A DNA stretch of 64,000 nucleotides from Vulcanimicrobiota bacterium (GTDB taxonomy: Bacteria > Vulcanimicrobiota > Vulcanimicrobiia > Vulcanimicrobiales > Vulcanimicrobiaceae): positions 36,605 to 100,604 of the forward strand of contig PMOS01000038.1 of the NCBI GenBank assembly GCA_003161435.1, read 5' to 3'. Below are positions 1 to 64,000 of this stretch, one piece after another; the stretch's first letter is position 1; each line of letters starts with the position of its first letter. A program made the position numbers and the translations under genes. The notes beneath the pieces were generated by a model. That model was not told the origin of the DNA. It worked only from the letters and a program-made list of their open reading frames with translations, and did not search any database.

Positions 1-573
1 GCCGCGGATGCAGGCGTAGATCTGTGGGATCAGCAGCGGCGCGATCCCGAGCGACGGCTCGTCGAGCATCAGCAGGCGCGGGCCGCTCATCGTGCCGCGC
101 GCGATCGCAAGCATCTGCTGCTCGCCGCCCGAGAGCGTCGAGGCACGCTGCTCGAGCCGCTCGCGCAGGATAGGAAACGCCGCGAACGCCGACTCCAGCC
201 GCGCCGTACGATGCGCCGAATCGCGATCGACGTACGCGCCGAGCAGCAGGTTGTCGCTCACGGTCGCGCTGGCGAAGACGCGCCGGCCCTCCGGGACGTG
301 CGCGATCCCGCGCTTCACGATCCGATGCGCGGGCATGCGGGTGATGTCGTCGCCGTCGAAGCGAATCGTTCCGGCCTGTGCGCGCACCAAGCCACTGATG
401 GCGCGCAACAGCGAGGTCTTGCCGGCACCGTTTGCGCCGATGAGCGCGACGATCGTCCCGGCTTCGGCGCGCAACGAGACGTCCTGCAGCGCACGCATCC
501 CGTCGTACGCGACCGACAGCGCGTCGATCTCGAGCAGTGCCGGCGGCGCGCCGCGCGCGGCAACGGCGCTCAC
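1..573 (-). CDS. livF: Branched-chain amino acid ABC transporter ATP-binding protein (LivF-like), 3' end cut by the window edge
   Basis: Manual translation from GTG at 573 gives Walker A GANGAGKT, LSGGEQQM and LMLDEPSLG; GTGA overlap with the upstream gene. Confidence 0.9.
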   Translation of the reverse strand, partial: MSAVAARGAPPALLEIDALSVAYDGMRALQDVSLRAEAGTIVALIGANGAGKTSLLRAISGLVRAQAGTIRFDGDDITRMPAHRIVKRGIAHVPEGRRVFASATVSDNLLLGAYVDRDSAHRTARLESAFAAFPILRERLEQRASTLSGGEQQMLAIARGTMSGPRLLMLDEPSLGIAPLLIPQIYACIRG

Positions 574-1343
574 GGCTTGTGCTCCGCGATCTCGCGGTGC
601 TCGAGCGGCGAGCCCAGATACGCCTCGATCACGCGCGGGTCGCGTACCGCTTCGCTCGCTGCGCCGGTGAAGATCGTCTTCCCGGCAGCGATCACGACGA
701 TGTGGTCGGCGATCGGCATCAGCACTTCCATCACGTGCTCCACCATCAGCACGGTGATACCGCGCGCGATGATGCGCCGCAACAGGCCGACCGCGTCATG
801 GCACTCGGACGGCGTCAGTCCGGCCATCACCTCGTCCAGCAAGAGCAGCGACGGGTCGGTGGCGAGCGCGCGCGCGACTTCCAGCCGCTTCTTGTCGGCG
901 ATCGTCAGCGCACGCCCGAGCCGGTAGCGCTTGTCGGCCAGTCCGGCGAAGGCGAGCACGTCTTGGGCGTATGCGACCGCATCGCGCAGATGCGGGTGCC
1001 GCAACAACGCGGCAGTCGTGACCGCTTCCAGCACGGTCATGTCGGCGAACGTCTGGACGATCTGATACGTCCGACCGATCCCCAACGCCGCGACGCGATG
1101 GTAGGCCAGCCCCGCGATCTCGCGGCCGCGAAAGCGCACGCTTCCGGCAGTCGGTTTGTCGGCGCCGGCGATGCACGAGAACGCGGTCGACTTGCCCGCG
1201 CCGTTCGGCCCGATCAGCCCGGTCAACGACCCTTCGGCGACGTCGAGGTCGACGCCGTCGAGCGCCCGCAACGAACCGAAGCGCTTCGACAACCCACGCA
1301 CCTCGAGGAGCGCCGCCGTCCCTGAGCTCGTCGCGGCGTTCAC
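570..1343 (-). CDS. livG: ABC transporter ATP-binding protein (LivG-like)
   Basis: GPNGAGKST, LLLLDEVMAG, C-terminal VIEAYLG; GTG start at 1343 overlaps the livM stop. Confidence 0.9.
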   Translation of the reverse strand: MNAATSSGTAALLEVRGLSKRFGSLRALDGVDLDVAEGSLTGLIGPNGAGKSTAFSCIAGADKPTAGSVRFRGREIAGLAYHRVAALGIGRTYQIVQTFADMTVLEAVTTAALLRHPHLRDAVAYAQDVLAFAGLADKRYRLGRALTIADKKRLEVARALATDPSLLLLDEVMAGLTPSECHDAVGLLRRIIARGITVLMVEHVMEVLMPIADHIVVIAAGKTIFTGAASEAVRDPRVIEAYLGSPLEHREIAEHKP

Positions 1344-2323
1344 GCAGTACCCGTCGCGCCCGGAGGAATATCCGCCGCGCCGCGGCGACGGCGCAACGCG
1401 TCGACCACCGTTCCGACGATCCCGTGTGGCTTCCACGCTGCGATGAGGCAGATGATCGCGCCGTAGATCACCAGATCGTAACCCTTGCCGGTCCCGCCGA
1501 TGCGCAGCGCGACGCCTTTCGCCAACACGACGTAGACGAGCGCGCCGGCGGCCGGTCCCCACAGCGTCCCGATCCCGCCGACCACGCCGATCAGCGCGAT
1601 GTCGATCGAGATCGCCAGCGCGATCGTCGAGGGCGGGTCGACGAACAGCGTGTACTGCGCGTACAGCACGCCGGCTGCGGCGGCCATCGTCGCCGACCAG
1701 GCGAACGCGATCAGCTTCCAGCGCCGCTCATCGATCCCGACCGACGCGGCCGCCGCATGGTTCGCGCGCAGCGCACGCAGATAGTAGCCCAGCCGCGAGC
1801 GTTCGAGCGCGATCGTCGCCAGCTGCACGATCGCGAACAGCGCGAGCGCCAGCAGCACGTACGGTCCCTTGTCCGGGAACTGCAGCGCCGCCCAGCCCGA
1901 CTGGATCGGCAGCTCGAAGCCGTTGGCGCGGCCCAGCCACGGCTGCGTGCGCACGAACGCGTCGACCAGCGCGGCGACCGCGATCGTGGCGATCGAGAAA
2001 TAGTGCCCGCGCAGCGCGAGCGTCGGGAAACCGGTGACCAGCGCGAGCAGCGCCGCGACCAGCGCACCGGCCGGAATCGCCAACCACGGCGAGAGGCCGT
2101 GCGTCACGCACAGCGCGGACGCGTACGCACCGCACCCGAAGAAGATCGCGTGTCCGAACGAGATGTTGCCGGCGTAGCCGCTGATCCAGTTCCAGGACTG
2201 GCCCAGCACCGCGTAGAGCAGCAGCGTGAAAAACAAGTCCAGCGTCACCGCGTCGCGCAAGCCGAATGCGGCGGCCGCACCGAGGACGACGATCGCGCCG
2301 AGCGCGAGCAGATGCCATCTCAT
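1340..2323 (-). CDS. livM: Branched-chain amino acid ABC transporter permease (LivM-like)
   Basis: GYAGNISFGHAIFFGCGAY, LRGHYFSIAT, GGIGTLWGP; ATGA overlap at 2320-2323. Confidence 0.9.
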   Translation of the reverse strand: MRWHLLALGAIVVLGAAAAFGLRDAVTLDLFFTLLLYAVLGQSWNWISGYAGNISFGHAIFFGCGAYASALCVTHGLSPWLAIPAGALVAALLALVTGFPTLALRGHYFSIATIAVAALVDAFVRTQPWLGRANGFELPIQSGWAALQFPDKGPYVLLALALFAIVQLATIALERSRLGYYLRALRANHAAAASVGIDERRWKLIAFAWSATMAAAAGVLYAQYTLFVDPPSTIALAISIDIALIGVVGGIGTLWGPAAGALVYVVLAKGVALRIGGTGKGYDLVIYGAIICLIAAWKPHGIVGTVVDALRRRRGAADIPPGATGTA

Positions 2324-3186
2324 CGCCGGCCGAGCAGTCCCTGCGGGCGCAGCAGCACGATGGCGAGGTACGCGACGTAGACCGGCACCATCTTGAGCTC
2401 GGGCGCCAGGTAGTAGCCGCCAAGTACTTCGAGCATCCCGACCAACAGCGCCGCGACGAGCGCGCCTTGGATGCTGCCGAAGCCGCCCAGCGCCACGACG
2501 ACGAAGGCGGTCAACGCGAACGACGCGCCGGCCGTCGGAAAAACCGGAAACGACAACATCAGCAGCGCCCCGGCCGCCCCGACACACGCGGCGCCGATCC
2601 CGAACGCGAGGGCGTTCACGCGCTGGACGTCGATTCCCATCAGCGTTGCGGCGACGCGATCCTCGGCGACGGCACGCATCGCGCGACCGGTCTCGGTGTA
2701 CTCGACGAATGCGAATAACGCTCCGGTGAGCACGAGCGCGCCGATCCCCTCGACCAGCGTCGCTTGCGAAAGCGCGACCGCGCCCAGCCGCAGCGTTCCT
2801 TGGAACGGCGGGTGCGGCACCGATTGGAAGTCGCCGGTGAAGAGCGACTGCGCCAGTCCCTGCAAGAGCACGAGCAGTCCGAACGTGCCGAACACCGTCG
2901 CCTCCGGCGGCCCCGCCAACAGCCGCCGGATGAAGACGCGGTAGATCACGACGCCGAACAGGAACAGCGCGATCGCGACCAGCGGCAATCCGACCAGCGG
3001 CCCGATCCCGACCAGCGCGAGCCCCAGCGTCGCGTACATCGCGAGCATGAGGAACTCGCCGTGCGCGAAGTTCACCACGTCCATCACGCCGTAGACGAGC
3101 GTCAGCCCGACCGCGACCAGCGCGAACACGAGGCCCGCCAGCAGTCCGCCGGCGAGCAGCTGTTCGAAGGTGGTCAGTGCTTCCAC
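2320..3186 (-). CDS. livH: Branched-chain amino acid ABC transporter permease (LivH-like)
   Basis: GLTLVYGVMDVVNFAHGEF, GRAMRAVAED, LRPQGLLG; start approximate (GTG 3186). Confidence 0.9.
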   Translation of the reverse strand: MEALTTFEQLLAGGLLAGLVFALVAVGLTLVYGVMDVVNFAHGEFLMLAMYATLGLALVGIGPLVGLPLVAIALFLFGVVIYRVFIRRLLAGPPEATVFGTFGLLVLLQGLAQSLFTGDFQSVPHPPFQGTLRLGAVALSQATLVEGIGALVLTGALFAFVEYTETGRAMRAVAEDRVAATLMGIDVQRVNALAFGIGAACVGAAGALLMLSFPVFPTAGASFALTAFVVVALGGFGSIQGALVAALLVGMLEVLGGYYLAPELKMVPVYVAYLAIVLLRPQGLLGRR

Positions 3187-4448
3187 GCCGGCATCGGCCA
3201 CACCACGGGCCGCACGGCGACGTCGAACGGCCAAACGGTCTCGTACTTTCCGTCCTGCAGCTGTTCGATGATCCCGGCGCCGCCGTCGTTCTGGCCGGTC
3301 GCGTCGAAGTGGATCCGGCTCCACGGCATCAGCGTCAGCTTGCCGGGGATGTTGGTCTTCATCAGCGCGTCGCGAATCGCGTCGGGCTTGGTCGAGCCGG
3401 CGCGGTCGATGGCATCGGCGAGGACGAGCACGCCCATGAAATCGCGCGCCGTATTGCCGTCGAGCGGTTTCGCGCCGTCGGACCGCTGGCGAAAGAGCTG
3501 GTCGATGAGCGGCACGGCCTGGTTGCGGTACTTGATGTCCATCGAGAAGACTTCACGCGTGAACACGCCCTCCGCGTCGGCCCCGATCGCTTTGAGGAAA
3601 TTGGGATCGACGAAACCCGCGTCCTGAGCGAAGATCGCCTTGACGTTGACCCCTTGCTGCTTGTAGCCGCGCATGAACAGCAGCGCGTCGGGGACGTACG
3701 ACGCCTGGAAGATGACGTCGGGCGACGACGTCTTGACGCGCTGCACCTCGGCGTTCACTTCGGTGGTCGTCGCCGGATACGAGACGCGCGTGGCGACGTC
3801 GTAGCCGTACTTCTTGGCGCCGGCTTCTTCGGCATCGCCGGCTCCCGTTCCGAACAGACCGTCCTCACCGACGACCGCCACGCGCTTGACGGCGATGTTC
3901 TTGGACTTCTTGAGGTCACCCAAGAACTGGTAGAAGTTCTCCGCGAACGTTCCGTCGTGCGGCGTCGTGCGGAAGAACCACTTGAGCCCGCGCGCGGTGA
4001 GCCCGGGCGCCGAGGAATCAGGGTTCAGGAACGGGATGCCGGCGCGCTCCGCGACCTGCGACGCGGTCGCCGTCGTCGACGACGCGTACGTGCCGATCAG
4101 CGCGACGGCGTGCTCTTGCGTGATGAGCTGCTCGGCGGCGGCGCGCGCCTGATCGGGCTTGCCCTGCGAGTCCGCGAACACCAAGCGGATGCGCGCGTGA
4201 CCGAGATGCGGCAGTCCGGTCTTCCCGACCATCGGCAGCGGGTAACTGACGTGGCCGTTGACCAGGTCGGCGGCCAACTGCTGCGCCGTGCGCAACCCGG
4301 CGCCGGTCTGCGCCAACGCGCCGGTCAGCGGCAGGACCGAACCGATCACGATCTCCGGCGCGTCGGCGGCGCGGGTAGCAGCCGGCCCTGAGACGGCGGC
4401 GGCGACGAGTGCTGTGACAATGAGCGCGCCAAGGCGTCGGACGTGCAT
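3174..4448 (-). CDS. ABC transporter substrate-binding protein (LivK/LivJ family)
   Basis: Signal peptide, IGSVLPLTG, FFRTTP; GGAGG RBS upstream of ATG 4448. Confidence 0.88.
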   Translation of the reverse strand: MHVRRLGALIVTALVAAAVSGPAATRAADAPEIVIGSVLPLTGALAQTGAGLRTAQQLAADLVNGHVSYPLPMVGKTGLPHLGHARIRLVFADSQGKPDQARAAAEQLITQEHAVALIGTYASSTTATASQVAERAGIPFLNPDSSAPGLTARGLKWFFRTTPHDGTFAENFYQFLGDLKKSKNIAVKRVAVVGEDGLFGTGAGDAEEAGAKKYGYDVATRVSYPATTTEVNAEVQRVKTSSPDVIFQASYVPDALLFMRGYKQQGVNVKAIFAQDAGFVDPNFLKAIGADAEGVFTREVFSMDIKYRNQAVPLIDQLFRQRSDGAKPLDGNTARDFMGVLVLADAIDRAGSTKPDAIRDALMKTNIPGKLTLMPWSRIHFDATGQNDGGAGIIEQLQDGKYETVWPFDVAVRPVVWPMPAWKH

Positions 4449-4515
4449 GGGACCTCCTCTAATTGGGTCGATGGTGCTACGGGAGCCTAGGTTGTCCGGC
4501 GCGGGCCGGCCGAAC

Positions 4516-5640
4516 TCATTCGGCCACGACGAGCACGCACTCGGGCGCATCCCCTAGCTGCGGGCCGAACGTCGACAGCGTGCCGGTCGACGGGTCGAAC
4601 GCGAACAGCTGCATCTGCTTCCGACTCCCGAAGATGAGCGTGCCGTCGGGGGTGAAAGCCAGGCCGGACAGGTCCTTCAGCGCTTCGGCAGCGCTCGGAA
4701 GATCGGCCGTGATCGAGCTCGTCGACGAGCTGATGACCAGGCTGAGATCCTTCGTTTTCGGATCGTAGGCGAAGATCGCTTCGTTGCCGGGACTGCCGAT
4801 GTAGACGATTCCGCTGGTCGGGCTCACCGCGACGCCGACCGGTTTGTCGAGCACGTTCGGATTTGCGCTCGTGTCCGACGTGGTCGACACCCAACCGTGG
4901 AACTTGCCGCTCTTGTGGCCGTAAACGCCGACGCGGTCCTTCGCCTCGTCGGCGACGTAGAGCCGTTTGCCGGCGACGACGAGGCCACGCACCGAATGAC
5001 GCGTTTGTTTCTTCGCCGCCAGCGCTTCGTCGGCGGCGTCGGCGGCATGCGACTCGGTCGCGACCGTCTGCGCATCGAAGCCTTCCATCGACAACCCGCC
5101 GTCTTTGGTGTCGACGGCCGGCGGCGTCTTCTTTCCGACCTTCACCGGCTCGGCCGACGCGACGAACGTCGCCGCGTAGAAGTCACCCTTCGGATCGAGC
5201 TTCTCGAGATACGATGCGACGGCAGCGTTCTTCGCGTCGGGCATCTTCTTGCTGCTGCCGGAGATCGCGTAGGACGAGACGACGTTGGTGTCCTGACTGG
5301 ATACGAACAGCGTCTTACCGTCGAACGCGACGCCGTACGGATGGAGCAGCGCCTTGCTCGACTTGGGCGTGATCAGCGTTCCGAGATAGGTTCGGCTGTA
5401 GCCGTCCTCGTTGATCGTCGCGGAGAATACGTCGACCGCCGAGCCCTTCTTGTAGGCGTTGGCGACGTACAGGCGTCCGCTACCGTCGACCGCGAGACCG
5501 CGCAACTCGTCGTACGGTCCGCCGCCGGCGAGCACGAGTCCGAGGTACGCGCCCTCGGATGACAGCGCGCCGACGTTGAGGATCTTCGAACCCGCTTCGC
5601 CCGAGAAGCTGACGTAGATCTGGTAGTCGCTGGATGCCAT
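4516..5640 (-). CDS. Hypothetical beta-propeller (NHL/SMP-30-like repeat) protein
   Basis: Repeated blade motifs GLAVDGSGRLYVAN, PYGVAFDG, PVGVAVSP, GLAFTPDG. Confidence 0.65.
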   Translation of the reverse strand: MASSDYQIYVSFSGEAGSKILNVGALSSEGAYLGLVLAGGGPYDELRGLAVDGSGRLYVANAYKKGSAVDVFSATINEDGYSRTYLGTLITPKSSKALLHPYGVAFDGKTLFVSSQDTNVVSSYAISGSSKKMPDAKNAAVASYLEKLDPKGDFYAATFVASAEPVKVGKKTPPAVDTKDGGLSMEGFDAQTVATESHAADAADEALAAKKQTRHSVRGLVVAGKRLYVADEAKDRVGVYGHKSGKFHGWVSTTSDTSANPNVLDKPVGVAVSPTSGIVYIGSPGNEAIFAYDPKTKDLSLVISSSTSSITADLPSAAEALKDLSGLAFTPDGTLIFGSRKQMQLFAFDPSTGTLSTFGPQLGDAPECVLVVAE

Positions 5641-5694
5641 GGGCCGTCCTCATCACCGGGAAGATGGCGGGCGCCCTGCGCGAACGAGCACGTC

Positions 5695-6561
5695 GTGTTG
5701 TCGACATTTTCGATCGTCGCGGCCGATCCGACAGAACGCGAGTTGGGAATCGCGGTCCAGTCGAAGTTTCTGGCCGTCGGGGCGGTGGTCCCTTGGCTGG
5801 CCGCCGGAGTCGGCGCGATTGCGACGCAGGCCTGGGCCAACACCGCGTTCGGACCGCTCGCGCTCGAGCGGCTCCGCAACGGCGAGGCACCAGAACTCGT
5901 CGCACAAGCCCTGGCGTCCGGCGACGAAGGCGCGCAGGACCGCCAGTTCGGGATCGTCGACGCGCGCGGCCGAGCAGCGACGTTCACCGGCTCACGCTGC
6001 ATCCCGTCGGCCGGCGGCGTCACCGGCGACGGCTTTGCGGCGCAGGGAAACTGTCTGGCCGGCCCGGGCGTCGTCCCCGCCATCGCCACGGCGTTCGCGG
6101 ACGCCCATGGTACCTTGGCCGACCGGCTCGTCGTCGCGCTCGCGGCGGGTCAACGCGCCGGAGGCGACAAGCGCGGCCAGCAGAGCGCGGCACTGATCGT
6201 GGTCAAGCCGAACGCCGGGTACGGCGGCTTTAACGACCGCTACGTCGACCTTCGGGTCGACGACCACCCCGCACCGATCGACGAGCTGGCGCGCCTGCTC
6301 GAGCTCCACAAGCTCTATCACTTCCCGGCGGCGCCCCAGGACGTGCTGACGATCGACGACGCCCTCGGCCGCGAGCTCGTCACGCAACTCGCGCGGGTGG
6401 GCGCGCTCACTCCGAGCAGCGATGAATTCGACGACGTCGCGCGCGCCGCGCTGGTCGCGTTCATGCACGTCGAGAACCTCGAGAACCGCGTGCGCGACGA
6501 CGGCGCGATCGACCGCCAGACGCTGGGCTATCTGCGCGCGTTTCACCGAACGCCGGCCTGA
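5695..6561 (+). CDS. DUF1028 family protein (Ntn-hydrolase fold) with C-terminal putative peptidoglycan-binding domain
   Basis: N-terminal TFSIVAAD, GAIATQA, GGDKRGQQSAAL, DLRVDDHP, ENLENR. Confidence 0.85.
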   Translation: MLSTFSIVAADPTERELGIAVQSKFLAVGAVVPWLAAGVGAIATQAWANTAFGPLALERLRNGEAPELVAQALASGDEGAQDRQFGIVDARGRAATFTGSRCIPSAGGVTGDGFAAQGNCLAGPGVVPAIATAFADAHGTLADRLVVALAAGQRAGGDKRGQQSAALIVVKPNAGYGGFNDRYVDLRVDDHPAPIDELARLLELHKLYHFPAAPQDVLTIDDALGRELVTQLARVGALTPSSDEFDDVARAALVAFMHVENLENRVRDDGAIDRQTLGYLRAFHRTPA

Positions 6562-7666
6562 AACGGTTCTTCGATCGCCGGCGACCGCTTCAGCAAGACG
6601 ACGTTCGGATCGTTACCGTGGCGCGACGCGACGGCAAGAAGAGAGCCGTCGGACGCAATCGCGAAGGCGCTCGAAACATGCCAGCCGCGATCGCGGATGA
6701 CGGTATCGAGTCGCGTTATCGCGCGGCGCCCGCCGGGCTGAATCACGAACCCATCGTCTCCGATCGCCCCGACGATCGTGCCACGATCGGATATGGCAAA
6801 AGCCGAACCGGTGCCCGCACTCAGCCGAACAGGACGCCCGCGATGCCACAACATCGGATGGCCGGCGACGTCCATGCTCGCACGATCGTCTCCGACGACA
6901 TCTCCCGCGGCGTTGGCGCTCCACGCGACGCCGGCACCCAACCTTACGCGCCTGCGGTCGATCCACTCCAGAGCGCCGAGCTTGTGAAGCCCGGGAAAGC
7001 CGGCATCGTAGCCTGTCACGTACCTTCCGCGGACGGCCGTTGCGATGCCGTGTCCCAGAAAGTTCTGCGCACGTTCGTCGACGAGCACTACTTCATCTTG
7101 GTTTGCGATGAAGCCGGCGTCGCCGGGAGGCTCGTCGCGATAATCGCCGACGATGACGACCTTCGATCGTCGCTCGGCAGCCGCCACCCAACGGTTTCCC
7201 GCCCGGGTCGGTACCGTGTCTGATACGTCCGGCCGCCATCCTCCTGAAGTTCGAACAAACGCAGCTTCTTCAAATCCCGTGTACGCGCCGTCGAACGGTG
7301 CCGTGATATTGACGAACGGCGTTCCATCGTCTGATAGAAGGACGCTTTCGATTCGCGCGCCGGGGACGGTGTTCTGGCCGCTCGGGTTGTACATCGTACG
7401 CGCAAAGATCTGCCCCAGATCCGTGTCGGACGGTGGATCGAGCACCATCGGAGCCCCGCCGCGACGGAAAATGCGCAGCCGCTGGGCTTGCGACCGTGCG
7501 AGGTCGTGACGATGACGATGGTCCCGTTCCGCGCCATTGCAAGTTGACTCGGACGAGGATAGACGAATTGCGGAGCCCAGGGGGGCTGGGATGGGCTGAT
7601 CATCGTCCCCGCCGGGAGTGCAAGGACCTGCAACGAGTACACCACGGCACCGAGCAGAGAGATCAT
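6543..7666 (-). pseudogene. Secreted HAF-repeat-like protein split by a frameshift near 7480-7495
   Basis: The signal-peptide ORF from 7666 and the ORF carrying repeats AWSANAAGDVVG / AFAISDRGTIVG / AFAIASDG lie in different frames and join with a 1-nt shift. Confidence 0.55.
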
Positions 7667-7693
7667 GGCGCGCCGGGTTTCATCTCGGTCGGT

Positions 7694-9337
7694 TTAGATC
7701 GACCACTGGTAGGCGTTCCAGTCCTCGATGATACCGTTGGGACGGAAGCCCTTGAGGTCGCTGTTGATCGCTTCGATCTGTCGAGGCCACCAGAGGTAGA
7801 CGTACGGTGTGTCGCGCGCGAGCAGCTCCTCGATCGTCGCGTAGGCGCGCTTGCGGGTCGGGCGGTCGTAGTGCGAGAGCGCGACCCGCTGCGCGGCGTC
7901 CATCGCCGGGCTGCAGTAGCGCGTCCAGTTGTAGCCCTTCGGCGCGACCTGGTCGCAGGTGAGCTGCGTGGAGTCGTCGGGATCGCTGCCCGCGTACCAA
8001 GTCTGCAGCGAGGCGTCGAATTTTCCGTCGGCTTGGATACCGGTACCCGGTGGCCCGTAGAGCAGCGATGTCGTGTAGCCCTTGAGGTCGGTTTCGATTC
8101 CGGCGTCCTTGAGCATCGAGGCGATCAGCACGCCCCGGTTGCGGTCGGTGATGCTGTCGGTGCGGTACGACAGACCCATCGAAAAGCGCTTGCCGTTCTT
8201 CACGCGCACACCGTCGGATCCGCGCCTCCAGCCGGCGGCGTCGAGCAACGCGTTCGCGCGCGGCAGATCGCGCACCGTCGTACCGGCCTTCGGGTCGAAC
8301 GCCCACATGAACGGCGGTAAGTCCTCGGTCGCAGCTACGGTCGTTCCGAACGTCGCCTCGCGGACCAGCTGCGGCTTGTCGATCGCGAGCCCGATCGCCC
8401 GTCGCACGTTCGCATCGTCGTACGGCGCGCGCTTGGTGTTGAGGAGGATGGAGTCGTTCGCATTCATCGGAACGAGCCGGACCTCGACGCCCGCGATCGA
8501 CGTCAGCTGCGGGTACATGCGCGGCGTCGCGGCGTAGAACCAGTCGATCTCGTGCGCGCGCATCTGGCTCGCGATCGTGTTCTCGTCCGGAACGAGGGAC
8601 ACGACGATCCGCCGCAGCTTCGGCTTCCCCAGAAAGTAGTCGTCGTTCGCGACGAACTCGATGCGATCGCCGCGCAGCCATCGTACGATCTTGAACGGCC
8701 CGGTGCCGACGGGCTTCGCGTTGAACGGAACGCGGTTCAAGTCGTGGTAGCGCTCGAGCAAGTGCGCGGGCAGGATGAAATACGGCGCATCGCTGTGCGC
8801 GAAGAAGGTATGCACCGCCGGCGAGAATGGCCGCTTCAGCCGAAACACGGCCGTGTAGCGATCCGGCGTTTCGACGCGCGCGATCTGATCGTACCCGTGC
8901 CGCGTCGCAACGGTCGTCGCCGGATTCATGATCGCGTGATAAGAGAACGCGACGTCGCGACTGGTGAACGGCGCTCCGTCCTGCCAGCGCACGTTGTGCC
9001 GCAGATGGTACGTGAGCGTCAGTCCGTCGCGGCTGATGCCACCGTTCTCGAGCGTCGGGACGACGGCGGCGAGGATCGGCACGTCTCGGCCTCGCTCGTC
9101 GACGGCGATCAGCGGATCGAGCGCCAACGCTTGGACGTTTGCCTCGACCTGCTCCGTCGAGAGAAACGGGTTGAGCGTGTTCAGCCCGATGCTCGTCGCG
9201 ACGCGCAGCGTCTCGGGCTGCGTCCATGGATGCCGGCCACCCGTAGTTGAATCGCCGGCGACGCGCGAACACGCCGCGAGCAGGATCGTCGACGCCAGCA
9301 GCAGCACGCTCCGGAGCGCCCGCCGCGAACTCTTCAT
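7694..9337 (-). CDS. Peptide ABC transporter substrate-binding lipoprotein (SBP family 5), stand-alone
   Basis: Lipobox LAAC, WQDGAPFTSRDVAFS, PVGTGPFK. Confidence 0.9.
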   Translation of the reverse strand: MKSSRRALRSVLLLASTILLAACSRVAGDSTTGGRHPWTQPETLRVATSIGLNTLNPFLSTEQVEANVQALALDPLIAVDERGRDVPILAAVVPTLENGGISRDGLTLTYHLRHNVRWQDGAPFTSRDVAFSYHAIMNPATTVATRHGYDQIARVETPDRYTAVFRLKRPFSPAVHTFFAHSDAPYFILPAHLLERYHDLNRVPFNAKPVGTGPFKIVRWLRGDRIEFVANDDYFLGKPKLRRIVVSLVPDENTIASQMRAHEIDWFYAATPRMYPQLTSIAGVEVRLVPMNANDSILLNTKRAPYDDANVRRAIGLAIDKPQLVREATFGTTVAATEDLPPFMWAFDPKAGTTVRDLPRANALLDAAGWRRGSDGVRVKNGKRFSMGLSYRTDSITDRNRGVLIASMLKDAGIETDLKGYTTSLLYGPPGTGIQADGKFDASLQTWYAGSDPDDSTQLTCDQVAPKGYNWTRYCSPAMDAAQRVALSHYDRPTRKRAYATIEELLARDTPYVYLWWPRQIEAINSDLKGFRPNGIIEDWNAYQWSI

Positions 9338-9391
9338 CCGGGTCGCACTTCGCGGCGTGAGCGGGCCGTCCCCGATTCGTCGCCGGGCGGG

Positions 9392-9818
9392 CTAGAGGGG
9401 CCGCACGAGCATCAACGCGATGACCGCGACATATGCCAGCGAAAAGACCGACAGGGTGAGAACGATCGGCGAGCTCGAGACGACGCCGCCCGCCGAGGCG
9501 GCGCGCTGGGCGCGCGCTTGCCAGGGGATCAATGATCGCCGCCTGCGCGGTCAGGGCTACGGCGATCAACACGTAGGTCAGCAACAGCCAACGGCTCAGG
9601 AGCGGCACGCCGGCGAGCGCCGCGACCGCGAAACCGCAGAGTACGCCCAGACCCAGGGCGGGACCAAAGACGCGCGCGTTGCGCCGCCACGCCGCGACCG
9701 CGTCGCTGCCGCCCCGGGCTCGGCAGAGCTGCAAGACGATGAGGTTGGTCGCGATGAGTCCGACGTATCCGGTCGTCGTCAGGACGACGTGGGCGATCAG
9801 GAAGCCAAGCAAGAGCAT
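9392..9818 (-). pseudogene. DUF2269-like membrane protein with a +1 frameshift at ~9532
   Basis: Hydrophobic N-terminal part; removing one base from ATC-ATTG-ATC restores IPWQARAQ...VIALMLVRPL-stop (TAG 9392-9394). Confidence 0.6.
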
Positions 9819-9859
9819 ATCAGGCTAGCTCGCGAGCAAAACAGGAGGCGATCTTATTT

Positions 9860-9887
9860 AGATAGACTATCTGATTGAAAATGTCAA
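9860..9887. promoter_or_regulatory. Candidate TetR operator (AGATAG-A-CTATCT) next to a minus-strand TTGACA
   Basis: Perfect 6-1-6 inverted repeat at 9860-9872 in the AT-rich gap between divergent genes; TGTCAA at 9882-9887. Confidence 0.5.
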
Positions 9888-9912
9888 CGGGTATGTCGTC
9901 GAAAGGCTCAGG

Positions 9913-10512
9913 GTGAGTCCTCGAGCCTACCAGCGGCGCAGGCGGGAAGACGCCACGGCCGCGACGCGCGGCCGGATCATCGCGGCGGCGCTTGAGCTCC
10001 TCACCGAGCCGGACGGCGTCGTGAACTTTTCGATCGACGCGATCGCTCGTCGCGCGGACGTCGCTCGCATGACCGTCTATTACCAGTTCAAGTCGAAACG
10101 CGGCCTGATCGAAGCGCTCTTCGACGATCTCGGCGCACGAGCGCAGTTGAGCGAGTTAGGAAAAGCGATCGGCGACCCCGATGCGCTTCGAGGACTCGAT
10201 ACGTTCATCGAAGCCTTCGTTCGCTTCTGGGCGGCGGATCGCGTCGTCATCTACCGGCTCGGCGCCCTGGCTGCGCTCGACGGGGAGATCCAGCGAGCGT
10301 TACGCGAGCGTCGCGGCTGGCGCCGCGAAGGTATCGAAAAAATCGTAGAACGCACCAACGCGGCGGGAAACGACGACGTCATCGACGCGCTCTTCATGTT
10401 GACCAGCTTCGAGACGTTCGACACGCTTACCAGCTCTGCTCGAACGCCGGCGGACGTGTCGCGCATCGTAAAAGCGTTGGCGCGCGCAACGGTCGCCGGG
10501 ACGCCGGCGTAG
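9913..10512 (+). CDS. TetR/AcrR family transcriptional regulator
   Basis: HTH FSIDAIARRADVARMTVYYQFKSKRGL. Confidence 0.9.
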   Translation: MSPRAYQRRRREDATAATRGRIIAAALELLTEPDGVVNFSIDAIARRADVARMTVYYQFKSKRGLIEALFDDLGARAQLSELGKAIGDPDALRGLDTFIEAFVRFWAADRVVIYRLGALAALDGEIQRALRERRGWRREGIEKIVERTNAAGNDDVIDALFMLTSFETFDTLTSSARTPADVSRIVKALARATVAGTPA

Positions 10513-10513
10513 G

Positions 10514-11158
10514 CTAGGCGGCCTTCGCGAGACGGCGGCGCAGCGCGCGCGCATACGAGGTCGTCCACCAGATCAGCGCGCCGAAGGTGACGACTTGCAG
10601 CAGCGGGGACACGATGGTCGACGTCGTCACCGGCAGCGTGAACGCAGCGATGACGCGCAACACGGCTTCGAGGAGCAAGCCGCAGCCCCAGACCGCCGTG
10701 ATCAACCGGATCGTGCGCCGAAAACCCGGTTGCGACCAGCGCACCTCCCAGGCCGCCATTGCCGCCGGATCGCCGCCGCTCGAGAACTGCCGGCCGAGAT
10801 GGAAGATCATCGGTCGCGGCGCCAACAACGATCCGAGGAAGAGCAGCCCGAACACGATCGTGAACAGCGAGTCCTTGGCGACCGCGAAACCCGCGTTCCC
10901 GGTGATCCCCGCGGTCCCGATACCGACCACGATCGCGATCAGCGAGAGGACCGCGATCGGGTCGAAACGGCGCTTGCGCACCAGGCCGGCGACCGCATCG
11001 CCGAACGGGAAGATCGCCGCGATCGCCAGCGCGGTCACGGCCGGCGTCCCGGTGCGCAACAGCAGCTGCACGGTGATCAGCGGTAATGCGACGCTGACGA
11101 TCAGACTGCGGTAGAGCGGGCCGAAGCGCGGCGCGAAGTGGTCAGGCGAGCTCTGCAT
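10514..11158 (-). CDS. VC0807-family membrane protein
   Basis: About 6 TM segments; KDSLFT...GSLLAPRP, FRRTIRLITAVWG...EAVLR. Confidence 0.7.
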   Translation of the reverse strand: MQSSPDHFAPRFGPLYRSLIVSVALPLITVQLLLRTGTPAVTALAIAAIFPFGDAVAGLVRKRRFDPIAVLSLIAIVVGIGTAGITGNAGFAVAKDSLFTIVFGLLFLGSLLAPRPMIFHLGRQFSSGGDPAAMAAWEVRWSQPGFRRTIRLITAVWGCGLLLEAVLRVIAAFTLPVTTSTIVSPLLQVVTFGALIWWTTSYARALRRRLAKAA

Positions 11159-12485
11159 CGTCGATCCAGTTTCCGTGGAAGCCGAACGGCACCCGTTGGG
11201 GCAGCGCGATCGTTGCAACCGGCGGTCCGGCCGGATCAGAGGCATCGAGGAGCACGAAGTCGCTCGCATCGCGCGCGGCGTCCTAAACGAACGCCATCAG
11301 CCAGCCCGCGTCTTCGGCCGTTTCGCTCGCCGACGGGACGAAGACCGGCTCGCCGGCGAACCGGCCGGCGCCGAAGTCGTGCACGACCGACGTGCCGGTT
11401 GCGAGGTCGTACTTTCGCACGCCGCATCCGTCCTCGCCGCGAGTCATGTCGACCGTGTAACCGTAGCGATACGCGCTGCCCGTGCGGCGTTCGTCCGCGC
11501 GCGGAAATTCGATCCGGCGATCGTCGAGTTGGGTTTCCCCAACGCGCCCCGCGGCCATGTCGATCGTCCAGCGATACAAGGCGGCGGGCTCGAACGTCGT
11601 CGCGTCGTTGCGCCACAGCTCGGGATAGCGCACGACGTCGCACACGATCGACTCACCCTCGTCGTACGCGTTCATCACGTGGAACACGTAGCACGGCTCG
11701 ACGTCGAACCAGCGCACGTCACCCTGTAAGTCGTCGCGGCGCAGAACGCCGACGCGTGCGCCGTAGGAATCGCTCCAGCGGTACGGCATGCGGCCCGTCA
11801 TGGCGCGAACGACATCGAACACGATCGGGAGATCCAAGAACACGATATGCCGGTCGGTCAGCGCGAAGTCGTGCATCATCGTCGCGCCGCGCACCGGGAT
11901 CGGCCGGCTTTCGAGCAGCGTTCCGTCCGCACCGATGCGGTGGTACGTCAGCTTGCCAGGAAACGATCGCATCCCGAAGGCGTGCAGCTCGCCGGTGCGC
12001 GGGCAGCGCTTCGGGTGCGCAGTGAACGGCGTCGTCAACCTCCCGCCGAAATCGTACGCGCCGACGGTGTCGAGCCGCGGCGTCACCTCGCACGGAAACG
12101 ACGACTCGACCAGCGCGAGGACGCGGCCGGCGTGCGCGATCACGTTCGTGTTCGCCGCCCCGACGGTGAGATCGAGCGTGCCGTTCGCCCGCACGTACCG
12201 CGCGCCGGTCTCGAAGCTGCGCGTACGCACCCAGCGATTGCGGTACCACGCCGCCTTGCCGCCGGCGAGTTCCAGGCCGTGCAGCATGCCGGGCGCCAGA
12301 AACGCGTGCATCTTCTCGCCGGGCCGTGGGTTGGGTCCGTTCCGCAGGAACTGGCCGGTCAGCTCGGGCGCGATCGATCCTTGGACCGGCAAGGCAAACG
12401 TTTCGAGCTCGTCGACGACCGGGGTGCGATAGGCGGACGCCGGCGACTTGCGGGAGGCGGTCGACTGGTGTATCGTCGCATTCAT
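11142..12485 (-). pseudogene. Carotenoid oxygenase family (RPE65-like) dioxygenase with in-frame TAG at 11283-11285
   Basis: RNGPNP, FTAHPK, MMHDF, YVFH; after the TAG the frame continues DAARDASDFVLLDA...RVPFGFHGNW to TGA at 11142. Confidence 0.85.
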
Positions 12486-12492
12486 GTATCGT

Positions 12493-12520
12493 ATCTTACA
12501 TGTCGAATTTGACATGTCAA
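12493..12520 (-). promoter_or_regulatory. PadR-type operator overlapping a probably leaderless sigma70 promoter of the oxygenase gene
   Basis: ACATGTC-GAATTT-GACATGT inverted repeat (contains ATGT-N8-ACAT); minus-strand TTGACA-16nt-TAAGAT ends 7 nt before ATG 12485. Confidence 0.65.
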
Positions 12521-12542
12521 GACTTTCAGGTGGTGAAGTCCG

Positions 12543-13088
12543 GTGAAGGTCAGCACGCTCGGGCACGCGCTTTTGGGCCTGCTGTCGGCCCAGCCGATGA
12601 CCGGCTACGATCTGACCGCCGCCTTCGACCAGAGCCTGGCCAACGTCTGGTCCGCCCGGCACAGCCAGATCTATCCCGAGCTGGCCAAGCTCGTCGGGGC
12701 CGGCCTGATCGAGCAGACCGAGGCGGGGCCGCGCGGAAGCAAGCGATACGCGGCCACCGCGGCCGGTGAAGCGGAGGTGCGTCACTGGCTCCAAGGGCGC
12801 GCGCCGGGCGACGCCCTGCGCAGCGAACGGTTGCTGCGCGTCTTCTTTCTCTGGATGCTGCGCCCGGCCGACGCGGCCGCCTACCTACGAGCCGAAGCTG
12901 TGCGCCACCGCGAGCAAGTCGCGCGCTACGAAAGTGTCGGCAACGAGATCCCGGTCGAACGGCACCCGGCCGATCGCTGGGGACGGATCGCGCTCGAAGC
13001 CGGGATTCGTTACGAGAACACGATGGCCGAGTGGGCGCTCTGGGCGGCGGACGAGATCGAAGGCGGGGGACCCGTGCCGGTCACGTAA
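12543..13088 (+). CDS. PadR family transcriptional regulator with Vir_act_alpha_C-like C-terminus
   Basis: ALLGLLSAQPMTGYDL, WSARHSQIYPELAKL, KRYAATAAG. Confidence 0.9.
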   Translation: MKVSTLGHALLGLLSAQPMTGYDLTAAFDQSLANVWSARHSQIYPELAKLVGAGLIEQTEAGPRGSKRYAATAAGEAEVRHWLQGRAPGDALRSERLLRVFFLWMLRPADAAAYLRAEAVRHREQVARYESVGNEIPVERHPADRWGRIALEAGIRYENTMAEWALWAADEIEGGGPVPVT

Positions 13089-15303
13089 GCCGAACGTCGA
13101 ATCCTCCGCCTTGCAGCGAGGCGACGAACGCCGCCAGCCGCATCGGTCGGGCGATGAAATACCCCTGCGCCGCGGTGCACGTCGTGCCGCGCAGCCACTC
13201 GATCTGCTCGGCGGTTTCGACCCCTTCGGCGACCGTCGCGCACCCGAACTGCGCCGCGATCGCCAGCAGCGTCTCGACCAGGGCTCGATCGTTCGCGTCG
13301 CGTCCGATCCCTTCGACGAACGAGCGATCGATCTTCATGACGTCGATCGGAAAGCGCTTCAGGTACGCCAGCGACGAATAGCCGGTTCCGAAATCGTCGA
13401 TCGCGATGCGCAGGCCCAGTCGCCGCAGCTCCAAGAGCGCGTCCTGCGTCCGCTCGAAGTCGAGCATCGCCGCGTTCTCGGTGATCTCCACCCCGAGCTT
13501 GTCGGACGCTTGCGGATGGAGTGCGAGCACCTCACCCAACCAGGTGACGAACTCACCGTCGTCGATCGTGCGCGCCGACAAGTTGAAATAGCATCGAAAG
13601 CCGGCACCGGCGTCGGCGAACGCGCCGATCTGCCCGATCGTCCGCTGCGCGACCCAACGATCGATGTCGCGAATGCTGCCTTCTTGTTGCGCGAAGGGGA
13701 TGAACTCGTCGGGAGCCAGCAACCCGCGCACCGGATGGTTCCAGCGCAGCAGCGCCTCCGCCCCGGTCACGCGCATCGTGGCGAGCGAGACGGTGGGCTG
13801 ATAGAACAGCTCGAACTCGTCCCGCTCGATGGCGTCGCGCAGCTCCGCGCGCAACACGCGACGATGCGAGACGAGTCGCTCGATCTCGCGATCGAAGTAC
13901 GCGACGCGGCCCGGACCGCGCGCTTTGGCGGCCCGCAGCGCGGACGTCGCGTTGGTGAGGATCTTCTCGAACGTCGTCCCGTCGTCGGGCGAGGTCGCAA
14001 TGCCGAAGCCGGCCGTCACACGCGCCGACATGCGGCCGTCCCGATCGCCCAACCCGAACGGCCGCTCGAAGATCGCGTGCCATGCGTCGACCCGCCGCTG
14101 CGTCGTTGCGCGGTCGTTGCCGGGAAGCAACAATCCGAAGCTGTCGCCTTCGAGCCGCGCGACGAGTTCGCCCGGCTGCAGTTCCGCGGCGAACGCCGCA
14201 CCGACTTCGACCAGAACCGCGTCGGCGACCAAGTGCCCCAACGCCTCGTTGACGGCGTCGAACGCGTCGAGGTCGATGACCACCAGCGTGCAGGCGTGCT
14301 GCTCGTCGATCGCGTGGTGGACGGCTTGGCGCAATCCCGCCCGATTCGGCAGGGCGGTCAGCCGATCGTGACCGATCTGGTGGACGAGTTGACGGCGCAG
14401 CCGCGACTGGCTCAGGCGCGAAGCGAAGAACCCGCCGAGAATCTCGACGAACGCTTCGTCCTCGGCGGTGAACCGCTCGGCCTCCGGCGCATCCGACACG
14501 AACGCGAGCACGTACCGTTCTTCGGCGACGTCGACCGGTACGCCGATCGCGCTCGACGACTCGTCGCTCCAACCGATCGAACGGCGTGCGCGTAAGACGC
14601 GCGCCTCGACCGAGCCTTCGAGCGGGAAACGCGTTCCGGCCGGGCCTCCGCCGGATTCGGTGGCGGCCCGCGGCTCCGGCGTCACCGCGTCGATCACGAC
14701 GTCGCCGCCTTCGACGTGGCTCAAGCGCGCGACGAACCGCACGCCGGCGGCGATTCCCGCCGCGCCCGCGCGCAGCATCGCAAACAGCCGGGACTCTTCG
14801 TCGATTGCCGGATCGGTCGCAAGTCGCCACACTTCGGTGAGGCGTTGCGCGTGATGCGCGGCCCGATGTCGTTGGCTGACGTCGCGGATCGACGAGATGA
14901 TGATGCGGTCGCCTTCGACCCAAGCCGTGCGCGCCAGAACCTCGACCGGAAACGTCGTCCCGTCCTTGCGCACGTGAATGGTTTCGAACATCGTGCCCTG
15001 CGCGGCGGCCGCGTCGATGACGTTGCGCGCGATGATCGCCTCAGTCCCGGGGAGCCGGAGATCGGCGACGGTGATCTGCCTGAGCTCCGCTCTCGTGTAG
15101 CCGTAGGCACGAGCCGCGGCATCGTTCGCGTCGAGGATCCGCAGCGTGCGCTGATCGCTGAACAGAATGATCTCGGTCGTGATGCCGAAGAACAGGTCGT
15201 AACGCACGCGAGCGGTGATCTGCGGCGGCTCGTGCGCGGACGAGCGCGGACCGAGCGTCCCAGCGACGCGCCGCACCAGATTCCCGAACAACGGTACTTC
15301 CAA
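13081..15303 (-). CDS. PAS/GAF-like/GGDEF-EAL c-di-GMP signalling protein, probable phosphodiesterase
   Basis: PAS RKDGTTFPVEV; degenerate GGDEF (EGDSF); intact EAL, DDFGTGYSSL, KIDRSF, EGVE. Confidence 0.88.
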   Translation of the reverse strand: MEVPLFGNLVRRVAGTLGPRSSAHEPPQITARVRYDLFFGITTEIILFSDQRTLRILDANDAAARAYGYTRAELRQITVADLRLPGTEAIIARNVIDAAAAQGTMFETIHVRKDGTTFPVEVLARTAWVEGDRIIISSIRDVSQRHRAAHHAQRLTEVWRLATDPAIDEESRLFAMLRAGAAGIAAGVRFVARLSHVEGGDVVIDAVTPEPRAATESGGGPAGTRFPLEGSVEARVLRARRSIGWSDESSSAIGVPVDVAEERYVLAFVSDAPEAERFTAEDEAFVEILGGFFASRLSQSRLRRQLVHQIGHDRLTALPNRAGLRQAVHHAIDEQHACTLVVIDLDAFDAVNEALGHLVADAVLVEVGAAFAAELQPGELVARLEGDSFGLLLPGNDRATTQRRVDAWHAIFERPFGLGDRDGRMSARVTAGFGIATSPDDGTTFEKILTNATSALRAAKARGPGRVAYFDREIERLVSHRRVLRAELRDAIERDEFELFYQPTVSLATMRVTGAEALLRWNHPVRGLLAPDEFIPFAQQEGSIRDIDRWVAQRTIGQIGAFADAGAGFRCYFNLSARTIDDGEFVTWLGEVLALHPQASDKLGVEITENAAMLDFERTQDALLELRRLGLRIAIDDFGTGYSSLAYLKRFPIDVMKIDRSFVEGIGRDANDRALVETLLAIAAQFGCATVAEGVETAEQIEWLRGTTCTAAQGYFIARPMRLAAFVASLQGGGFDVRLT

Positions 15304-15412
15304 GATCTCACCCGTGAGCAGAAGCCTAAGTGTGCGGTTCTAAACAAACGCCCGCTCGCCCTCGTTCAGGCGAGCATTAGCTTACTCGTGTTGTCGTTCT
15401 CCCTCGCGGACG

Positions 15413-17467
15413 CTATGTGCCGATCAGCTCCTTGAGGGCGTGCTGGAAGATCTTGGGTGCTTTGCCCTGGAACAGCACGCCTTCGTTGCCGCCGATCTGC
15501 TTGCGCAAGTTGACCAGTTCGTCGCGTAGCGCCGCGGCTTTCTCGAATTCGAGGTTTGCGGCTGCTTCGCGCATCTTGCGCTCGATCTCCTTGGCCATCG
15601 CTTCGGCGACCTCGCGCGGAAGGTGTTCGGCGCGGACCGCATTGGCTGCGTCCGCGCCGCCCTGCGCGCCGCCGACCAGGCTGAGGATGTCGTGCACTTC
15701 TTTACGGATCGACTTCGGCTCGATCCCGTGCTCGAGGTTGTACGCAACCTGCATCTCGCGCCGGCGGCGGGTTTCGCCCAGCGCTCGAGCCATCGACTCC
15801 GTCACGACGTCGGCGTACATGATGACCTTGCCCTCGACGTTGCGCGCGGCGCGGCCGATCGTCTGGATCAGCGACGTCCCAGAACGCAAGTACCCCTCTT
15901 TGTCGGCATCGAGGATCCCGACCAGCGAAACCTCGGGCAGATCGAGCCCTTCGCGCAGTAGATTGATTCCGACCAACACGTCGAACTCACCGCGGCGCAG
16001 GTCGCGCAGGATCGCGATCCGCTCGAGCGTCTCGACCTCGCTGTGCAGGTAGCGCACGCGAATCCCGTTCTCGATCAGATACTCGGTCAGGTCCTCGGCC
16101 ATCTTCTTCGTCAGCGTCGTGACCAGGATGCGCTCGTTCTTCTCCGCGCGTTTGCGGATCTCGTCCATCAGGTCGTCGACCTGATGGCGCGTCGGACGAA
16201 CCTCGACTTCGGGATCGACCAGTCCGGTCGGCCGGATGATCATCTCGGCAATCTGCGAGGACCGGCCCATCTCATACGTCGACGGAGTCGCCGAGACATA
16301 CACGACCTGCTTGACGTGGCGGTCGAACTCGTCGTACGTCAGCGGGCGGTTGTCGAGCGCCGACGGGAGCCGAAATCCGTGCTTGACCAGCTCGAGCTTG
16401 CGCGAACGGTCCCCTCCGTACATGCCGTGGACCTGCGGCAGGGTGACGTGCGACTCGTCGACCAGCAGCAGCCAGTCGTCCGGCGGAAAGAAATCCAACA
16501 GGCACCACGGCTGCGAGCCGGGCTCGCGGCCCGACAACGGCCCCGAGTAGTTCTCGACGCCGTTGCAGTAGCCGACCTCGCGCAGCATGTCGAGGTCGTA
16601 GCGCGTGCGCTGCTCGAGCCGCTGCGCTTCGAGCAGCTTCCCCTCGCTGCGGAACAATCGCAGCCGCTCCTCGAGCTCGTTCTCGATCGAGATGACCGCT
16701 CGGCGCAGCTTCTCGTCGGGCGTGATGTAGTGCTTGGCGGGAAAGATCTTGAGCTCGTCCTTCGACTCGACGTACTCGCCGGTGAGCTGGTTGACGACGG
16801 TGATCGCGGTGATCTCGTCGCCGAAGAACTCGATGCGGTGCACCAGCTCCTCGTCTACCGCGACAAACTCGAGCGTGTCGCCGCGCACGCGGAAGGTGCC
16901 GCGAATGAGGTTGAGGTCGTTGCGGCGGTACTGCATCCCGATGAGCTGGCGCAAGAACTCGTCGCGGTTGATCGACTGGCCGACGCGGATGTCGGCCGCC
17001 ATCTCGATGTAGTCGGCCGGCGAGCCGAGCCCGAAGATGCACGAAACCGACGCCACGATCAGCGTGTCGGGCCGCGTCAGCAGCGACTGGGTCGCCGAGT
17101 GGCGCAGCCGTTCGATCTCGTCGTTGATCGAGCTGTCCTTGGCGATGTACGTGTCGGTGTGCGCGATGTACGCTTCGGGCTGGTAGTAGTCGAAGTACGA
17201 GACGAAGTACTCGACCGCGTTCTTCGGAAAGAACTCGCGGAACTCGGCGCACAGCTGGGCAGCGAGCGTCTTGTTGTGCGAAAGCACCAGGGTCGGCTTC
17301 TGCACGAGCTCGACCACCCGCGCCATCGCCATGGTCTTGCCCGAGCCGGTCACGCCTAGCAGCGTCTGCGCGCGGTCGCCGCGCAGGATGCCCTCGGCCA
17401 GCTTCTGCGTCGCGATGGGCTGGTCGCCGGCCAGCGGGTAGGTCGAAACGAGCTCGAATTTGGGCAT
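15413..17467 (-). CDS. uvrB: Excinuclease ABC subunit B
   Basis: [36 protein letters not shown]-terminal UVR coil. Confidence 0.98.
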
Positions 17468-17604
17468 GAGACTCTTCCTAAGACCCGGTCGCGGGCGGCG
17501 CGGTTGAGCGCCGCGCCCAGGACCCTGCGGCTCGGTTGCCGCAGGTAGCTCGGCTTCCCCTTGGCGCTCAGGCGCCGTCCGGAGGCAGAAGGAGTCCAGT
17601 CCTC

Positions 17605-18651
17605 GTGATCCAGCCGCCCCTGTTGTTCAGCGGCACCTCGAACCGCCTGCTCGCGGACGAGATCGCAAAGAAGATGCAGACGCGCGTCGGCAACGCGCTG
17701 GTCGACCGGTTCAAGAACGACGAGTGCCGAATCGAGATCCGGGAGAACGTGCGGGGCGCCGAGGTCTTCGTCGTGCAGTCCCTGTGCCGCTCCTCGCAAG
17801 GCGCGACCGTCAACGATGCGATTATGGAGCTGCTGCTGATCATCGACGCGCTGCGGCGCGCCTCGGCGAACCGCATCACCGCGGTGATCCCGTACTACGG
17901 GTACGCCAAGCAGGACAAGAAGACCAAAGGCCGCGAGCCGATCTCGGCCAAGCTGGTCGCCAACATGATCGAGAACGCGGGCGCCGAGCGCATCGTGACG
18001 CTCGATCTCCACGCGGCGCAGATCCAGGGTTTCTTCGACATCCCCGTCGACAACCTGATGGCCGCGCCGACGCTGTGCAACTATCTCAAGAACCAGGACT
18101 TGCAGGGCGACTCGATCGTGGTCGTCTCGCCGGACGCCGGCGGCGTGCCGCGCGCCGAGACGTTCGCGAAGCGGCTCAAATCGAATCTTGCCGTCATCAT
18201 CAAGCGGCGGCCCGAGCCCGACGTCTCCGAGGTGACCCACATCGTGGGCGACGTCGAGGGCAAGATCGCCGTGGTCGTCGACGACATGATCTCGACCGGC
18301 GGGACGCTGGTCAAGGCCGCGGAGGCGCTGCGTAAGCGCGGCGCGACCGACGTGTACACGCTGGCGACCCACGGCATCTTCGCCGGCGACGCCATAGCGC
18401 AGTTCGAGCGCTCCGAAATAAGCAAGGTGATCGTAACGAACACGATCCCGCGCACCATCGACTCGACGAAGGTCGAGCACCTCACCATCGCGCAGATTTT
18501 GGCCGACGCCATCAAGCGCATCACGTCGAACCGGTCCGTCTCCGAGCTCTTCAACGCCGAAGACTCCGGCGATCCACCGCCCGATCACCCTCCGCCTGCG
18601 ACCGCACCGCCCGAGCTGCCCGTCGTCGCAGCAGTCGTGGGTTCGCGCTGA
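17605..18651 (+). CDS. prs: Ribose-phosphate pyrophosphokinase with Pro-rich C-terminal tail
   Basis: [37 protein letters not shown]; GTG start after AAGGAG. Confidence 0.97.
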
Positions 18652-18719
18652 AGCGCGAACCCTTCGCGTTCGGCCCTTCGGGCCGAGACGCCGCAACATC
18701 CGAATAGAATATAAGGAAC

Positions 18720-19349
18720 ATGGCGAAACAGCATACGATCTCCAAGCTCACCCTCGAGCCGCGCACGCATGTCGGAACGACCAGCGCGCACGCGCTGCGG
18801 CGCGCCGGCAAGATCCCGGGCGTCGTGTACGGCCACGGCCAGCCGACGCCGATCAGCGTCGACGCCAAAGTGCTCGCCGACCTGATCCACTCGGGCCAGA
18901 AGAGCCGCATCGTCGACGCGATGATCGGCGACGCGAGCGATTCGGTGCTGCTGCGCCGCGTCGAGGCGGACCCGATCACCCGCAAGCCGCTGAGCGTCGA
19001 CTTTCAGCGCGTCACGCGCGACGAGGCGATCAGCTCGAGCGTCACGATCGTGACCACCGGCACGCCGCGCGGCGTCCGCGATGAAGGCGGCGTCATGGAC
19101 GTCATCACGCACGCGCTGGAGATCAAGGGCCCGGCTCAGTCGATCCCCGACAACCTCACGATCGACGTGAGCGAGCTGGGCGTGCACGAGCACGTCACCG
19201 CCGGAGAGATCGCGCTGCCGAAGGGCTTCACGCTCATCACGCCGGCCGAAACCGTCGTCGTTTCGGTCGAGGTGACGCGCGCAGAGGTGAGCGAAGGGGT
19301 CACCGAAGCGGTTGTCGAGGCGGCGCCCGTAGACGCACCCACCGCGTAG
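18720..19349 (+). CDS. rplY: 50S ribosomal protein L25/Ctc (long form)
   Basis: LRRAGKIPGVVYG, two-domain Ctc layout, prs-rplY-pth synteny. Confidence 0.95.
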   Translation: MAKQHTISKLTLEPRTHVGTTSAHALRRAGKIPGVVYGHGQPTPISVDAKVLADLIHSGQKSRIVDAMIGDASDSVLLRRVEADPITRKPLSVDFQRVTRDEAISSSVTIVTTGTPRGVRDEGGVMDVITHALEIKGPAQSIPDNLTIDVSELGVHEHVTAGEIALPKGFTLITPAETVVVSVEVTRAEVSEGVTEAVVEAAPVDAPTA

Positions 19350-19370
19350 CGCACTGCCTCCGGCATCTGA

Positions 19371-19943
19371 ATGGATGACGGTCTCAAGCTGATCGTGGGG
19401 CTCGGGAATCCGGGCCCCAAGTATGCGCTCACGCGTCACAATGCGGGCTTCATCGTGCTCGACACGTTGGCGGCGCGCTGGGGCGTGTACGATTGGCAGA
19501 AGCGCTTCGATGCACGATACGCGCTCGACCGGTCCCGCCACGCGGTACTGATCGAGCCGCAATCGTACATGAATCTGAGCGGGCGTCCGGTGCAGGCGTT
19601 CGCGACGTTCTACAAAGTGCCGCCGCCGCACATCCTGGTCGTCGTCGACGATCTCGATCTGCCGCTGGGGACCCTGCGCATGCGCGCCGAGGGTTCCAGC
19701 GGCGGCCATAACGGGCTCAAGTCGCTGATCGACGTGTTCGGCACGGGGTTCCCGCGACTGCGCGTCGGGATCGGGCGCGGGCACTCGCCCGACGCGATCG
19801 ATCGCGTCTTAACCGCATTCACAGAATCCGAACGAGCCGTGCTCGACGCGGTCGTGGACCGCGCGATCGCCGGCACCGAAATGTGGCTGGCCCAGGGTGT
19901 GATGCAGGCCATGAATGTCGTGAACGCCAAAGGGCCAAACTAA
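19371..19943 (+). CDS. pth: Peptidyl-tRNA hydrolase
   Basis: IVGLGNPG, TRHNAGF, YMNLSG, GGHNGLKS, RLRVGIGR. Confidence 0.97.
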   Translation: MDDGLKLIVGLGNPGPKYALTRHNAGFIVLDTLAARWGVYDWQKRFDARYALDRSRHAVLIEPQSYMNLSGRPVQAFATFYKVPPPHILVVVDDLDLPLGTLRMRAEGSSGGHNGLKSLIDVFGTGFPRLRVGIGRGHSPDAIDRVLTAFTESERAVLDAVVDRAIAGTEMWLAQGVMQAMNVVNAKGPN

Positions 19944-19977
19944 AGTCAACCCTCTGCCATTCCGAAATCTTAGGAGT

Positions 19978-20475
19978 ATGCACCGGGTCGCCGCATTACT
20001 CTCGGCGGTCGTCGCGTTGAGCCCGCTCATCGCCACAGCGTCGGAAGAAGACTCCATTCAGCTTGCCTATAATCGCCCGCATCCGCCAGCCGTGGTTGCC
20101 AGCGAAGAGCGCGAGCTCTTCGACGACGTCAACGCGGCGCGGGCCCGCCGGAGGCTTCCGCCGCTCGTGCCGGACCCGGAGCTTTCGGATTTCGCACGGC
20201 AGATCGCCGAAGACATGGCCGAGCGCCACTACTTCGGGCACACCGATCCTCAGGGGCGTACGTTCCAGGATCGCCTGCGCCGCGCGCGCCTGGACTACCG
20301 CTTCGCCTGCGAGAACATGGCGTTCGACCAAGACGAGCAATCCGCCAACGCCGCGTTTCTCCACAGCCCGGGCCACTACCAGAACATCGTCGACCCGCAC
20401 TCGCACCGGCTCGGCGTCGCGGTCGTCGCCGCCGGCGACGGCGAGGTGTTCTACGTCGAGGAATTCTCCGATTGA
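19978..20475 (+). CDS. Secreted CAP (SCP) domain protein
   Basis: Signal peptide, VNAARARRRLPPL, YFGH, ENMA, SPGHYQNI. Confidence 0.85.
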   Translation: MHRVAALLSAVVALSPLIATASEEDSIQLAYNRPHPPAVVASEERELFDDVNAARARRRLPPLVPDPELSDFARQIAEDMAERHYFGHTDPQGRTFQDRLRRARLDYRFACENMAFDQDEQSANAAFLHSPGHYQNIVDPHSHRLGVAVVAAGDGEVFYVEEFSD

Positions 20476-20586
20476 GTGGTGTGTTCGCGCAAAGTGCGCG
20501 AACACGCCTGACGCTGAGCCGACGGGCTAGGCCCGGGGGTGAACCGTTCGCGCGGTGGCGCGCGTTTTCGGGAAAAGGGGGATGCG

Positions 20587-21252
20587 ATGGACCTCAACGG
20601 GCGGACGATGGTCATCAGGGTCGACGAAGCGACCCTGGGCACCGAGGGTGCGACGCTCTTTGGTGACCTCGTCTTTCTGGTGAACCTGGGGGTGCGGCCG
20701 GTCGTGGTCGCCCCGACGCAGGATGCGGCGCGAGCCCTCGTGCGCACGATGAATCGCAGCGGCGACACCGCGGTCGGGCTGTCGGGCGCCGATGCCGGAA
20801 TGATCCCATCGCGCGGTCAGAGCATCGGGAACGTCGACACGAAACTGCTGCGCACGCTGTTGGATGCCGGTTATCTGCCGGTGATCGAACCGCTCGCGTT
20901 CGGGTTCACCGGAAACGACGTCGCAGTCGCCGCCGACGAGGTGGCCGGGGCTCTGGCCAGCGCGGTCGGCGCCGCGCGGGCGATCTTCTTCAACGACCAG
21001 GGCGGCGTCGTCGACGCCAAGACGCGGCTGCTCGTCGACCAGCTCACGCCGGCCGAGGCACTGACCGTCGCCGACGATCCGACGGTGGCCGAGGACCTGC
21101 GGACCGCGGTTCGCGCAGCGGCGCTGGGCGTGCGGGGCGGCGTCGGTGCGGCGCAGATCTGCGACGGGCGCGTCGCGCACGCAGCGATCGTCGAGTTTCT
21201 GACGGCGCGTCATCTCGGTACGCAAGTGGCGGGTACGGTCTACACCGGATGA
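20587..21252 (+). CDS. Degenerate acetylglutamate kinase-like (amino-acid kinase fold) protein
   Basis: AVGLSGADA, GYLPVIEPL, ADEVAGALA, ICDGRVAHA..EFLT..GT resemble ArgB; the N-terminal K-x-G-G motif is absent. Confidence 0.65.
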   Translation: MDLNGRTMVIRVDEATLGTEGATLFGDLVFLVNLGVRPVVVAPTQDAARALVRTMNRSGDTAVGLSGADAGMIPSRGQSIGNVDTKLLRTLLDAGYLPVIEPLAFGFTGNDVAVAADEVAGALASAVGAARAIFFNDQGGVVDAKTRLLVDQLTPAEALTVADDPTVAEDLRTAVRAAALGVRGGVGAAQICDGRVAHAAIVEFLTARHLGTQVAGTVYTG

Positions 21253-22028
21253 ACCTGCGCGCTCTCGCCGCGCCCGTCGTCCTCGCGCTCACCCTCCCGC
21301 TGCTTGGCGCGGGCCCGCCGATCCCCGGCCTGCGCGCGAGTGGCACCGTCGTCTTCCAAGCCAACCTGCAGGGACAACCGCTCAACGTCGGCGGCAACGT
21401 CGCGCTCTATCACAAGGGCACCGCGTATCGGCTCGACCTGCTTTCGCTGGGCTTCCCCGGCGCAAGCAGCGACCTGAGCGCGCTGGCTTCGACCCTGCTC
21501 GGGCCGGGCGGCGTCACGATCCTCTACGACGGCACGACGGCCGGCATCACCGCGTGGTCGAGCGCGAACCGGACGTACTACGTCTCGAGTCCCCCCGCCG
21601 CACCCGTCGCGCCGGCAGCGGGCGCGTCCGCTCCTGGGGGCGGCGACCCGCTCGGCGCGCTTGCCGGCGTTGCAGCGGCGATGCGCGACGTGCAGAGCGC
21701 GACCATCCAGCTGGTCGGGCATAGCATCGTCAACGGTCACCCCGCCACCGAGTTGGACGTGCAGATGAAGCGTCAGCTCCCCGGCAAGGCACCGGAGAAC
21801 TATCACGCGCAGCTCGCGCTCGCCGACGATCTCGGCGGATTCCCGCTGCGCCTCACCTTGCAGAGCACGCCGGCGACGCCGACCGCACTCGGCGGCACGA
21901 TGAAGCTCGATCTCACCAGCGTGCAGGCCGCCGATCCCGACGACGCGATGTTCCGCATACCGCCCGGCTACACGCGCGTCAACTCGCTCTCCGGCGTCCT
22001 CGGCCACGCACTCCCAGGGTCTCAATAG
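21249..22028 (+). CDS. Secreted hypothetical protein (DUF4412/LolA-like fold possible)
   Basis: Signal peptide; C-terminal PDDAMFRIPPGY; ATGA overlap with the upstream gene. Confidence 0.6.
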   Translation: MNLRALAAPVVLALTLPLLGAGPPIPGLRASGTVVFQANLQGQPLNVGGNVALYHKGTAYRLDLLSLGFPGASSDLSALASTLLGPGGVTILYDGTTAGITAWSSANRTYYVSSPPAAPVAPAAGASAPGGGDPLGALAGVAAAMRDVQSATIQLVGHSIVNGHPATELDVQMKRQLPGKAPENYHAQLALADDLGGFPLRLTLQSTPATPTALGGTMKLDLTSVQAADPDDAMFRIPPGYTRVNSLSGVLGHALPGSQ

Positions 22029-22052
22029 CTGTTCGACCGCCGGACGATCCGC

Positions 22053-23321
22053 CTACTTCGCTGACGATAGTGCGGGGCTGCCGCCGGGGCACGGGTCCGC
22101 GGTGCCGGCCGCTTCGGCGATACGCCCGCCGAGCGCGGGCCGGTCGTCGAAGTACCAGCGGATCGTGCGGCGATCGCACAGCGGGACGAGATCGTCGTCG
22201 GCGTAGCGCACCATCGCCCGCACGGTCGCGGCACGGTCGTCCGTGGCGGCTAGCGCCGTTCGGTCGGCCCGCGTCTCGACGTTGCGCGCGTACCCGTTGT
22301 AGATCGGATACGTCACGACCAAGACGAGGCCGAGAAACGTCGCGACCAGCGCCAGGCGCGAGACCGCGTCGTCGTCGCGGCGGAATCCGACCCGGTCGCT
22401 GAGCAGCACCGCGATCGCCGCGCTGAGCACGAACAGCGCCACCGCCAGCAGCGTCTGCCGCAGCGGATCGCCGAAGCGTACGTGTGCGAGCGTCTGCGCG
22501 AGCACCACGCGCTGCTCGGGTGGCGTCATGTGGTCGAGCACGACGTCGCCGACCAGCGCGCGCGCGGTCGGACCGATCCCGGCTGCACGAGCGTTGAGCG
22601 CGTTGCTATGACGAGCGCTGGCGAGCAGCACGATCGGCGCCCCGGGAACGCCGATCCGCTGCGCGAGCGGAGCTGACAGCGCGACCAGCGCATTGGGCGT
22701 CGGCTTGTGCGGCATCCCGAACGGAACGAGCGGCGCGAGCGCGACGCTCGCGAGCGCGCCGGCCAAGATCGCACCGGCGACGATGAGGTACCAGAGGCGC
22801 GCCCGCTCGACCAGGGCCAGCACACCCGCGACGACGACCGCGCCGAGCAGAGCGTCCAACCCCACCCGCACGACATAGTCCAGGAACCATTGCGGCAACC
22901 GCTCGTCGGTGACGCCGGCGTTGAAGACGACGCGATAGCTCACCAACGCGAACGGTAACGCAGCGATCGGAGCGATCGCGCCGAGGATGGCGCCGAAGAC
23001 CGCGCGCTGCGCTGTCCGGTTTCGCGTGCGGCGGCGCATCATGTCGCGCAGACGTGCGGCTGCGCCCGAGCGCCAGAGCCACCAAAACGCGAGGATCTGC
23101 GCGATCCCCCAGCCGGCCGACGCGGCATGCCGCAAATCGGCGATTTTTCGCGCGCGCGTCTGCCGGCCGGCGTTGACCAATCCGGCAGGGTTGCGCGTGA
23201 GCAGCTGCTGAGTGGTGAGCGCGTCGACGCGCGCGTCGAGATTGCTGCGCGCCTGCGCGGTCTCGGTCCCGGCGAAGAGCAGCACGAGCGCGACCGACGC
23301 GGCCGTGACGAACCGGCGCAA
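22053..23321 (-). CDS. Ste24/M48 peptidase-like membrane protein with degenerate zinc motif
   Basis: Ste24-like TM layout (LPFALVSY, ERLPQWFLD, NARAAGIGPT); HExxH reads QTLAH; start approximate. Confidence 0.7.
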   Translation of the reverse strand: MRRFVTAASVALVLLFAGTETAQARSNLDARVDALTTQQLLTRNPAGLVNAGRQTRARKIADLRHAASAGWGIAQILAFWWLWRSGAAARLRDMMRRRTRNRTAQRAVFGAILGAIAPIAALPFALVSYRVVFNAGVTDERLPQWFLDYVVRVGLDALLGAVVVAGVLALVERARLWYLIVAGAILAGALASVALAPLVPFGMPHKPTPNALVALSAPLAQRIGVPGAPIVLLASARHSNALNARAAGIGPTARALVGDVVLDHMTPPEQRVVLAQTLAHVRFGDPLRQTLLAVALFVLSAAIAVLLSDRVGFRRDDDAVSRLALVATFLGLVLVVTYPIYNGYARNVETRADRTALAATDDRAATVRAMVRYADDDLVPLCDRRTIRWYFDDRPALGGRIAEAAGTADPCPGGSPALSSAK

Positions 23322-23337
23322 CGCGCCTAGTGCCCCA

Positions 23338-25542
23338 CTAACGGGACGCCGCGACCGGCGCCTCATCCGGGAACGTGGAGGCGTGCTCGTGAGGGAAGCG
23401 CTTGCGGTACTGTTCCCAGCCGCGGAAATTCCCCGACCATTCCGAAGCGTCGTCCAACGGCGTGGCAACGTGCTCGAAGGGCGACCAGTGCCCGTTCGCG
23501 CCGCCGCCGACGAGCCGTTCGTACAGCTCGATGTCCTTGGCATGATCGCGCGTCCCGTCGTGCGACAGGTACGAGACGCGCGCGCAGCGCGCGACGCTGA
23601 TATGGAGCCGATCGTCCGGCGAGAGCGCCGACTCCTCGTCGGGTAGGATCAGCGGCGTGTGCCATTCGCCGAGCCCGAGCGGACGCGGCGTGCTTCCCCG
23701 GTATGCGCGCAGCATGAGCCCTGCTATGTGGCTGATCTCGGGCTGCGCGTCCTCATGTGTGCGCTGCGTGAAGAAGTTCGCCCACTCGGTCGCGGTCAGG
23801 ATGACGGTGATCCACGCGAACGGCTCGAGGATGCGATTGACGAGCTGCTTGTGCAAGTTGATTCCGGGCTCCGTCAACCGCTCGGCGTGCCGGAGCGCAT
23901 CTTCGAGCGCACGTTTCCACTCAGTTTTGGCGAGCGCGCGCGTTGACTCGCCGATCTCCTCGCGCGCCTGCATCCCGCTCTGATTGCGTCCCCACCACAG
24001 CGGCATCGCCGGATCGCTGCGCACCGCGTCGATCATCTTGCGAATCGGAATTGCACGCGAACTGCCCGCGTTTCTCGAATTATGAACGATAAATCCGTTC
24101 GCGACGAAATTGTGGTCTGGTCCCACCACCTCTAGATCGTATGTCGGCCGCACGCCAGCGTACTCGATGGCAATGACGTCGACAAAATGGGCGATGCGTG
24201 TTCGCTTGGGAAGTGCCCGAAATTGACGCCGCACTCGCAATTCGCCCACCGCAGACCAAAACGACTCTAACGTGCGTCCATCTTCCACATGGTGCAGCAA
24301 GACAAGTTCAAGGTTTCGATGATGAAGCTCCCCATGGCACTCACTGCAAAGCGTTGTTAAATTAGAAAGGTCATAAGCTCTCGCCACATTATGCGCAACA
24401 GGATCGATGTGGTGCGTATGCAATTCTCGACCATCGCCGCAAAGTCTACACCGAAAACTGTTCGCTCGGTGCACCTTGAATGCTTGATCTGCGGTCCACC
24501 GGCCGATCATTTTGCGCTCAGGAGTTATCCCGCCGCGCCATAAGTGAGACGCTGCGCCACGCGGAACCTTGCTATGGCCGGGAAGGCCGCGGGTCTTGAG
24601 ATTGCTGTATAGTCGCCCCTTATTCCATGGCGGCTTCGTATGCGAGCGGCGCCACACTTCACTTATGTTTGTCGCTCGAATCCGGTAACGGCGAAATCGG
24701 TACTTTACCTGATCGGTCGATACGCCGAGCTGTTCCGCGATCATTGGAGCGCTCAAGCCCTTGTCACGCATCGCCTGCAACCAGGCCGGGTCGCGAAGTG
24801 CCTCGATTCCATTCACCGCCAAGCGTACTGGCCCGCGCCACGACGCTATGCCATTAGGCGAGAGCGTCAAGTCACTCGCCTCCCGCAGCGTTGACCAACC
24901 ATTGCTCGTAAGGAAACGATGGCCGGCGCTGGCCACGATCGACTTGCCGTCAGCGGTAGTCACCCGGTAGACGGGTTGGCTACCGCTAACGCAGACGTCT
25001 CGGACCTGTGTATGACCGATTAGACACGTCGACATGTCGCAGGACCGTAGATTCATGTTTGCCAGACGACTGCGGAGTGAATGGCGGCGATGCTCGCCTG
25101 AACCATTCACGTACGCAATCAAGTCGGAGCCGAGTATTTGGGTACGGCCGCGTGCGTCCATCACTCTCGGAACGCCGCGGCGCTGCGAAATCAAATTGAT
25201 CTGTGTGTAGTGCCGGTAGCCTAATGCACGTGCCGCCTCGCGTGAACCATATAAGCGATCCGCTTCAATCGCATCCGCACGACCAATCCGGCGCTTATGC
25301 GGTCGTGGTGCGGCACCAGAGTGCCACTTGTCGTGAAACTCCGCGATCGTCATCTTATACAGCTTTCCTTCGGCCTTGCCCGAAGGCAGATCAAAGTAGA
25401 GCTCCGTCTCGGCATCGAGACAAAATGCTCGATGCGTCATCATTTCGCTGTGGATGAAGCGCGGATAGCGGACTTCCATCGTGATGAGACGTACGCCCGT
25501 GGGCGAGACACTGTCCAGAAGAGTGCGCGCGAGGAACGGCAT
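23338..25542 (-). CDS. thyX: FAD-dependent thymidylate synthase ThyX precursor containing an intein
   Basis: Exteins join to RFIHSEMMTHRAF|SRNAGSSRAIP (ThyX motif); also HKQLVNRILEPF, AQPEI, ARCARVSY, HWSPFEH; spliced length 286 aa. Confidence 0.92.
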   Translation of the reverse strand: MPFLARTLLDSVSPTGVRLITMEVRYPRFIHSEMMTHRAFCLDAETELYFDLPSGKAEGKLYKMTIAEFHDKWHSGAAPRPHKRRIGRADAIEADRLYGSREAARALGYRHYTQINLISQRRGVPRVMDARGRTQILGSDLIAYVNGSGEHRRHSLRSRLANMNLRSCDMSTCLIGHTQVRDVCVSGSQPVYRVTTADGKSIVASAGHRFLTSNGWSTLREASDLTLSPNGIASWRGPVRLAVNGIEALRDPAWLQAMRDKGLSAPMIAEQLGVSTDQVKYRFRRYRIRATNISEVWRRSHTKPPWNKGRLYSNLKTRGLPGHSKVPRGAASHLWRGGITPERKMIGRWTADQAFKVHRANSFRCRLCGDGRELHTHHIDPVAHNVARAYDLSNLTTLCSECHGELHHRNLELVLLHHVEDGRTLESFWSAVGELRVRRQFRALPKRTRIAHFVDVIAIEYAGVRPTYDLEVVGPDHNFVANGFIVHNSRNAGSSRAIPIRKMIDAVRSDPAMPLWWGRNQSGMQAREEIGESTRALAKTEWKRALEDALRHAERLTEPGINLHKQLVNRILEPFAWITVILTATEWANFFTQRTHEDAQPEISHIAGLMLRAYRGSTPRPLGLGEWHTPLILPDEESALSPDDRLHISVARCARVSYLSHDGTRDHAKDIELYERLVGGGANGHWSPFEHVATPLDDASEWSGNFRGWEQYRKRFPHEHASTFPDEAPVAASR
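24079..25422 (-). mobile_element. Intein (448 aa) with HNH homing endonuclease
   Basis: Starts CLDAET, block B ASAGHRFLT, ends TYDLEVVGPDHNFVANGFIVHN followed by Ser; CRLC...HHID...NLTTLCSECH HNH; visibly lower GC than flanks. Confidence 0.93.
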
Positions 25543-25800
25543 GGATTAACCTTCGACGCTCCAAGAAGGAACCCTCAGGCGCCGGCAGATTTCAAATGAA
25601 AGCCTCACGTCCGTGGCGTACACGCGTCGGACCGAAGCGACGGGTTCGGCCACCCCTTACGCGCAACGTGTCGTGAAAAACGGCGGCATCAACCACTCGA
25701 GCGTTTTCGAGCCGACATCGGCGGCATGCACGTCAATTGGGCCAGCGACGAGAGTATGAGAGCTCCGTCGGGCGATCCGGTATGAGTAGCTCGTCGACCG

Positions 25801-26220
25801 TCAGGCGGCTACGTCGGCCGGCGCGAACAAGAGCTCGAACGTGACATCCGGACCATCGACGAAGACCTGCCGATCGCCGCTGCCTGGGACCTCTGTTTCG
25901 TGCGACGCGATCCCCAGCTCCCGCAGCTTTGCGATCGTCTCGCGATAACCGGTGCAGCGAAATGCGACGTGATCGACGCTGGCCGTCGCGATCGCGGCGG
26001 ACGGATCGCCCATCGACGCGTCGCCGACATGCGTGCGCTCTTTGTTCGCTGGGGAGCTGACGTGCACCACGGCGTGACCGTTCGCGTAGAGCCACGCGCC
26101 GGGCGTGCGAAAGGCCGGCCGCGGGCCCTCGTGCAGCCCCAGCACGCCGGTGAGGAACGCCGTCGTGCGCGGGATGTCGGCCGACAAGATGTTGACGTGG
26201 TCGAGGGTGGTGATGCTCAT
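25801..26220 (-). CDS. VOC/glyoxalase family protein
   Basis: LDHVNI, GAWLY, VDHVAF, QVFVDGPDVTFEL. Confidence 0.85.
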   Translation of the reverse strand: MSITTLDHVNILSADIPRTTAFLTGVLGLHEGPRPAFRTPGAWLYANGHAVVHVSSPANKERTHVGDASMGDPSAAIATASVDHVAFRCTGYRETIAKLRELGIASHETEVPGSGDRQVFVDGPDVTFELLFAPADVAA

Positions 26221-26359
26221 AGGCGTCCCGCTAGATTTCACGGGCGAGGCGCCCGGCCCTCGGTATCGGCCCCCGATTGGCCGTCCGCCGCGGTTACCTT
26301 GCCCGGCGAAGGCCAGGTGTCGCAAAGAGCGTCCCCCCAACCGCGTCGAATCAACGGAC

Positions 26360-27823
26360 ATGTGGAGCAAGGTCGTTCGGCCGACGAGCGTCGCCGAAGC
26401 GCTCGACGCGCTGGCGGCGCACGGGCCGAGCGCCCGTATCGTCGCGGGCGGTACCGACGTTCTGGTCGAGTTGCAACGCGGCGTCAAGCCGACGGCGACG
26501 CTGATCGACGTCTCGGCGCTGCGCGAGCTCAAGGACGTCCGCCAGGCCGGCGGCGGCGTTACGATCGGTGGCCTGGCAACCCACAATGACGTCTTGGCGG
26601 CACCGTTCGCGCGCGCGGCGATGCTCCCGCTCGCGCAAGCCTGCATCGAGGTCGGCGCCCCGCAGATCCGGGCTCGCGGTACGATCGCGGGGAACCTCGT
26701 CACCGCCTCACCCGCCAACGACACGATCGCTCCGCTGATCGCGCTCGACGCGGAGGTCGTCCTGGCCTCGCGGGGCGGTGAGCGAACGGTGGCGTTGCGC
26801 GATTTCTACACCGGCTTTCGCGCGACGCTGTTGCGCCCGGACGAGCTCGTGCGCGAGATCTGCTTCCGCGCGCTCGGCGGCAACCGCCGCGGGATCTTCC
26901 TCAAGCTCGGCTTGCGGCGGGCGCAGGCAATTTCCGTGATCGACATTGCGGTCGTGGTCACGCTGGACAGCGCCGGGCTCGCGCGCGACGCGCGCATCGC
27001 GCTCGGGTGCCTCGCCCCGACGGTCGTGCGCGCGGTGTCCGCCGAACGCTATCTCGAGGGCACGTCGCTCGACGAGACGACGTGCGCGCAAGCCGGGCGG
27101 ATCGCGTGCGACGATGCGGCGCCGATCGACGACGTCCGCGGCTCGGCGAACTATCGCCGTACCACGCTGGCCGGACTGATCGCGCGCGCGCTCGGGCGCA
27201 TCGCCGCGGGCCGCGAAGCCGACAGTTACCCCGAGGTACCGGTGCTGCTCCAGACGCCGGCGCGTACGAACGGCGCAACGGCCTTCGACACGCCGACCTT
27301 CGACGGGACGATCGCGACGACGATCAACGGCGTGCGCCGGACGCTGCGCGATGCGAGCTGCAAGACGTTGCTCGACGCGTTGCGCGAAGACGCGGGGCTG
27401 ACCGGCGCAAAGGAAGGCTGCGCCGAAGGCGAGTGCGGTGCGTGTACGGTGTGGCTCGACGGCGCCGCGGTGATGTCATGCCTGGTGCCCGCGTCGCAGG
27501 CGCACGGTGCGACGATCACCACGATCGAAGGGCTGGCCGACGGTGAGCGCCTGCACCCGCTCCAGCAAGCGTACATCGACTGCGGCGCGGTGCAATGCGG
27601 TTTCTGCATCCCCGGGATGATCATGGCCGGGGCCAAGCTGCTCGAGGAGCGCCGCGCGCCGTCGCTCGACGAGCACCAGGCCGCGATCAGCGGCAACCTC
27701 TGCCGCTGCACCGGCTACCGCAAGATCCTCGACGCGATGGAAGGCGCGGCGCGCGAACTGAGCGCGCACGAGCCCCTGCCCGAGACGATTCGCGCCCTTC
27801 GACGAGCTCAGGACAGGCTGTGA
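26360..27823 (+). CDS. Xanthine dehydrogenase family fused FAD-binding + 2x[2Fe-2S] subunit
   Basis: AGGTD, QIRARGTIAGNL, DDVRGSANYR, then GCAEGECGAC...C and QCGFC...CRC. Confidence 0.9.
   Translation: MWSKVVRPTSVAEALDALAAHGPSARIVAGGTDVLVELQRGVKPTATLIDVSALRELKDVRQAGGGVTIGGLATHNDVLAAPFARAAMLPLAQACIEVGAPQIRARGTIAGNLVTASPANDTIAPLIALDAEVVLASRGGERTVALRDFYTGFRATLLRPDELVREICFRALGGNRRGIFLKLGLRRAQAISVIDIAVVVTLDSAGLARDARIALGCLAPTVVRAVSAERYLEGTSLDETTCAQAGRIACDDAAPIDDVRGSANYRRTTLAGLIARALGRIAAGREADSYPEVPVLLQTPARTNGATAFDTPTFDGTIATTINGVRRTLRDASCKTLLDALREDAGLTGAKEGCAEGECGACTVWLDGAAVMSCLVPASQAHGATITTIEGLADGERLHPLQQAYIDCGAVQCGFCIPGMIMAGAKLLEERRAPSLDEHQAAISGNLCRCTGYRKILDAMEGAARELSAHEPLPETIRALRRAQDRL
27793..27817 (-). 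repeat. REP-like element inside the 3' end of the FAD/FeS subunit gene
   Basis: Reverse complement CCTGTCCTGAGCTCGTCGAAGGGCG shares 20 identical nt with 34791-34810. Confidence 0.7.
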
Positions 27824-30018
27824 CCCTGATCGGCAGTCCGGTCGCGCGCCCTGATGCTCGCGCAAAGGTCACCGGCGCTGCGATGTACCCGGCCGACCTG
27901 GTGCGGCGCGAGATGCTCCACTGCAAAGCCGTGTTCGCCCACCGGGCGCACGCCGCGATCCTTCGCATCGACACGGCACGCGCGGCGGCGCTGCCCGGTG
28001 TGGTCGCGGTTCTGCTGGCGCGCGACGTGCCGTACAATCGCTACGGTCTGATCGACGCCGATCAAGAAGTGCTGTGCAGCGAGCGCGTCCGCTACGTCGG
28101 CGACCGCGTCGCGCTCGTGATCGCGCAGGACCCGCGCACGGCGTCGATCGCGGCCGGGCTGGTCGAGGTCGAGTACGAGGATCTGCCGATCGTCGGCGAC
28201 GCGCTGGCTGCGCTGGAGCCCGATGCGCCGCTCGTCCATCCCGCGCACGGAACGAACGTTCTGCTGCACCAGAAGATTCGCAAGGGCGACGTCGGGGCTG
28301 CCTTCGCGCAGGCCGATCTCGTGCTCTCCGGGACGTTCACCACGTCATGGCAAGAGCACGCGTACCTGCAGCCCGACGCGGGGATCGCGTACTACGAAGG
28401 TGAGACGCTGATCGTCGAGACCGCGGGCCAGTGGCTGCACGAAGACCTGCGCCAGATCGCGGCGATGCTGTGCTTGGGCGACGGCGCGGTCGCGATCCGG
28501 TACGCGAAGATCGGTGGCGCGTTCGGCGGCCGTGAGGACCTCTCCGTGCAGCCGCTGCTCGCGCTGGCGACGTGGTACACGAAACGACCGGCGGCGATCG
28601 TGTGGAACCGCGAGGAGTCGATCGTCGGGCATCACAAGCGGCACCCGTTCCACATCACGACGAAATGGGGCGCGAAGCGCGACGGCACGATCGTCGCGGT
28701 CGAGACGCGAACCGTCGCCGACGGCGGGGCGTACGCCTCGACCAGCGTCGAAGTGCTCAAGTGCGCGACGATCTTCGCGCAAGGACCCTACCGGATCGCG
28801 AACGTCGCGACCGACGGTTTCGTCGTCTACACGAACAACGTTCCGAGCGGCGCGTTCCGCGGTTTCGGCACGCCCCAGGCGCACTGGGCCGCCGAGTCGA
28901 TGATCACCCGGATCGCGCACGCGCTCGAGATCGACCCGGCCGACATTCGCCGCAAGAACCTGTACCGCGAGGGTGACACCGAGGCGACCGGCAACGTGCT
29001 GCCGCGCGGGGTGAGCGCGCTGGCGGTGCTCGAGCGGTGCGCTGCCGAGATGCGCGCGCGATTCGCGCCGCGCGGTCCGCAGGATCTCGACTCGCCATTC
29101 CGCCGTGGGGTCGGCGTCGCCAGCGGGATCAAGAACGTCGGTTATTCGTTCGGGTTTCCGGAACAGTCGACGGCGACCGTCGAGCTCGTCGCGACGAAAC
29201 GCATCGAACGCGCGGTCGTGCGCATCGGCGCCGCCGACGTCGGTCAGGGCGTGCACTTGATCCTACGGCAGATCGTCGCCGAGACGCTCGAGCTCGCGCT
29301 CGACGCGGTCGCGATCGTGACCGACGACAGCGCGCTCACGCCCGACGCGGGTTCGGCCTCCGCGTCGCGGATGACCCTGATGGGCGGCCGCGCCGTTCAC
29401 GACGCCGCGCTCGCGGCACGCGCGGCCTGGGAGCGCGGCGAGGCGCCCGAGGCGACGGTCCAGTATCGCCCGCCCGCTACGACGCGGCTCGACCTCGAGA
29501 CGGGCGCGGGGACGCCGAACTATTGCTACGGCTACTCGGCGCAAGGCGTCGAGGTGGAGGTCGACGTGACGACCGGCGTCACGCGCGTCACGCGCATCAT
29601 CAGCGTGCACGACGTCGGGCGCGCGATCAACCGCCAACAGGTCGAAGCGCAGATCGAAGGCTGCCTCGCGCAAGCCGTCGGGTACGCGCTCACCGAGAAT
29701 TTCAAGGTGCGCGACGGCAAGATCCTCACGCCGTACTTCTCTACGTATCTGCTGCCGACCACGCTCGACATGCCGACCGACATCGTCCCCGTCATCGTCG
29801 AGCTGGCCGACCCGAACGGTGCCTTCGGCGCGCGCGGCGTCGCCGAGATGCCCCTCGTCCCGTTCGCCCCCGCCGTTGCCGCCGCGATCTACGACGCGAC
29901 TGGAGCGTGGGTCAGCGACCTGCCGATGACCCCCGAGCGCATCCTTGCCGCCATTACCAGCGCGAAGGAGCGCACCGCCGCGGCCGCGGAGTCCGCCGTC
30001 TTTCTGGCACCTTCTTAG
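27820..30018 (+). CDS. Xanthine dehydrogenase family molybdopterin-binding subunit
   Basis: KVTGAAMY, GGAFGGRE, AFRGFGTPQ, GSASASR, GARGVAE; GTGA overlap. Confidence 0.92.
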   Translation: MTLIGSPVARPDARAKVTGAAMYPADLVRREMLHCKAVFAHRAHAAILRIDTARAAALPGVVAVLLARDVPYNRYGLIDADQEVLCSERVRYVGDRVALVIAQDPRTASIAAGLVEVEYEDLPIVGDALAALEPDAPLVHPAHGTNVLLHQKIRKGDVGAAFAQADLVLSGTFTTSWQEHAYLQPDAGIAYYEGETLIVETAGQWLHEDLRQIAAMLCLGDGAVAIRYAKIGGAFGGREDLSVQPLLALATWYTKRPAAIVWNREESIVGHHKRHPFHITTKWGAKRDGTIVAVETRTVADGGAYASTSVEVLKCATIFAQGPYRIANVATDGFVVYTNNVPSGAFRGFGTPQAHWAAESMITRIAHALEIDPADIRRKNLYREGDTEATGNVLPRGVSALAVLERCAAEMRARFAPRGPQDLDSPFRRGVGVASGIKNVGYSFGFPEQSTATVELVATKRIERAVVRIGAADVGQGVHLILRQIVAETLELALDAVAIVTDDSALTPDAGSASASRMTLMGGRAVHDAALAARAAWERGEAPEATVQYRPPATTRLDLETGAGTPNYCYGYSAQGVEVEVDVTTGVTRVTRIISVHDVGRAINRQQVEAQIEGCLAQAVGYALTENFKVRDGKILTPYFSTYLLPTTLDMPTDIVPVIVELADPNGAFGARGVAEMPLVPFAPAVAAAIYDATGAWVSDLPMTPERILAAITSAKERTAAAAESAVFLAPS

Positions 30019-30042
30019 CGGCAGCGGACCTTCGGTAATGCA

Positions 30043-30717
30043 TTAGAACTTGATTCCGGTCGTAACCGGTCCGTCTGCAAGAACCGTTCGGACGCGCGCA
30101 TGATGCTCAATCCACGACGACAGGTCCTCGGACAACATATCCGCGATGCGAAGGAGGCCGTCGTACATCTCTTTCGGTCGGTGATCGAATATCGGCTCGT
30201 GATGAGCAACGCGATTTCGAAAGGGAATGAGCGGTTCCAAATAGCCCACCAACGTCTTTCTGTGCGTATACCTTACAAAGCCAGGTCGGAGAGCCGGCCA
30301 TAACGTACGATTTATCGCCGGTCGCAACAGATAGACCCAGAAGCTCAGATACATCTCCGCGACGATCCGGTCTTCCGTAATCGGCCGCGCCGGAATCGCC
30401 CTGGCAATCCGGTTCTTGGATACTCTGATATTGTCGCGCGTCCGAGGTGTCGGGTCTAACGCGAGGAACGCCGTATCGTCGTACCACGCCGGTCCAAAGG
30501 CCAGCCGTAATTGCTCGGAAATGGCGTTCCGGAGCGCTACCTCAACCACGGATATTGGCCCGCGAAATGCGCTCGCAAGTGCCGTGTTCCACGAGTACAG
30601 TCGCATCGCGTCGCCAGCATTTCCGCTGATTGCGAGGTAGGGCGCAAATCGGGCTCCGCCAATCGCCCTCCGGATTTCAGTCTCAAGACGCAGATCAAGA
30701 CGAAAATAGCTTGACAC
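30043..30717 (-). CDS. Abi-like (Abi_2/AbiD-AbiF family) HEPN ribonuclease, putative toxin or defence protein
   Basis: RFAPYL, LYSWN, EVALRN, SFWVYL and HEPN RxxxxH motif RNRVAHHEPI; lower GC than flanks. Confidence 0.82.
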   Translation of the reverse strand: MSSYFRLDLRLETEIRRAIGGARFAPYLAISGNAGDAMRLYSWNTALASAFRGPISVVEVALRNAISEQLRLAFGPAWYDDTAFLALDPTPRTRDNIRVSKNRIARAIPARPITEDRIVAEMYLSFWVYLLRPAINRTLWPALRPGFVRYTHRKTLVGYLEPLIPFRNRVAHHEPIFDHRPKEMYDGLLRIADMLSEDLSSWIEHHARVRTVLADGPVTTGIKF

Positions 30718-30739
30718 GAATTCACACCCTGATTAAGAT
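30711..30739 (+). promoter_or_regulatory. Near-consensus sigma70 promoter divergent from the Abi gene
   Basis: TTGACA (30711-30716), 17 nt, TAAGAT (30734-30739). Confidence 0.75.
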
Positions 30740-30743
30740 GAAA

Positions 30744-30794
30744 GAGGTCCCGTAAGCCTCTGCGAAAGCACGCGTGCGGGGCTTCCTTTTATTT
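30744..30794 (+). ncRNA. Candidate Abi-associated small RNA (putative antitoxin) with built-in terminator
   Basis: Begins just after the promoter; GAGGTCCCGTA pairs with TGCGGGGCTTC using G-U pairs valid only on +; inner TGC-GAAA-GCA hairpin; ends in TTTTATTT. Confidence 0.6.
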
Positions 30795-30971
30795 ATGGGC
30801 GTGCGCTCCATTGCCTCTTGGAGAAGGTTCGCGCCGCGCCGGCTCCCGCGAGGCGCGCCCGGCGCGACCCTCCTCTCTTCCTGATGTTGCCGATCTCAGG
30901 GTGTCCCCACGGTGTGCAGCTCACGTCGTAGCGCAACCCTGGCGCCGTTGCCGCGCGTCACAACTCACGCT

Positions 30972-31355
30972 ATGCCCCTCGTTTCGATCACCGCCCACAC
31001 CTCACAATCGGCCGAGGCGCTCGCCCGTTTGGGTGACGCAGTGCACGACACGCTCGTCACGCATTGCGGCGTTCCCGCACACGACCGATTTCAACTCCGC
31101 CGCCGCGTCGATCAGGAAGAGCTCGTGTTCGACCCCTCGTATCTCGGTATCGAGCGCCGCGACCCGGTGTTCGTCGAAATTACGCTGCGCGGCGGGCGTA
31201 CGATGGCGATAAAGCAGGCGCTGTATGGCGCGATCGCGCAAGGTGCCGCCGATGCGGGGATCCGCAAGGAAGACGTGCTCATCGTGTTGCGCGAGAACGC
31301 CGAGCCCGACTGGTCGTTCGGCGACGGCATCGCGCAATACATCCCCGGGAATTGA
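30972..31355 (+). CDS. Tautomerase family protein (MSAD-like)
   Basis: N-terminal Pro (MPLVSI), VPAHDRFQ, DWSFGDGIAQY. Confidence 0.88.
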   Translation: MPLVSITAHTSQSAEALARLGDAVHDTLVTHCGVPAHDRFQLRRRVDQEELVFDPSYLGIERRDPVFVEITLRGGRTMAIKQALYGAIAQGAADAGIRKEDVLIVLRENAEPDWSFGDGIAQYIPGN

Positions 31356-31367
31356 GCGCGGCGCAGG

Positions 31368-33032
31368 ATGATCTCCACCGACGATATCGCGAAGGTCCCG
31401 CTGTTCGCCGCAATGCCGGAGGCGCTCCGGTCGCGCATCGTTTCGCGCTCGGCCGACATTCGGGTGGAGGCCGGCGAGTGGCTCGTCCACGAGGGCAGCG
31501 CCGTGCACTTCTGGACGGTTATCGAGGGTGAGCTCGAGGTGGTCAAGCGGTACGGCGGCGAGACGACGCTCGTATCGACGTTCGAGGCCGGTGACTATTT
31601 CGGCGAGATCCCGCTCATGCTGGGGACGAACGCCTACGTCGGCGTTCGTTCGCTCACGCCCGCGCGGTTGATGCGCACCGACCCGGCCGACTTTCATTTC
31701 ATGCTGACCGCGTCGAGCGAAGTGAGCGCCGATATCGCGCAGACGATCGCGCGACGCATGAGCCTTCGCCGCGACGCCTATACGGCGGCCAACGTGACGC
31801 AAGCGGCGATCGTCGGCGATCGCTACGATCTGGCGTGCCACGACCTGCGAGATTTTCTGGCCCGCAATCAGATCCCGTACGAGTGGCTCGACCCCAGCGA
31901 TCCGGGCGACGCCGTCGGGATGCCGACGGACGTCCGCAACGCGAAGCGTTTTCCCGTCGTGCTGTTCGCCAACGGGAAGCGCCTCGAAGTCCCGACGCTT
32001 CGCGAGCTGGCCGAAGGATTGAATCTGCAGACGAAGCCCGCCAGTGAGACGTACGACGTGGCGATCATCGGCGGCGGTCCGGCCGGCCTGGCGGCGGCGG
32101 TGTACGGCGGATCCGAAGGATTGCACACCGTCATGATCGAGCGTGAGGCGCCCGGCGGCCAGGCCGGCACGTCCTCGCGCATCGAGAACTATCTGGGCTT
32201 TCCCGCCGGAATCTCCGGCGACGATCTCGCGAACCGGGCGTTGCTACAGGCCAAGCGCTTCGGCACCGAGATCCTCGTGACGCGCAACGTCGTCTCCATC
32301 GAGTCGACGCCCGACGGGCACACGATCGAGCTCGACGGCGGCGAACGCGTGCCGGCCCGGGCCATTGTGATCGCGACCGGCGTGACGTGGCGCGAGTTAG
32401 CGGCCGACGGTGCGGCGGAGTTGGTCGGGCGGGGCGTGTACTACGGTGCCGCGCAAACCGAAGCGCTCGGTACGCGCGGCAAGGACGTGTTCCTGATCGG
32501 CGGCGGCAATTCGGCTGGACAAGCGGCGATGTTCTTCGCCAACTATGCGCGGAGCGTGACGTTGCTCGCACGCGGTCCGTCGCTCGAGAAGAGCATGTCG
32601 TACTACCTCATCGCGCAACTCGGCACGAAGCGCAACATCAGCGTGGAAACCGACTCGACCGTCGTTCGGGTCACCGGCAGCGCGCACATCGAATCGATTA
32701 CCACGCACGACGAGCGCACCGGCGCGGAGCAAGAGCGCCCGGCCGACGGCCTATTCGTCTTCATCGGTGCCGACGCGGAGACCGCATGGATGCCCGCGCC
32801 GATCGAGCGTGACGCCCGCGGGTATCTCCGAACCGGCCGTGACATCGAGCATTGGCCGATCGCGCGCGCGCCGTTTCTGCTCGAGACAAGCGTACCCGGA
32901 GTCTTTGCGGCCGGCGATGTTCGGAGCGGCTCCGTGAAGCGCGTCGCCTCGAGCGTCGGTGAGGGCAGCATGGTCATCGCGTTCATCCACGAGTATCTCG
33001 CCGCCGAGGTGATGAGCGCGACACGATCGTAG
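31368..33032 (+). CDS. cNMP-binding domain / glutaredoxin-like / thioredoxin-reductase-like FAD oxidoreductase
   Basis: GDYFGEIPL (cNMP), GGGPAGL, SSRIENYLGFP, GGGNSAGQAA, GVFAAGDVR; no CxxC. Confidence 0.88.
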   Translation: MISTDDIAKVPLFAAMPEALRSRIVSRSADIRVEAGEWLVHEGSAVHFWTVIEGELEVVKRYGGETTLVSTFEAGDYFGEIPLMLGTNAYVGVRSLTPARLMRTDPADFHFMLTASSEVSADIAQTIARRMSLRRDAYTAANVTQAAIVGDRYDLACHDLRDFLARNQIPYEWLDPSDPGDAVGMPTDVRNAKRFPVVLFANGKRLEVPTLRELAEGLNLQTKPASETYDVAIIGGGPAGLAAAVYGGSEGLHTVMIEREAPGGQAGTSSRIENYLGFPAGISGDDLANRALLQAKRFGTEILVTRNVVSIESTPDGHTIELDGGERVPARAIVIATGVTWRELAADGAAELVGRGVYYGAAQTEALGTRGKDVFLIGGGNSAGQAAMFFANYARSVTLLARGPSLEKSMSYYLIAQLGTKRNISVETDSTVVRVTGSAHIESITTHDERTGAEQERPADGLFVFIGADAETAWMPAPIERDARGYLRTGRDIEHWPIARAPFLLETSVPGVFAAGDVRSGSVKRVASSVGEGSMVIAFIHEYLAAEVMSATRS

Positions 33033-33067
33033 CGCCGCTCGACTGGTCGCGGACGCTTCTTATTGCG

Positions 33068-34351
33068 TCACGCGGGCTTGGCAGCGACGGCTCTCGCCGT
33101 GGCCTGGGCCGCGATCGCCCGGCCGATCGTCAGGATCAAACCCGCGGCGACCAAGCACAGCAGCCCCGACATGAGAAACGCGTCGTCGTAGCTGCCGATC
33201 TGGCTGCGGATCGCGCCGGCGGCGAACGCGGTGATGCCGGCGCCGAGTTGGTGTCCGGCGGCGATCCAGCCGAAGAACAACGGTGCGCGCTCGCGGCCGA
33301 AGGCGGCCGTCGCGAGCTTCACCGTCGGCGGCACGGTCGCGATCCAATCCAGGCCGTAGAAGACGGCAAAGATCGGCAAACCCAAGAATCCGAAGCCGAA
33401 CGCCATCGGCAAGAACAGCAGCGAGAGCCCGCGCAGACCGTAGTACCAGAACAACAGCCAGCGACTGCTGTAGCGGTCCGAAAGCCAACCCGACGCCGTC
33501 GTGCCGATCAAGTCGAACACGCCCATCGCGGCCAGTAATCCCGCGGCGCGCGTCTCGGGGATACCGTGATCGCCGCAGGCCGGGACGAGGTGCGCGCCGA
33601 TCAAACCGTTCGTGCTCGCGCCGCAGATGAAGAACGTCCCCGCCAGCACCCAGAACGTGCGCGAGCGCGTCGCCTCACGCAGCGTCGCGAACGCGCGGCC
33701 GATGGGATTCACTCGCGGCGGCAGCGTCGCATCGACCTCGGTCGCGCCGAAACGTGGAAGCCCGAGATCGCTCGGCCGCTCGCGCACGACGAAGAGGTTC
33801 AGCGGTATCAACGTCAAGGCGACGCCGGCGAGGATGAACGCGCACGGTCGCCATCCGACGCGCGCAATGATCTGGCCGAACAGCGGCAGAAAGACCAGCG
33901 CGCCGGTTGCGTTTGCGGCCGCGAAGAGCCCGAGCACCACACCGCGGCGCGCCTCGAACCAGCGTGTTGCGATCGTCGTGCCGAACATCAGCGCGATCGA
34001 GCCGGCGCCGATCCCGACCGCCGCACCCCAGATCGGCAGCTGCCACGCCGCGTGCACGAAGGTGACGCTGACCTCGGCGCAGGCGAGCAGACACAGCGCG
34101 GAGACGACCGTCCGGCGCACCCCGAAGCGCTCCATCGCAGCGGCGGCGAACGGTCCCGTTAGGCCAAAAAGCGCGATCTGAATCCCGATCGCGATCGAGA
34201 TCGTGCGATCGCTCCAGCCGAACTCCTTTTCGAACGGCTGAATGAACATCGTCGGCGCGGTCAGGATCCCCGCAGTCGTGACGAGCGTCAGGAACGTCGC
34301 CGCGGCGACGATCCAGGCGTAGTGGACGCGGGGCTTCATGCGCGCTATCAT
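33068..34351 (-). CDS. MFS transporter
   Basis: About 12 TM segments; MERFGVRR, GWLSDRYSSR; the start may be ATG 34339. Confidence 0.9.
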   Translation of the reverse strand: MIARMKPRVHYAWIVAAATFLTLVTTAGILTAPTMFIQPFEKEFGWSDRTISIAIGIQIALFGLTGPFAAAAMERFGVRRTVVSALCLLACAEVSVTFVHAAWQLPIWGAAVGIGAGSIALMFGTTIATRWFEARRGVVLGLFAAANATGALVFLPLFGQIIARVGWRPCAFILAGVALTLIPLNLFVVRERPSDLGLPRFGATEVDATLPPRVNPIGRAFATLREATRSRTFWVLAGTFFICGASTNGLIGAHLVPACGDHGIPETRAAGLLAAMGVFDLIGTTASGWLSDRYSSRWLLFWYYGLRGLSLLFLPMAFGFGFLGLPIFAVFYGLDWIATVPPTVKLATAAFGRERAPLFFGWIAAGHQLGAGITAFAAGAIRSQIGSYDDAFLMSGLLCLVAAGLILTIGRAIAAQATARAVAAKPA

Positions 34352-34416
34352 ACCCCCATGGAGGCCATTAGGGAAGTACGCACAGTTTTGTGGTGTAGTA
34401 CCCTTTTGTATACCGT

Positions 34417-34779
34417 ATGAAGAACTGCGCCGATGAGATTCCGCGCTGCTCGGTCGCGCGAACCGTCGAGCTGGTCGGCGGGAAGTGGAAGGGCGTCATC
34501 CTGTACTTCCTGCTCGACAAGACCCTGCGCTTCACCGAGCTGCGCCGCGCGATCCCCGGCATCACGCAACGGATGCTGACGCTGCAACTCCGCGAGCTTG
34601 AAGCCGACGGCCTCGTCGAACGCACCGTCTACCCGGTCGTACCGCCGCGCGTCGAGTACGCGCTCACCCCGTTCGGCCGAACGCTCACACCGGTCGTCCG
34701 CGCAATGGCCGACTGGGGCCGACGCCACAAACGCCAAGCCGAACGCGCCCTCGACGATCGCACCGCCCTTTCGGCCTAA
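34417..34779 (+). CDS. HxlR family winged-HTH regulator
   Basis: GGKWKGVIL, RFTELRR, LRELEADGLV, PPRVEYALT. Confidence 0.92.
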   Translation: MKNCADEIPRCSVARTVELVGGKWKGVILYFLLDKTLRFTELRRAIPGITQRMLTLQLRELEADGLVERTVYPVVPPRVEYALTPFGRTLTPVVRAMADWGRRHKRQAERALDDRTALSA

Positions 34780-34785
34780 CTCTCT

Positions 34786-34921
34786 GTCACCCTGAGCTCG
34801 TCGAAGGGCGAACTGCGTTGCCCAGCCGCCAACCCGACGTGGCGCGCGACAACGTCGGCGTCGCCCTGAGCGGGGCGAAGGGCGACCGTCGTGAGTCGTG
34901 GTTCGACGGGCTCACCATGAC
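34786..34921. repeat. Cluster of three REP-like palindromic units (two direct, one inverted)
   Basis: GTCACCCTGAGCTCGTCGAAGGGCG (34786-34810), GTCGCCCTGAGCGGGGCGAAGGGCG (34860-34884), inverted GTCATGGTGAGCCCGTCGAACCACG (34897-34921), between convergent genes. Confidence 0.8.
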
Positions 34922-34922
34922 A

Positions 34923-36281
34923 TTAGGGTGATACCAGCGCACGCGCAATCGTCGTATGGCGAACAACGAGCGACGGGACGTCGATGTCGACCAGGCGGCC
35001 ATCGCGGACGAGGACTCGGCCGTTGACGATGTTCAAGTCGACGTTGGGGATTCGGCAGAACATGAGCGATGCGAGCGGGTCGTGGACGGAACCGCCGGCG
35101 GTGGCAAGGCCGTCGACGCGGACTCCGATCAGGTCGGCGGCCATTCCAGGTCCGAGCGACCCGATGTCGTCGCGGCCGAGGACCTCGGCGCCGCCGCGTG
35201 TCGCCAACCGGAGTGCTTCGCGGGCGGTCATCGCGTTCGCACCGTGCGCCACGCGTTGGAGCAGCATTGCGTGGCGCGCTTCGTCGAGCATGTGCGAGCC
35301 GTCGTTGGATGCCGAGCCGTCGACGCCGAAGCCGACGCGCATCCCGGCGTCGCGCTGGGCGAGCACCGGCGCGATCCCCGAGCCGAGCCGCATGTTCGAG
35401 GTGGGACAGTGCGCGACGCCGGTGCGGCACGTTCCCAGCCGCACGAATTCCTCGCGCGCCATGAAGATCGCGTGCGCGAACCACACATCGGGTCCGGTCC
35501 AGCCGACCGACTCGGCGAAATCGACCGGTCGCCGACCGTACTGCTCGACGCAGTACTTCTCTTCGTCGACCGTTTCGCAGAGGTGCGTGTGCAGGTGGAC
35601 GGCGTCGTGCTTGCGCGCGAGCTCGGCGGTCGCGCGCATCAGCTCCGGGGTCACCGAGAACGGCGAGCAGGGCGCCAGCACGATCCGCGTCATCGCGTAA
35701 CGCGCCGAGTCGTGGTATTCGGCGATGACGCGCTCGCTGTCGCTCAGGATCGCGTCCTCGTCCTCGACGGCCTCGTCGGGTGGGAGGCCACCCTGCGAGC
35801 GGCCGCGCGACATCGAACCGCGCGAGGCGTGGAAACGTAGACCTAGCTCGCGCGCGACCGCGATCTGGTCGTCGACGCGCGCGCCGTTCGGCCAGACGTA
35901 GCCATGGTCGGCCGCCGTCGTGCACCCCGAGAGCAGCAGCTCCGCGATCGCGACTTCCGTCGACACGCGCACGGCGTCGGGGGTGAGCCGAGCCCAAATC
36001 GGATACTGCGTCACCAACCAGTCGAACAACCCCGCGTCCTGCGCCTCCGGTACGTTGCGGGTGAGCGTCTGGAAGAAATGGTGATGCGTGCAAACCAGCC
36101 CTGGCAGCAGCACGAGACCACGCGCGTCAACGACTTCATCGGCCCACGCGCTGAGCTCAGGCGTCGGCCCGACCGCTTCCACGACGTTGTCACGCAGCAG
36201 GACGGCACCGTCAGGGATCTCCCGGGCGGCGTCGTCGAAGGTCGCCACCAGCGCGGCGTGACGGAGAAGCAGCGTTCCTAT
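34923..36281 (-). CDS. 8-oxoguanine deaminase-like amidohydrolase; apparent ATA start
   Basis: PGLVCTHHHFFQTLTR, LAPCSPFSV, LHTHLCE, HCPTSNMRL, GVDGSASND. Confidence 0.85.
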   Translation of the reverse strand: MGTLLLRHAALVATFDDAAREIPDGAVLLRDNVVEAVGPTPELSAWADEVVDARGLVLLPGLVCTHHHFFQTLTRNVPEAQDAGLFDWLVTQYPIWARLTPDAVRVSTEVAIAELLLSGCTTAADHGYVWPNGARVDDQIAVARELGLRFHASRGSMSRGRSQGGLPPDEAVEDEDAILSDSERVIAEYHDSARYAMTRIVLAPCSPFSVTPELMRATAELARKHDAVHLHTHLCETVDEEKYCVEQYGRRPVDFAESVGWTGPDVWFAHAIFMAREEFVRLGTCRTGVAHCPTSNMRLGSGIAPVLAQRDAGMRVGFGVDGSASNDGSHMLDEARHAMLLQRVAHGANAMTAREALRLATRGGAEVLGRDDIGSLGPGMAADLIGVRVDGLATAGGSVHDPLASLMFCRIPNVDLNIVNGRVLVRDGRLVDIDVPSLVVRHTTIARALVSP

Positions 36282-36295
36282 TGAATCACCCTGCG

Positions 36296-36805
36296 ATGAC
36301 GAGCATCGCCGCGTTGAACGCAGCGGATCGCGCCACGTTCGTCGCCGCGATCGGATTCGCTTTCGAGGACTCGCCGTGGATCGCCGAAGCGGCGTGGGAG
36401 CGCCGGCCCTTCGACAGCGTCGACGGGTTGCACGCGGCGCTCGGCGACGTGGTCGCCGGCGCGCCGGAGGAGCGGCAGATCGCGCTGATCGCCGCGCATC
36501 CCGACCTCGCCGGCCGCGTCGCGCGAACGGGACGGCTGACCCCGGCGTCGCGCGACGAGCAAGCTTCGGCCGGCCTCGACCGCCTGGCACCCGAGCAGAT
36601 CGCGCGCTTCGACGAGGCGAACACCGCCTACCGCGTGCGCTTTGGCTTCCCGTTCGTCATCGCGGTACGCGGGCGCGACCAGGCGGCGATCCTCGCGGCG
36701 CTGGAGCGGCGCTCGCGCAACGAACGTGACGTCGAGATCGCGCTGGCGCTGGCCGAGATCGCGCAGATCGCGCGGCTGCGCCTGGAAGGCGCGGTGTCGG
36801 CGTGA
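36296..36805 (+). CDS. uraD: OHCU decarboxylase
   Basis: FEDSPWIA, AHPDLAGR, EQASAGL, FGFPFVIAV, IARLRL. Confidence 0.92.
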   Translation: MTSIAALNAADRATFVAAIGFAFEDSPWIAEAAWERRPFDSVDGLHAALGDVVAGAPEERQIALIAAHPDLAGRVARTGRLTPASRDEQASAGLDRLAPEQIARFDEANTAYRVRFGFPFVIAVRGRDQAAILAALERRSRNERDVEIALALAEIAQIARLRLEGAVSA

Positions 36806-37995
36806 CGGCGGCATACCTGCTCGACTGGCTGAACCTGGTCATGCGCTGGGCCCATCTGATCGCCGGCATCTCGTGGATCGGCGCGTCGTTCTATTTCGTC
36901 TGGCTCGACGACAGCCTGACCCCACCGGAGAGCCCAGATGACGTGCGGCGCGGGATCTTCGGCGAGCTCTGGGCGGTGCACGGCGGCGGCTTCTACCACA
37001 ACCAGAAGTTCATCACCGGTCCGCGCGGCGAGCCGCTCACCCAGAACCTGCACTGGTTCAAGTGGGAGGCGTACACGACGCTGATCACGGGCCTCGCGAT
37101 GCTGGCGATCGTGTATTGGGCGGGCGCGTCGACGTTCTTGATCGACAAGAGCGTGCTCGACCTCAGCCCGCCGGAGGCGATCGCGATCAGCGCGGGCAGC
37201 CTCGTTGCCGGCTGGATCGTCTACGACCTGCTGTGCCGCGTCTTTGCCGCGCGTCCGGCGCTGCTGTGGACCGCGATCTGCGCGGTGCTGCTGTTCGCCG
37301 ACTGGGGACTCTTCCACGTCTTCGGCGGACGCGCAGCGTACATTCAGGTCGGTTCCATCGTCGGTACGATCATGGTTCTCAACGTCTTCTTCATCATCAT
37401 CCCGGGCCAAAAGGCGATGCTCGCGCAAATCCGTGCGGGACAAGAACCCGATCCGCGGCCCGGACAGCTCGGCAAGATGCGCTCGGTCCACAACACGTAC
37501 TTCACGCTGCCGGTGCTGTTCATCATGATCAGCAACCACTACCCGATGACGTACGGCTCGGCGAACGGCTGGATCGTGCTCGCGCTCATCAGCGTGGCCG
37601 GCGTCCTGGTGCGCCGCTTCTTCGTGCTCTCGCACAAGCACCGTTATGTCGTGGGCCTGCCCGTAGCGGCGGCGTTGGCGCTGGCCGCTGCGGCGGTCGT
37701 GATCGCGCCGCACGCGACGAGCGGTGCGAGCGCGAACGTCGGCTACGCCCAGGTCGCGCCGATCGTCGCCGAGCGTTGCGCGGTCTGTCACGCGGCGCAG
37801 CCGACTGAGCCGGGCTTCGCTGCGCCGCCGGCCGGTGTGCTGCTCGACACGCCGGCGCACCTCAAAGCCAACGCCCAGCGCGCCTATGACCAAGCGGTCG
37901 CGACGCACGCGATGCCGCTGGGCAACGTTACGCACATGACCGACGCGGAGCGCGCGACGCTCGGCGCCTGGATCACCGCAGGAGCACGCATCTGA
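36802..37995 (+). CDS. puuD: Membrane urate hydroxylase with C-terminal cytochrome c
   Basis: RWAHLIAGISWIGASFYF, WAVHGGGFY, HWFKWEAY, RSVHNTYFTLPV, heme motif CAVCH, MPLGN. Confidence 0.92.
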   Translation: MTAAYLLDWLNLVMRWAHLIAGISWIGASFYFVWLDDSLTPPESPDDVRRGIFGELWAVHGGGFYHNQKFITGPRGEPLTQNLHWFKWEAYTTLITGLAMLAIVYWAGASTFLIDKSVLDLSPPEAIAISAGSLVAGWIVYDLLCRVFAARPALLWTAICAVLLFADWGLFHVFGGRAAYIQVGSIVGTIMVLNVFFIIIPGQKAMLAQIRAGQEPDPRPGQLGKMRSVHNTYFTLPVLFIMISNHYPMTYGSANGWIVLALISVAGVLVRRFFVLSHKHRYVVGLPVAAALALAAAAVVIAPHATSGASANVGYAQVAPIVAERCAVCHAAQPTEPGFAAPPAGVLLDTPAHLKANAQRAYDQAVATHAMPLGNVTHMTDAERATLGAWITAGARI

Positions 37996-38330
37996 TGGCT
38001 GCGACCGTTTCGACCCACGTCCTCGATATCGCGCGCGGCACCGCCGCCGCCGGGATCTCCGTCGGCCTCTTCGCGCTCGTTGGTGAACGCAAGCTCCTCA
38101 ACGTCGCCGTCACCAATCGCGACGGTCGCACCGACGCGCCGCTGGCAACCGATCTGCCTCCGGGCACCTACGAGCTGGTCTTTGCGGTGACCGACTACTT
38201 CGAGCTCGCAGCGATCGAGACGTTCTTCGACGAGATTCCCATCCGCTTTCGCATCGACGGCGGCACGGCGCGCTACCACATTCCGTTACTGCTCTCGCCC
38301 TGGGGTTACTCGACCTATCGCGGCAGCTGA
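37995..38330 (+). CDS. uraH: 5-hydroxyisourate hydrolase
   Basis: STHVLD, DGR, YHIPLLLSPWGYSTYRGS. Confidence 0.96.
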   Translation: MAATVSTHVLDIARGTAAAGISVGLFALVGERKLLNVAVTNRDGRTDAPLATDLPPGTYELVFAVTDYFELAAIETFFDEIPIRFRIDGGTARYHIPLLLSPWGYSTYRGS

Positions 38331-38343
38331 TTCGAGGCGCGTA

Positions 38344-39021
38344 ATGGCGAGCTTGGTTGCACGGGCCTTCGTCGGACTTCTTTTCGTCCTCGTCGTGATG
38401 GGAGCGCTGCTCTTTTTAACGGCGGGGACGCTGCACTACTGGCAGGCCTGGGTTTATCTCGCCTTGTTCGGCGCATTGGCCTCGGCGATCACCGGTTACC
38501 TTGCGAGAAAGGATCCGGCTCTCTTGGAGCGGCGGGTCCGTGGCGGGCCGACGGCCGAGAAGGCAACAAGTCAACGGATTGCCGTGACGATCGCATCGGC
38601 CGGATTCGTGGCGATCTTCCTCTTCTCTGGACTCGATCATCGCTGGCAATGGTCCAAGGTGCCTTCATCCGTCGCGATTGCAGGCGTTGTTCTTTTCATG
38701 GTCGGATGGGCGGTCATCTTCGCGGTCTTCAAAGAGAATTCGTTCACGTCCGCCACCATCGAAGTGGCGTCGGATCAACGCGTCGTCTCGACGGGACCCT
38801 ACGCTGTCGTGCGGCACCCAATGTACAGCGCGTCGTTGTTGTACGTTCTCGGCACGCCGCTTGCCCTCGGGTCGTGGTGGGGGTTCATCGGCGTCCTGTT
38901 GATGGCGCCCGCGATCGTGTGGCGCCTTCTCGACGAGGAACGGTTTCTCGCCAAGAGCCTGCCGGGCTACTCGGAGTACAGCGATCGCGTGAAGTATCGC
39001 TTGGTGCCGTTCATCTGGTAG
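38344..39021 (+). CDS. Isoprenylcysteine carboxylmethyltransferase (PEMT) family membrane protein
   Basis: VVSTGPYAVVRHPMY, EERFL...GYSEY. Confidence 0.88.
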   Translation: MASLVARAFVGLLFVLVVMGALLFLTAGTLHYWQAWVYLALFGALASAITGYLARKDPALLERRVRGGPTAEKATSQRIAVTIASAGFVAIFLFSGLDHRWQWSKVPSSVAIAGVVLFMVGWAVIFAVFKENSFTSATIEVASDQRVVSTGPYAVVRHPMYSASLLYVLGTPLALGSWWGFIGVLLMAPAIVWRLLDEERFLAKSLPGYSEYSDRVKYRLVPFIW

Positions 39022-39052
39022 CTGCCCTGTGTCCCGTTTGGCGCCGGCCTGC

Positions 39053-39427
39053 TTAGGGCTTTGCGGCTTTGTATGCCGCCCAGCTGCCGTGGTGGGAGAT
39101 GTCTTGGTAGCCGCGCTCCTCGATCATCTCGCGCGGGTAGATCATCGCGTTGACGCTGGTGCCGTCGTCGAGTTGGACCGGCGCCTCATAGAGGTTCGGC
39201 GGCTCGGTGGCGAGCAGATGCGCGTGCTGTTCTTCGGTGAGCTCGTAGACCTCGCCGGCGATCGCCACGCCGCCCTCGGCGCACTCGTAGATTCCCGGGT
39301 GCTGGTCTTCCACGGAGTGTAGCCGGTAGATCGGCTTGGTCGTCGCTTCGCACATGAACGTGGCTTCGCCCAGGTTCTCGTGATCCGGCTGACCGCGCAG
39401 CGCCGAGCCGCAAATGAAGAAACGCAT
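39053..39427 (-). CDS. Gamma-glutamylcyclotransferase-like protein (allophanate hydrolase C-terminal-domain-like)
   Basis: FICGSALRGQPDH, IAGEVYEL, EPPNL, DISHHGSWAAY. Confidence 0.75.
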   Translation of the reverse strand: MRFFICGSALRGQPDHENLGEATFMCEATTKPIYRLHSVEDQHPGIYECAEGGVAIAGEVYELTEEQHAHLLATEPPNLYEAPVQLDDGTSVNAMIYPREMIEERGYQDISHHGSWAAYKAAKP

Positions 39428-39461
39428 CAGGTTGTCCTTGCTGCGCCGCCGCGGCTGCTTC

Positions 39462-42600
<3,139 letters not shown>

Positions 42601-42679
42601 GCCAGTCAGAGAGACGGCCCGCGAAGCCGCCATTCCTGCCCGGCAGGACACGCGACGCGTCGAGGCGGACGATTCAGCC

Positions 42680-43312
42680 GTGCGCCTGTCCCGAATCGCC
42701 ATCATGGTCGCGCTGGTCGCCGCGTGCAGCCTCGCCGCATCGCGACCCGCGTCGGCGGACGTGAAATGCGGGCAGTACGAGTCGACCGATTACGGTATGG
42801 CGCAGACCTGCGACGCCGGCATCCCGTCGCACGAGCTCGACGTCACCGCACAGCTCGAGCCCAACGTCCAGCAGCAGTCGAATTGGTGCTGGGCGGCGGC
42901 AATCTCCGGCGTGTTCGCGTACTACGGCCACCCGGTGAGCCAGGCGCGCATCGTGCGCGAGGCGTACGGCGGAATCGCCAACATGCGCGGAACGCCGCAG
43001 GCGATCATGGGCTCACTCAACCGCGAGTGGGTCGATGACGCCGGCCGCCCCTTCGAGGTGACCGCCAACATGTATTCCGGCAGCTGGGTCAGCGCGGCGC
43101 AGGATCTCGCGCAAAACCATCCGTTGATCGTCGGCTCGCTCGGCCACGCGATGATCCTCACGGCCGCCGAATACACGCGCTTCTCCAACGGCAACGGCCG
43201 CATCCAAGGCGTCATCGTGCGCGACCCATGGCCCTCGAACCCACGCCGCCGAGCGCTCTCGACCCAGGAAGCCTACGGCGTCCAAATGCTCATCCGCATC
43301 CGCGTCACATAG
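42680..43312 (+). CDS. Secreted papain-like cysteine protease (C39/C70-like)
   Basis: Signal peptide; QQQSNWCWAA, GHAMIL, VRDPWP (Cys-His-Asp). Confidence 0.75.
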   Translation: MRLSRIAIMVALVAACSLAASRPASADVKCGQYESTDYGMAQTCDAGIPSHELDVTAQLEPNVQQQSNWCWAAAISGVFAYYGHPVSQARIVREAYGGIANMRGTPQAIMGSLNREWVDDAGRPFEVTANMYSGSWVSAAQDLAQNHPLIVGSLGHAMILTAAEYTRFSNGNGRIQGVIVRDPWPSNPRRRALSTQEAYGVQMLIRIRVT

Positions 43313-43424
43313 GGTCCCTTGCGCTGACCTAATAACGCTAGAGATCAGTTGAACCCGGATTCGCCGGATGATTCAGTCGAAGGCACATCTTAGCCGAGAT
43401 GTAGCGTGCAGCGGGTTAATGCGA

Positions 43425-43970
43425 TCAGGCAGTGACGAACGTCAGCCTGACCGCGTCCTCGCCAACGGGATTGGTAGCGACAAGGCGGAGCGGCGGCCGG
43501 GCCCGGGCGAAGTACGGCTTTCCGCGACCAAGCACGAACGGACGAAAGTAGAGATGATACTCGTCGATGAGACCGAGGTCAGTGAGGCTCGCCGCCAGAT
43601 CGGGCCCGGCGACGTCGATGTCGCCCTCGACTTTCGCCTTCAACCGGCGTACGAACACTTCGACATCGTCACCGACAAGCGTGGCGTTGGCGCCGACCGA
43701 TTTCAGCGAGCGTGACGCAACCCATTTCGGCTGGGCCCGCCACGCTGCTGCGAATTCGTGCTCGACCGCGCCCCACTCCGGCCGATCCTCGTCCCAGTAG
43801 CGCATCACCTCGTACATCCTACGACCGTACAGACTGCCGGCTAGGCCGCGGACGTGATCGTTGAAATAACGATGGAGCGCAATGCCGGGCGGCGGCAATT
43901 CCGGGCCATCCGCGACGCCAGCAACGTAGCCGTCCAGAGACTGCATCATTCCGAAAACAAGTTTCCCCAT
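43425..43970 (-). CDS. Dihydrofolate reductase-like (RibD C-terminal) protein
   Basis: MMQSLDGYV, LYGRRMYE, GLIDEYHL...PFVLGRG. Confidence 0.88.
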   Translation of the reverse strand: MGKLVFGMMQSLDGYVAGVADGPELPPPGIALHRYFNDHVRGLAGSLYGRRMYEVMRYWDEDRPEWGAVEHEFAAAWRAQPKWVASRSLKSVGANATLVGDDVEVFVRRLKAKVEGDIDVAGPDLAASLTDLGLIDEYHLYFRPFVLGRGKPYFARARPPLRLVATNPVGEDAVRLTFVTA

Positions 43971-43998
43971 GTTTCCACATCTCCGAACAGGCTTCAGT

Positions 43999-44502
43999 TT
44001 AAGTTGAACTCGACCGCGGGCCCAAGAGTTGACTCCGCAGCCTATCCCACAGCGCGTCCTCGACAGCACCCGCGTCGAGGAGGCCGCCTTTGACTACGTG
44101 CGCCGGGATGCGAGGATCGACTACTCGAAACTGCACCCGAATCGGTAAGAGCACGTCCTCGTCACCGTACGTCTCGAGGAAGGTTTGGCCAAAGGCGTTC
44201 GTGTGCTGAAATACGGGTATTGGCCAATCCGATCTACGCCAAGTCGCGGAGCCCAACATTCGCCACAGCTCATGGCGTAAACCGTACGTTCCACTGGCGC
44301 AAATCAGTACCGCGTTGCTGGGAGTCAAACGCGCGGCCATCTGCTCCGCTGTCTCATCTGGGTCGCCGGGCGGAAAGTAGTAGCCAAGAAACGCGTCGCC
44401 CCCGCGATCCTTGCGTGCCACGAGCCCTATGGCGTGCTTGCCACGACGCAGCGGGACGTTGAACCAATCGCCTTCGCTGAATGCCAGTTTCTTCTTCGCC
44501 AA
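43999..44502 (-). CDS. Imm26-like immunity protein (orphan)
   Basis: EGDWFNVPL..GKHAIGLVAR, FLGYYF, W..LG...W...WPIPVF pattern. Confidence 0.6.
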   Translation of the reverse strand: MAKKKLAFSEGDWFNVPLRRGKHAIGLVARKDRGGDAFLGYYFPPGDPDETAEQMAARLTPSNAVLICASGTYGLRHELWRMLGSATWRRSDWPIPVFQHTNAFGQTFLETYGDEDVLLPIRVQFRVVDPRIPAHVVKGGLLDAGAVEDALWDRLRSQLLGPRSSST

Positions 44503-44550
44503 TCGAACGCCTCAAATAGCAACGAGGTTCAGCCGAGTTCGATCGGTTTG

Positions 44551-45921
44551 CTAGCTCGAACGCGGCTTCTTGGCAATCGAACGCGCCGGGACGCCGGCCA
44601 CTCGGTCGCCGGGGGCGACGTCGCGGGTGACGACCGAGCCGGCGCCGGTCATCGCGCCGTCGCCGATCGTGAGCGGGGCGACGAGTGCGTTGTTGGTGCC
44701 GATGAAGACGTCGGCACCGATCTCGGTGCGGTTCTTCTTCTCGCCGTCGAAGTTGCAGGTGATCGCACCGGCAGCGTAGTTCGTGCGGGGTCCGACGGTG
44801 GCGTCGCCGATGTAGGCCAGGTGGTTCGCCTTGACGTCGTCGCCGATCTCCGATTTCTTGAACTCGACGAAATTGCCGATCCGCACGCGGTTGCCGATCA
44901 CGTTGCCGTCACGCAGGTGCGCGAACGGGCCGACGCGCACGTCGTCGCCGAGCTGCGTCGAAAGGACCACGCTCTCGCGAATGTCGCAGCGCTCGCCGAT
45001 CACCGCGTTGCCGATGCGGCAGTGCGGCCCGATCGAGGTGCCTTCCCCGATCCGCGTCTCGCCGAAGATCCAGGTCCCTGGATGGATCGTGACGTCGCAC
45101 GAGATCTGCAGCCCCGGTTCGAGATAGGTCGTGGCCGGATCGACGATCGTCACGCCGGCTCGCATCTGCGCTTCGCACAAGCGCCGGTTGAGAAGCGCGC
45201 GTGCCTCGGCCAGCTCGATGCGATCGTTGACGCCCAGGACGCTGCGGTAGTCGGCGACCGAAACCGCCGCCACGCGCCCGCCTCCCGCGATCAAGAGCCC
45301 GACGGCGTCGGTGAGATAATATTCGGCCTGCGCATTCTGGTTGCCGATGCGCGCGGCAACGTCGCGCAGGGCGGATTCGCGGAACGCGTAGATGCCGGCG
45401 TTCATCTCGTCGATCACGAGCTGCTTTGCGGTGCAGTCTTTGGCCTCGACGATGCGTTCGACCGCGCCGCTCGCCGACCGCGCGGGGCTCTTCGCGCGCA
45501 CCACGCGGCCGAAGCTCGACGGCAGCGGCATCCGCGCCGTGACGAGCGCCAATGCCGCCCCGTCGTCGCCGCCGAGCGCGGCCTGCACGTCGTCGAAGAT
45601 GCGATGATCGACCAGCGGCATGTCGCCGTACGCGACGAGGACCGTCCCGTCGCGCGGCTCCAGCGCGTCGAGCGCGGTTGTGACCGCGTGCGCGGTTCCG
45701 AGCTGCTCGGCCTGAACGACGGTTCGCACGCCGAAGCGCGTGACGAGCGGGTCGAGCTCGGGGTTCGTCACGACGACGATCTCTTGCACGCCCGACGCGT
45801 GCAGCTCCTCGAGTACCCACCACAGCATGGCCCGGCCACACAGCTCGTGGAGCACCTTCGGCCAGGCGGACTTCATCCGCGTCCCCTTGCCGGCGGCCAG
45901 GACGATCGCGCGCGCGCTCAT
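44551..45921 (-). CDS. glmU: Bifunctional UDP-GlcNAc pyrophosphorylase / glucosamine-1-phosphate acetyltransferase
   Basis: LAAGKGTRMKS, QLGTAHA, EYYLTD, hexapeptide repeats, HLAYIGDA. Confidence 0.96.
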   Translation of the reverse strand: MSARAIVLAAGKGTRMKSAWPKVLHELCGRAMLWWVLEELHASGVQEIVVVTNPELDPLVTRFGVRTVVQAEQLGTAHAVTTALDALEPRDGTVLVAYGDMPLVDHRIFDDVQAALGGDDGAALALVTARMPLPSSFGRVVRAKSPARSASGAVERIVEAKDCTAKQLVIDEMNAGIYAFRESALRDVAARIGNQNAQAEYYLTDAVGLLIAGGGRVAAVSVADYRSVLGVNDRIELAEARALLNRRLCEAQMRAGVTIVDPATTYLEPGLQISCDVTIHPGTWIFGETRIGEGTSIGPHCRIGNAVIGERCDIRESVVLSTQLGDDVRVGPFAHLRDGNVIGNRVRIGNFVEFKKSEIGDDVKANHLAYIGDATVGPRTNYAAGAITCNFDGEKKNRTEIGADVFIGTNNALVAPLTIGDGAMTGAGSVVTRDVAPGDRVAGVPARSIAKKPRSS

Positions 45922-47402
45922 CGCATCCACTCCTTCTGTTCCTTCGCCGACACCCCACCGAACGGGTCGAGCGCGACGCGAAAGCGCTCGCGGCAGAGAT
46001 CGCGGCCCAGCAGCTCCATCGAGTCGAACAGCGGTAGTGACGTCGCGCTGCCCGTCATCGCGACATAGTACACGCGCGAAAGGTCGCGGAACTTCACCGC
46101 GAGCGTCTCGCCGACGCCCTTGAGAACGCGCTCGACAACCTCTTTGTCGAAGGTCCGCTCGGCGTCCAACCGCCACATCGCCAGCGCCAGCGCCTTACGG
46201 AGCACGTCGTCGTCGAGCTTCGTGCCCGCGAACGAATCCTTGGTGACCGCGAGCCGTCCGGCAAACAGATACCCTGCAGTCGGCGCGAGATCGCTCAGGC
46301 GCTCGATTCGGGACTTGGCGAGCTCGGCGATCCGCTCGAGCCGCGTGCGGTCGAATCCCCAGGCAGCCGTGCGCGCGAGCAGCTCGTCGGTGGTGAGCGC
46401 GCGCAGATACTGACCGTTGAGCCAGTCCAGCTTGGCCGCGTCGAATACCGGACCGCCGAGTGAGATCTTCGCCAGGTCGAGCCGTTCGATCAAGACGTCC
46501 ACGCCGAATATTTCCTGACCTTCGGGTGCCGGCGCCAGCAGCAAACCCAAGAAGTTCAGCAGCGCCTCGGGCAGATACCCCATCCGCTCGTAGAACAAGA
46601 TGCCGGTCGGGTTCTTGCGCTTGCTGAGCTTCGACTTGTCCGGATTGCGCAGCAGCGGCAGGTGCATCAGCGCCGGCGGCTCCCACCCGAAGTACTCGTA
46701 CAAGAGCAAGTGCTTGGGCGCCGACGATACCCACTCTTCGCCGCGGATCACGTGCGTGATCTCCATGAGGTGATCGTCGACGACGTTCGCCAGGTGATAC
46801 GTCGGCAGGCCGTCGGACTTGAGCAGCACCTGCATGTCGACGGTCGAAAACTCGAACGGAATCTCGCCGCGCGCGAGATCGTGCACGATGCACACGCCCG
46901 ACTCGGGGACCTTCATCCGCACGACGAACGATTCGCCCGCGGCGGCGCGTCGCGCCGACTCCTCGGGAGAGACGGTCAGACAGTGACCGTCGTACTTCTG
47001 CTGCTGCCCGGCCGCGCGCTGCGCGGCGCGCATCGCCTCGAGCCGCTCGGGCGTGCAGAAGCAACGGAACGCGTGACCCGACGCGAGCAGCTCATCGGCG
47101 TACCGCACGTAGATCGCGGACCGGTCGCTCTGGCGATACGGACCGAACGGGCCGCCGACATCCGGGCCCTCGTCCCATGACAAACCGGACCAGTGCAGCG
47201 CTTCGAGGATCGCGCGTTCCGACTCGGGCGTCGAGCGGGCCCGATCGGTGTCCTCGATGCGCAGGATGAAGTCACCGCCGTGCTTGCGCGCGAAGCAGTA
47301 GTTGACCAGAGCGACGTACGCCGTCCCGACGTGCGGATCGCCCGTCGGGGAAGGCGCGACGCGCGTGCGGACCCGCCGCGCGCCGGTTGGGGACAGGTTC
47401 AC
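45918..47402 (-). CDS. gltX: Glutamate--tRNA ligase
   Basis: RVAPSPTGDPHVG, RIEDTD, PTYHLANVVDDH, KLSKR. Confidence 0.96.
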   Translation of the reverse strand: MNLSPTGARRVRTRVAPSPTGDPHVGTAYVALVNYCFARKHGGDFILRIEDTDRARSTPESERAILEALHWSGLSWDEGPDVGGPFGPYRQSDRSAIYVRYADELLASGHAFRCFCTPERLEAMRAAQRAAGQQQKYDGHCLTVSPEESARRAAAGESFVVRMKVPESGVCIVHDLARGEIPFEFSTVDMQVLLKSDGLPTYHLANVVDDHLMEITHVIRGEEWVSSAPKHLLLYEYFGWEPPALMHLPLLRNPDKSKLSKRKNPTGILFYERMGYLPEALLNFLGLLLAPAPEGQEIFGVDVLIERLDLAKISLGGPVFDAAKLDWLNGQYLRALTTDELLARTAAWGFDRTRLERIAELAKSRIERLSDLAPTAGYLFAGRLAVTKDSFAGTKLDDDVLRKALALAMWRLDAERTFDKEVVERVLKGVGETLAVKFRDLSRVYYVAMTGSATSLPLFDSMELLGRDLCRERFRVALDPFGGVSAKEQKEWMR

Positions 47403-47406
47403 GCAG

Positions 47407-47838
47407 CTATCCGGTCAGGTCGCGTCGTTTGCCGCACTCGCGCTCGACGAAGGTGATGATGTCGGCGAGCGGCGCGCCGGGCGTGAAGATCTCGCGCACG
47501 CCGAGCCGCTTGAGCTCGGCGGCGTCGTCGGCCGGGATCGTCCCGCCGCCAAAAAACACGATGTCCGCCGCATCCTGCGCTTTCAGTTGCTCGACGACCA
47601 GCGGAAACAGCGTCATGTGCGCGCCTGACAGGATCGAGAGCCCGATCCCGTCGGCGTCTTCCTGGATCGCGGTCTGCACGATCTGCTCCGGCGTCTGGAA
47701 CAGCCCGGTGTAGATCACTTCCATCCCGGCGTCGCGCAGCGCGCGCGCGATGACCTTCGCGCCGCGGTCGTGACCGTCGAGACCCGCCTTCGCGACGATG
47801 ACGCGCAACGGACGGCTAGGTGCGTCGGTGGTGCTCAT
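47407..47838 (-). CDS. Cobalamin-binding small subunit of an acyl-CoA mutase
   Basis: [14 protein letters not shown] (DxHxxG), [15 protein letters not shown]. Confidence 0.92.
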
Positions 47839-49547
47839 TAAAACTGGGTCGTCTCCGTGTAGCGGCCGTAGACCGAAACCATCGCGTCGACGATCTCGCC
47901 CTCGGTGGCGACCGCCTTCACGCAGTCGATCAAGTGCGGCATCACGTTGGCGTCGCCTGCACATGCGCGTTTGAGCCCCGCCAACGCGGACTCGACGGCG
48001 GCGGCGTTGCGATTGGCGCGCACATCTTGCACGGCGCGCGCCTGGCCGCGCTCGATCTCGACGCCGATCTTGAGCAGATCGCCGGCCTGCTGTTCGTTGG
48101 GCCGTTCGAACGCGTTGACGCCGACGATCACGCGGTCGCCCGACTCGATCGACCGCTGGTAACGATACGACGCGTCGGCGATCTCGCGCTGCGGGAAGCC
48201 GGCTTCCACCGACGCGACCATCCCACCGTACTCGGCGATCCGCGCGAAGTACTCCTCGACTTGGCGCTCCATCTCGTCGGTGAGCGCCTCGACGAAATAC
48301 GCGCCGCCCAGCGGATCGACGACGTTGGTCACGTTCGTCTCGTAGGCCAGCACCTGCTGCGTACGCAGTGCGATCTCGACCGACTTTTCGGTCGGCAGCG
48401 CCATGACTTCGTCCATCGAGTTGGTGTGCAGCGACTGCGTCCCACCCAACGCTGCCGCCATTGCCTCGAACGCGACGCGCACGATGTTGTTCTCGGGCTG
48501 CTGGGCGGTCGCGCTGCAACCCGCAGTCTGGGTGTGGAACCGCAGCTGCCACGAACGCGGATCCTTGGCGCCGAAGCGATCGCGCATGTGACGCGCATAG
48601 ATGCGCCGCGCCGCGCGGAACTTCGCGATCTCCTCGAAGAAGTCGATGTGGCTGTTGAAGAAGAACGACAGCCGCGGCGCGAACTCGTCGATGTCCATCC
48701 CGCGCTGCTGCGCCGCTTCGACGTACGCGAAGCCGTCGGCCAAGGTGAACGCAAGCTCCTGCGCCGCGGTCGATCCCGCTTCGCGGATGTGATAGCCCGA
48801 CACCGAGATCGTGTTCCACTTGGGCATCTCGCGCGTGCAGAACTCCATCATGTCGACGATGATCCGCACGTGCGGGCGCGGCGGGAATATCCACTCCTTT
48901 TGCGCGATGTACTCTTTGAGGATGTCGGCCTGCAGCGTGCCACCGAGCTTGGCGCGTGGAATGCCCTTGTTCTCGGCCGTCACGATGTACTGCGCGAGCG
49001 CGATCGCGGCCGGCCCGTTGATCGTCATCGAGGTCGTGATCGCGCCCAGGTCGATCCCGTCGAACAGCGTCTCCATGTCGCGGATCGAGTCGATCGCGCA
49101 ACCGCACTTCCCGACCTCGCCCAGCGACTTGGGATTATCGGAGTCGTATCCCATCAACGTCGGCATGTCGAACGCGACCGACAGCCCCATCTGCCCTTGC
49201 GAGAGCAGGAAGTGGTAGCGCTCGTTGGTCTGCTTGGCGTTGCCGAAGCCGGCGAACTGGCGCATCGTCCACAAGCGCGAGCGGTACATCGTCGGATGGA
49301 TCCCGCGCGTATACGGAAACTCACCCGGGACACCGAGATCGCGGGTGAGGTCGAGGTGTGCGACGTCGTCGGGACCGTAGACCGTCTTGAGCGGGATGTC
49401 GGAGATCGTGCGGTCGACCGCGCCGGAGCCTTTGCCGGACCGAGGGGCCGTGCGATCGGCCTTGGTTTGCCAACGCTCGACCAGCTCTCGGTACTCGGGG
49501 GTCGGGTCGGGTCCGAGTCCCGACGCGCGATCGATCATCTTGGCCAC
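47838..49547 (-). CDS. Acyl-CoA mutase large subunit, isobutyryl-CoA mutase-like
   Basis: [43 protein letters not shown]. Confidence 0.9.
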
Positions 49548-49625
49548 GTACGCATTTTCCCTTCGAGGACGACCCGTTCGATTCGACCTCTCCCCACGAC
49601 TTTCCCGAACAGCCGCCCGTTGCAG

Positions 49626-51482
49626 CTAATTCGAAGAGGCGGCCGGAGCGTCGTCGCTGCGGCGCAGGCGAGCCTTCGAGGCCGCGGCGTAGATCGCGCT
49701 GCGCAGCTCGGCGGGTTGCGGCGGCCCCGCGACGACGGCGTCCCAGCGGCCGTCGGCGGCGGCCTCGCCTGAGCCGCTGAGGAGCACCCACCCGAGCTGG
49801 CGGCGCTCCGATGACGGGATGCGGTCGATCCCGGCCCACGCGACCAGCGCCCCGGGGACGATGACGACGTCGGTGCCGGCAAGCGACGCGCGGACGACGC
49901 TCGAACCGGACGCCACTTCGACGACGAAGCCCAGCGCACGGAGCTGCTCGGGGATCTCGGCGCCGCGTTCCGCTGCGCCGACGAATAGGAGGCGCAGCCG
50001 CCGCTGGACGCGACGCGGGTCGGCCGGCAGGATGATGCGGACCCACCAGATCCCCTCGCCGGAGCCCGTCCGGAACGATCCACCGTGCCGCTCGACGATA
50101 CGCTGGGTGAGGCGCGAACCGATCGTCGGCGCGGCCGGGTCCGCCGGCGACGCCCCGGTGCCGCTGAGCTCGAGCACGACCGCTTCGTCGAGGTTCTCGA
50201 GCCGCGCGCGGACCGGCGCGAGCGCGCGCCGGCCGTCGTGGACGAGTCGCCCGAGCGCCGTCGCGAGCAACTCCGGATCGGCGACGACGCGGACCGCGTC
50301 GGCCCGCTCGAGCATCGCTCCGGCCGCCGTGACGAGCTCGCGCAAGTCGACCGCGACCCACTGCGGGTCGACCGCCGCCAGCTCGATCCGCGATAGCAGG
50401 TCGATGTCGGACGCGATCTCGGCGACCCGTTCGCCGTTGGCGCGCACCATCGCCAGCGCTTCTCGCGCGTCGCCCGGAAAGCGCCCGTCCTCCTCGAGCA
50501 GCCGCGCGAAACCGATGATGCTCGTGACCGGACCACGCACGTCGCGCGCGAGCCGGGCGACCAGCTCGGCCTGCGTGGCGCGCGCCTCGAGCAGTTCGAC
50601 CCGACGTCGCTCGCTCTCGGCGTGCAGCGCAATGTTCCGCACCGCGATCGCGAAGGACGAGGCGACCAGCTCGAGCGCGCTGCGGTCGGCTTCCTCCGGC
50701 CGCCGGCCCCCGAATCTGACCGCCAGCACGAACTCCGGATACGCGCCCGCGTCCGGGATCGCCAGCACCAACTCATCGGGCGGCGTATCCTCGAGCGCGA
50801 AGACCGTCCCCCCGGCCGGCGACCGTCCGCCGGGCAGCGGCCGATCGTCGAGCGCTGCGACGACCGCGTACGAACCGTCGACCGCGCGTCGCAGCAGGCG
50901 CGCCTTACCGCCGGTCGCGGCGCCGACGGCCTCGGCCAACGCGCGAACGGCGGTCGACGGTCGGGACGAGGTCAGCACCGTCTGGGTGAGATCGCTGACG
51001 CTGCTCAGCCCGGCCGCGAGCTGCGACAGCAGCCTACTGCGCTCGAGCTCGTAGGTGACGAGTCGCGCGATCGTAGCGAGCTGCGCACGGTGCGCGTCGT
51101 TGAGCGTTCGCGCCTCGCGGTCGAGGACGGCGATCGCGCCGAGCGCCTCGCCGGCCGGCGTGAGCAACGGCGCGCCGGCGTAGAAGCGAACGCCGAGACT
51201 ACCCGCGGCCAGCGGGTTGGACGCGAAGCGCCGATCGGCGCCGGCATCGGCGACCTCGAACACCTCGCGCCCGCCGATAGCCGCGCCGCAGAACGACGAG
51301 CCGCGCGGCGACTCGGAGAGACCGCCGAGGCCGAAGCTCGCCTTGTACCACACGCGCGTCTCGTCGACGAACCCGATCGTCGCGAAGGGCGTCCCAGCCA
51401 GCGACGCGGCAAGCCGGACCAGCGCATCATACGCGGCCTCGGCCGGTGTGTCCAAAATGCGGTACGCACGCAGCGCCCGCAA
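49626..51482 (-). CDS. GAF-domain sensor with degenerate histidine kinase and receiver-like domains
   Basis: GAF (RFYAGAPL); HisKA-like LARDVRGPVTSIIG lacks the His; QRIVERHGG; start uncertain. Confidence 0.7.
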   Translation of the reverse strand: MRALRAYRILDTPAEAAYDALVRLAASLAGTPFATIGFVDETRVWYKASFGLGGLSESPRGSSFCGAAIGGREVFEVADAGADRRFASNPLAAGSLGVRFYAGAPLLTPAGEALGAIAVLDREARTLNDAHRAQLATIARLVTYELERSRLLSQLAAGLSSVSDLTQTVLTSSRPSTAVRALAEAVGAATGGKARLLRRAVDGSYAVVAALDDRPLPGGRSPAGGTVFALEDTPPDELVLAIPDAGAYPEFVLAVRFGGRRPEEADRSALELVASSFAIAVRNIALHAESERRRVELLEARATQAELVARLARDVRGPVTSIIGFARLLEEDGRFPGDAREALAMVRANGERVAEIASDIDLLSRIELAAVDPQWVAVDLRELVTAAGAMLERADAVRVVADPELLATALGRLVHDGRRALAPVRARLENLDEAVVLELSGTGASPADPAAPTIGSRLTQRIVERHGGSFRTGSGEGIWWVRIILPADPRRVQRRLRLLFVGAAERGAEIPEQLRALGFVVEVASGSSVVRASLAGTDVVIVPGALVAWAGIDRIPSSERRQLGWVLLSGSGEAAADGRWDAVVAGPPQPAELRSAIYAAASKARLRRSDDAPAASSN

Positions 51483-51572
51483 CCGCGCGTCGTCGTCCCT
51501 CGTATGTACGATACCGCAAGGTACGTGAAGCGGCGGCCGAAGCCCGCTGCTCGCGCCGCTTCTTAACGCGGA

Positions 51573-52367
51573 TCACTCGTTCAAGAACGACTCCAGCACC
51601 GGGACGAACCGATCGAAGGCCTCGCGATGCAGCGAATGACCCGCGCCGTCGAATACGGCGAATTGCACGTTCGGCCCACCGAGCCGCCGCAGTTCCGCGC
51701 GCTCGTCCGGAGGGACCACGCTGCGCGTAGGGTCGGGGAGCGCGAGGAGGAGCGGCTTGGGATAATCGTAGACGGCGCTGCGATGATCCCATCGGCCGGC
51801 CTCGATCTCGCTGTCGGCACCGAGCGCCTCGAGGGTGTCGATCGACAGACGTTGCGTCGCGTGCAACTTCGACGCGACCTCGACCTCGGGTAGCGCCGCG
51901 TACGAACGGCGGATCGACGCCTCGCGCTCGTCGGGCGGCAGGGCCAACGCCGGGCGATGTTCGCGCAACACGCTGGTGGACCACAGGCCGGCGCCCAGCC
52001 GCAGCATCGGATCGATCGCGACGACGCGCTCCACGGCGTCGATCCGGCGTCCGCCGATGACCGCAATCGCGCCGCCCCAGGAGTGGCCCATCAGCGCGTG
52101 CACGGGCTCGCCGAGCGACGCGACGATATCGCCGAGGTCGGCGAGGATCCGCTCGAGCGTCATCGGACTCTGCGCCGACGAGTCGCCGTGACCGCGCTGA
52201 TCGTACGCGACGACGCGCAGGCGGGCGGCGAGGTGCTCGCCGATCCGCGCCCAACCGCGCCGCGACCCACCGACACCGTGAACGCCGAGCACCAGCGGTC
52301 CGCTTTCGCCCCACTGCTGTAAGGTCGTCTCCGCGCCGTCGGAGAGCCGCACCGACGATTCGAGCAC
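51573..52367 (-). CDS. Alpha/beta fold hydrolase
   Basis: VHG, DQRGHGDS, GHSWGG, GAGHSLH. Confidence 0.9.
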   Translation of the reverse strand: MLESSVRLSDGAETTLQQWGESGPLVLGVHGVGGSRRGWARIGEHLAARLRVVAYDQRGHGDSSAQSPMTLERILADLGDIVASLGEPVHALMGHSWGGAIAVIGGRRIDAVERVVAIDPMLRLGAGLWSTSVLREHRPALALPPDEREASIRRSYAALPEVEVASKLHATQRLSIDTLEALGADSEIEAGRWDHRSAVYDYPKPLLLALPDPTRSVVPPDERAELRRLGGPNVQFAVFDGAGHSLHREAFDRFVPVLESFLNE

Positions 52368-52368
52368 G

Positions 52369-53277
52369 CTACTTCTCGACGCGCTGAAGTGCGCGAGCGG
52401 GGAAGGTGAGCTCCGCGACACCGGACTTGTCGAGCTCGCCCAAACCGAGCTCGATCATGCGCTCGTACTGGCGCGCTGTCGCCGCAGCGAGCGGAAGATC
52501 GACGTCGTGCGCACGCGCTAGCGCGAGCGCGATGTTGGAGTCCTTCGCTGCGTGCGCGGCCGAGAAGTAAACGTCGTGCTCGCGCTGCTGCATGTCGGCG
52601 CCGTCCGTCTCGAGCACACGCGACGCGGCGCCGGTTTCGGCGAACACTTCGCGCAGCATCGTGAGGTCGAGGCCCAGCGCGTCGCCGAGCCCTAACCCCT
52701 CGGCCAAACCGGCGGTGTTGATGTTCATCACCATGTTGACGAGCGCTTTGACCTTCGCCGCCTCGCCGGCTGAGCCGACGTAGCGCAGTTTCTTGCTGAG
52801 CCGTTCGAGCAGCGGCCGGGCGCGCTCGAACGTTTCGCGGCGGCCGCCGATCATCAAGTACAGCGTACCGTCACGCGCTTGCGGGATCGAGCTGGCCATG
52901 CACGCTTCGAGACTCGTCCCGCCGCGCGCCTCGACGCGCGCCTGCACCTCGACGTGCACGTCCGGCGAAATCGTGGCGCAGTTGACGAACAGCGTCCCGT
53001 TCGCCCCGTCGAGCAACGAGTCGCCTTCGGTCGCGAAGATCCGCTCCATCGCAGCGTCGTCGCTGACGACCGTAATCACCACGTCCGAGTTCCGCGCAAC
53101 CTCGGCGAGCGTCGCCGCAGCCGGGACCCTGAGTTCGCTCGCGACCTCGTTCGCCGTCTCCGACCGCGCGTCGTAGACCCTGGCGATCGAATAGCCGACG
53201 TCGCGGAGCCGGAGGGCCATATTGGCCCCCATGCGCCCGACCCCGACAACACCGATACGAGTCTCCAAACCGTGCAT
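52369..53277 (-). CDS. NAD(P)-dependent oxidoreductase, 3-hydroxyisobutyrate dehydrogenase family
   Basis: GVVGVGRMGANMA, catalytic Lys in KALVN, AAKD. Confidence 0.85.
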   Translation of the reverse strand: MHGLETRIGVVGVGRMGANMALRLRDVGYSIARVYDARSETANEVASELRVPAAATLAEVARNSDVVITVVSDDAAMERIFATEGDSLLDGANGTLFVNCATISPDVHVEVQARVEARGGTSLEACMASSIPQARDGTLYLMIGGRRETFERARPLLERLSKKLRYVGSAGEAAKVKALVNMVMNINTAGLAEGLGLGDALGLDLTMLREVFAETGAASRVLETDGADMQQREHDVYFSAAHAAKDSNIALALARAHDVDLPLAAATARQYERMIELGLGELDKSGVAELTFPARALQRVEK

Positions 53278-53376
53278 GACGCCCCCTTCGTAGCACGCCA
53301 TATGCGGACCCGGTGGATAGGACTGCTCACCTAGGGCACGAACGCTTGCGGGCCGTGCACGCAGGCTGGAATTAAC

Positions 53377-55587
53377 ATGCTGGCGATCGTCGTCGCTGCA
53401 TTGGTCGCCACTCTCGACCCGTCCGTGATCGTGGTCGATGACGAAGGGATGCCCGTCCCGCAGGCAACGGTCCGTTTCGTCGCGAGCGACGGCACCGTCG
53501 ATCCGGAACATGCCAATCGCGCCGGCGAGGCGTTTGCCCGCGCCGGGTCGGTCGCGCACGATGCGACGATCGAGGCGCCCGGTTTCGTGACCGTTCACGT
53601 GACGCTCGGCGGTGGAACCGCGCGGGTCGTGTTGCACCGCGCCCCGTCCGTCATCGGCGCCGTGCGTGTCGCGACGGGATCGGCTGCGAGCCTGCATCGG
53701 TTGCCCGTCGCCGCGTCGGTGCTCGACGCGCAGGCGATACGCAACACGCCGGCGACGACGACCGACGAGCTGCTGCGCGATCTGCCCGGTTTCGACCGCG
53801 ATCGCAGCAACAGCGCATTCACCAACTACGGTCAATTGCGCGTCTCGTTCGACGGCGCCGGCAACGACCGCGGCGTCGTGCTGGTCGACGGGATACCCGC
53901 GCAGGACGCGTTCGGCGGCCAGGTCGATTGGCAGGCGTATCCAGCCGGGGAGATCACACGCGCCGAGCTGCTGCGCGGCGCGGGGTCTGCGCTCTACGGG
54001 TCGGGCGGCGTCGGCGGCGTGCTCTCGCTCCAGACGCGAGGGCCGGCCAGCGGGCCCGGACTTGCGCCCGACGGCGTGGCCAGCATCGCCGGCGGCGGCC
54101 TATCGCTCAGCGACGAGTCGTTGTTCTATCGCAGTGCGCTGGGCCCGGGGTTGGCCGCGTCGGTGTGGACCTCGACCACCTCGTCGTCGTATTTCATCAC
54201 CCCCGTCACGATGCGCACCCCGATCGACCAAAACGCGCGCAGCCAGAGCGACGCGACCCAGGTGCGGCTGCGCACGCTCGGCGGCGCCGGAACCTTGGAA
54301 GGTTCGTTTTTGTTCTCGACCGATGCGCAAGCGCAGGGCCGGCCCAACTACGACTTCGGCCGGACCTTCGATCAACAGTCGCTGCGCTACGATCTCGTCG
54401 GCGACCACACCGAAACCAGCATAGCTCTCTACAATCGCGACACCGACGTCACCAACCTCGCCGATCAATATCCGACCAAACCCGGCGTGGTGCGCTACGT
54501 GCAGCTCGTGCCGACCTGGGAAGACGGCATCTACGCGGCGTGGACCTCGACATCGCCGACGTTCGTGGTCGACGCGCGCGCCGATCTGCGTTCGGTTCAT
54601 GGGATCAGCGACCAGCGCAGCGCGGTGGGGGTTCTGCAGAGCATGGGCAGCGGCGATCAGACGCTCGAAGGTTTCGCGTTGCAGCTTACGTCGCATGTCG
54701 GACGGTTCGAAGCCCTCGCCGGCGCACGGTACGACAGCGTGGCCGTAGCCGACGAGCGGCTCGTGACCGTCAATGCGACGACGCACGTCTCGACGGTCGT
54801 CGAGGCACCGTCGCGCGACAATGCGGCGGTTTCGCCGCGACTCGCGCTCCGGTACGATCTTTCACCGTCCGTCGCGCTGCGCGTCTCCAGCGGCGCCGGA
54901 TTTCGCGCGCCGTACCTGAACGAGCTCGTGCGCGGCTTCAACGTCGGCGCCGTGCAGATGGCGCCCAATCCCGCGTTGATCCCCGAGCGCGCGCGGACCG
55001 ACAGCGCCGGGGTCGATATTCTCGGCCACAACTCACGCCTGGCGGTCGACTTCACGCACACGCTCGTCACCGACGGTATCGCCTTCGTCACGATCTCGCC
55101 GACGCTACAGCGCCGCGCCAACGTCGCGCGCGAGGGCACCGACGGCGCGATCGCAACATACACCCAGTCGATCGGACGGTGCGCGCGAGCGCGCTTGAGC
55201 GGTCAGACGCAGTACGCGCGCGTGCTCGACGGACCGGCGGCGGACATCGGCAAGCGGCTCGCGTTCGTTCCCGATCGTTCGGCGACCGCCGCGATCGACG
55301 CGCAAACCGGGCCGCTCCGTTACAGCGTCGAGGCGTCGTTCCTCGGCGCGGCGTACGCGGACGATCTCAACACCGAGCCGCTTGGTCACGCATTACTGGT
55401 AGGCGGCCGGATATCCACGCCGCTCGTCGCCGGCGGCACGCTGACCCTCTCGGTCGAGAACCTGACGAACCGCACCTATCTGACGAGCGTCGACCGCCTC
55501 GCCGAGCCGTCGTCGGTCACCCTGCGCGCGAGCTTCCCGTTCGGCCCACGCCAAGCACGCGACGACCTTACCACCTGCAGCCTCTGA
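53377..55587 (+). CDS. TonB-dependent receptor
   Basis: Plug LLRDLPG, VLVDGIP, ELLRGAGSALYGSGGVGGVL; barrel GFRAP, VENLTNRTY. Confidence 0.88.
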   Translation: MLAIVVAALVATLDPSVIVVDDEGMPVPQATVRFVASDGTVDPEHANRAGEAFARAGSVAHDATIEAPGFVTVHVTLGGGTARVVLHRAPSVIGAVRVATGSAASLHRLPVAASVLDAQAIRNTPATTTDELLRDLPGFDRDRSNSAFTNYGQLRVSFDGAGNDRGVVLVDGIPAQDAFGGQVDWQAYPAGEITRAELLRGAGSALYGSGGVGGVLSLQTRGPASGPGLAPDGVASIAGGGLSLSDESLFYRSALGPGLAASVWTSTTSSSYFITPVTMRTPIDQNARSQSDATQVRLRTLGGAGTLEGSFLFSTDAQAQGRPNYDFGRTFDQQSLRYDLVGDHTETSIALYNRDTDVTNLADQYPTKPGVVRYVQLVPTWEDGIYAAWTSTSPTFVVDARADLRSVHGISDQRSAVGVLQSMGSGDQTLEGFALQLTSHVGRFEALAGARYDSVAVADERLVTVNATTHVSTVVEAPSRDNAAVSPRLALRYDLSPSVALRVSSGAGFRAPYLNELVRGFNVGAVQMAPNPALIPERARTDSAGVDILGHNSRLAVDFTHTLVTDGIAFVTISPTLQRRANVAREGTDGAIATYTQSIGRCARARLSGQTQYARVLDGPAADIGKRLAFVPDRSATAAIDAQTGPLRYSVEASFLGAAYADDLNTEPLGHALLVGGRISTPLVAGGTLTLSVENLTNRTYLTSVDRLAEPSSVTLRASFPFGPRQARDDLTTCSL

Positions 55588-55629
55588 CAACGCGCGGTGC
55601 CGGCGCCCGACGTCATCCTTGACATTGCG

Positions 55630-56601
55630 CTAGAGCCCCTTGACCGTTGCGCGCACGGCGGTGCGGGCGCGGGTGTTGCCGGTGGCGATTGCGCCGCCGT
55701 GGACGCCGAACGTCTCGAGCACGATGTCGGACGCGGCGTAGGGATCGAGATCATCGGCGAGATCGGCGATCACGTCTTCGACGCGGCGCTCGAGCGTGCC
55801 GACCGCGAGCTGGCGCACGCGATGCGCGAACGCCGCGCGCCGCTTCTCACGGATGGCGCCGCTTTCGCGCAGCCACGCATCGTGCCGCACGACCGCGTCC
55901 CAGAGCTTGTCGATGCCGGTTCCGGCCAGTGCTTGCGTACTGACCAGCGCCGGGACCCAGCCGGAGAAATCCAGCATCTCCATCATCGAGCGGATCTCGC
56001 GCTGCAACTGCAGCGCCATCGGGTGATCGCTCTTGTTCACCACGAACACGTCGGCGATCTCGAGGATCCCGGCCTTGAGCACCTGCACCGAATCACCGCT
56101 GCCGGGCTGGAGCGCGACGAGCGTCGTGTCGGCGACTTCGGCGATCTCGATCTCGGATTGACCGACGCCGACCGTTTCGATCAGCACGATGTCCTTCCCG
56201 AACGCGTCCATCAGCGAGACGGCGTCGGCGGTCGCGCCGGCAAGACCACCGAGATGTCCGCGCGATGCCATCGAGCGAATGAAGACGTCGGGATCGACGA
56301 AATGCTCGGCCAGCCGAATGCGATCGCCCAACAGCGCACCGTGCGAGAAGGGCGAGCTTGGATCGACCGAGATTACGCCGACCGTCTTGCCTTGCGCGCG
56401 CACGTACGCGACGATCGCCGAGGTCAGGGTCGATTTTCCGACGCCGGGCGGCCCGGTCAAGCCGACGGTCAGCGCGCGGCCGGTCAGCGGGTACAACGCC
56501 CGGATGAGTTCCGCGCCACGGCCGGACTCGCAGCGCGAGATCGCCCGCGCGAGCGCACGCGGATCGCCGGCCCGAAACGCTGCCAGGAGATCGTCGTTCA
56601 T
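55630..56601 (-). CDS. meaB: Mutase-associated GTPase MeaB/ArgK
   Basis: GPPGVGKST, VDPSSPFSHGALLGDRIR, ETVGVGQSE, VNKSD. Confidence 0.93.
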   Translation of the reverse strand: MNDDLLAAFRAGDPRALARAISRCESGRGAELIRALYPLTGRALTVGLTGPPGVGKSTLTSAIVAYVRAQGKTVGVISVDPSSPFSHGALLGDRIRLAEHFVDPDVFIRSMASRGHLGGLAGATADAVSLMDAFGKDIVLIETVGVGQSEIEIAEVADTTLVALQPGSGDSVQVLKAGILEIADVFVVNKSDHPMALQLQREIRSMMEMLDFSGWVPALVSTQALAGTGIDKLWDAVVRHDAWLRESGAIREKRRAAFAHRVRQLAVGTLERRVEDVIADLADDLDPYAASDIVLETFGVHGGAIATGNTRARTAVRATVKGL

Positions 56602-56652
56602 CGCGCGTTCGCGTTCACGGACGCGCGCGACGACTCCCGTTTGGGCTCTGCG

Positions 56653-56859
56653 CTATGCGCTCTTCTGTTCGGCGACCCGGTCGACTGCCTCGGCGAGCTC
56701 GTCGACGGCGTGCTCGAGATTGTTGAACTTGGCGGCGATCTTGCGCCGGTCGATCCGGCCGGTCAGCGGCTCGGTGACATCCTGAATGAACGTCCGGCGC
56801 TCGACCCGTTGGCGGACGTCGTGGATGAGGTCTTTCACGTTGCGTTTGTCGCTGTCCAT
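56653..56859 (-). CDS. Small helical hypothetical protein (68 aa)
   Basis: Clean ORF filling the gap, host-like codon use, coiled-coil-like C-terminus. Confidence 0.55.
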   Translation of the reverse strand: MDSDKRNVKDLIHDVRQRVERRTFIQDVTEPLTGRIDRRKIAAKFNNLEHAVDELAEAVDRVAEQKSA

Positions 56860-56962
56860 CGCTCGGAAGCTTTACCTCAGCGCCTTGCCCGCCAAACCGA
56901 CAAGCGGGGTTCGCAGCCTGGGCACCCGGGACTCCATCGACCCGTGCGCGTACCCGTGGCGG

Positions 56963-59900
56963 GTGAGCGCCTCCGGTTACGTACGAACCCCGACGATCGC
57001 CGATCACCATATCGTCTTCGCATGCGAGGACGACCTCTGGCTGGTCGGGGACGAAGGCGGCATCGCACGCCGGCTGACCGCGACCGAAGGCGAATGCACG
57101 CTGCCGCGCCTTTCGCCCGACGGATCGCTGGTCGCGTTCGTCGGACGGGCCGAGGGCAACCCCGAGCTCTACGTGATGGACGCCGGCGGCGGTGTGCCGC
57201 GCAGGCTCACGCAACTCGGCGGCGAGGTGCTGCACTGCTGCAGCTGGTCTGCCGACGGGCGGACGATCTTCTTCACCTCGGACGCCGGATCGCCGTTCGT
57301 CAAAGAGACCGCGGCGTTTCGCATCGACGTCGCCGGTGGCGAGCCGGTCGAGCTCGGCCTGGGGCACGCGATGACGTTCGCATTGCGAAGTGACGGCGCC
57401 GCGCTGCTCGGCCGTAACGCGACCGATCCGGCGCGCTGGAAGCGCTATCGCGGCGGAACGGCCGGACATCTGTGGGTCGACGCGCGCGGCGACGGCGAGT
57501 ACGCGCGAATCTGCCGCGATGTCCGCGGAAATTTGGTCTGGCCGATGTGGATCGGCGAGCGCATCTTCTTCCTCTCCGACCACGACGGGGTCGGAAACGT
57601 GTACTCGGCCACGCCGGACGGCGACGACCTGCGCGCGCATACGTTCGAGGCCGAGCACTATGCGCGCTATCCCGCGACCGACGGCACCCGCATCGTGTAC
57701 GCGTGCGGCGGCGACCTGGTGCTGCTCGATCCGCGTGACGGCAGCGTACGCCGCGTCGCCGTCGAGATGCCTTCGAACGCGCCCGGCACGGCGCGCCGCT
57801 TCGTCAACGCGTCCACGTTGCTCGAGAGCTGGAATCCATCGCACGACGGCACCGCGCTCGCGATCGTCGCGCGCGGACACGCCTACACGATGCCGCTGTG
57901 GGAAGAGGCCGTCGTCGAGCACCCGTCCAGCGGTGCGCCGGGACCGTCGGCGCCCAATGAAACCGCGCGCCGCCGGCTGCTGACCTGGCTGCACGACGAT
58001 CGCCGCGTCGTCTACATCGACGACGCCGCCGGCTACGAACGCGTCGCGATCGCGCCGGCCGACCAGAGCGCGCCGCCCGACTACATCACCCACGATGACC
58101 TGGGGGTGCTGCATTCGCTCGCCGCTTCGCCGGCCGGCGATACGCTGGCGTTCGCGACGAACCGGCACGAGCTGTGGCTGCTCGATCTCGGCGCGCCGCC
58201 GCGGCAGGTCGATCGCAGCATCGGCGAGCGGATCGACGAGCTGACGTTCTCGCCCGACGGGCGTTGGCTCGCGTACACCTGGTCGCCCAAGACGCGCACG
58301 TCGATCATCCGGCTGGTCGAGTGCGCGACCGGGCGCATCGTCGACGCGACGACGGCCCTGCGCGAGGATCGTTCGCCGGCCTGGGATCCTGAGGGCAAGT
58401 ATCTCTATTTCCTCTCGACGCGCGACTTCTATCCCGTTTACGACGCGCTGCAATTCGAGTTGAGCTTTCCCGAAGCGTGGCGGCCGTATCTGATCACGCT
58501 GCGTGAGGAAATCGCCAACCCGCTCGTCCCCAAACCCGCGCCGCTGCACAAGCCCCGCAATGACGACGATGACGACGACGACAAGGGCGACGTGAAGCCG
58601 GAGGTGACGATTGACGCCGACGGCCTGCCGTTGCGCATGCTCGCCTTTCCGGTCGATGAGGGCGCGTACGACCGCATCGCCGCGGCGAAGGGCCGCGCGG
58701 TCTTCTCGCGCTTTCCGGTCCACGGCATTCGACCGGGGGACCGCGACGACGAGGATTCCGAGGGCGAACTGCTGGCCTATGATTTCGAGCAACAGCGGAC
58801 CGCCGTGCTGGCCTTCGAGATCGACGACTTCGTGCTCGGCCCCGACGCGCGCACGCTGGTGTACGCGTCGCGCGGAAAGCTGCGCGCGATCGACGCGGGC
58901 GCCGACCTGCCCGAGGACGACTCCGATGACAAGCCGCCGGCGGAGATCGGACGGCGGTCGGGATGGCTCGATCTCGCGCGGATCAGCGTGCTGGTCGAAC
59001 CGCGCGGCGAGTGGCGGCAGATGCTGCGCGAAGCATGGCGCTTGCAGCGCGAGAATTTCTGGGACGCGCAGATGTCGGGGATCGATTGGCCCGCCGTCCT
59101 GACGCGTTACGAGAAGCTGCTGCCCAAGGTGCGCACGCGCGACGAGCTCTCCGACGTGATCTGGGAGATGCACGGCGAGCTCGGCACGTCGCACGCCTAC
59201 GAGATCGGCGGCGACAAGCCGCGGCCGCCGCAGTACCAGCGCGGTTTCTTGGGCGCCGACATCGCGTGGGCCGAGGAGCTCGGCGCGTACCGCATCGACC
59301 GCATCATGCGCGGCGATGCGTGGAATCGCGACGCCGACTCACCGCTGGCCGAACCCGGCGTCGACGTGAAGGAAGGCGATCTGCTCGTCGCGATCGGCGG
59401 GCGGGCGCTGACCGCGCAAACCGGACCCGGCGCGCTGCTGGTCAATCAAGCCGGACGCGACGTCGTGCTCACGGTCGTGCGTCACAAAGGTGCGGAACCC
59501 AAGCGGGTATTGGTGCGAACGCTGCGCGACGAGCGGATGCTGCGCTATCGCGGTTGGGTCGAAGCGAATCGCGCGCTCGTCCACCGGCGCACGAACGGAC
59601 GCGTCGGGTACCTCCACATCCCCGACATGGGGCCGTGGGGTTTTGCCGAGTTCCACCGCGGTTATCTGACCGATTTCGATCGCGACGGTTTGATCGTCGA
59701 CGTGCGGTACAATCGCGGCGGGCACGTCTCGGCGCTGCTGCTCGAGAAGCTCGCCCGCAAGCGCGTCGGTTACGACGTCTCGCGCTGGGCGCCGCCGTTT
59801 CCGTATCCCGAAGAGTCGGTGGCCGGGCCGATCGTTGCGCTGACGAACCAGTTCGCGGGCAGCGACGGCGACATCTTCAGCCACTGTTTCAAGCTGTACG

Positions 59901-60205
59901 GCTTGGGGCCGTTGGTCGGGATGCGCACCTGGGGCGGCGTCGTCGGCATCCACCCGCGCCATCGCTTGATCGACGGCACCGAAACCACTCAGCCCGAGTA
60001 CTCGTTCTGGTTCACCGACGCCGGTTGGGGCGTCGAGAACTACGGTACCGACCCGACGCACGAAGTCGACATCGCACCGCAGGACACGCGGCGCGGCGTC
60101 GATCCGCAGATGGAAGAAGCGCTGCGGCTCGTCGGTGAGGCGCTGACCGCGTCGCCGCCGCGGCCCGAGTTTCCGCCGCGGCCGAACCGCGCGAGGCCGC
60201 GATGA
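56963..60205 (+). CDS. Tricorn protease homolog (S41 family)
   Basis: WKRYRGGTAG, beta-propeller repeats, GELGTSHAY, PDZ, DVRYNRGG, GSDGD, RTWGG. Confidence 0.93.
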   Translation: MSASGYVRTPTIADHHIVFACEDDLWLVGDEGGIARRLTATEGECTLPRLSPDGSLVAFVGRAEGNPELYVMDAGGGVPRRLTQLGGEVLHCCSWSADGRTIFFTSDAGSPFVKETAAFRIDVAGGEPVELGLGHAMTFALRSDGAALLGRNATDPARWKRYRGGTAGHLWVDARGDGEYARICRDVRGNLVWPMWIGERIFFLSDHDGVGNVYSATPDGDDLRAHTFEAEHYARYPATDGTRIVYACGGDLVLLDPRDGSVRRVAVEMPSNAPGTARRFVNASTLLESWNPSHDGTALAIVARGHAYTMPLWEEAVVEHPSSGAPGPSAPNETARRRLLTWLHDDRRVVYIDDAAGYERVAIAPADQSAPPDYITHDDLGVLHSLAASPAGDTLAFATNRHELWLLDLGAPPRQVDRSIGERIDELTFSPDGRWLAYTWSPKTRTSIIRLVECATGRIVDATTALREDRSPAWDPEGKYLYFLSTRDFYPVYDALQFELSFPEAWRPYLITLREEIANPLVPKPAPLHKPRNDDDDDDDKGDVKPEVTIDADGLPLRMLAFPVDEGAYDRIAAAKGRAVFSRFPVHGIRPGDRDDEDSEGELLAYDFEQQRTAVLAFEIDDFVLGPDARTLVYASRGKLRAIDAGADLPEDDSDDKPPAEIGRRSGWLDLARISVLVEPRGEWRQMLREAWRLQRENFWDAQMSGIDWPAVLTRYEKLLPKVRTRDELSDVIWEMHGELGTSHAYEIGGDKPRPPQYQRGFLGADIAWAEELGAYRIDRIMRGDAWNRDADSPLAEPGVDVKEGDLLVAIGGRALTAQTGPGALLVNQAGRDVVLTVVRHKGAEPKRVLVRTLRDERMLRYRGWVEANRALVHRRTNGRVGYLHIPDMGPWGFAEFHRGYLTDFDRDGLIVDVRYNRGGHVSALLLEKLARKRVGYDVSRWAPPFPYPEESVAGPIVALTNQFAGSDGDIFSHCFKLYGLGPLVGMRTWGGVVGIHPRHRLIDGTETTQPEYSFWFTDAGWGVENYGTDPTHEVDIAPQDTRRGVDPQMEEALRLVGEALTASPPRPEFPPRPNRARPR

Positions 60206-61215
60206 GCGACAAACCGGTCGTGTTCTCCGGGATTCAGCCCAGCGGAACGCTCCACATCGGAAATTACTACGGCGCGGTGCGGCGCTGGGCGGCCGAACAA
60301 GGCCACAACTTCAACATCTTCTGCCTGGTCGACATGCACGCGATCACCGTGCCGCAAGATCCAGCCGAGCTGCGCGAAAAGACGCTCGAGACGGCGGCGA
60401 TCTTGCTGGCCGCCGGAATCGATCCGCAGAGATCCGCGCTGTTCGTGCAATCCGACGTCGGCGAGCACGCCCAGCTGGCGTGGCTGTTGAACGGCATCGC
60501 GTCGATGGGCCAACTGCAGCGCATGACCCAATACAAGGAGAAGTCCGCCGAGCGCCGCGAGCAATCCACCGTCGGATTGTTCACCTACCCGCTGCTCATG
60601 GCGGCCGACATCCTGTTGTATCGTACCAACTTCGTCCCGGTCGGCGCCGACCAGAAGCAGCACGTCGAGCTCACCCGCGATCTCGCGCAGCGTTTCAACG
60701 CGACGTTCGGCGAGACGTTCGTGCTGCCCGAACCAACGATCCCGGCGCTCGGCGCCCGCATCATGGGGCTCGACGACCCGACTAAGAAGATGAGCAAGAG
60801 CGGCGGGCGGAGCGGCCACGCCGTCGGCGTGCTCGACTCGGCCGACGCGATCAAGAGCGCGATCATGTCGGCGCAGACGGACTCGGGCAGCGAGATCTCG
60901 ATCGATCGCGACCGGCCGGGCGTCAGCAATTTGCTCAGCATCTACATCGCCGCGACCGGCACGACGCGCGAAGCCGCCGAACAGCATTTCGCCGGCAAAG
61001 GCTACGGCACGCTCAAGCGCGAGGTCGTCGACGCGCTCGTCGCCGAGCTCGCGCCGCTACAGGCCCGCTACGCGGAGCTGCGCGCGAGCCCCGACCACCT
61101 GCGTGCGCTGCTGACGCGGTCGGCCACAGCGATCCGCCCGATCGCTCAGCAGACCTACGCCGACGCGAAGCGGGCGATGGGCTTAGGGCTAGGCTCCCCT
61201 GGCGGCCAGGAATGA
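60202..61215 (+). CDS. trpS: Tryptophan--tRNA ligase
   Basis: SGIQPSGTLHIGNY, YPLLMAADIL, VPVGADQKQH, KMSKS. Confidence 0.97.
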   Translation: MSDKPVVFSGIQPSGTLHIGNYYGAVRRWAAEQGHNFNIFCLVDMHAITVPQDPAELREKTLETAAILLAAGIDPQRSALFVQSDVGEHAQLAWLLNGIASMGQLQRMTQYKEKSAERREQSTVGLFTYPLLMAADILLYRTNFVPVGADQKQHVELTRDLAQRFNATFGETFVLPEPTIPALGARIMGLDDPTKKMSKSGGRSGHAVGVLDSADAIKSAIMSAQTDSGSEISIDRDRPGVSNLLSIYIAATGTTREAAEQHFAGKGYGTLKREVVDALVAELAPLQARYAELRASPDHLRALLTRSATAIRPIAQQTYADAKRAMGLGLGSPGGQE

Positions 61216-61238
61216 CGAGCCTCGGCTAGCGGTTTTGC

Positions 61239-61268
61239 TTGACGCTCCCCTCGGGGGCATGGTACGCT
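61239..61268 (+). promoter_or_regulatory. sigma70 promoter of the infC-rpmI-rplT operon
   Basis: TTGACG, 18 nt, TACGCT with extended -10 TG. Confidence 0.55.
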
Positions 61269-61274
61269 CCGCGA

Positions 61275-61383
61275 GCCGAAGCAGGGCGGGATCGGTTCGC
61301 CGACCCTCCACCCTCACCGGATGCCTGCGGGCGATCCGGTCTTTCACGAACAGCGGGGACCGCTTCGGCGTCTTCGCTTTTTT
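61275..61383 (+). promoter_or_regulatory. Structured 5' leader (L20-leader-like) ending in an intrinsic terminator/attenuator
   Basis: Hairpins TCGG-TTCG-CCGA and ACCGGAT...ATCCGGT; terminator AGCGGGGAC...GTCTTCGCT plus T run at 61352-61383, upstream of infC. Confidence 0.6.
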
Positions 61384-61407
61384 CACGTCCTTTCCGGAGA
61401 GTTTGTC

Positions 61408-62085
61408 ATAGCACGACCGCTGCGAGTCAACGAGCAGATCAGAATCCGCCAAGTCCGCGTCATCGACGATGCCGGCCAACAGCTCGGCGTCATACCGACT
61501 GAAGAGGCCCTGAGCATGGCTCGGACCAAGGGGCTCGACCTCATCGAGGTTTCCCCGACGGCGGTCCCTCCGGTCTGTCGCATCGGCGACTACGGTCGCC
61601 TCAAGTACGAGCAGTCGAAAAAAGACAAAGAGGCGCGCAAGAAGCAGCGCAATTGGGAGTTGCGCGAAGTCAAGCTGCGTCCCAAGATCGACGTCCACGA
61701 CTACGAAGTCAAAGCGAAGATGGCCGAGCGCCTTCTTCTCGACGGCGGAAAAGTCAAAGTCACGATCATGTTCCGCGGACGCGAGATCACGTACACCGCG
61801 TTCGGGAAACGTCTGCTCGACCGCATCGCCAAAGACCTCGAGAACAGCGCCATCGTCGAGCGTGAGGCGAAGCTCGAAGGAAAGAACATGTTTCTCATCA
61901 TGGCTCCGCGAGCCACCCCGCTCGGTCCGCCGCGTTTCGTTCACTTGAAGACCGACACGGCGCACCACGAAGCCGAGACCGCCGAACATCACGATGAGGC
62001 CGATGATCATCATGATGAGAGCGCGAACGGCGTCGCAGAGAGCGGGACCGACGCGGTTGCCACCATCGGGGGAGCCAGTGCCTAA
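61408..62085 (+). CDS. infC: Translation initiation factor IF-3, ATA start
   Basis: RVNEQIR, PPVCRIGDYG, FRGRE; GGAGAG RBS before in-frame ATA 61408. Confidence 0.95.
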   Translation: MARPLRVNEQIRIRQVRVIDDAGQQLGVIPTEEALSMARTKGLDLIEVSPTAVPPVCRIGDYGRLKYEQSKKDKEARKKQRNWELREVKLRPKIDVHDYEVKAKMAERLLLDGGKVKVTIMFRGREITYTAFGKRLLDRIAKDLENSAIVEREAKLEGKNMFLIMAPRATPLGPPRFVHLKTDTAHHEAETAEHHDEADDHHDESANGVAESGTDAVATIGGASA

Positions 62086-62284
62086 GATCAAAACGCACCG
62101 CAGTACGGCGAAGCGCGTGAAGGTGACCGGAAACGGTAAGGTCCTTCACCGCCACCAGTTCGACGGATGCGGTCACATTCTGAGCAAGAAGTCGCGCAAG
62201 CGCAAGCGGAACTTCCGCCGCGATCAGCCGACGTTCAAGGGTGATCTGAAGCGCTTTGCGCCGCAGATCCCATACCTTCTGTAG
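62078..62284 (+). CDS. rpmI: 50S ribosomal protein L35
   Basis: (M)PKIKTHRSTAKR, HILSKKSRKRKR. Confidence 0.95.
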   Translation: MPKIKTHRSTAKRVKVTGNGKVLHRHQFDGCGHILSKKSRKRKRNFRRDQPTFKGDLKRFAPQIPYLL

Positions 62285-62295
62285 GGCACGAATAA

Positions 62296-62667
62296 ATGGC
62301 TCGTATCAAACGCGGTCTCAACAAGATCAAGCACCGCCGCAAGGTGATGAAGCTCGTCAAGGGCTTCCGGGCGGCACGCCGTCGCAACTACCGCGTCGCG
62401 AACGAAGCGCTGCTTCACTCGCTGGCGTACGCGTTCCGCGACCGCCGCGTCCGCAAGCGCGACTTCCGCTCGCTGTGGATCGCCCGCATCAACGCGGCCG
62501 CCCGCCGCGAAGGCCTGAGCTATTCCAAGCTCATGGCCGGCCTCAAGAAGTCCGGCGTGGTGGTGAACCGCAAGGCCCTGGCCGACCTGGCGGTCCATGA
62601 CGCCGCCGCCTTCGCCCGCCTCACCTCGCTGGCAAAGGACGCCGTCGGAGCGACCACAGCCGCATAG
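62296..62667 (+). CDS. rplT: 50S ribosomal protein L20
   Basis: MARIKRG, KRDFRSLWIARINAA, NRKALADLA. Confidence 0.97.
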   Translation: MARIKRGLNKIKHRRKVMKLVKGFRAARRRNYRVANEALLHSLAYAFRDRRVRKRDFRSLWIARINAAARREGLSYSKLMAGLKKSGVVVNRKALADLAVHDAAAFARLTSLAKDAVGATTAA

Positions 62668-62739
62668 ACCTCGAATCTGACAAGACCGCCGAGAGAGGAC
62701 GCCGCAAGGCGCCCTCTTCGCGTTTGCGAAGAGGGTCGT

Positions 62740-63444
62740 ATGACCGGAGCATCACGGGCCGCCGTCGTTGCCGCCGTGCTGATCTGCGCCGTCACGGCGA
62801 GCTGCGCCAAGCACGAGGAAACCCAGACAACGACGGCCCCGCCGGCGCATCGGCTCGTCGTGAACCCGAGCGACTTTCCGCTCTACCCCGGCAGCGGCGT
62901 GATCACCGTCGTCCCAGTGGATTCGACGCAGATGTTCGCGGCGATACGCAAGGCCGATCCTCAGGCCAGCGTGCCGCCCAAGAATTACCGCGGCCACGAG
63001 ATCATCGCGCAGACGAATGCCTCAATGGCACAGCTCAGCGCCTGGGTCGTCTCGCTGCAGAAGTCACCGCCGGCCGGTTTTCATGCGTCGAAGGACCACA
63101 TCGACGTCTCGCGCGGTGACGCGAACGGCTGGTCGTCGAAGACGGTAGACGGCGGAGCGTTCGACGCGTCCGGCGCGCAGCGCTCGGTCTACGTGTTCGT
63201 CGCCGACCCGACGCGCATCCGCGCCCAGATGGGTCCGGCCTTCGACTTGATCGACAACTACGCGAAGGTGCCCGGCATGCTGCGCGGCACGATCGACGAT
63301 CAGGCGAAGCAGCAAATGGGCTACAGTGTAACCGAAATGCTCGACCCCAACAGCCCGGTCGGCGCGGTCGTCACCGCGGTCAAACGACTCCAGGGCACCG
63401 GCCGCCGCGCCATCCTCCTCATCGACGAATCCCAGACAAAATAA
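62740..63444 (+). CDS. Hypothetical lipoprotein
   Basis: Hydrophobic signal with TASC lipobox-like Cys; clean ORF. Confidence 0.6.
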   Translation: MTGASRAAVVAAVLICAVTASCAKHEETQTTTAPPAHRLVVNPSDFPLYPGSGVITVVPVDSTQMFAAIRKADPQASVPPKNYRGHEIIAQTNASMAQLSAWVVSLQKSPPAGFHASKDHIDVSRGDANGWSSKTVDGGAFDASGAQRSVYVFVADPTRIRAQMGPAFDLIDNYAKVPGMLRGTIDDQAKQQMGYSVTEMLDPNSPVGAVVTAVKRLQGTGRRAILLIDESQTK

Positions 63445-63470
63445 GCCGCTGGGCCGTTAGCGCGAGGCGG

Positions 63471-64000
63471 TCAGCGCGACGTTTTGGCGAGGGCGACGGT
63501 GGCGTAGGCGGCGATGCCTGCGACCAATGCTTTCTCGTCGATGTCGAACGCCGGATGGTGGTTGGGGAACGTGTGCGTCGCGTCTCCTGCGCCGAGGAAC
63601 CAGAAGCACGCCGGGACGACTTGCGCGTAGTACGAGAAGTCTTCGCTGCCCATCACGGGCGGCGACTCCAGCACGCGAGCTTCGCCGAATTCCGCCGCGA
63701 GCGCGGCGCGCACGAACGCCGCTTCGGTGGGGTCGTTCGCGGTTACCGGGTACGACGGATGCCAATCGAGCGCGCAAGTCGCCTTCGCGGCGGCGCACGT
63801 GTGCTCGGCGATGCGGCGGATCCCCGCCTCCATCGCGCTGCGCGTCGCATCGCTGAACGACCGCACCGTGCCCTTGAGCGCGACGCGCGGCGGGATCACG
63901 TTGTAGGTCGTGCCACCGTTGATCGCGCCGATCGTCAGAACGGCGGGCTCGAGCGGATCGATCTCGCGGCTGACGACGCGCTGCATCGACGTCACCACGT
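63471..64000 (-). CDS. M20 family amidohydrolase, 5' end cut by the window edge
   Basis: NVIP, GTVRSF, MGSEDFSYY, HHPAFDIDE. Confidence 0.9.
   Translation of the reverse strand, partial: VVTSMQRVVSREIDPLEPAVLTIGAINGGTTYNVIPPRVALKGTVRSFSDATRSAMEAGIRRIAEHTCAAAKATCALDWHPSYPVTANDPTEAAFVRAALAAEFGEARVLESPPVMGSEDFSYYAQVVPACFWFLGAGDATHTFPNHHPAFDIDEKALVAGIAAYATVALAKTSR

Follow-up and report, generated by a model that had tools for sequence, protein, structure and literature searches.

Genomic context of the abi gene

The window, meaning the whole 64,000-nucleotide stretch of DNA that was analyzed, holds a gene for an Abi_2 HEPN protein (abi) between a xanthine dehydrogenase gene (xdh) and a tautomerase gene. 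A promoter on the opposite strand overlaps the abi start and leads into a predicted small structured RNA (Table 1). The GC content of abi is 0.566 compared to 0.672 for the window, and its GC3 is 0.63 compared to 0.85 in the neighboring xdh. The initial annotation described a stand-alone, lower-GC Abi_2-like gene with an intact RNRVAH motif and no adjacent protein antitoxin, and our analysis agrees on each point: the product matches Pfam Abi_2 (PF07751) with an E value of 1.1e-7 and 32.7 bits (curated cut-off 25.6), the motif lies at residues 167–172, and the flanking genes encode the xanthine dehydrogenase and the tautomerase.

The closest relative (G401) has xdh directly followed by a cNMP-thioredoxin reductase gene, and the window has a cassette between the two. 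Abi, the RNA, and the tautomerase gene together make up a segment of ~1.35 Kb (window 30019–31367 versus positions 2200–2215 of locus L192) that, from this alignment, looks inserted. The tautomerase gene is not a conserved partner. No conserved protein partner was found among the 91 of 149 candidate ORFs that were scanned, and the upstream ORFs vary. The only recurrent upstream gene in these 91 ORFs is HTH_36/RepC-like and occurs in Proteobacteria, which suggests that a plasmid or ICE replication module carries the pair. This gene is co-oriented with abi and ends at the U tract of the RNA in loci L119, L120, L131, L133, L138, L145, and others. On a 3.1-kb E. coli plasmid, a distant homolog has a terminator-ended element upstream on the opposite strand (L218 1–140, reverse strand), which would make this small plasmid convenient for testing.

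Two other features of the window were recorded. A ThyX (Thy1) gene at 23341–25542 (reverse strand) is split by an intein with an HNH endonuclease and has a lower GC content than its surroundings. A near-consensus TTGACA-16-TAAGAT promoter at 12486–12520 (reverse strand) lies under an inverted repeat with an ATG ~6 nt past the −10 box; it presumably serves a repressor-controlled gene with almost no leader, transcribed away from a PadR-like regulator.

Table 1. Features of the abi locus in the window, and RNA 3′ ends at the homologous locus of Zymomonas mobilis plasmid pZM36
Feature	Position	Strand	Description
abi gene	30043..30717	−	Abi_2 (PF07751) HEPN protein, AbiF-like fold, predicted RNase toxin; 224 aa, GTG start
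HEPN motif codons R167-N-R-V-A-H172	30202..30219	−	From homolog alignment
−35 box TTGACA of RNA promoter	30711..30716	+	Overlaps abi start codon and second codon
Putative Shine-Dalgarno-like AGGGTG	30725..30730	−	7 nt before abi GTG, within RNA promoter spacer
−10 box TAAGAT of RNA promoter	30734..30739	+	Predicted +1 near 30746
Candidate antitoxin RNA	30746..30794	+	Predicted ~49 nt; outer stem, GC/GC helix, CUC bulge, inner GAAA hairpin, U tail
Conserved core GCCUCUGC-GAAA-GCACGC	30756..30773	+	From 78-row alignment
U-rich tail	30786..30794	+	Motif stem likely doubles as terminator
Tautomerase gene	30972..31355	+	Within ~1.35-kb insertion
pZM36 3′ end	27,672		1/6 conditions; just past motif
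pZM36 3′ end	27,695		6/6 conditions; terminator loop
pZM36 3′ end	27,696		1/6 conditions
pZM36 3′ ends	27,710–27,712		5/6 conditions; U tract

Predicted structure and distribution of the abi product

Residues R167, N168, R169, A171, and H172 are invariant in all 27 aligned homologs, most of which begin at the same residue as the predicted GTG start. Loci L002, L003, and L031 carry GGGTG at an equal distance from the start. An AlphaFold2 model of the protein (pLDDT 89.6) was used for two structure searches, and the top match of both was PbAbiF bound to a noncoding RNA (PDB 8VZ6). This entry is reportedly the PbAbiF-AbiFr complex of Zilberzwige-Tal and coauthors, published in Cell in 2025. Foldseek gave an E value of 6e-3 and a TM score of 0.65, and VIA gave Z 12.3 and an rmsd of 3.4 over 205 aligned residues, at 14–15% identity. 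For an all-helical fold, a Z value alone is modest, yet 12.3 is well above the second-ranked match (6.8). As modeled, the protein has the AbiF fold, and it is predicted to be a HEPN ribonuclease toxin.

The protein had no match in sequence searches of the PDB and NCBIfam. PADLOC profiles placed PD-T4-5 first (E 6e-10), followed by AbiD (E 5e-7), and hhalign against the AbiF of a C. difficile phage was marginal (probability 2.4, E 0.019). A clade-profile search recovered 6,121 clusters (50% identity) at E ≤ 0.001 and 3,506 at E ≤ 1e-10. The closest homologs are from Vulcanimicrobiota (Candidatus Elarobacter-like), and within the phylum, 25 of 401 genomes encode a match, a count that includes the unpublished genome G359 (locus L012). 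The family is present on 546 of 72,556 plasmid records and five of 50,697 phage-collection records.

A predicted promoter and structured RNA opposite abi

The sequence TTGACA-17-TAAGAT spans 30711–30739 on the forward strand and overlaps the abi GTG. It had been described as the closest to consensus in the window; it does have the best score (10 of 12) but shares it with others, being one of nine such sites. The ~50-nt fold reported downstream was recovered and is stable on the forward strand only. Its stem has 11 bp, three of them G-U, and is capped by a GAAA loop and followed by a tail rich in U. Positions 30744–30794 fold at −23.8 kcal/mol on this strand (z −4.1, with none of 200 shuffles as good) and at −10.5 kcal/mol on the reverse (z +0.65). 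Across homologs, conservation is limited to an outer stem of ~7–8 bp and does not extend to the first three to four of the 11 pairs. A terminator scan of the window did not call the 30786–30794 tail. Of the 124 homologous loci with the core, 87 have at least three T residues no farther than 30 nt from it. There is no ATG in the three forward frames of 30740–30800, and a peptide encoded in the RNA was rejected.

A covariance model gave one match in the window (30739–30807, 44.5 bits, with the window RNA in the training set) and one in the source genome, with no tandem array. The RNA is thus a single unit, as first proposed. Three peat metatranscriptome assemblies searched at 80% likeness had no match to the locus, which is not evidence for or against transcription.

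Conservation beside abi homologs

A total of 190 homologous loci were gathered, and 162 were kept after dropping duplicates, loci with less than 130 nt upstream, and protein matches below 60 bits. The set includes L012 from the unpublished genome G359, one of 38 loci without the RNA core, and no conclusion hinges on it. The core is upstream on the strand opposite abi at 124 of the 162 loci and on the abi strand at two, with a downstream control of four in 153; the core pattern and the 78-row alignment described below were derived from the same loci they count, and related loci are not independent. Among the 38 loci without the core, a lax test with no control detected a divergent promoter together with folding at −12 kcal/mol or lower in 27, and no such promoter in 10. 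The divergent layout inferred at first from one locus is therefore widespread rather than a one-off as judged by these alignments, and the earlier reading underestimated its scale.

A strict promoter at a fixed distance was found in 75 of the 124 loci, compared to a shuffled mean of 3.6 (maximum 9). Because alphaproteobacterial −10 boxes are described as lacking the T at −7, relaxed rules were also used, and these placed the predicted start in a single 10-nt bin at 101 of 121 loci. On the abi strand, the same rules gave at most nine loci in any 10-nt bin with no peak, and this relaxed scan found no conserved promoter for abi itself. The −35 box occurs in all three abi reading frames (18, 20, and 37 of 75 loci), and therefore selection acts on the DNA and not on abi codons. 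A bidirectional −10 box was considered and is unsupported, as an A follows the −10 box in 20 of 75 loci.

An alignment was made from 78 main-type sequences, selected by eye out of 107 pattern matches. The RNAalifold consensus has an outer stem, a 3-bp helix, a CUC bulge, and an inner stem. Over the 78 rows, 94% of 1157 cells in our own 15-pair version of the structure are paired, and two-sided changes occur in 11 of the 15 pairs. Two-sided cells number 105; shuffling gives 30, and slid registers give no more than 17, although relatedness inflates such counts. G-U pairs outnumber A-C mismatches (93 versus 30), which favors the strand opposite abi as the RNA, and 53 of the 78 sequences fold better on this strand. 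Positions G24, C25, C26, C28, U29, A53, and G56 are invariant in all 78 rows, which were picked by a pattern containing the core. The stems and apical loop vary, but GCC(U/A)CU does not change and neither do the A and G opposite it, as would be typical of a protein-binding surface. Conserved structure beside homologs was the test set in advance for this locus, and promoter, RNA, and orientation are all kept, with covariation.

RNA subtypes track the protein tree and not the host (quick tree of 160 rows, including L012 of G359), which by this comparison indicates joint inheritance and not co-evolution. The window subtype corresponds to one clade of 12 in this tree (support 98). A branch of ~350-aa homologs has the same RNA core with a different outer stem and a separate terminator. 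Members of this branch (L137, L155, L183, L220, and others) are common on Agrobacterium Ti plasmids, and some have a CBS domain. Small RNA data from Agrobacterium C58 were dropped from the analysis, as no Abi gene is annotated in 20–76 kb of pTiC58.

We also searched for the RNA first. The covariance model had 21 matches in 44 genomes of the genus (G359 was searched and had none), several at loci that also trained the model. Of these matches, 15 have abi within 50 nt on the opposite strand (11 nearly whole, four partial or split), none has it on the same strand, and six have no adjacent abi. The RNA thus persists next to broken or lost toxins, which fits the decay order expected of an antitoxin. 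The orphan RNAs (L215 1501–1578, L217 1501–1578, L208 1501–1579, L243, L246, L247, and L249) mostly keep the promoter, and some retain the first abi codons. Some adjoin HigBA-like, Fic, or nuclease-like genes, labels that were read from the ORFs. Orphan RNAs are possibly free antidotes or relics. The window subtype was also found in six plasmid matches, none of them in a model organism.

RNA 3′ ends at a Zymomonas homolog

A homolog with 27% identity to the abi protein is encoded on plasmid pZM36 of Z. mobilis ZM4. The strand opposite this gene is predicted to carry a TTGACA-17-TATAAT promoter with a +1 near 27,625, a stem that stops near 27,668, and a terminator whose U tract extends to 27,712. 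For pZM36, the published term-seq data (Data Set S3 of Vera et al. 2020, PMC7566282) list 10 RNA 3′ ends; six of them belong to the divergent strand and map to the motif end, the terminator loop, and the U tract (Table 1). No gene is annotated upstream on the divergent strand in the stretch examined. The 29 pZM36 rows of the transcription start list (Data Set S1) include no start at 27,625 and none for abi. The Zymomonas 3′ ends in these listings map where a divergent RNA would end. The covariance model does not match the pZM36 RNA, which is a different sequence subtype.

Proposed mechanism

The locus has an AbiF fold match, an intact HEPN motif, a conserved opposite-strand promoter, and a covarying RNA, and these features are linked. 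On the basis of these comparative data, the locus quite probably encodes an AbiF-like toxin together with an RNA antitoxin that acts by binding the protein. Binding to protein is favored because of the fold match to PbAbiF, the invariant unpaired core, and the core shared with Rfam abiF. In this model, the back-to-back promoter likely yields a folded RNA of ~49 nt. This RNA in turn would likely bind the toxin and hold it inactive, making the two an AbiF-type RNA toxin-antitoxin pair. The near-consensus promoter would produce RNA in excess, and the invariant unpaired core, a CUC bulge between two short helices, would face the HEPN dimer. Abi has no conserved promoter of its own and would be weakly made. 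Polymerase at the RNA promoter may also damp abi transcription head-on, since the abi start codon and ribosome site sit inside that promoter; we rate the chance of this additional step at slightly below even. Where same-strand type III systems use terminator read-through, separate transcription running head-on probably sets the RNA:toxin ratio here. The RNase would be freed when a phage shuts off host transcription or when a phage protein displaces the RNA, leading to cell arrest. On mobile DNA, the same release logic would give addiction.

The initial annotation had left open whether the RNA acts on the protein or as antisense to the abi leader. Antisense pairing in trans is not borne out, with a duplex energy of −23.1 compared to a shuffled mean of −26.7 and 162 of 200 shuffled leaders pairing as well; what stands is a possible overlap in cis. 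The promoter and a short transcript could accordingly silence abi by interference or by pairing with the mRNA leader, with an RNA that does not bind protein. The geometry of the loci is in keeping with this. The abi start is at or upstream of the −35 box and no more than 40 nt away in 58 of 75 loci, and 37 of 57 loci show an SD-like word ahead of it by a lax and uncontrolled pattern. In one class of loci, the SD abuts the first base of the RNA, and therefore the abi mRNA must traverse the RNA gene head-on and overlap with it. Many alphaproteobacterial loci also have a co-oriented upstream gene that stops at the U tract. However, neither interference nor pairing in cis requires a kept fold or invariant unpaired bases, and both are kept. 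Pairing with the leader outside the overlap is no better than for shuffled sequences, and both characterized AbiF relatives are reported to bind their RNA. We therefore consider silencing in cis alone unlikely.

A protein-RNA complex could instead be a resting particle, with the RNA as a bound cofactor or sensor through which a phage component is sensed and the RNase activated. The apical loop ranges from a few to more than 20 nt across homologs around a fixed core, the 3′ bulge of abiF is missing, and sequence upstream of lactococcal AbiF is reported to be necessary for its defense. In the window subtype, however, the loop stays the same GAAA tetraloop across unrelated genomes, which leaves no variable guide. 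There is no array, only one copy each in the window and genome, and the orphan RNAs fit an antitoxin better. A sensing role is very unlikely.

It is hardly credible that the hairpin is a mere terminator, structural DNA insulating the inserted cassette, or the leader of a downstream gene. In favor of such readings, U residues follow the stem, and xdh and the tautomerase gene share its strand. Against them, a conserved promoter of its own precedes the hairpin, whose internal core is invariant; neighboring genes vary widely (91 ORFs scanned), and other subtypes have a separate terminator after the motif.

Returning to the proposed toxin and its candidate RNA antitoxin, a broader reading joins these observations. 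A large branch of Abi_2 HEPN proteins (3,506 clusters, with the layout checked in 162 loci) may be an undescribed class of divergent RNA toxin-antitoxin systems that includes PD-T4-5 and CBS-fused forms. Each would have an uncatalogued single-unit RNA antitoxin transcribed from a promoter over the toxin start, with the ratio set head-on, the toxin blocked by an RNA surface unlike that of AbiF, and orphan RNAs serving as free antidotes. We put this forward tentatively, as conceivable and somewhat short of probable. If true, the 224-aa protein with its 49-nt RNA would serve as a minimal model of the stage preceding Cas13. So small a HEPN-RNA pair lends itself to studying how RNA antitoxins became Cas13 guides. 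The predicted RNA provides a candidate antitoxin for many Abi-family genes now listed without a partner, close relatives of the validated anti-phage PD-T4-5 among them. Such genes cloned without ~130 nt of upstream sequence are predicted to be toxic, and the RNA should rescue. The RNA also represents a family absent from Rfam, and the layout departs from the same-strand, terminator-controlled rule of type III systems.

Comparison with known systems

The Rfam abiF model (RF03085), proposed as a check in the initial annotation, had no match in the window, the genome, or 20 plus nine homologous loci, whereas the positive control phiC2 matched with 37.6 bits. The two RNAs are nevertheless alike, with an outer stem, then AAGC pairing, then CUCU. 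The abiF consensus reads CCCGCC-AAGCCUCUCA..GCUCAAAUC-GGCGGG, and its counterpart in the window is CCCGU-AAGCCUCUGC..UGCGGG. By inspection, both have the 8-nt AAGCCUCU just inside the outer stem, and simple arithmetic puts a chance 8-mer match between the consensus and the window RNA at ~2%. The window RNA differs from Rfam abiF in its additional inner helix and in the absence of the CAAAUC 3′ bulge. According to a review, the inhibitory bases of PbAbiFr lie in a single-stranded bulge, presumably the counterpart of this CAAAUC bulge.

The pair most resembles PbAbiF-AbiFr, with the same modeled fold over 205 of 224 residues, an R-x4-H motif in both proteins, and, as far as the available accounts describe it (PMC12737573, PMC13064643, bioRxiv 2025.04.15.648962), a small stem-bulge-stem RNA adjoining the 5′ end of the gene. 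PbAbiF is larger (297 residues compared to 224). The window RNA runs opposite to the toxin gene from a separate promoter that covers the toxin start, a layout that PbAbiFr and the other RNAs modeled in that work may share. In the C. difficile prophage AbiF-RCd22 system, as outlined by Saunier et al. (bioRxiv 10.1101/2025.04.15.648962), the toxin is likewise an Abi_2 protein with RNxxAH. RCd22 is described there as two motifs on the same strand, co-transcribed, with a terminator that sets the ratio, compared to a single divergent unit here, and our covariance model had no match in RCd22.

PD-T4-5 was described by Vassallo et al. 2022 (PMC9519451) as a toxin-antitoxin-like single plasmid gene with abortive defense and a distant relationship to AbiF/D. 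It was cloned with its predicted promoter region, and no RNA was found in its description. PD-T4-5 is ~300 aa and has 27% identity to the abi protein over 162 aa. Against PADLOC PDLC04038, the abi protein scored 36.8 bits over profile positions 34–206 of 309, compared to 178 bits at full length for close members, and by this measure, it is not a full-length strong PD-T4-5 match. Two PD-T4-5-like loci were found in 251 genomes searched (E 2e-52 and 3e-52). Both have TTGACA-17-TAGTAT on the opposite strand, followed by a stem with a CCACUG..AAGC/CAAGC core and a separate terminator. This divergent promoter, structured RNA, and terminator are unannotated in both (L230 1355–1480 and L231 1355–1480, reverse strand).

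Other systems are more distant. The type III systems ToxIN, AbiQ, CptIN, and TenpIN are similar in that a small RNA holds a predicted RNase, but they are described as having tandem-repeat RNAs that are co-transcribed upstream and cut by a toxin of another structure. DS-11 (CBS plus HEPN; DefensePredictor, PMC13092281) was compared by its published description with the ~350-aa branch, which also includes CBS fusions and has a related divergent RNA. The DS-11 model had no match to the abi protein, which has no CBS domain.

That AbiF is held by a noncoding RNA is already a published principle, and Zilberzwige-Tal et al. 2025 are described as having built covariance models of diverse AbiF RNAs. 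We found no literature description of a divergent Abi_2 RNA, though this work and the supplement of Weinberg 2017 may cover it. Most of the homologous loci examined share the opposite-strand layout, unlike the same-strand arrangement of the best-studied relatives, and Zilberzwige-Tal et al. 2025 may already include it. The pair is without the same-strand and Rfam features of described AbiF systems, and our best reading is that it belongs to the AbiF protein family and would work like AbiF-AbiFr.
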